Virus record (IMG/VR): IMGVR_UViG_3300020042_010175
Span: 1-24,004 of that record
From: a virus
Taxonomy: Duplodnaviria; Caudoviricetes
DNA: 24,004 bases
Direction: 5' to 3' (one strand)
A model generated the notes under the pieces. It was not told the origin of the DNA, did no database searches, and saw nothing but the letters and a program-made list of their open reading frames with translations. Of the stretch, positions 1 to 24,004 are shown in pieces. The stretch's first letter is position 1. The number at the start of each line of letters is the position of its first letter. Both the position numbers and the translations under genes were made by a program.

Positions 1-292
1 CAGTCAAAAGCAAATCCTCAAGTCTCGCCTGCCTGCGGGTCACATGGCCTACCCTGAAGGGCTCAGCGGCCCACTCAATAGCGAGACGGTCGTGATCCTC
101 GGCTGGTCGCTGCTCACACGACACAGCACCGGAGACCTCTACTCTCACCAATGGGAAGAATGGTATAACGGCATGGAAGCAGCTCAGGCGGCACTCAAGC
201 AGGGCCGCTACCAAGAGGAAAATATCCATCCAACCTACCTCTACGACTGGACCACTGGCCAGGGCTATCAGATCGAGGAATCCGCAAAATGA
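1..292 (+). CDS. Hypothetical protein in integron cassette 2 (probably 5'-truncated by window edge)
   Basis: The frame of ORF 44..292 is open back to base 2 (SQKQILKSRLPAGH-MAYPEG...), so the true start may lie outside the window. Its stop overlaps the next ATG (ATGA, 289-292). Confidence 0.65.
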   Translation, partial: SQKQILKSRLPAGHMAYPEGLSGPLNSETVVILGWSLLTRHSTGDLYSHQWEEWYNGMEAAQAALKQGRYQEENIHPTYLYDWTTGQGYQIEESAK

Positions 293-489
293 AAAACGCC
301 CCTGAACCCACACGCGGAGCGCCCCCGAAACGGGGCGCTACCGCCTCCGCCATCATCAACGTCCGCGTGGACGCTGACCGCAAAAACCACTACACCCGCT
401 TCGCGAAAAAGCGACGCGATGGAGACAAGACCCTCGCGGGCCTTGTGATCGAAACACTCGACGCGGCGACTGGCTACCGTGAGGAATGA
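289..489 (+). CDS. Small ribbon-helix-helix-like DNA-binding protein (cassette 2)
   Basis: 66 aa with a basic RGAPPK arm, an alternating beta-strand (IINVRVD) and two helices ending LAGLVIETLDAA. Coupled to the upstream ORF; its stop TGA (487-489) lies inside the attC R' box. Confidence 0.6.
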   Translation: MKNAPEPTRGAPPKRGATASAIINVRVDADRKNHYTRFAKKRRDGDKTLAGLVIETLDAATGYREE

Positions 490-588
490 GAACGATAAGG
501 ATCAGGCACAAAATGGGCGGGCTTGATGCCGCCTCGTCTAGTGCCTCTCAGCCCATTTTGTTGACCTGCATCCGCTGGTTAGGGCTGC
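487..588 (-). mobile_element. attC recombination site
   Basis: The minus strand reads GCAGCCCTAAC (R'') CAGCG GATGCAGG-TCAACAAAATGGGC ...loop... GCCCATTTTG-TG-CCTGATC CTTATC GTTCTCA (R'). This is an imperfect palindrome with extrahelical bases in the L'' arm, an unpaired central spacer and AAC/GTT ends. Predicted crossover G|TT at 493/492. Confidence 0.85.
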
Positions 589-649
589 TGGTCTGGAGCT
601 TTGAAAACGCGACAGCGCGGAGACAGTGAAAATGATTTGAAGTATTTAG

Positions 650-679
650 TTGCAATAACTTCAGCGCGCCCGATAAGTA
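650..679 (+). promoter_or_regulatory. Possible cassette-internal promoter
   Basis: AT-rich segment with TTGCAA (650-655) and a weak -10-like ATAAGT/TAAGTA 17-18 nt later, upstream of ORF 735. Inverted cassette genes would need their own promoter. Confidence 0.3.
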
Positions 680-734
680 GGGGTAGTCAGAAACAACCAA
701 ACCCGCCGAGGCGGTCAAACCTCGATCTCAAAAT

Positions 735-1127
735 ATGAAAAAGCTAGTCGCCAAAAACCCCGTAACAGGACTCTACTTCAACGGCAGAAACTTTGACGGC
801 ACCGTCGAAGAGGCCATGACTCTACGCCCTGGAACTACCGCTGAAACCTTCCGCTTTTCTTGGGCTTGTGGCGTGGTGGTCGAAGAAGTCGAAGTGACGG
901 AAAAGCTCACGGTTGAAGTGCGGACATACACCACATCAATCGGCAGAAAATACCGCTATGTGAAGCGCAGCGATGGCGCTGAATTTCAGGTGGTGAAAGC
1001 AGGGGTAGGATTGTGGGTGATTGAATCACAAAAAGACTTCGCCACTACTTCCGCCACCACGCTGAAAGCCGCGCTGTGCGACATCGTGAATAAACAAAGC
1101 AAAATCACCGGCCATGCCCGCACCTAA
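735..1127 (+). CDS. Hypothetical protein (cassette 1)
   Basis: 130-aa ATG ORF after an A-rich leader; overlaps the next gene by 14 nt; no recognisable motif. Confidence 0.7.
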   Translation: MKKLVAKNPVTGLYFNGRNFDGTVEEAMTLRPGTTAETFRFSWACGVVVEEVEVTEKLTVEVRTYTTSIGRKYRYVKRSDGAEFQVVKAGVGLWVIESQKDFATTSATTLKAALCDIVNKQSKITGHART

Positions 1128-1296
1128 AGGAAACAACTTCGCAGCCAAAGACGACGGGGAGCGCGTAGCGTTCCCCGTCAATGTCCGAGGCACCGAAACC
1201 GAACGGAAGGCTTGGCGCAAAGCTGCCGCTGGCCAGAAGTGGAACGATTGGGCGCGGGATGTCTTGAACGCCGCCGCAGTCCACAAGACGAAATGA
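1114..1296 (+). CDS. Small RHH-like DNA-binding protein (cassette 1)
   Basis: 60 aa. MPAPKGNNFAAK N-terminal arm (a motif common in phage DNA-binding proteins), VNVRG strand, helices ERKAWRKAA and WNDWARDVLNAAA. The stop directly abuts the cassette boundary. Confidence 0.65.
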   Translation: MPAPKGNNFAAKDDGERVAFPVNVRGTETERKAWRKAAAGQKWNDWARDVLNAAAVHKTK

Positions 1297-1364
1297 GCAG
1301 CCCTAACAAGTAATATCCTGCCCATTTTTCTTGATTTTACCCCCTAAATCGGAAAGTTTGCGCC
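1297..1364 (-). mobile_element. Putative attI site / intI upstream region
   Basis: Minus strand ...GGATATTACTTG|TTAGGGC provides a GTTRRR core immediately 5' of intI and divergent from it. There is no long palindrome here, consistent with attI rather than attC. Confidence 0.65.
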
Positions 1365-2357
1365 ATGAAGAAGGCGGAAATGCTCGAACAAGCACGGCTC
1401 GTCTGCCGTGTGCGCCGGTTATCTCGGCACACCGAATCCACTTACATCGGGTGGATTGCGCAATTCGCAGACCACATAAAAACATGCCCGTCTGCCACCC
1501 GTGAAGAGCGCGTCCGCATCTTTTTAGAGCATCTGGCACCGCGCTCCGCCGCATCAACGCAGAATCAAGCACTCAACGCCATCGTCTTTCTCTACCGCGA
1601 CGTGATCAAGCAATCCCTCGGTGAGATTGGCAAGTGGGCGCGTGCGCGTGTGCCTAAGCGTCTGCCCACATGGCTCGCGCCGCAGGAGATGCAGAAATTA
1701 CTCGCCACCATGCCCCCGAATGCGCGTCTGATGGCAGAGTTAGCCTACGGGTCCGGTCTTCGCATCGCTGAACTGCTCGCGCTGCGCATCAAAGACATCG
1801 ACCTGCACGCATGCCTGGTCACCGTGCGCGGCGGCAAAGGCGACAAAGACCGCATGACCGTTCTCCCCAAGTCGCTCGTGCTGCGACTGCATGCCCACCT
1901 AGATCGTGTGCGCGTCATCTATGATCGGGACCGCGCCGCTGGTGCGAATCCCATCTATCTCCCCGACGGACTAGAGCGCAAATTCCCCAACGGAGGCCGC
2001 GAGTGGCCGTGGTTCTGGCTTTGGCCGGCCGCGAATGAAAGCACCGACCCACGTCTCCACATCATCCGTCGTCATCACTTGCATGAAGCCACGCTCGGCA
2101 AGGCACTGCGCCTCGCCGCGCATAAAGCAGGCATCTCCAAACGCGTCACCGCACACACGCTCCGGCATTCATTCGCGACGAACCTCCTCGCTAACGGTGC
2201 TAGTATCACGCAGGTCCAAGAACTCCTCGGTCACAATTCCGTCGAGACCACGCAGGTCTATCTTCATTGTGTCCCGCAATTCGCCAGCACCATCACCAGC
2301 CCGCTCGATGTGCTGCCAGAAGCCTCGAATGTGGTCCCCTTTGTGCGTGCCGCTTAG
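1365..2357 (+). CDS. intI: Integron integrase (tyrosine recombinase, IntI family)
   Basis: N-terminal SRHTESTYIGWI and ASTQNQALNAIVFLY. Catalytic boxes YGSGLR, GGKGDKDR, HTLRHSFAT and LLGHNSVETTQVY. Integron-specific insertion LPDGLERKFPNGGREWPWFWLWPA..STDPR..IIRRHH closely matches IntI1 [35 protein letters not shown]. Confidence 0.95.
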   Translation: MKKAEMLEQARLVCRVRRLSRHTESTYIGWIAQFADHIKTCPSATREERVRIFLEHLAPRSAASTQNQALNAIVFLYRDVIKQSLGEIGKWARARVPKRLPTWLAPQEMQKLLATMPPNARLMAELAYGSGLRIAELLALRIKDIDLHACLVTVRGGKGDKDRMTVLPKSLVLRLHAHLDRVRVIYDRDRAAGANPIYLPDGLERKFPNGGREWPWFWLWPAANESTDPRLHIIRRHHLHEATLGKALRLAAHKAGISKRVTAHTLRHSFATNLLANGASITQVQELLGHNSVETTQVYLHCVPQFASTITSPLDVLPEASNVVPFVRAA

Positions 2358-2373
2358 ATACCCCCCCCCATCT

Positions 2374-2406
2374 TTGACACCGCCGCCGCATGAATGGCCG
2401 CTGTCA
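2374..2406 (+). promoter_or_regulatory. TTGACA start-proximal motif (first copy of a recurrent element)
   Basis: TTGACA 14 nt before ATG 2394, with TGACA/TGTCA inverted arms. The motif recurs at 4413, 6819, 8657, 9721, 16772, 20050 and 23048 (13-16 nt before starts) and at 5042, 5495 and 12103 (32-42 nt before starts). Confidence 0.6.
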
Positions 2407-2732
2407 CCATCGCCGATCTCACCTCGGACTATCGCTTCCACGCCCGCATTCTGCATGCGGGCTCCAATACCGCGCAGCTTCAATGGCTGACCGATCAATA
2501 CCTGCTTCTCGCTGAAGACCGCACCGGCGCTGAGATCACCGCGCAGGCATTCGAGGGCTCCAGCCACTCCGCACAATTCCGCGACTCCACGCCCGAGCAG
2601 CGGCGCATGGCCATTCAAGCTGCGATCGAAGACCTCGAATCCGTCATCGCTGGTCAAGTCGCCAAGTCACTCGCCCGCCCCTTCGGCTTTCGCTTCGCCC
2701 CTGGCTACGAGCCCGCCGCTGTGCTCGGCTAA
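2394..2732 (+). CDS. Putative head-tail joining/head completion protein (gpW-like position)
   Basis: 112 aa directly upstream of a lambda-type portal, with a helix-hairpin-helix-like pattern. Mainly synteny. Confidence 0.55.
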   Translation: MAAVTIADLTSDYRFHARILHAGSNTAQLQWLTDQYLLLAEDRTGAEITAQAFEGSSHSAQFRDSTPEQRRMAIQAAIEDLESVIAGQVAKSLARPFGFRFAPGYEPAAVLG

Positions 2733-2744
2733 TCCCCACACGCC

Positions 2745-4376
2745 ATGGCTAAACGCAAATCTTCCACCACCGCGCCCGCGTCCATCGCCAGCGCATCGCC
2801 CATCGTCAACGCCGCCACGACGACGACCAGCGTCGGCAGCTACCGCAGCACCCCGCGACTCACGCCGTGGAATTCCAAGAGCGTTGAGCGCATGCAGCGG
2901 TCCAAAGACATCGTGCAAATCTCCCGCTTTTTGCAAAGCGAGGAAGGCATCCCCCAGGTCCGCTACGGCATCCAGCAGCTTCCGCGTGAAGCCGTCGGCA
3001 AGGGCATCGGCTGCAAGTCCATCTCACAAGATGCCGCCTTCCGTCGCGATGCCACCGCCCTCTTCAAAAAATGGGCCGATTCCCCCGCCATCGATATCCG
3101 CAAGGAGCACAACCTCTTCGCGATTCAGCCGATGCTGCTCTCCGCCATGCTGGGCGATGGTGAGCTTTTCATCCTGCCCGTCTATGAGCCGACCGGCGCC
3201 TCGTGGTCACTCAATGATCGCAGCAAGCGAGCCTTTCAAATTCAACTCGTGAGCCGCGACCAGCTCACCAATGGCGACGTGCAAAGCGTCGCTGCCCGCA
3301 AGCTCCGCTGGTTTGACGGCCTCCAATACAACGGCCTGGATCAACTCCAGCTCCTGCGTCTGAATCAAGACCCCGACGCCAGTGGTTATCTGCTCTCTAA
3401 AGCGTTCACCGACATCCCGGCGGTCAATGCCATGGGGCACCGCAATATTTTTCACCTCAAAGACCCGACACGAATCCACCAGTATCACGGTGATCCCGTC
3501 ATCTTCGCGAGTGGTCGCGATCTGCTCGATTCGCTCGATCTTAAAGCCCTGCGCAAGCACTCGGCCAAGGTCCGCGCCTCGCTCCTCGGTGCCACCACCA
3601 CCCGCGATGGCAAGATGCTCAATGCGATGCAGCAGATCGCGCTCGCCGAGCAAGGTGGCAACCCCACCGCCGACACAGGCCGTCGCTTCGTCGAGGTCGC
3701 CGAAGGCGCAGTGTTCCTGCCGATGTCGGACAACGAGTCCTTCAACTTTTTCAACAACCCCCAAGAGGGCATCCCGTTTCGCGAGATCCTCGCCGATCTC
3801 CTCCATCCCTTCATGTTTGAGTTGAAGTATCCACCCGAGTGGATCTTCACCCGTGGCAAAGTCGGTGGCGTGGAATATCGCGGACTGCTCCAGCAGGTCG
3901 CCCGCGCTCACGAAGGCCTCCGCGCCCGCTTGTATCCCTTCCTGGAATGGCTGTGGGAAAAAGTCATCGGCACCGCCATGATGCCTGGTGGCCCACTGTT
4001 CCAGTATGCGAACATCGCCGACTGGAATCAGATCGACTTCGTCACCGATCCTGATCCCACCGTCGATGCCGGACGCGACAAACGCGCCGACCTCGAAAGC
4101 CTCGGCGAAAACCTCATCACGCCGGACGATCTCATCGAGCGCAGCACCGGCCAAGATGGCGAAGCCGTGCGCCATGCCGCCATTGATCAAAAGCTCGACA
4201 GCATCCGCTACGCCATCGCCCGCGCCAAAAACCTACCCCTCGACCAGGTCGAAATCCCTGCCTCCGTCGCCCTGGCCATCGGCATGGGCCTCAAGACATT
4301 GCAGCCCGCCTCCGGCATCCTCACGGCCCTCAATCCCGCCACCCTCGCCGCCGACATCGCCGAGCTGGATGCCTAG
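2745..4376 (+). CDS. Phage portal protein, lambda family
   Basis: 543 aa. AMLGDGELFI, DGLQYNGLD, IFHLKDPTRIHQYHGDP and PTVDAGRD segments resemble lambda gpB-type portals; sits before protease and capsid. Confidence 0.85.
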   Translation: MAKRKSSTTAPASIASASPIVNAATTTTSVGSYRSTPRLTPWNSKSVERMQRSKDIVQISRFLQSEEGIPQVRYGIQQLPREAVGKGIGCKSISQDAAFRRDATALFKKWADSPAIDIRKEHNLFAIQPMLLSAMLGDGELFILPVYEPTGASWSLNDRSKRAFQIQLVSRDQLTNGDVQSVAARKLRWFDGLQYNGLDQLQLLRLNQDPDASGYLLSKAFTDIPAVNAMGHRNIFHLKDPTRIHQYHGDPVIFASGRDLLDSLDLKALRKHSAKVRASLLGATTTRDGKMLNAMQQIALAEQGGNPTADTGRRFVEVAEGAVFLPMSDNESFNFFNNPQEGIPFREILADLLHPFMFELKYPPEWIFTRGKVGGVEYRGLLQQVARAHEGLRARLYPFLEWLWEKVIGTAMMPGGPLFQYANIADWNQIDFVTDPDPTVDAGRDKRADLESLGENLITPDDLIERSTGQDGEAVRHAAIDQKLDSIRYAIARAKNLPLDQVEIPASVALAIGMGLKTLQPASGILTALNPATLAADIAELDA

Positions 4377-4431
4377 AGTTCGTTGTTCACGCTTCAGTGT
4401 CTCCACGCGGCTTTGACATGCGTCCGCCAGC

Positions 4432-5487
4432 ATGTCCCGCAAGACCTGGTTCACCATTCGCAACGCCGCCTCCGCCGAAGCCCCCGCTGAAATCTCCATC
4501 CACGACGAGATCGGCGCATGGGGTGTCAGCGCCAAAGATTTTCTCTCCCAGCTCCGCAGCATCGCGGCCGCGACTCCGATCACTCTCTCCATCCACTCGC
4601 CTGGCGGTGAGGTCTTTGATGGTCTTGCCATCTATCATGCGCTGAAGGCACGTGGGAACGTTACCGTGCGCATCGAAGGCCTCGCCGCCTCCATGGCCTC
4701 CGTCATCGCTATGGCAGGCACGCGGATCGAGATGCCACGTAATGCTTTCATGATGATCCACAACCCCAGCGGCTTTGCGGTGGGCGACTCTGCTGACATG
4801 CGCCAGCTCGCCGACCTGCTGGACAAGATCAAAGGCAGCCTCCTCGCCGCTTATCGTGAACGCACGAAAAAGAGCGACGAAGACCTCACCGCGATGATGG
4901 ACGCCGAGACCTGGCTCACCGGTGAAGAAGCCGTCGAGCACGGCTTTGCCGATGCCACCAGCGACGAAGTCGCCCTCAGTGCCTCCGCTTTCAAGACTGC
5001 CCGCATCACCGCCGCGCTGCGTCATGTGCCGAGTGCCCTCTTTGACATCGCGCCGCCAACGTCGCCATCGCGCACTCCCACCCCCATGAAAGCACTCCTC
5101 GCCCTCGCCTCACTCGTCGGCATCACCGTCAAGGGTGATGAAACTGAAGACCAGCTCACCGCTGCCATCACCGCGCACAAGCCGCAGTCTCCGAACGTCG
5201 TCATCGACTTCGAAGACGCCGCTGTGAAAGCCGCCTTCGCTGCCAGCATCACCGAGGCCACGAAGGACGACAAAGCCAAGCTGACCGCGCTGGAAACTGA
5301 GCTCGCCAAAATCACCGCCCTGCTCACCAACGGAGCCGCCGGTGCTGCCGGTGGCAACGCTCCCATCCAAGGCGCTCAAGGTGGCATCGGCAACCCCGCG
5401 AACACCATGACCCGCGCCGCCTTCAACCAGCTCCCCCACGCCGAGCGCAACGCCTTCATGGCAGCCAAAGGCAAGCTCGAAGACTGA
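4432..5487 (+). CDS. ClpP-like head maturation protease with C-terminal scaffold region
   Basis: IHSPGGEVFDGLAIY, GLAASMASVI (catalytic Ser), MMIHNP (His) and ETWLTGEEAVEHGFAD, followed by an Ala-rich/coiled-coil extension. Confidence 0.92.
   Translation: MSRKTWFTIRNAASAEAPAEISIHDEIGAWGVSAKDFLSQLRSIAAATPITLSIHSPGGEVFDGLAIYHALKARGNVTVRIEGLAASMASVIAMAGTRIEMPRNAFMMIHNPSGFAVGDSADMRQLADLLDKIKGSLLAAYRERTKKSDEDLTAMMDAETWLTGEEAVEHGFADATSDEVALSASAFKTARITAALRHVPSALFDIAPPTSPSRTPTPMKALLALASLVGITVKGDETEDQLTAAITAHKPQSPNVVIDFEDAAVKAAFAASITEATKDDKAKLTALETELAKITALLTNGAAGAAGGNAPIQGAQGGIGNPANTMTRAAFNQLPHAERNAFMAAKGKLED
5086..5487 (+). CDS. Probable nested in-frame scaffold protein (lambda Nu3-like)
   Basis: In-frame ATG after a Pro/Ser linker, preceded by a C/A leader (CACTCCCACCCCC) like other gene starts here and by TTGACA at 5042. 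Confidence 0.55.
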   Translation: MKALLALASLVGITVKGDETEDQLTAAITAHKPQSPNVVIDFEDAAVKAAFAASITEATKDDKAKLTALETELAKITALLTNGAAGAAGGNAPIQGAQGGIGNPANTMTRAAFNQLPHAERNAFMAAKGKLED

Positions 5488-5542
5488 TCGCAGATTGACA
5501 CCTCAAACCCAACACACCCCCACCTCTCACTAATCCAAATAT

Positions 5543-6715
5543 ATGGCTAACGACATCTCACTCACTGGACTCACCGAAACCCTCTATGCCGCTCGTGATC
5601 AAGTCGCGATGGAACCCACCGGCTTCGCCCAAGGCGTGATCGTCAACGGCGGTTCCGAAGGCATCTCCGCTGGCGGCACCGTCACTTCGCTGCGCACCAC
5701 CGAGCCCACGCTCGAGACCAGCTACACCCCAGCCATGACGGTGCCTGACGCCGCCGACATCACCACCAGCACCGAGACGCTGACTCTTTCCTCCTACGCG
5801 GGAGCCTCCATCCCGCTCAAGGGCGAGCAATTCGCTCAGCTCTCCAAAACCGTCGGCGCAGAGCTTGCTCTCCAGCAGCTCTATAAGCAGGCCATCCGCA
5901 AAATGCGCAACAGCATCGAGGCCGCAATCGGACTCGCCGCCTACCAAGGCGCAAGCCGCGCTGTCGGCACCGCTGGCACCACGCCATTCGGTTCCAACTT
6001 CGAGATCCTCGCGGATCTCTACCGCATCCTCGAAGACAACGGCACCCCGATGTCTGACGGCATGCTCTCGCTCATCCTCAACACCGCCGCTGGAGCCAAT
6101 CTGCGCAAGCGTTCGACCCTCACCAACGTGGGCGATGCTGGCACGGACGCAACACTGCGCCGCGGTGAACTGCTCAACCTCTTCAACATGTCCATCCGCG
6201 CCAGCGCGGGTGTGCAGGCTCACACGAAGGGCGCAGGCACGGGCTACCTCATCAACAACGGCAACATCGCCGTCGGCAGCACGACTCTCACTGTTGACGG
6301 CGGCACCGTGAACAGCACCGGCATCAAAGCTGGCGACATCATCACCGTGGCCGACGAGCCGACCGCAGGCAACTACGTCGTCAAGACCGGACTCACCGCG
6401 ACCTCTGGCAGCTTGGTGATTAATCATCCCGGCCTGCGTGGTGCCATCGTCAACGACAAGGCCGTCACCGTCGGCAACAGCTACACTGCCAACGTCGCCT
6501 TCCACAAGACCGCCATCGAGCTCGCGATGCGCCCGCCAGCACAACCTCCCGGCGGCGATGCCGGCGAAGAGATCGCGGTGCTGGTGGACGCTGACACCGG
6601 TCTCTCTTTCTCCGCCCGCCTCTACAAAGGCTACGGTATGAGCGAGATCAAGCTCATGGCCTTCTACGGCGTCAAAGTCTGGAAGCCTGAGTTCGTCGCC
6701 ACGCTCCTCGGCTAA
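5543..6715 (+). CDS. Major capsid protein (P22 coat-like, HK97 fold with insertion domain)
   Basis: 390 aa after the protease. LRRGELLNLFNM, IKAGDIITVA insertion domain, NVAFHKTAIELAMRP and C-terminal FYGVKVWKPEF; followed by a strong terminator. Confidence 0.88.
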   Translation: MANDISLTGLTETLYAARDQVAMEPTGFAQGVIVNGGSEGISAGGTVTSLRTTEPTLETSYTPAMTVPDAADITTSTETLTLSSYAGASIPLKGEQFAQLSKTVGAELALQQLYKQAIRKMRNSIEAAIGLAAYQGASRAVGTAGTTPFGSNFEILADLYRILEDNGTPMSDGMLSLILNTAAGANLRKRSTLTNVGDAGTDATLRRGELLNLFNMSIRASAGVQAHTKGAGTGYLINNGNIAVGSTTLTVDGGTVNSTGIKAGDIITVADEPTAGNYVVKTGLTATSGSLVINHPGLRGAIVNDKAVTVGNSYTANVAFHKTAIELAMRPPAQPPGGDAGEEIAVLVDADTGLSFSARLYKGYGMSEIKLMAFYGVKVWKPEFVATLLG

Positions 6716-6766
6716 TCGTGAGACTCTCACCCGGCGCGGTTATTCTTCGCCCGCCGGTGTCCCCTG

Positions 6767-6805
6767 CGCCGCGTCCCTTTTGGTTGGGGGACGCGGCGTT
6801 TTTTT
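6767..6805 (+). terminator. Intrinsic terminator after major capsid gene
   Basis: CGCCGCGTCCC / GGGACGCGGCG stem followed by 7 T. Confidence 0.85.
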
Positions 6806-6837
6806 GTGCCTTCACGCTTTGACATTTCCACCCCGGC

Positions 6838-7197
6838 ATGTCCGCCGCCCTCGTCACCAGTGAAAAGCTGCACCTCGCCACACTGTTGCAGCGGAACCCC
6901 TGCACCATCCTGCTCAACAATCGGCGTCTGCCTGCGGCCTTCATTGCGCGGCGTGGGGTGAAGTTTGAGAACGACGGCGGTGTCATCCAATCGCGCACGA
7001 TCAAGATCGTCGTGGCCTGCGCTTTGCTGCCCACCGCCGACCTCATCGACGCCACCACCGACAGCACCCGCGCCGTGCGTTTCACGCACGTCGAAACGGG
7101 TCGCGTCTATCAGCTCGCCACCGACGCCGGAGCACCCAACGAGTCCCCCCACAGCGTCTTCTGGACACTCACCGGCCAGCAGATCACCACGCAATGA
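6838..7197 (+). CDS. Putative head-closure/neck protein
   Basis: 119-aa beta-rich ORF after the capsid gene, with a TTGACA motif 13 nt upstream; synteny. Confidence 0.6.
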   Translation: MSAALVTSEKLHLATLLQRNPCTILLNNRRLPAAFIARRGVKFENDGGVIQSRTIKIVVACALLPTADLIDATTDSTRAVRFTHVETGRVYQLATDAGAPNESPHSVFWTLTGQQITTQ

Positions 7198-7853
7198 TCA
7201 CTCCGACATATCATGCGGCGGCTGGTTCGCGTTTCGAAGTCCAAGAGGCATTTGAGTTTGGAGTCTCTGGAGTCGTGAAGGTGGATCCCGTGGCGGTGCT
7301 ATGTTGCGCACCTGATTCAGTCTATCACTCGCTCCCTGGAGTCGAGTGTTTTAATGCTTCCCGTGACGTGAGGAGCTTTGTCGGCGGCGTGCCTGTGGTC
7401 GCCCATCCTGTCTGCGCCCCATGGAGCGCCTACTGTGCCCACCAGTGGAAACCCATCGAAGGCGTCAAAGACCTGGGGCCGCTATGTGTCCACTGGCTGA
7501 GAAAATGCGGCGGAGTATTGGAACATCCTGCACACTCCAGACTATTCGAGCACTGCAACCTACCACGACCAGGTGAAAGCAAAGATGGACTGTGGACGAT
7601 TGAAGTCAGCCAAGCGTGGTGGGGTTATTCGATGCTCAAAAAAACTTGGCTGGTCTTTTGCGGCCTAGAACCCACTGAAGTCATGCCGACAATCCCCAAC
7701 CAAAAGCATCACCCCAGAAGCGGCGAAGGTGACCGACGCAGGCAGCAGCGAATGAGCAAGCATCAACGTGCCGCCACCGTGCCAACATTGGCAAGGTGGT
7801 TGGTGGAAACAGCAAGACGGGCAAAGTGCCCAACCGAAAACACGCAATGATCA
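7188..7853. repeat. 13-bp direct repeat CACGCAATGATCA (7188-7200 and 7841-7853) flanking the moron
   Basis: Exact repeat read directly from the sequence; each copy contains an ATGA start/stop overlap. Confidence 0.85.
7194..7850 (+). CDS. DNA cytosine-methyltransferase-like moron protein (true start may be a GTG further downstream, near 7275)
   Basis: VVAHPVCAPWS resembles motif IV (PC) and GGVLEHP resembles motif VI (ENV-like). Codon and base style differ from the neighbours; flanked by 13-bp direct repeats. Confidence 0.55.
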   Translation: MITPTYHAAAGSRFEVQEAFEFGVSGVVKVDPVAVLCCAPDSVYHSLPGVECFNASRDVRSFVGGVPVVAHPVCAPWSAYCAHQWKPIEGVKDLGPLCVHWLRKCGGVLEHPAHSRLFEHCNLPRPGESKDGLWTIEVSQAWWGYSMLKKTWLVFCGLEPTEVMPTIPNQKHHPRSGEGDRRRQQRMSKHQRAATVPTLARWLVETARRAKCPTENTQ

Positions 7854-8623
7854 GCGCCAACGTCCAACTCGGCCCGTTGCTCAAAAAGCTGCGGCAGGTG
7901 CCGCGTGAGGCAGCGGCGATCATGGCGAAGGCCATCGAGGACGACGCACGTGGCTTTGTGCGCGACATCGCCGCCATCACCCCGCCCAGCATGAACAAGA
8001 CCGACGTTGCATCCAAAAAACGTGGCGAGTCTGCCGTCATGCGCGACGTGTGGAAAGTCTATGCCACCCCCGGCAAACTTTATGCCATCATCAAGGCGCG
8101 AGACGAAAAACTCGCCGCCGCATTTTGGGCAGCGGTAAAGCATAAAAACTGGCCGCAAGCTGCCCGCATTTGCAAAACGCTCGGACTCAAAGAACTCATC
8201 GACTTCGGCAGCGACGACGGAGCCGCCCACGAAAAACGCCGAGGTCGCAATGGCCGCGTCACCGGCACCAAGCCGAGCGAGCATGTCCGTGATGCCCGCT
8301 ATGTGAAAAGCTACATCAAGCAGCAACAGTCCCGCGTCGGTCTGCTCGCCTCCGGCTTCGCGCCCGCCGCCGCCCGTTTGAAGACTTCGCTTCCGACCTG
8401 GATCACCCGTCATCGGCAAACCGTCGGCAGCATCAGCGTCATCCCTCGCCCAGACCAATTCACCATCGTCATCACGAATCGCGCCCGTCATGGTCGCGCC
8501 AATGACCTCTCCCGCCGCATGCAGTTCGTGTTGCGCTCCGGCAAACGCCAAAAACGTCTGCAAAACTCCATCCGCTACAGCATCCGTGCTGCCCTCAAAA
8601 AGTCACGACTCCAAGTCGCGTGA
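7847..8623 (+). CDS. Putative tail completion/neck protein (HK97 gp10-like position)
   Basis: Basic 258-aa protein starting MISANVQLGPLLKKL at the ATGA overlap; synteny. Confidence 0.55.
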   Translation: MISANVQLGPLLKKLRQVPREAAAIMAKAIEDDARGFVRDIAAITPPSMNKTDVASKKRGESAVMRDVWKVYATPGKLYAIIKARDEKLAAAFWAAVKHKNWPQAARICKTLGLKELIDFGSDDGAAHEKRRGRNGRVTGTKPSEHVRDARYVKSYIKQQQSRVGLLASGFAPAAARLKTSLPTWITRHRQTVGSISVIPRPDQFTIVITNRARHGRANDLSRRMQFVLRSGKRQKRLQNSIRYSIRAALKKSRLQVA

Positions 8624-8627
8624 GATC

Positions 8628-8650
8628 GTGACCCAGGCTGCAAGCCTGTG
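8628..8650 (+). repeat. REP-like short palindrome, copy 1
   Basis: GTGACCCAGGCTGCAAGCCTGTG; related copies at 9681-9703 and 10154-10175. Confidence 0.65.
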
Positions 8651-8678
8651 CCCTCTTTGACATCCACTCACAGTCACC

Positions 8679-9089
8679 ATGGCAGACATCTCCATCACCG
8701 CTTCCAACGTCATTGGCTCCGCCGCCGCACGGCGAGTCAGTAAATCCGCCGCCAGCACCATCACCGCAGGCCAACCCGTTTATCTCACCAGCGCCGGCCT
8801 CGTCGCACCTGCGGACGCCAACGCCTCCGCCACCACCGCCCAGGTCTTCGGCATCGCTGAAAACGGCGGGGCCACCGGTCAACGCATCAGCGTCATCACG
8901 CAGGACCCTGCGCTCGTGATCGGTGCCACCGTCGCCATTGGTGACGTGCTCGTTCTCTCCGCCACTGCCGGTGGCATCGCTCCCGCTGCCGACCTGGTCA
9001 CTGGTCATTTCTGCACCGTGCTCGGCGTCGCCATCAGCACCACGGCCATCAATTTTGCGCCGGTCGCCGCAGGCGCAGCCAAAGCCTAA
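8679..9089 (+). CDS. Capsid decoration/cement-like structural protein
   Basis: Ala/Thr-rich 136 aa. ITAGQPVYL..ADAN..VFGIA and IGDVLVLS..AGGI pattern typical of small beta-rich virion proteins; has its own terminator. Confidence 0.6.
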   Translation: MADISITASNVIGSAAARRVSKSAASTITAGQPVYLTSAGLVAPADANASATTAQVFGIAENGGATGQRISVITQDPALVIGATVAIGDVLVLSATAGGIAPAADLVTGHFCTVLGVAISTTAINFAPVAAGAAKA

Positions 9090-9111
9090 ACCCTGTCCCC
9101 TCATGCGTTGG

Positions 9112-9169
9112 AGCGCCGGTGACCGTGCAAACGGCACCGGCGCTTTTTTTCTTTTTTTTCCTTTTTTTT
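9112..9169 (+). terminator. Intrinsic terminator
   Basis: AGCGCCGGTG-a-CCGT GCAA ACGG-CACCGGCGCT stem with a GNRA loop, followed by three T tracts. Confidence 0.85.
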
Positions 9170-9201
9170 CTGCCCTGTCAGCATTCACCACTCACCACCA
9201 G

Positions 9202-9684
9202 ATGCCCTCCACCTCACCCGCCGCTCATTTCAGCACGATCTTTGCCGACTACTCCGCCAGCGCCGCCGCTTTAGCCCTTTCCGGCGTCCCTAGCGCGTCG
9301 CAGCTCCCTCGCCGCACACATTCCTCATCCAGCGCCCTCACGCATCCACACGCGTTGTTTGAGGTCGAGGTCGATCCCGAGTCTGCCGACACCCTACTCA
9401 CCCTCACGCTCAACCTGCGGCTGCAAATCAACGTTGGCACGGAGACCGGCCAGACCACCCGCACTCAGGCCCACGCCTGGCTGCAAGCCCTCCGCCGTCT
9501 GCTCGACGACGACCAGCTCGGCACCTGGCAGACCTTCATCCAGGCGCAAACAGACGCCTACCGCGAAGGCTGGGACATCCAGGCCATTTACCCGGGCACC
9601 ATCACCGACGACTACAATGAGGAAAAAACGCTCCTCACCCTCACCGCCCCCTTCCAGGTCGTCACCTTCTGGAACAACGTGTGA
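9202..9684 (+). CDS. Putative tail terminator protein
   Basis: 160 aa from ATG 9202 (the longer 8923 ORF would run through a terminator). Alpha/beta pattern, located just before the tail tube. Confidence 0.55.
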   Translation: MPSTSPAAHFSTIFADYSASAAALALSGVPSASQLPRRTHSSSSALTHPHALFEVEVDPESADTLLTLTLNLRLQINVGTETGQTTRTQAHAWLQALRRLLDDDQLGTWQTFIQAQTDAYREGWDIQAIYPGTITDDYNEEKTLLTLTAPFQVVTFWNNV

Positions 9685-9703
9685 CACAGGCTGCCAAGCT
9701 GTG
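9681..9703 (+). repeat. REP-like short palindrome, copy 2
   Basis: GTGACACAGGCTGCCAAGCTGTG overlapping a stop codon. Confidence 0.6.
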
Positions 9704-9742
9704 GTTCGCACATCGCCAGTTTGACACCGCCCGCTCGGTGTC

Positions 9743-10153
9743 ATGACTCCCCTCTTCACTTCTGGCACCCGTCCCAGCTCCCTTAAATCCGAGTCCGGTC
9801 TCTTCGTCACCGACTTCTCGGTCAAGCCCACCCGCACCTATGACGACGTGCTCGGCGTCGCCGCAGGCGGTGCCGTCCCTGAGCTGCTCTACACCGAGGC
9901 CTACGGCCTCGTGACCGACATCACCCTCACCGGCATGCCGATCCCCACCAGCGGTGGAGCACTGCAAGGCCTCGCCGCCCTGGAGGATGCCGACACCCTC
10001 GCCAGCCTCGCCAACCTCATCGACGACGAGGTCTTCGGCCTCACCCTCAGCACCGGCACGATCCAAAGCCGTGAGCCTGAATTCAAAAAGGCCCGCAGCG
10101 GCACCGGACGCGAGTTCAGCCTCAACCTGAAGCACTGCCACGCGATGAACTGA
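9743..10153 (+). CDS. Putative major tail tube protein
   Basis: 136 aa, beta-rich (TDITLTG ... EFSLNLK), between the tail terminator and chaperone genes; followed by a terminator. Confidence 0.55.
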   Translation: MTPLFTSGTRPSSLKSESGLFVTDFSVKPTRTYDDVLGVAAGGAVPELLYTEAYGLVTDITLTGMPIPTSGGALQGLAALEDADTLASLANLIDDEVFGLTLSTGTIQSREPEFKKARSGTGREFSLNLKHCHAMN

Positions 10154-10175
10154 GTGTCACAGGCTGCCAGCCTGT
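10154..10175 (+). repeat. REP-like short palindrome, copy 3
   Basis: GTGTCACAGGCTGCCAGCCTGT immediately after a stop codon. Confidence 0.65.
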
Positions 10176-10205
10176 CCAGTCCCCCAAACGATCACCCCCC
10201 ACGCA

Positions 10206-10244
10206 GCGCGTGATCGTCTCCCAACGATCACGCGCCTTTTGTTT
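10206..10244 (+). terminator. Intrinsic terminator
   Basis: Perfect 12-bp stem GCGCGTGATCGT / ACGATCACGCGC followed by CTTTTGTTT. Confidence 0.75.
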
Positions 10245-10248
10245 CCGG

Positions 10249-10281
10249 CCATCAACCCTCAACCATCAACCATCAACCATC
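10249..10281 (+). repeat. Heptamer tandem repeat (AACCATC)n
   Basis: CCATC AACCCTC AACCATC AACCATC AACCATC, ending 4 nt before ATG 10286. Confidence 0.8.
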
Positions 10282-10285
10282 GCCC

Positions 10286-11065
10286 ATGATTGCCTGGCAA
10301 ACCACCCGCAACACTTACGAGGCCGCCGCCCTCGCCTCGCTCGACATCGCGCTGCGTGCCGTCAAGATGACGCACTACAAAAGCGGGACCGAATACACCG
10401 ACTGGAACCTCGCCCGCACCAGCAGCGTCGATCCTGATCGGCACGGCCGCGCCTTCATCACCGGCGTCCTCCGGCGCGACTTCAACAACGGCACCTTGCA
10501 GGGAGAACTCGCCACCCAGCCGCTGCATCCTTATCTGATCGCCCTGCGCACCATGCACAATCGCTCGCGTCTGCTCGATGCGCAGAAAGGCAAGTCCATG
10601 CGTCTCGTCGAGGCCGCGCCTGGCAGCTACCTCCTCGAGCACGGATCTTCAGCCATGCCTACCGAGGCCACCCTCACCACCGCAGATCAAGATCTCGCGC
10701 TGGCCCTCATCGGTGTCGGTCATGCGCTCCTCACCCTCACACACAACGGCACCGCGCACGTCTATACCCTGGCTCGTTATGCCCTCGCTGCTGAGCTCAC
10801 CCCACACGCGCCGCGTGCCGATGCCCAGATCAACATGACCGCGCTCCGCAGCAACGCGCTCTTTCCTGCTCGTCGCTGGGAACCCTTCGCGATCGCGATC
10901 CATGCCCTGCATTGTCTGCGTGAGTTGCGCAAGCATCAGCAGTCGGCCGGCTGGATCACCGTGGCGCACAAAACCTACCTCGACAAAGGGGCCGCGTTCC
11001 GCGCCGACGCCCCAGGTCACACCCTCGCCAAAGTCCAGCAACGCCTCGGCCTCCGCATCGCATGA
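10286..11065 (+). CDS. Hypothetical protein with internal duplication
   Basis: 259 aa with two similar halves (TRNTYEAAALASLD / TADQDLALALIGVG; HPYLIALRTMH / EPFAIAIHALH). Confidence 0.7.
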   Translation: MIAWQTTRNTYEAAALASLDIALRAVKMTHYKSGTEYTDWNLARTSSVDPDRHGRAFITGVLRRDFNNGTLQGELATQPLHPYLIALRTMHNRSRLLDAQKGKSMRLVEAAPGSYLLEHGSSAMPTEATLTTADQDLALALIGVGHALLTLTHNGTAHVYTLARYALAAELTPHAPRADAQINMTALRSNALFPARRWEPFAIAIHALHCLRELRKHQQSAGWITVAHKTYLDKGAAFRADAPGHTLAKVQQRLGLRIA

Positions 11066-11472
11066 GCAGCATCTCCGATAAACAGCGATCCCTCGTCACC
11101 ATGAAAGCGGCAGAGGTCGATGATCTAATCCGCGCCGGATGGGATATCCAAGTCATCCAATCTCTGTGTGATCGCGGATTCCGCGAATCCTGCCCTATGC
11201 CTTACGACGACGGCAGCACCTCGCCCTCGTTCCTGCGCCAGACCACGCTCCCGCATCTTCACATCGTCCTCGAAAAATCCGCCACACTCGAAGACCTCGA
11301 CACCGCCATCTATGACGCCGGACAGCAGTCCCGGCACCAATACCTCGCCGACCAATGGCACCGCTTCACCGACGTTATGAAAGCCTGGCACCGTCCCCAA
11401 AAATCCACCGACCTCGAAGCCCGCCTCGCCAAACTCGAAGCGGCGAACGCAACGATCACCTCTCCCCTCTAA
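11062..11472 (+). CDS. Hypothetical protein
   Basis: 136 aa, ATGA-coupled, with a C-terminal coiled coil (LEARLAKLEA). Confidence 0.6.
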   Translation: MSSISDKQRSLVTMKAAEVDDLIRAGWDIQVIQSLCDRGFRESCPMPYDDGSTSPSFLRQTTLPHLHIVLEKSATLEDLDTAIYDAGQQSRHQYLADQWHRFTDVMKAWHRPQKSTDLEARLAKLEAANATITSPL

Positions 11473-11483
11473 CACCCACCCCC

Positions 11484-11951
11484 ATGCACCTACCCACCGA
11501 CCCCACACCGTCGTCCTCACCGCCGCCGGTGAACCTCACCGACACCGCGCCACTCATCACCGCTGAGCAGCGCGAGACCGACTTCAATCGCCTCTTCGCC
11601 TGGCATGGCGTGGAGATCGCCATCACGCTCGCTAACGAGCTGTATTACCGCGAGCTGCGCGTCCACATGAATGCGCCCGCCTTGGCCTCATATGATACCA
11701 TGGGCGACTTCGCCCCCGAGGCCGCCCGCCTCATTTATTGTGCGCACCTCGAAGCCGCCGCCATCCGCCAACTCCGGCTCATGAGTGCCGAGCTGCAAAT
11801 CGCCATGCACGATGCCTGGGTGCTGAAAAACATCGCGGTCCATGAGATCGCCGCCGTGTCGCGTCTCGCCCAAGAAATTCAGCATTGCGTGGCGCGTGCC
11901 CGTGCCTCCGTTTTGCCCACCGGTGACAGCGTTGACGGCTCGGGAAACTAG
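11484..11951 (+). CDS. Tail assembly chaperone (gpG-like)
   Basis: ATG 11484 after a C/A leader; ends in slippery G GGA AAC TAG; upstream of the tape measure. Confidence 0.75.
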   Translation: MHLPTDPTPSSSPPPVNLTDTAPLITAEQRETDFNRLFAWHGVEIAITLANELYYRELRVHMNAPALASYDTMGDFAPEAARLIYCAHLEAAAIRQLRLMSAELQIAMHDAWVLKNIAVHEIAAVSRLAQEIQHCVARARASVLPTGDSVDGSGN

Positions 11952-12106
11952 CCATGCCACCCGTGACCTGCGAGATCATCTCTGATGTCGCTCAGCTCAC
12001 CGGGTGGCAGGAAGCCACCATCCAAAACATGCCACTGCACCGCGCCCTCTACTATCAGCTTAAAGCCGCCAATATTCGCGGCATGATGTGTCAGTGGTCG
12101 CTTTGA
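11942..12106 (+). CDS. -1 frameshift extension of the tail chaperone (gpGT-like)
   Basis: GGGAAAC (11942-11948) fits X XXY YYZ in frame. The -1 frame is open for 54 codons: GKLAMPPVTCEIISDVAQLTGWQEATIQNMPLHRALYYQ...WSL. Confidence 0.75.
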   Translation, partial: GKLAMPPVTCEIISDVAQLTGWQEATIQNMPLHRALYYQLKAANIRGMMCQWSL

Positions 12107-12140
12107 CACGCGGATCTCGTCAACCTCTGACGATCCCCCC

Positions 12141-13922
12141 ATGGCAAACGACGCGACAGTTAAATTTGGCTACGACGGCACCGCGCTCAATCGCGGCCTC
12201 GCCCAGCAAGAAACCAAGCTCAAAGGCTTCGCCTCCACCACCGAGCGCAGCTTTCGCGGTGCCCAGGCTGCCATCGGAGGCCTCGGCCTCGGCATCCTGG
12301 CCCGCGAAGGCGTGCGCGTCGTCGCCGCCTTCGACCGCATGACGCGTGGCATGACCACGCTCGAAGGCAGCGCCACGGGGGCCAAATTCCGCATGGACGA
12401 ACTGCGCGAGGCCTCAAAACTCCCTGGTCTCGATTTCGAACAAGCGGTGCAGGGGGACATCCGCCTGCGCAGCGTCGGTGTCAGTGCCGAGCTTTCCAAG
12501 AAGGCGCTCATCGAGATGGGCAATGCCCTCAGCCTCGCCGGCGGCACTTCCGCTGATCTCGACGGCGTGGTGCTGGCCCTCACGCAGATCATCAGCAAAG
12601 GCAAAGTCAGCGCGGAAGAAATCAATCAGATCGCCGAGCGTGTGCCGCAGGTCCGCGCTGTGATGCAGGACATGTTCGGCACCGCCGACACCGAGACGCT
12701 GCAAAAAATGAACATCGACGCCGAGACCTTCGTCGCCACGTTGGTTGAAGGCTTCGGAAAACTGGATCGAGCGCAGGCCGGTCTCGATGAAAAGATGAAT
12801 GACTTCACCGCCTCCTTGCGAACCGCCTCCACGGCTTTGCTCGAAGGCCTCGTCGGCAAAGGCTCCGAAGGCTTGTCTCGCCTCGGGGGAGTGCTCGATG
12901 CCAACAACGACAAACTGCGTGAAGCAGGGCAATGGCTCGGCAACACGGCCTCAGGCGTCGCGGAATGGTTTGTGAATGCCGGAGACGCCATCGGCTTCAT
13001 GGCCGCTGATTTGCAGCGTGCCATCGGTTACATGGGAGACGTTGACGGCCTCGCCAAATATCAAGCCGAGACCCAAGGCATCCTGGAGATGATGCAGGCG
13101 CAAAAAGACAGCGTCGAGATCGAGCGCATGCGCACTGAGCAGATCACCGCCAGCACTGAGGCACGCGCAGCAGAGATCAAGCTCATGGACCTGCCCAAGT
13201 CCGTCTTGGAAGACGACCCCATCCGCAAAGCAGGTGAGGAAGCCAACAAACCCGTCAGCAAAGAGCAGGCCCGCCTCGATGACCGGAAACGCAAACTCAC
13301 CGAAGCCGAACTGCCACTCAAAGAGCAAATCGCCGCCGCTGAAGATCGCTTGTTGGAGCAACAGCAAAAAATCGAAGAGAGTGCTGCGAACATCAATCAG
13401 ACCGAAAAGGAAAGCATCGAGAATCAGCATAAGCTGCTCGACATCCAACAAGAAATCTCCGCGCTGAAGCGGCTGGACGAACAAGCAGAAGCCGAGAAAA
13501 AGACCCCGGTTCCAACTCCGTCTCTGCCCAGCGTCCCCACCGCCACTCAGACCTCATTCACGCCTCGCGACGAGGCCCCGATGAGCGAGGCCAAAACCTA
13601 CAAAGGCTACGACGAACAAAACCGCCGCCTCACCGATGGACGCCGCAAAATCCTCGGCGTGCAAACCCCCGACACATACACCGGCGGCAGTATCGCGGGT
13701 CCATTCCGTCCCCTCTCAGCGCGTCGCGGCTCCCTGACACCTGGCGGTGGACTCGATGGATTTTACGCCCGTCAAAACGTCGGCAGCGGCAGTGGCAGCA
13801 TGAGCATCAACACCAGCGGTGCGCGCACCCAGCAGACGGTGAATGCTGCCCGCAAAGACGACCTAAGCGCCAAGATCGACCGCACCAATGAACTCCTCTC
13901 CCGTGGTCTACTGGGCAGTTAA
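12141..13922 (+). CDS. Tail tape measure protein
   Basis: 593 aa, helical, with the tape-measure N-domain signature LALTQIISKGKVSAEEINQIAER; follows the chaperone. Confidence 0.9.
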   Translation: MANDATVKFGYDGTALNRGLAQQETKLKGFASTTERSFRGAQAAIGGLGLGILAREGVRVVAAFDRMTRGMTTLEGSATGAKFRMDELREASKLPGLDFEQAVQGDIRLRSVGVSAELSKKALIEMGNALSLAGGTSADLDGVVLALTQIISKGKVSAEEINQIAERVPQVRAVMQDMFGTADTETLQKMNIDAETFVATLVEGFGKLDRAQAGLDEKMNDFTASLRTASTALLEGLVGKGSEGLSRLGGVLDANNDKLREAGQWLGNTASGVAEWFVNAGDAIGFMAADLQRAIGYMGDVDGLAKYQAETQGILEMMQAQKDSVEIERMRTEQITASTEARAAEIKLMDLPKSVLEDDPIRKAGEEANKPVSKEQARLDDRKRKLTEAELPLKEQIAAAEDRLLEQQQKIEESAANINQTEKESIENQHKLLDIQQEISALKRLDEQAEAEKKTPVPTPSLPSVPTATQTSFTPRDEAPMSEAKTYKGYDEQNRRLTDGRRKILGVQTPDTYTGGSIAGPFRPLSARRGSLTPGGGLDGFYARQNVGSGSGSMSINTSGARTQQTVNAARKDDLSAKIDRTNELLSRGLLGS

Positions 13923-13953
13923 CCATCAACCATCCACCATCAACCATCAACCC
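13921..13953 (+). repeat. Heptamer tandem repeat (AACCATC)n, second copy
   Basis: AACCATC AACCATC CACCATC AACCATC AACCC fills nearly the whole intergenic space before ATG 13959. Confidence 0.8.
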
Positions 13954-13958
13954 AAGCC

Positions 13959-15044
13959 ATGACCCCTGCATTCTCCGTCGGCACCCTCCCACTCTGGCGA
14001 CACCCCATTCGCGAACGCACCGCGTTCCGTGGCGTTGACACGCTCGACGGTGCCTACAAGACCGACCGCAACACCACGCTCGCCGTTGGCGATGTCGTGC
14101 CTGGCTACCCAGGCATGATCATCATCGCACTCGATAAAATCGACAGTGGCATCAGTCGCGAATGGCAGATTTCCGCCGAAGGCTCACTGGATGAAAGTTA
14201 CCCCACCAAAACCCTTAGCCGTGGCAAACGCCGCACCATTGAAGCCGGGTGGGACGAGCGCACCGTGCGTTACCTCTCGTGGCATGCCGCCTGGAAAGCC
14301 TGCACCGGCGATGCTGGCAGTAACGTCATCACCTGCGCTGCCCACGGCTTCCCAAATGGCAAACGCGTTTACTTCACTCGCCTCAGTGGCGGCGCAGGTC
14401 TCGTTCCGCAAAGCGACAGCTCACTTGGCACCCCGTATTACGTCATCGACCGCACCACCGACACGTTCCAAGTCTCCACCAACGTCGGAGGTGGCGCGGT
14501 GGATTTCACCACCACGATGACCGCAGGCGAGGTCATCGCGGGCGAGTTCGCCCTCGGCTCACCGCACCCCAGCTATCCCTACATGCACCTATGCGAACTA
14601 ACCGTGCAGGATGAAAACAATGACTGGGCGGTCGCTGACTGCGTCTATCGCGGTTACGAAGAGGCTAAACCCTACCACCGCATGATCACCGTGAATGGTC
14701 AGCAGTTCAGCAGCTCGGAAAAGCTCACCATCTCCATCACAAATGGTTGGTCGGACCCACGTTACACCAATTTCCACCTGCCCGAGGTCGTCGTCACCGA
14801 CACCTACCTCGTCGGCTCCGGCACACTCCCCACAACGTCGGTGCCCTCGTTCAGCACACCTGCCAACGCACCAAGTATCCCAAGCTACGTCATCACCAGC
14901 AGCGACATCAATAACCTCACTTACAATTTTCCCTACGGTTGGACCATCGTCTCCACCCCGCACCAGGCCACTCTCAACAGCCAGATCTCCGCCATGGTCT
15001 ATCAAGTCGTCTATCGCTACATCTGGCCCGTCATGTTCCGCTAA
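13959..15044 (+). CDS. Tail tip/distal tail protein with inserted beta domain
   Basis: First gene after the tape measure; contains an HGFPNGKRV...YYVI..TTDTFQVS...GG module seen in virion proteins. Confidence 0.6.
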   Translation: MTPAFSVGTLPLWRHPIRERTAFRGVDTLDGAYKTDRNTTLAVGDVVPGYPGMIIIALDKIDSGISREWQISAEGSLDESYPTKTLSRGKRRTIEAGWDERTVRYLSWHAAWKACTGDAGSNVITCAAHGFPNGKRVYFTRLSGGAGLVPQSDSSLGTPYYVIDRTTDTFQVSTNVGGGAVDFTTTMTAGEVIAGEFALGSPHPSYPYMHLCELTVQDENNDWAVADCVYRGYEEAKPYHRMITVNGQQFSSSEKLTISITNGWSDPRYTNFHLPEVVVTDTYLVGSGTLPTTSVPSFSTPANAPSIPSYVITSSDINNLTYNFPYGWTIVSTPHQATLNSQISAMVYQVVYRYIWPVMFR

Positions 15045-15069
15045 CCTTTCACCTATCAACCCTCACACC

Positions 15070-15426
15070 ATGACCCCCGGCACACTCGAAATCGAACTCC
15101 GCTCCTTCGTCGCACACTTACTATCCCCACTCCTTGAGGATGGCAAAAGCCCCATCGTCAAACATCAGACGATCAAGGACCGCCCGCTCACGATCCGCCT
15201 CGGCATGCGTGTCGCTGGGGTCGATCCCGAGCACGTGCGAGCCTTGGCCAGTGACGGTAAAGCAGTCAGTGATGCCTGGCTCAAACAATGGCCGCTAAAC
15301 ACTCCTGGCGTGCGCGATCCCAAGTCCGTGAGCATCGCTAGCGACGACAAGCACGTGATCATGGACGTCATGTTTTTCTCGATGCAGCTCGACACTCCTG
15401 ACGCACTCACCCCTGCGCAAGCATGA
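15070..15426 (+). CDS. Hypothetical protein
   Basis: 118 aa from ATG 15070 after a C/A leader; ATGA-coupled to the next gene. Confidence 0.6.
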   Translation: MTPGTLEIELRSFVAHLLSPLLEDGKSPIVKHQTIKDRPLTIRLGMRVAGVDPEHVRALASDGKAVSDAWLKQWPLNTPGVRDPKSVSIASDDKHVIMDVMFFSMQLDTPDALTPAQA

Positions 15427-16037
15427 GACAAGAACGTCCCCGCTCTCGTGCCCCACGCTGGCCCTCCGGCCTGGTCCCGTGGAAAAAAACCGTTGAAAGT
15501 TTTCTCGAAAAACTAGCGGCTGCCGCAGGCATCGAGATCGAGATCATCGGTGCCACGCGCTCGCAAGGCGGCTCTGCGCTCAGCTTTAATCTGCCCAGCA
15601 GCGGCACGGGTGCCACAGCCTTGCCGCTGTATGTTTCCAGCAGCGGCATCATCACCCCTTCGACAGTCTTTGGCGTTATGCCCACCATTGGAGGCGCGGC
15701 CCTCAATGAAGATCCGCCGCCTGCCTTATCCATTCCCTCCTCCGGCACGCGGCACGTCGTCATCACCATCAGTGGCACACCTGTCACAACCACCTTGAGT
15801 GGTCGCATCTTCATCCACAACCTAAACTCCATTTCGGTAACCATCTCACTCCAGACGACTGCGCCGAACTCGTCCGACCAGGTGAGCTCCACCGGCACCT
15901 ACAAGTTACTCCTTGCCACCTTCGTCAACGGGGCAAAAACCGCTCAAATCGGCCATGGCCCCATCACCGCCGGGATCAGCGACGACCTCAATGGCACCGG
16001 CACCGGAATTCTAAGTGTCAGCTATACAGCACCATGA
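15423..16037 (+). CDS. Putative minor tail protein
   Basis: 204 aa, Gly/Ser/Thr-rich, in the tail operon. Confidence 0.55.
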   Translation: MRQERPRSRAPRWPSGLVPWKKTVESFLEKLAAAAGIEIEIIGATRSQGGSALSFNLPSSGTGATALPLYVSSSGIITPSTVFGVMPTIGGAALNEDPPPALSIPSSGTRHVVITISGTPVTTTLSGRIFIHNLNSISVTISLQTTAPNSSDQVSSTGTYKLLLATFVNGAKTAQIGHGPITAGISDDLNGTGTGILSVSYTAP

Positions 16038-16756
16038 TTCACGGGAAACTAGTCATCGACGTGCGCTCCTCCTACGTCAGCGTGGAGACCTGCCCCATGT
16101 TCGTGGATAGTGAGGTCACTGATAAAATTTACGGCAGCAGAGCTACCGAATACACAACCGAATTCGGCTCCTATACCGACACCTCCACGGTCGCGGCGGA
16201 GAATGTCGGCGACTCTGAATCCTGCCCCACATTCGAAGGCAGCACCACCTTTGACCCTAACTATAATGAGCCAGATGGCTACGGAGAGATCATCTCCAGC
16301 ACCACCACCTACAGCGCGCCCGTCACCCGCTCCACCGTGCGTGGCGACCTCCCTGCAATAGACTGGAGCGAGTGGGGTTTCAGTGGCCTAAGTTACGAGT
16401 CATCCAACGGAGGGCTCTTCGGGCACCTCTATAACTACGACGCCGTGATCTCTGCCAGCACAGGCCAAGCAGTCAGCGGAGTGAGTGGCACCGGCAGCAC
16501 TGGGACCATCATCGCGTCCCGGAGTGACGCCCAGGTGCGGTTCCGCATCCACACACCGCTCGCCTGCACAGTCGTCTATCAGATCGGCTCACAGTTTATC
16601 CCGATCTATGGCGACGGACAACCAGAAGAAGACATCACTTGGGGTGGCGAGATGACCGTCATCGTCACCGAGGAAACCATCGTCACCCTCCCCGTTGTAG
16701 AAGACCACACCAAATCAATCCGCCTCAGGCGCATCATCTGGCACCCGTGGACGTGA
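16034..16756 (+). CDS. Putative minor tail protein
   Basis: 240 aa, acidic and Ser/Thr-rich, ATGA-coupled. Confidence 0.55.
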   Translation: MIHGKLVIDVRSSYVSVETCPMFVDSEVTDKIYGSRATEYTTEFGSYTDTSTVAAENVGDSESCPTFEGSTTFDPNYNEPDGYGEIISSTTTYSAPVTRSTVRGDLPAIDWSEWGFSGLSYESSNGGLFGHLYNYDAVISASTGQAVSGVSGTGSTGTIIASRSDAQVRFRIHTPLACTVVYQIGSQFIPIYGDGQPEEDITWGGEMTVIVTEETIVTLPVVEDHTKSIRLRRIIWHPWT

Positions 16757-16790
16757 TCACCGTCCTCTGAATTGACACGCGACCCCTCGC

Positions 16791-17576
16791 GTGATCCTCA
16801 CGGCTTATCTCAATCTCCGCACCGGACAGCTCACCAACAGCCAAGGCGGCTTTGGGCCTTTCGGCGATGTCGAGTCCTCGCTCGGCATACCCCCCCCTGG
16901 TGCGCTGCGTCTCCAGCGTGGCGACAAGCCCACGTTGCGCATCCGCGTCTTCGATCCCTGGTCGAGCAACGAGGCCGTGCGACTCGACAGCGGCACCACA
17001 CTCGTCGCCGCGCTGAAAAAATGGGACGACCACAACAACATCAATCCCCTCGCTCAGATCACTGACGACACCTGGGATAAGCCCGCTAGCCTCACCGACA
17101 ACGTCGCCAGCGACCTCACCGACGACCCCGGCGGTTTCTACCTCGGCACACTCGATCTCAGTGGTGATGACCTCGCTGCATTGCTGCCCGCAGGCACCAG
17201 CAGCGTTTACACGCACCTGCAAATTCAGACCATCACCGAGGACGTCCCGCAAAGCAGCCAATGGGTGCCAGTGCTCATCCTCTCTGACGTGGTGCGTCCG
17301 ACTGACAACGCCGTCGCCATCAGCTCGCAGCCATCACCCTCCGCCAAGCTGTATTACAAGGAGATCACCGCGCTCACCGGTGGCGGCACCACCGCGCTCG
17401 ATGGGATCAGCACCCTCGGCAAAACACTTGCACTCGTCGAGATCTACGTCGCCGATGAGCTGCAAGACTGGCGCTTATTCGCAGGCACCACCGCCGAAGA
17501 CAGTGCCAACGGCATCGTGCGTCCCGACGACTACAACGCCACCACCAACGCTCAAATCTGGAAACGCGTCCGCTAA
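16791..17576 (+). CDS. Putative baseplate-upper/fibre adaptor protein
   Basis: GTG start 13 nt after TTGACA. LQRGDKPTLRIRVF N-terminus resembles BppU-like domains; C-terminal GIVRPDDY...W module. Confidence 0.55.
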   Translation: MILTAYLNLRTGQLTNSQGGFGPFGDVESSLGIPPPGALRLQRGDKPTLRIRVFDPWSSNEAVRLDSGTTLVAALKKWDDHNNINPLAQITDDTWDKPASLTDNVASDLTDDPGGFYLGTLDLSGDDLAALLPAGTSSVYTHLQIQTITEDVPQSSQWVPVLILSDVVRPTDNAVAISSQPSPSAKLYYKEITALTGGGTTALDGISTLGKTLALVEIYVADELQDWRLFAGTTAEDSANGIVRPDDYNATTNAQIWKRVR

Positions 17577-17590
17577 AAACTCAACCTCAC

Positions 17591-19321
17591 ATGACACAGA
17601 TCGCCCGCATCATCATCGTCTTCGGCCTGCTCATCAGTGCGCTCCACGCCCAAACCAAGAGCGTGATCAAGAACGTCAACGGTAACACCATCACCGAATC
17701 ACTCACCATCGGCGCAGGCAAGACCCTCACCATCGCCAGCGGTGCCAGCATCGTCGCCGCCAATGGCAGCACCCTCACCGGCTTTGGTGGCAGTGTCACT
17801 AGCGTAGCGTTATCGTTACCCTCCATCTTCAGCGTCAGTGGCTCGCCGGTCACCGAGAGCGGCACACTCACCGGCACACTCGCCACACAATCTGCCAACC
17901 GCGTTTTCGCCGGTCCATTAAGCGGCGCTGATGCCGCCCCCACTTTTCGCGCCCTGGTCGCCGCCGACATGCCGAATTTAAGCAGCACTTACCAACCACT
18001 TGCCACGCCGCTTACGTCACTGTCTGGCCTGGCTGATGCTGCCGGTGTGCTCAAAAACAATGGCTCGGGCACCTTGAGTTATCAGGCAACGAGTAGCGGG
18101 GCGCAGGCATCCAATGATGGCAAACTCGTGGAATACGGGAGCGGGGGCTCGATCTCCGCCACCATCGTGGCCAGCATGTCAGAAGGGTCACAGGCACCCT
18201 ACACGCAAGTGTCTCCCACCGCCTTTTATTTTGCGCCGTCTTTTGGCATCACGGGCACCCTCAACACTGATACGCTCACGACCAACCGCACCTGGACCCT
18301 GCCTAATAAGAGCGGCACCGTGGCGATGACCAGCGACATCACCGGCACGAACAGCGGCACCAATACGGGTGACCAAACCATCACGCTGACAGGTGACATC
18401 ACCGGCTCTGGCAGTGGGAGCTTTGCCACCACACTCGCCAACAGCGGTGTGACCGCTGGCAGCTACACCAACACCAACCTAACCGTAGATGCGAAGGGTC
18501 GAATCACCTCAGCGAGCAATGGCAGCGGCGGCCTCACCATTGGCACCACGACCATCAGCGGTGGCACGGCTGGCAGGCTCCTCACTAGCGGCGCGACGGT
18601 GGGAGAGCTAACGCTCGGCAGCGGCGTGAGCACGTGGTTGATCACTCCATCTAGCGACAATTTGCGCAGTGCGCTGACCGATGAGTCAGGCAGTGGTGCT
18701 GCCGTGTTTGCGACCTCTCCAACCCTAGTCACACCGGTGCTAGGGGTGGCATCGGCTACTGATCTCTCAACTTCCGGTCGTTTTTTTGGTGCGTCTGAGC
18801 CGGGTTACCCGCAGTTCACAGAGACAGGCTACCCAGGTAACGGCATGCGGGTCTATTCTGACCGCCTTGATTTCTGGATCGGGTCGTCAGTCCTCTTAAC
18901 AATACAGGCGGGGACATTTAATGTGCCCGCACTTACATGGACCGCTTCAAACGTGAGCTTATCGGCTACGTCAGACGGTGCTGGGCGATTAGTTCAAAAG
19001 TCCGGCACGTCCCCTATGAGCATCTCTGTTGCTAACACCTACACTAGCTTCACGAACAAGGAAGAATTTGAAATCGGCTGGGTCGGAAACTCGAACGTTT
19101 GTCGGCTCAGGCCGATCAAAGGCAGCGGTGGTGGCAGCTCACGCAATGCTGAATTTCACACAACCGAGACCGGCGTGAATTGGGGCAGTGGCAGTGGGTC
19201 CCCAGAAGGTGTCCGCACGGCACCAGTCGGCTCATTATACACACGCACCGATGGCGGCACCAACACAACGCTCTATGTCAAAGAGTCCGGCACGGGAAAC
19301 ACCGGCTGGGTGGCCAAGTAA
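17591..19321 (+). CDS. Tail fibre/spike-like protein with signal-peptide-like N-terminus
   Basis: Fibre motifs GSVTSVAL, APTFRALVAAD, TGTNSGTNTGDQT, SGVTAGSY..LTVDAKGRITSA, LTDESGSGAAVFATSPTL and C-terminal GSPEGV.TAPVGSLY...KESGTGNTGW. Confidence 0.8.
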   Translation: MTQIARIIIVFGLLISALHAQTKSVIKNVNGNTITESLTIGAGKTLTIASGASIVAANGSTLTGFGGSVTSVALSLPSIFSVSGSPVTESGTLTGTLATQSANRVFAGPLSGADAAPTFRALVAADMPNLSSTYQPLATPLTSLSGLADAAGVLKNNGSGTLSYQATSSGAQASNDGKLVEYGSGGSISATIVASMSEGSQAPYTQVSPTAFYFAPSFGITGTLNTDTLTTNRTWTLPNKSGTVAMTSDITGTNSGTNTGDQTITLTGDITGSGSGSFATTLANSGVTAGSYTNTNLTVDAKGRITSASNGSGGLTIGTTTISGGTAGRLLTSGATVGELTLGSGVSTWLITPSSDNLRSALTDESGSGAAVFATSPTLVTPVLGVASATDLSTSGRFFGASEPGYPQFTETGYPGNGMRVYSDRLDFWIGSSVLLTIQAGTFNVPALTWTASNVSLSATSDGAGRLVQKSGTSPMSISVANTYTSFTNKEEFEIGWVGNSNVCRLRPIKGSGGGSSRNAEFHTTETGVNWGSGSGSPEGVRTAPVGSLYTRTDGGTNTTLYVKESGTGNTGWVAK

Positions 19322-19353
19322 CAAACCAAAGTAACAAACCCAACTAACAAAAT

Positions 19354-19746
19354 ATGAAACTTCTCCTATTCACCCTCTGCGCCTCACTATCGCACGCACA
19401 ACTCATCCCCACCACGGACGCGCAACCAACTACGGCCAGGCTTGCAGCCGAGAGCATTGTGAACGCGATCAACAACGAGATCACGCATCGCGTCGCCGTC
19501 CATAAAATCGCCTTCGAGACGCTCTGGAAAAACACACGCGAAGGGGCCACACCCGCCGCGATTCTGGAGCAGCTCGGCACCTCGGCGGTGCTCGTGTTTC
19601 AGTTCAGCCGCGAGAACCTCGACCACATCGACCGCTGCGCCAGGCTGGTGGGTAAGACTCGCGCAGACTTTTTGAGCGATGCCGAATGCACTCCACCGCA
19701 CGAGCTGGTGTATCACACCGATGGCCGAGTGACAATCAAACTCTGA
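19354..19746 (+). CDS. Hypothetical protein with signal-peptide-like N-terminus (possible fibre chaperone)
   Basis: 130 aa starting MKLLLFTLCASLSHA-Q; directly after the fibre. Confidence 0.65.
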   Translation: MKLLLFTLCASLSHAQLIPTTDAQPTTARLAAESIVNAINNEITHRVAVHKIAFETLWKNTREGATPAAILEQLGTSAVLVFQFSRENLDHIDRCARLVGKTRADFLSDAECTPPHELVYHTDGRVTIKL

Positions 19747-19769
19747 TCGCACTCTACCAAGCTCTGACC

Positions 19770-20045
19770 ATGGAACCCACCCTCATTGCCAAAGCATTCG
19801 AAGTCATCGTCTCCACTGGCCCCGTGGCCATGATCCTGGTCGTCGCAGTCTGGTGGCAAACCAAAGGCAACCAAGCACTCGTGACCGAGCTCAACAAAGA
19901 GCGAACTGATCGCCTCAATGCCATGGATCGTGAACTCCATCGCCTCCGCGACCGCAGCGACCGCTGCGAGGCCGACCGCATCGAGCTGCACAAGCAACTC
20001 GCCAATTTACTATCCAACGCCTCGCACGATCGCCATCATGCGTGA
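19770..20045 (+). CDS. Membrane protein with coiled coil (holin/spanin-like lysis protein)
   Basis: 91 aa from ATG 19770; one TM (GPVAMILVVAVWW) then a heptad-rich region; in the lysis cluster. Confidence 0.55.
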   Translation: MEPTLIAKAFEVIVSTGPVAMILVVAVWWQTKGNQALVTELNKERTDRLNAMDRELHRLRDRSDRCEADRIELHKQLANLLSNASHDRHHA

Positions 20046-20071
20046 GGCATTGACACGAGCGCAGTGGTAAC

Positions 20072-20440
20072 ATGAAAAACTACCGCACCACTCTCATCGG
20101 AGCCGCGCTCGCTGGCCTGTCCTTCCTCGCCATTTATCAAGGCAACGGCGGCGACCTCGCCAACTGGCAGCAGTGGCTCATCCCCGTCACCATTGCGGTC
20201 TTGGGCTACGTCGCCAAAGACGCAGGCGTCACTGGCTCCCTCAAGCTCCTCCTCGGCTGCCTTTGCCTGCTCACGCTGCCGAGCTGCACGACCTCTGCCA
20301 ATGGCAGCAAAGCATTTCTGGGCCTCAGCTCACCGCAGTGGCTCGGCATCGGCCAAGACGCCGCCCGCTCCGCCATGCAGACTGCTGTAATCGGCTACAG
20401 CCAGCGTCGGCTCGTGGTGGATGTGACCAGCGGTAAATGA
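20072..20440 (+). CDS. Putative holin with C-terminal lipoprotein-like segment
   Basis: KNYRTTLIG...LGYVAKD two-TM pattern, then a hydrophobic stretch ending LPSC; upstream of the endolysin. Confidence 0.6.
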   Translation: MKNYRTTLIGAALAGLSFLAIYQGNGGDLANWQQWLIPVTIAVLGYVAKDAGVTGSLKLLLGCLCLLTLPSCTTSANGSKAFLGLSSPQWLGIGQDAARSAMQTAVIGYSQRRLVVDVTSGK

Positions 20441-20450
20441 GCCACCGCCC

Positions 20451-21014
20451 ATGAGTATCACCGCCGACCACTGGCTCGACTCCGCCCTGCGTCGTCCCAT
20501 TGCCGGCGGCGCAAAAATGCCTGTGCGTCGTTTCCTCGTCATCCATTTCACCGCCGGAGCCAGCGCCGAATCCTCCATTGAATTCTGGCGAACGCCCGCC
20601 GCCAAAGGTGCCTCCGCTCACCTCGTCATCGACCGCGACGGCACCGTCTATCAGACGCGCCCCTTTGACCGCACCTGTGGCCATACCGGCGTGTCCCAAT
20701 GGCAAGGCCACAAAAACCTCAATGCCTGCACCATTGGCATCGAGCTAGCCAACGCAGGCGATGACGAGCGGCTCACGAAGCGTTGGTCAAAACATCCACC
20801 CATCGAAGCGCGGCACAAAAACGGTGGTTCGCTCAAGAAGTGGGAAGCCTACCCACTGGCCCAACTCGCCGCCTGCGAGCAAGTCGCCAAAGCCCTCGTC
20901 ACTCGCTACAAGCTCGACGACATCGTCGGTCACGACGACATCGCGCCAACCAGAAAAAACGACCCCGGTCCCGCCTTCCCCTTGGCATCCCTCCGGCAGT
21001 CATGTGGCTTTTGA
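20451..21014 (+). CDS. Endolysin, N-acetylmuramoyl-L-alanine amidase (Amidase_2 family)
   Basis: VIHFT, SAHLVIDRDG, IGIEL and VGHDDIAPTRKNDPG zinc-amidase motifs. Confidence 0.92.
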   Translation: MSITADHWLDSALRRPIAGGAKMPVRRFLVIHFTAGASAESSIEFWRTPAAKGASAHLVIDRDGTVYQTRPFDRTCGHTGVSQWQGHKNLNACTIGIELANAGDDERLTKRWSKHPPIEARHKNGGSLKKWEAYPLAQLAACEQVAKALVTRYKLDDIVGHDDIAPTRKNDPGPAFPLASLRQSCGF

Positions 21015-21017
21015 GCT

Positions 21018-21224
21018 GGGTGTGTAAACAGGGTGTAATCACACCCGTCGCCACATTCCCCCAGTAAATGCAAGGCTTCGAATCCCCTTATCTCCACCAC
21101 CTCAATTTGGGGCTGGAGGCTTGATTTCACTAGGGCGGGAGGCTCAAAGGGGTGTTTGGGCTTTGGATGCCGTTTGTGGCTGTTTTTGGCCTTTTATAGG
21201 CTTAAAAAGGGTGTAAAAGGGTGT
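21018..21224. repeat. GGGTGT repeats flanking the att core (candidate integrase arm sites)
   Basis: GGGTGT at 21018, 21031 and 21150; inverted ACACCC at 21041; tandem AAAAGGGTGT at 21205 and 21215. Confidence 0.6.
21077..21099 (+). mobile_element. att core: 3' fragment of a tRNA (tRNA-Ala-like)
   Basis: TTCGAATCCCCTTATCTCCACCA corresponds to the T-loop, 3' T-stem, acceptor strand and CCA. No 5' half of a tRNA upstream; about 130 bp before an integrase. Confidence 0.8.
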
Positions 21225-21225
21225 C

Positions 21226-22473
21226 ATGCGAGAGACGAGTCAGAGTGTGAAATATGGCGGGGTGGAGGCGCGGATTTCGCGCCGGGGCGATGGGCGTTTT
21301 GTGGTGCGGTGGCGGGAGGCGCGGCAGGGACGCTCGACGACGGCGATGACGCGGGAGGGGGCGCTCAAATTGGCACAGGCCAAGGTGCGGGAGTTGGCCG
21401 GCAAAGCGGGATCGCGCATGGTCTCGGTGATCGAGGCGGAGGCGGTGCAAGGACTGCTGGAGATTGCGGGGGCGAGGTCGCTGCATTCGGTGGTGGAGAC
21501 GGTGCGGGATGCGGTGCGACGTTGCGATGGTTTGGCGAATGTTTCGCGGGCGGTGGATGCCTGGCTAAAGGCGGGGCATGGGGCACTAGATCGAACAACG
21601 ATGGCGGTGGCGGTGCCGCGTTTCTTGGCGCTGCATGCGCGGTCTTCGTGGGAGCATCTGGCGGGGCTGCGCAAGGAGCTGGGGGCATTTGTGATGCGCT
21701 ATGGTGAGGTGTCGGTGTGTGACCTCGACGTGGAGATGCTGACGACGTGGATCGGGCGACCACGTGAGGATGGCGCAGAGATCGGAGCGCGATTTTTTAA
21801 CAATCGCTTGGCGTCGTGGAAGACGTTTCTGAATCGGTGTCGCGAGTGGGGAATGCGTGCGAGAGGTGAGCCGCATCCGGCGGAGGTGATTAAAAAACGA
21901 AAGGAGGCGGACCCGGTGCCGGAGATTTTTAGCGTAGACCAGGCGCGGAAGATTTTGGCGCTGATTCGTGCGAAGGAGCCGCAGTGCTTGAACTATTTTG
22001 TCATCGGCTGCTGGATGGGGCTGCGTCCGTTTGAGATGCGGCGGATCACCTGGGCGATGTGGGACTGGGAGCGCGGTTATTTGGACCTAGGGCCGCAGGT
22101 GGCGCTCAAGACGATGCAGCAGCGTTATGTGCCGATCCCGGAGAATGTGCGGGCGATGCTGCGCGGTGCCAATGCTGACGCACGCTGGGGCAAGAAGTGT
22201 AAGCGTGCGGCAAAGCATTGCGTGAGGACGACGGATCAACCGCACCTCATGCGACTGCTGAAGGCGGCGAAGGTGATGAGCGTGTGGCCGCAGGACATCA
22301 TGCGGCACTCGTATATCTCGTATCGCCTGGCACAGGGGCATGGACGCGGCCAGGTGGCTGAGTGGGCGGGGAACTCCGAGGGGGTGATTCGGAAGCGGTA
22401 TCGAAGGCCGCTGCGGAAGGAGGACGGGGAGGCGTGGTTTGCCATCGGGATTGAGACGCGGATGAATTCATAA
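21226..22473 (+). CDS. int: Phage integrase (tyrosine recombinase)
   Basis: 415 aa. N-terminal arm-binding-like beta domain; GLRPFE (Arg), ALKT (Lys), DIMRHSYISY and WAGNS..VIRKRY (Tyr); adjacent to the att core. Confidence 0.88.
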   Translation: MRETSQSVKYGGVEARISRRGDGRFVVRWREARQGRSTTAMTREGALKLAQAKVRELAGKAGSRMVSVIEAEAVQGLLEIAGARSLHSVVETVRDAVRRCDGLANVSRAVDAWLKAGHGALDRTTMAVAVPRFLALHARSSWEHLAGLRKELGAFVMRYGEVSVCDLDVEMLTTWIGRPREDGAEIGARFFNNRLASWKTFLNRCREWGMRARGEPHPAEVIKKRKEADPVPEIFSVDQARKILALIRAKEPQCLNYFVIGCWMGLRPFEMRRITWAMWDWERGYLDLGPQVALKTMQQRYVPIPENVRAMLRGANADARWGKKCKRAAKHCVRTTDQPHLMRLLKAAKVMSVWPQDIMRHSYISYRLAQGHGRGQVAEWAGNSEGVIRKRYRRPLRKEDGEAWFAIGIETRMNS

Positions 22474-22503
22474 AAAAAGCCGCTCGATTGGAGCGGCTTT
22501 TTT
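22473..22503. terminator. Bidirectional intrinsic terminator
   Basis: AAAAAAGCCGCTC GATTG GAGCGGCTTTTTT between convergent genes. Confidence 0.88.
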
Positions 22504-22529
22504 GTGGGCGGATTGAAAGGAGGTGGCGC

Positions 22530-22892
22530 TCAAAGCGTGCCTAACATCCAGCGTCGCAACAGGATGCCACCGATGACCACGAGGGTGATTAGGCCAAGGC
22601 TGAGCAGCCTGTCGGGCCACGGGCTGGGCGGTGGTTCGAGCGTGAAGTGGCAGGTCGGGCAGAGGGTGCTGGTGCTGGCGACGTGATTGCCACAGGCTCC
22701 GCAGGTGTGCTCGACGGTGCGAATGGTATCGACCACGAGGCCCAGCAGCATGGCGAGCAGACCGAGGGGCCAAAAAAGAAACAGCAGCGCAATGCCACCA
22801 AAAAAGAAACAGAAGGCGAGGATCTGCGCGGTGCCGGTGTTTTTGACGCGACGTTTGATCAGCGCGGTGGGGCGTGGAGTCGGGGTATTCAT
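22530..22892 (-). CDS. Membrane protein with zinc ribbon
   Basis: From ATG 22892: a hydrophobic hairpin, CGAC...CPTC, then a C-terminal TM. The only credible minus-strand gene in the window. Confidence 0.7.
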   Translation of the reverse strand: MNTPTPRPTALIKRRVKNTGTAQILAFCFFFGGIALLFLFWPLGLLAMLLGLVVDTIRTVEHTCGACGNHVASTSTLCPTCHFTLEPPPSPWPDRLLSLGLITLVVIGGILLRRWMLGTL

Positions 22893-22985
22893 TGGTGGAA
22901 ACAAATTTATGGTTTACGGTGTTTTTGTTCGGACTTTTCTTTCACCCAATCGGCAAAGGTGATGCCAAGCCGCTCTGTATGCACT

Positions 22986-23003
22986 GATATACGGACTTAT
23001 ATC
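22986..23003. promoter_or_regulatory. Palindrome in divergent intergenic region (possible operator)
   Basis: GATATA CGGACT TATATC, overlapping a possible leftward TTGCGC-N17-TATCAG promoter. Confidence 0.3.
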
Positions 23004-23069
23004 TTCGCGCAAGAAAAAAGGAGGCGTGGTTTGAGGTGATATGAGTATTGACAAAGCCGGGCTGTTATT

Positions 23070-23321
23070 ATGGCCTTAAAACCGGTTACGTGTTCGGGTG
23101 ATGCGATTCCGCTGGACCAGCGGATTCTCAAGCTGGCTAAACGGCTGAAGCCGGGTCAGTGCTATGTGGCGACTGACATGGCGCGTGAGTTTGGAGTCAC
23201 GCAGACCTCGGTGCTGGGGGCTGCAAAACGGGTGGGGGCTTATGCGTTGCGCGCCGGGGTGCGGGGGATTCGGGTGCGCGGGGTGATTGTGAATCCGGCG
23301 CATGTGGAGGTGCAGAAATGA
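23070..23321 (+). CDS. Small basic protein, possible HTH
   Basis: 83 aa with ATDMAREFGVTQTSV HTH-like segment; TTGACA 16 nt upstream; ATGA-coupled to the next gene. Confidence 0.6.
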   Translation: MALKPVTCSGDAIPLDQRILKLAKRLKPGQCYVATDMAREFGVTQTSVLGAAKRVGAYALRAGVRGIRVRGVIVNPAHVEVQK

Positions 23322-24004
23322 GCTTGAAAAAAGCCAAGATCGCGACGGTGGAGGAGGTGCAGCGGCTTTCGTTTGAGGCGGCGCTGCGGGGGATGCGCGG
23401 GGAGCGGGATGAGGCGAAGCGGCGGGTGACGGTGATGCAGGGCGAATTGGAGGGATTGCAAAAGCGATTTGATCAACTGGCGGCGGTGCGTGCGCCGTTT
23501 GTGGCGACGCCGTTTGTGCGCGAGGTGCGTAGCTCGGCGAGCGACCAGGGGGTGTCGCTGGCGATGTGGAGCGACTGGCATGTGGCGGAGCGGGTGGACA
23601 AGCGGCTAATCGGCGGGCGGAATGCTTACTCGCCGGAGATCGCAGAGAAGCGGGCGGCGGCGTGTGTGGCGAGCACGATTCGGATTCACCGGCACCTGGC
23701 GAAGTCGTATGCGTCGCCGGAGATGGTGCTGTTTTTGGGCGGAGATTTCATCACGGGGTATCTGCACCCGGAGCTGGAGCAGACGAACGCGATGGGGCCG
23801 GTAGAGGAGGCGCATTTTGCGCAACGGCTGCTGGCCTCGGCTCTGGATGAACTGGCCGGCGAGAAGACGATCAAACGGCTGCGGGTGGTGTGCATGCGTG
23901 GGAATCACGGGCGCACGACGAAGAAGATGCAATTCAAGAATGACTATGAGACCTCGCTGGAATCGTTCATTTACTGGACGTTGGCGGATCGGTTTGGATC
24001 ATCG
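23318..24004 (+). CDS. Calcineurin-like metallophosphoesterase with N-terminal coiled coil (3'-truncated; absent from the ORF track)
   Basis: Manual translation gives MSLKKAKIATVEE...WSDWH...FLGGDFITG...MRGNHGR, matching the DxH, GD and GNH motifs; open to the window end. Confidence 0.85.
   Translation, partial: MSLKKAKIATVEEVQRLSFEAALRGMRGERDEAKRRVTVMQGELEGLQKRFDQLAAVRAPFVATPFVREVRSSASDQGVSLAMWSDWHVAERVDKRLIGGRNAYSPEIAEKRAAACVASTIRIHRHLAKSYASPEMVLFLGGDFITGYLHPELEQTNAMGPVEEAHFAQRLLASALDELAGEKTIKRLRVVCMRGNHGRTTKKMQFKNDYETSLESFIYWTLADRFGSS

Follow-up and report, generated by a model that had tools for sequence, protein, structure and literature searches.

An integron probably domesticated by a phage, with cassette genes antisense to attC, in a viral head operon

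Integrons are regarded as bacterial devices, lately as anti-phage defence stores, and complete integrons in phages as rare captures. The viral record analysed here (IMG/VR IMGVR_UViG_3300020042_010175; 24,004 nucleotides in all, hereafter the window) opens with what an initial annotation read as a complete integron embedded in a phage head region, which raises the question of whether a phage has picked up a bacterial integron by accident or runs one of its own. Here we compare this locus with related phages and with cellular genomes. The comparison makes it likely that the integron has been domesticated by the phage and supplies a pool of phage cassettes, on which it probably acts in trans. 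The phage itself is probably temperate, with a genome of ~38 kb, and its bacterial host a member of the Verrucomicrobiota.

Components of the integron

IntI, attI, a canonical attC, one full cassette and part of a second, which together had been claimed as a complete integron, were all confirmed (Table 1). IntI scores 339 bits against TIGR02249 (cut-off 265) and its residues 9–315 align to Vibrio IntI4 (PDB 2A3V; E 5e-66); both results agree with the annotated integron-specific insertion and catalytic boxes, as the insertion is included in the alignment, the catalytic R, K, HxxR, H and Y are intact and all six motifs are present. The six motifs are kept in 89 of 117 full-length relatives (regular-expression search), and dN/dS between close IntI pairs is ~0.08–0.11. 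On sequence grounds, IntI is under purifying selection.

The GTTAGGG core of attI lies where it had been placed: it reads on the − strand, its G is base 1307, and the intI ATG follows 58 bp further on. It agrees with GTTRRRY at 6 of 7 positions. Conservation in 15 aligned intI-upstream regions reaches the GTT and then drops, and another public run has a loose end exactly at 1307. The attC was called with our own scanner and folding (all attC and gene calls come from our own scripts); it is the sole match in 24 kb (score 17), with none in six Markov controls. It consists of R′′ (CCCTAAC, 584–578), L′′ with three extra bases, a stem-loop of ~60 nt, L′ and R′ (GTTCTCA, 493–487). Its fold z-scores are −2.4 (− strand) and −1.5 (+ strand), and the probability of the canonical hairpin is 0.83 in the excised form versus 0.015 in the integrated form. 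The structured attC previously drawn at 487–588 is a real site with a narrower limit, as 588 takes in the extended repeat. Copies in viral contigs of 200 kb and 121 kb were rejected, being half-sites only in records without IntI.

Cassette 1 recurs in other runs as a 97–98% identical unit, with breaks at 1307 and 565. Its breaking at 1307 elsewhere and the variable arrays described below point to mobility at the core site, and by comparison of these arrays cassettes swap neighbours exactly at the G/TT point (slash, crossover). The second cassette leaves the window, as annotated.

Table 1 Features of the integron and adjoining phage genes in the window
Feature	Position	Strand	Remarks
Cassette 2, incomplete	1..492	−	Leaves record; starts at R′ core G/TTCTCA, G at 493
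Cassette 2 ORF	44..292	+	Antisense to attC; frame open from base 2, start may be off-record
Cassette 2 small ORF, 66 aa	289..489	+	Stop overlaps core-site repeat
attC of cassette 1	487..584	−	Top strand is the − strand
Cassette 1, 814 bp	493..1306	−	12-bp inverted repeats at ends (578–589, 1296–1307)
AT-rich leader, candidate cassette promoter toward intI	630..680	+	
Cassette 1 ORF, 130 aa	735..1127	+	Antisense to attC
Cassette 1 small ORF, 60 aa	1114..1296	+	
attI	1305..1332	−	Conserved GAAA..GGATATT-ACTT-G/TT; crossover between 1307 and 1306
intI, 330 aa, integron integrase of virus-dominated clade	1365..2357	+	
TTTGAC motif	2373..2378	+	Stands ahead of several structural genes
112-aa gene, head-tail adaptor by position only	2394..2732	+	Follows terL in relatives
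Lambda-type portal	2745..4376	+	PF05136 and phrog_21; opens conserved structural module; 55 related loci

Neither larger cassette ORF has a Pfam, PHROG or NCBIfam match. The 130-aa ORF has three homologues (Atlas best 0.77), and no viral relative was found for ORF 44..292. The 60-aa protein is, as a lead only, a probable ribbon-helix-helix autoregulator: in the Atlas it reaches viral hypotheticals at 0.95 and NikA-like and TacA1 clusters at 0.91, which carry the family on 16–27% of their members. For neither cassette 1 protein did AF2 give a confident model (pLDDT 57). The 66-aa protein, also a probable ribbon-helix-helix regulator, belongs to a cluster of 36 members and aligns weakly to the 60-aa ORF. 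The leader of cassette 1 has a sigma70-like −35 (TTGCAA, 650–655) and a weak −10; 8 of 11 hand-picked cassette leaders are AT-rich versus 1 of 144 control windows. A generic promoter scan of 1–2800 returned no promoter-like site on either strand, so no Pc was found. Control of intI by LexA and the SOS response is frequent among integrons but is no part of their definition. No LexA-like box was found here, and a putative Verrucomicrobia LexA motif is missing in the window as well as in 8 of 9 further loci.

The integrase lineage and the terL–adaptor slot

The annotated 36-bp gap between the intI stop and the next ATG (2394) stands. The gene that follows has no Pfam or PHROG family match, and family matches confirm phage genes on the right side of the integron. 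The left side is off-record. Viral contigs searched with the exact attI and with the cassette proteins of 130 and 96 aa gave no match, and no contig or read was found to extend the record leftwards. The left flank was thus not recovered, so terL is placed left of the array by synteny; on that basis, the terL–adaptor slot of related phages bears out the proposal that the array sits between terminase and portal. Other IntI loci have phage genes on both sides (for example, L007, L286 and L346).

Could the integron have been fused to the phage head region by misassembly near 2360? No contig or read was found across the intI–adaptor junction, no second record has it, and the best public run, with 0.22 of the words and three intI pieces at ~100%, has nothing across 2357–2394. 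However, homology to the phage family picks up again at 2360–2372, 3–15 bases past the intI stop, with the TTTGAC motif intact, and the DNA left of intI is that of the relatives' slot: 95–96% copies of the attC, joined to other cassettes, occur in L032, L046 and L073, the 66-aa gene and the core end of cassette 2 recur in the slot of L032 and L046 (91% homologue, next to a different upstream gene), and region 560–739 is matched in L025, L043 and L047. L346, a remote relative within this structural family, moreover has a complete integron upstream of terL. We consider a chimera highly improbable, the least likely of the explanations examined.

Accidental capture of a host chromosomal integron piece, carried as a passenger, is a published route (Qi et al., PMC9892861, for Vibrio prophages). 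One MAG contig has an IntI of ~73–74% identity with an array beside cellular genes, and the skew of intI matches its neighbours only in part: the C-rich style noted for intI is present (third-position skew −0.22) but falls short of the −0.42 to −0.50 seen in the genes for adaptor, portal, protease and capsid. Across phages, the codon-3 skew of intI ranges from −0.72 to +0.75 in step with the strand skew around it. In the likely host family (145 genomes) the MAG match is the only close one, the others being at most 48% identical, and it lies at a contig end within a phage-like 12 kb (DUF5131 twice, HTH); a GTDB scan exceeded 50% identity in 1 of the best 80 loci. Against capture, cellular IntIs (≤50% identical) come with sense cassettes, and the clade of this IntI occurs in at least four phage gene contexts, next to DnaB, terL, portal, capsid and integrase genes. 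In our trees (IQ-TREE quick search and FastTree), a 30-row clade with support 99 holds viral and metagenome rows and one genome row; a smaller row set in IQ-TREE also gave support 99. A long-branch metagenome row (L176) falls within the clade in the smaller tree, its placement unsure. Among the matches listed, 120 clusters at 60–92% identity are all on contigs of ≤44,219 bp, 16 of them on contigs of 29–44 kb, a weak point because most contigs are short. Capture by accident is largely refuted and now highly improbable. IntI integrons were in fact common among the viral contigs retrieved; their supposed rarity in phages holds for the printed record.

The slot was compared in 44 related loci, in which the spacer between terL and adaptor is either short (16–126 bp; 18 loci) or filled by inserts of 372–2608 bp (26 loci, 20 distinct), 19 of the 26 beginning at an AAC/AAT that overlaps the terL stop codon. 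This answers the suggested check for variable cassette content in related phages. Some inserts carry the attC of the window, and one complete relative has both it and the 66-aa gene at this position. None of the 55 related portal loci repeats intI there, which makes this intI placement a single observation. Two complete relatives gave no IntI match (control 5/5). G009, 100% complete, has three attCs and no IntI match and so qualifies as a CALIN. The idea of a platform for moron capture and shuffling therefore survives in the variable inserts, but most relatives fill the slot without intI and the bacterial layout is not used, the genes being antisense to attC. A gene outside the slot (7194–7850), optional in the family, was rejected as a degenerate cassette; it has a short direct repeat and no attC.

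Cassette orientation, shared attCs and a proposed mechanism

Every ORF of the window cassettes is on the + strand, antisense to attC and co-directional with intI and the phage operon. With each attC scored on its better strand, a first viral set gave 18 antisense, 0 sense and 1 unclear cassettes (n=19) versus 4, 32 and 5 in cellular arrays (n=41), and an out-of-sample viral set gave 23, 1 and 1 (n=25), for a viral total of 41, 1 and 2. The Fisher p is 7.5e-11, which overstates the support for this orientation given the lack of independence among related phages; the antisense layout is also seen in separate viral IntI clades. An attC lies within 3 kb in 42 of 75 viral IntI loci (re-fetched and duplicate loci included), always upstream of intI and on the opposite strand; many loci are cut short, and 33 of the 75 have none within that distance. 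Terminal repeats of ≥9 bp occur in 10 of 15 viral versus 6 of 23 cellular cassettes having ≥7 (p 0.02); the out-of-sample figure is weaker (8/25), and the difference is a hint only.

Replication might dictate this inversion in place of transcription, through the template that bears the attC bottom strand, and excision in chromosomal integrons is described as dependent on array orientation relative to replication (PMC5371416). However, the layout is unchanged whether G (L004, L007, L080) or C (window, L001, L006, L013) is in excess on the intI strand, and in the virus Rctr41k, with all genes on one strand but the other way round, intI is on the attC top strand and the cassettes are sense. We regard the replication account as unlikely. 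Transcription would act as follows: since intI must align with the phage operon while attI faces away, only cassettes with inverted genes would be read. Expression would rely on phage transcription entering from upstream, or on a promoter within the cassette together with a small repressor gene, and not on a Pc; a transcript through the cassettes could also reach intI.

Clustering of attCs gave 40 phage-only, 99 cell-only and 0 mixed clusters. Four clusters are common to IntI phages and this phage family, attC bodies are common to IntI-bearing and IntI-less phages, and some have switched between cassettes. Phage attCs thus appear to circulate among phages and not with the cellular arrays examined. 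IntI would excise cassettes by attC × attC recombination, and these would then enter at attI. In relatives that lack IntI, entry would be at an attC already present or at an attI-like site; their arrays would have started at a secondary GWT site that overlaps the stop codon of terL, and a co-infecting phage or a prophage would lend them the integrase in trans.

The supply in trans has a competitor, in which the platform is phage-resident but its IntI acts only in cis, the IntI-less arrays being either served by a host chromosomal IntI or remnants after intI loss whose movement now depends on homologous recombination of similar attCs. The likely host family encodes its own IntI in 48 of 145 genomes and could equally supply activity in trans, phage attCs are described as IntI1 substrates (Qi et al., PMC9892861), plain G/TT recombination does not explain the swaps of attC bodies, and L065 and L032 have attI-like sites without intI. 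Against it stand the attC clusters, none in common with the cellular arrays examined and four with IntI-bearing phages; the stepwise growth of arrays at one end (L069 is empty; L072, L074, L071 and L073 have the terL-side cassette in common); and the 4/4 agreement of core and inverse core, which holds for 8 of the 9 cassettes from this phage family. We consider a host-served or remnant origin doubtful, though the most credible of the alternatives, and retain supply by phage IntI.

The identifiable cargo consists mostly of DNA methyltransferases (6 of 81 clusters) and other DNA modifiers; named cassettes further include Tet/JBP-like, FkbM, PAPS-reductase-like, RNA ligase and Acb2/Tad1 hairpin proteins. 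This fits a role in adjusting DNA modification and phage counter-defence, the latter built on a minority, as 62 of the 81 clusters, including all four window ORFs, lack a family match.

A broader reading, which we put forward tentatively, has IntI domesticated several times in a phage-run network, in which few carriers would serve many IntI-less arrays and unrelated phages would trade inverted cassettes from a phage-only pool storing counter-defence genes. New cassettes might arise when an attC lands on an AAC at the 3′ end of a phage gene and template switching copies that end to the other side, which would account for terminal repeats of 8–12 bp and for one attC body on different genes. If these proposals hold, phages own dedicated integrases and a separate cassette pool of inverted design, with a site-specific route for mosaicism and moron exchange. 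The pool would be a bounded, minable source of counter-defence genes, the 62 clusters without a family included, and its shared attC bodies and gene-derived terminal repeats a natural series for testing how cassettes arise; genesis by template switching, if true, would become observable.

Comparison with known integrons

The phage integron resembles chromosomal and mobile integrons (Vibrio IntIA/IntI4, class 1) in its IntI insertion and catalytic set, its divergent attI just upstream, its attC with extra-helical bases, its chain of core and inverse core and its growth at one end. It differs in its place within lytic-capable phage operons, its virus-dominated IntI clade, its lack of a detected Pc, its attC pool apart from the cellular arrays examined and its cassette genes, which are antisense to attC and directed at intI.

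Our literature search found no paper on a phage-domesticated integron with antisense cassettes. Qi et al. 2023 (PMC9892861) describe three complete integrons in 10,705 genomes: a captured Vibrio chromosomal piece, class 1 integrons on P1 and a Shewanella-type one in a cryptic prophage. Their phage integrons and CALINs share with ours the attC arrays and DNA methyltransferase cargo, whereas a phage-specific IntI lineage, uniform inversion and a shared phage pool do not appear in the main text of that paper. Inverted-integrase integrons of the Treponema type, as described by Cury et al. 2016 (PMC4889954), likewise have intI and cassette genes on one strand, but there intI is on the attC strand; here intI and attC diverge as in the canonical form and the genes within the cassettes are flipped, and intI is on the attC top strand in none of the 42 viral loci in which an attC lies within 3 kb. 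The use of a GWT target recalls the attG secondary-site insertions of Loot et al. (bioRxiv 10.1101/2022.09.11.507474), which are described as scattered laboratory insertions in E. coli, whereas a single fixed site is re-used across this phage family.

Integrons have recently been described as anti-phage biobanks (bioRxiv 10.1101/2024.07.02.601686; 10.1101/2024.07.02.601719). As in the account of the former, small genes, mostly of unknown function, would be stored for phage–host conflict; unlike there, the store is on the phage-held side, and the cassettes that can be named encode methyltransferases, DNA modifiers and an Acb2/Tad1-like protein.

Architecture of the integron core

The window, a virus contig of 24,004 bases, carries an open reading frame that scores above the threshold of the integron-integrase model TIGR02249 (339 bits versus a cut-off of 265), and residues 9–315 of its product align with Vibrio IntI4 (2A3V; E = 5e-66), the integron insertion and every catalytic motif being present, as the initial annotation had recognized. 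A GTTAGGG core lies 58 bp upstream of the intI start codon. In four phages with near-identical intI (L007, L008, L009 and L010), upstream DNA is almost the same until GTT and divergent beyond, a pattern repeated in a 15-region alignment; this abrupt end of identity indicates that the site, already noted as a divergent junction, behaves as an attI. Four relatives have as little as ~34 nt between the crossover and the start of intI, leaving scant space for a promoter of its own. A purpose-written scanner of attC architecture found a single attC in the window, the structured site originally placed at 487–588, and none in six Markov controls. The canonical fold of this attC has a probability of 0.83 in the rebuilt excised circle versus 0.015 when integrated, and cassette 1, between attI and attC, ends in 12-bp inverted repeats. 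Downstream of the integron come genes for portal, Clp protease, capsid, tape measure, amidase and a second integrase. Judged at the sequence level, the element has every integron property tested but sense expression driven by Pc, the cassette promoter.

Three intI pieces at ~100% identity occur in one public sequencing run, distinct from the three with cassette 1 sequence described below, in which no sequence spans the intI–adaptor junction. An assembly chimera at that junction, with which the lack of a spanning public-run sequence is compatible, is most unlikely.

Features of the window and of comparison loci
Feature	Coordinates	Remarks
Cassette 2	1–492	runs off the record
Cassette ORF	44–292	+
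Cassette ORF	289–489	+; 66 aa
attC	487–584
Cassette 1	493–1306	−; 814 bp
Cassette ORF	735–1127	+; 130 aa
Cassette ORF	1114–1296	+; 60 aa
GTTAGGG core	begins 1307	−
intI	1365–2357
Adaptor	2394–2732	112 aa; by position
Portal	2745–4376
TTTGAC motif	2373, 4412, 6818, 8656, 9720, 12102	ahead of several structural genes
Optional gene	7194–7850	phrog_12600; between short direct repeats
GC-skew switch	~21000	C-rich to G-rich
Second tyrosine integrase	21226–22473
L043, Tet/JBP-like and FkbM genes	4787–6350	terL–adaptor slot
L005, Acb2/Tad1 domain	6807–7187	flanked by two attC sites
L244, Virus Rctr41k	4680–10101	KX853513.1

The second integrase, found at 96% in a complete array-bearing relative (G009), implies a temperate phage; the skew switch lies directly before it. 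The TTTGAC motif is possibly a late-expression signal of this phage family. The optional gene is missing from L027, L029, L031, L037 and L046; no attC was found there in the window, and homologues occur as an attC cassette (L061) and within an array region (L303).

The terL–adaptor slot and cassette exchange

A portal search returned 55 loci at 64–100% identity, 44 of which contain both the terL end (phrog_15) and the adaptor. Cassette content at this locus varies among these relatives: the spacer measures 16–126 bp in 18 of the 44 and 372–2608 bp in the other 26 (20 distinct). These inserts start at an AAC or AAT overlapping the terL stop (19/26), at a resident attC flank (6/26) or at neither (1/26), and the starts at the terL stop fit the GWT secondary site described in the available text of Loot et al. 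(bioRxiv 10.1101/2022.09.11.507474). One sub-lineage displays stepwise growth, from a lone attC (L069) to arrays with a terL-side cassette in common and further cassettes added adaptor-ward (L072, L074, L071 and L073). The window attC (96%) and 66-aa gene (91%) both recur in L032 and L046, and in L073 this attC is attached to a different cassette. The slot belongs to the phage; that the integron is a captured passenger is highly improbable. The initial proposals, an array between terminase and portal and a platform for moron capture and shuffling, are supported by these inserts in relatives and extended by the present analysis.

None of the 55 portal-relative loci contains intI, and two 100%-complete records (one with an array, one empty) gave no IntI match anywhere, the same query matching 5/5 IntI records. 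The complete array-bearing relative is collinear with the window over 15,035 bases. We favour a model in which a phage IntI would serve the IntI-less arrays in trans, because IntI phages and the IntI-less family of the window draw on a common attC pool: four attC clusters link them, and clustering of attC bodies at 80% identity gave 40 phage-only, 99 cell-only, no mixed and 8 other clusters. Service by a host IntI or homologous exchange is a less likely possibility. An attI-like sequence lacking intI lies in the adaptor-side spacer of L065, L032 and L046, suggesting integrase loss or capture of the site alone. In the same family attCs also concentrate in the tail-chaperone region (L044, L046, L049, L050, L055, L060, L061 and L079), a place where none was found in the window.

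Cassette 1 recurs at 97–98% identity in two public runs from separate studies, departing from the window in both at 565 and, on the other side, no further along than the crossover base, 1307; a third run contains 699–1245. One run has a loose end at 1307; there the continuation resembles an attC arm known from L005, L007 and L010, and a different attC body stands on the far side of the cassette. These breakpoints and new flanks indicate that cassette 1 moved between attI and an attC neighbour, and that attC bodies were swapped between cassettes. Many cassette genes (for example, in L025, L044, L068 and L073) run into attC and stop within it, yielding recurring C-terminal peptides, possibly a trace of cassette formation. 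Two viral contigs (L246, 200 kb; L248, 121 kb), unrelated large phages without IntI, hold only the R' half of the window attC, at a gene end.

Cassette cargo

The ORFs of 44 array regions, which may hold non-cassette genes and include six ORFs from a MAG locus, formed 81 clusters, 19 of them with a match to Pfam or PHROG; the four window cassette ORFs gave no family match. The cargo comprises six DNA methyltransferases, three HTH proteins, a PAPS-reductase-like protein, an RNA ligase, a CHC2 zinc finger and four weak or unnamed families. A Tet/JBP-like oxygenase, slightly below cut-off, adjoins an FkbM methyltransferase in L043, possibly forming a DNA-modification cassette, and an Acb2/Tad1 hairpin domain (30.7 bits versus a cut-off of 27) marks a candidate anti-CBASS/anti-Thoeris cassette in L005. 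From what these families are known for, the named cargo putatively shields phage DNA or blocks defences.

Integrase lineage and cassette orientation

Relatives of the window IntI were found at 16 loci in viral contigs (67–81%) in a first scan and at 79 (38–81%) in an alignment-based one. Among the best 80 of 206 GTDB loci, one exceeded 50%, located within 12 kb of phage-like sequence that terminates a Verrucomicrobiaceae contig of otherwise cellular content; IntI occurs in 48/145 genomes of that family, all except this locus ≤48% identical. FastTree places the window IntI in a 30-row group (support 99), including one genome row, that adjoins Verrucomicrobiota IntIs with modest support; other viral groups, of 17 (99) and 5 rows (96), are placed separately. 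By these relationships, the IntI is assigned to a phage lineage. Viral contexts include DnaB–array–intI–terL, repressor–array–intI and ParB–array–intI–primase. Portal relatives occur in 9/145 Verrucomicrobiaceae genomes (best 53%), and one 35-kb contig among these has the same structural module with a four-attC integron upstream of terL. Contig binning and the IntI tree indicate that the host is probably from Verrucomicrobiota.

The dN/dS of intI is ~0.08–0.11 in close pairs, and its third-position skew tracks the surroundings, from −0.72 to +0.75 across loci. The window intI does share the C-rich style ascribed to it, at a strength (−0.22) below that of its neighbours (−0.42 to −0.50), which suggests a comparatively recent arrival.

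All four window cassette ORFs, in a feature that the initial annotation had overlooked, are antisense to attC, facing intI. Counting distinct cassettes between adjacent attCs, 18 of 19 viral cassettes are antisense, none sense and one unclear, versus 4 antisense, 32 sense and 5 unclear of 41 cellular GTDB cassettes and 0, 9 and 5 of 14 at distant metagenome loci. Out-of-sample viral cassettes (n = 25, 22 beside distant IntIs) gave 23 antisense, one sense and one unclear. In cassettes with two genes, one is variable and the other a small HTH or RHH-like gene, often behind an AT-rich leader (8/11 hand-picked versus 1/144 control windows); a generic promoter scan found none. The element is probably a functional phage-resident integron, whose inverted cassettes would be read from phage or cassette promoters.

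Neither a phage-specific IntI lineage nor uniform cassette inversion turned up in the literature searched, which included the available text of PMC4889954, PMC5371416, PMC8876359, PMC8946536 and two bioRxiv preprints, with most subscription papers outside its scope; Qi et al. 2023 (PMC9892861), by its main text, reports 3 complete integrons, 1 In0 and 17 CALINs (attC clusters without intI) in 10,705 phage genomes, and its supplementary tables may bear on orientation.

The antisense layout holds on both G-rich and C-rich strands. This argues against inversion driven by replication, which is improbable, as does Virus Rctr41k, a phage in whose GenBank record an IntI-like gene is labelled xerD; transcription direction is the likelier constraint. 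In Virus Rctr41k, six attC-like sites follow the IntI-like gene on the same strand, with sense cassettes that include methyltransferases. With this inverted-integrase layout, its cassettes being sense and lying downstream of intI, Virus Rctr41k arrives at single-strand coding by another route than the inverted-cassette phages.
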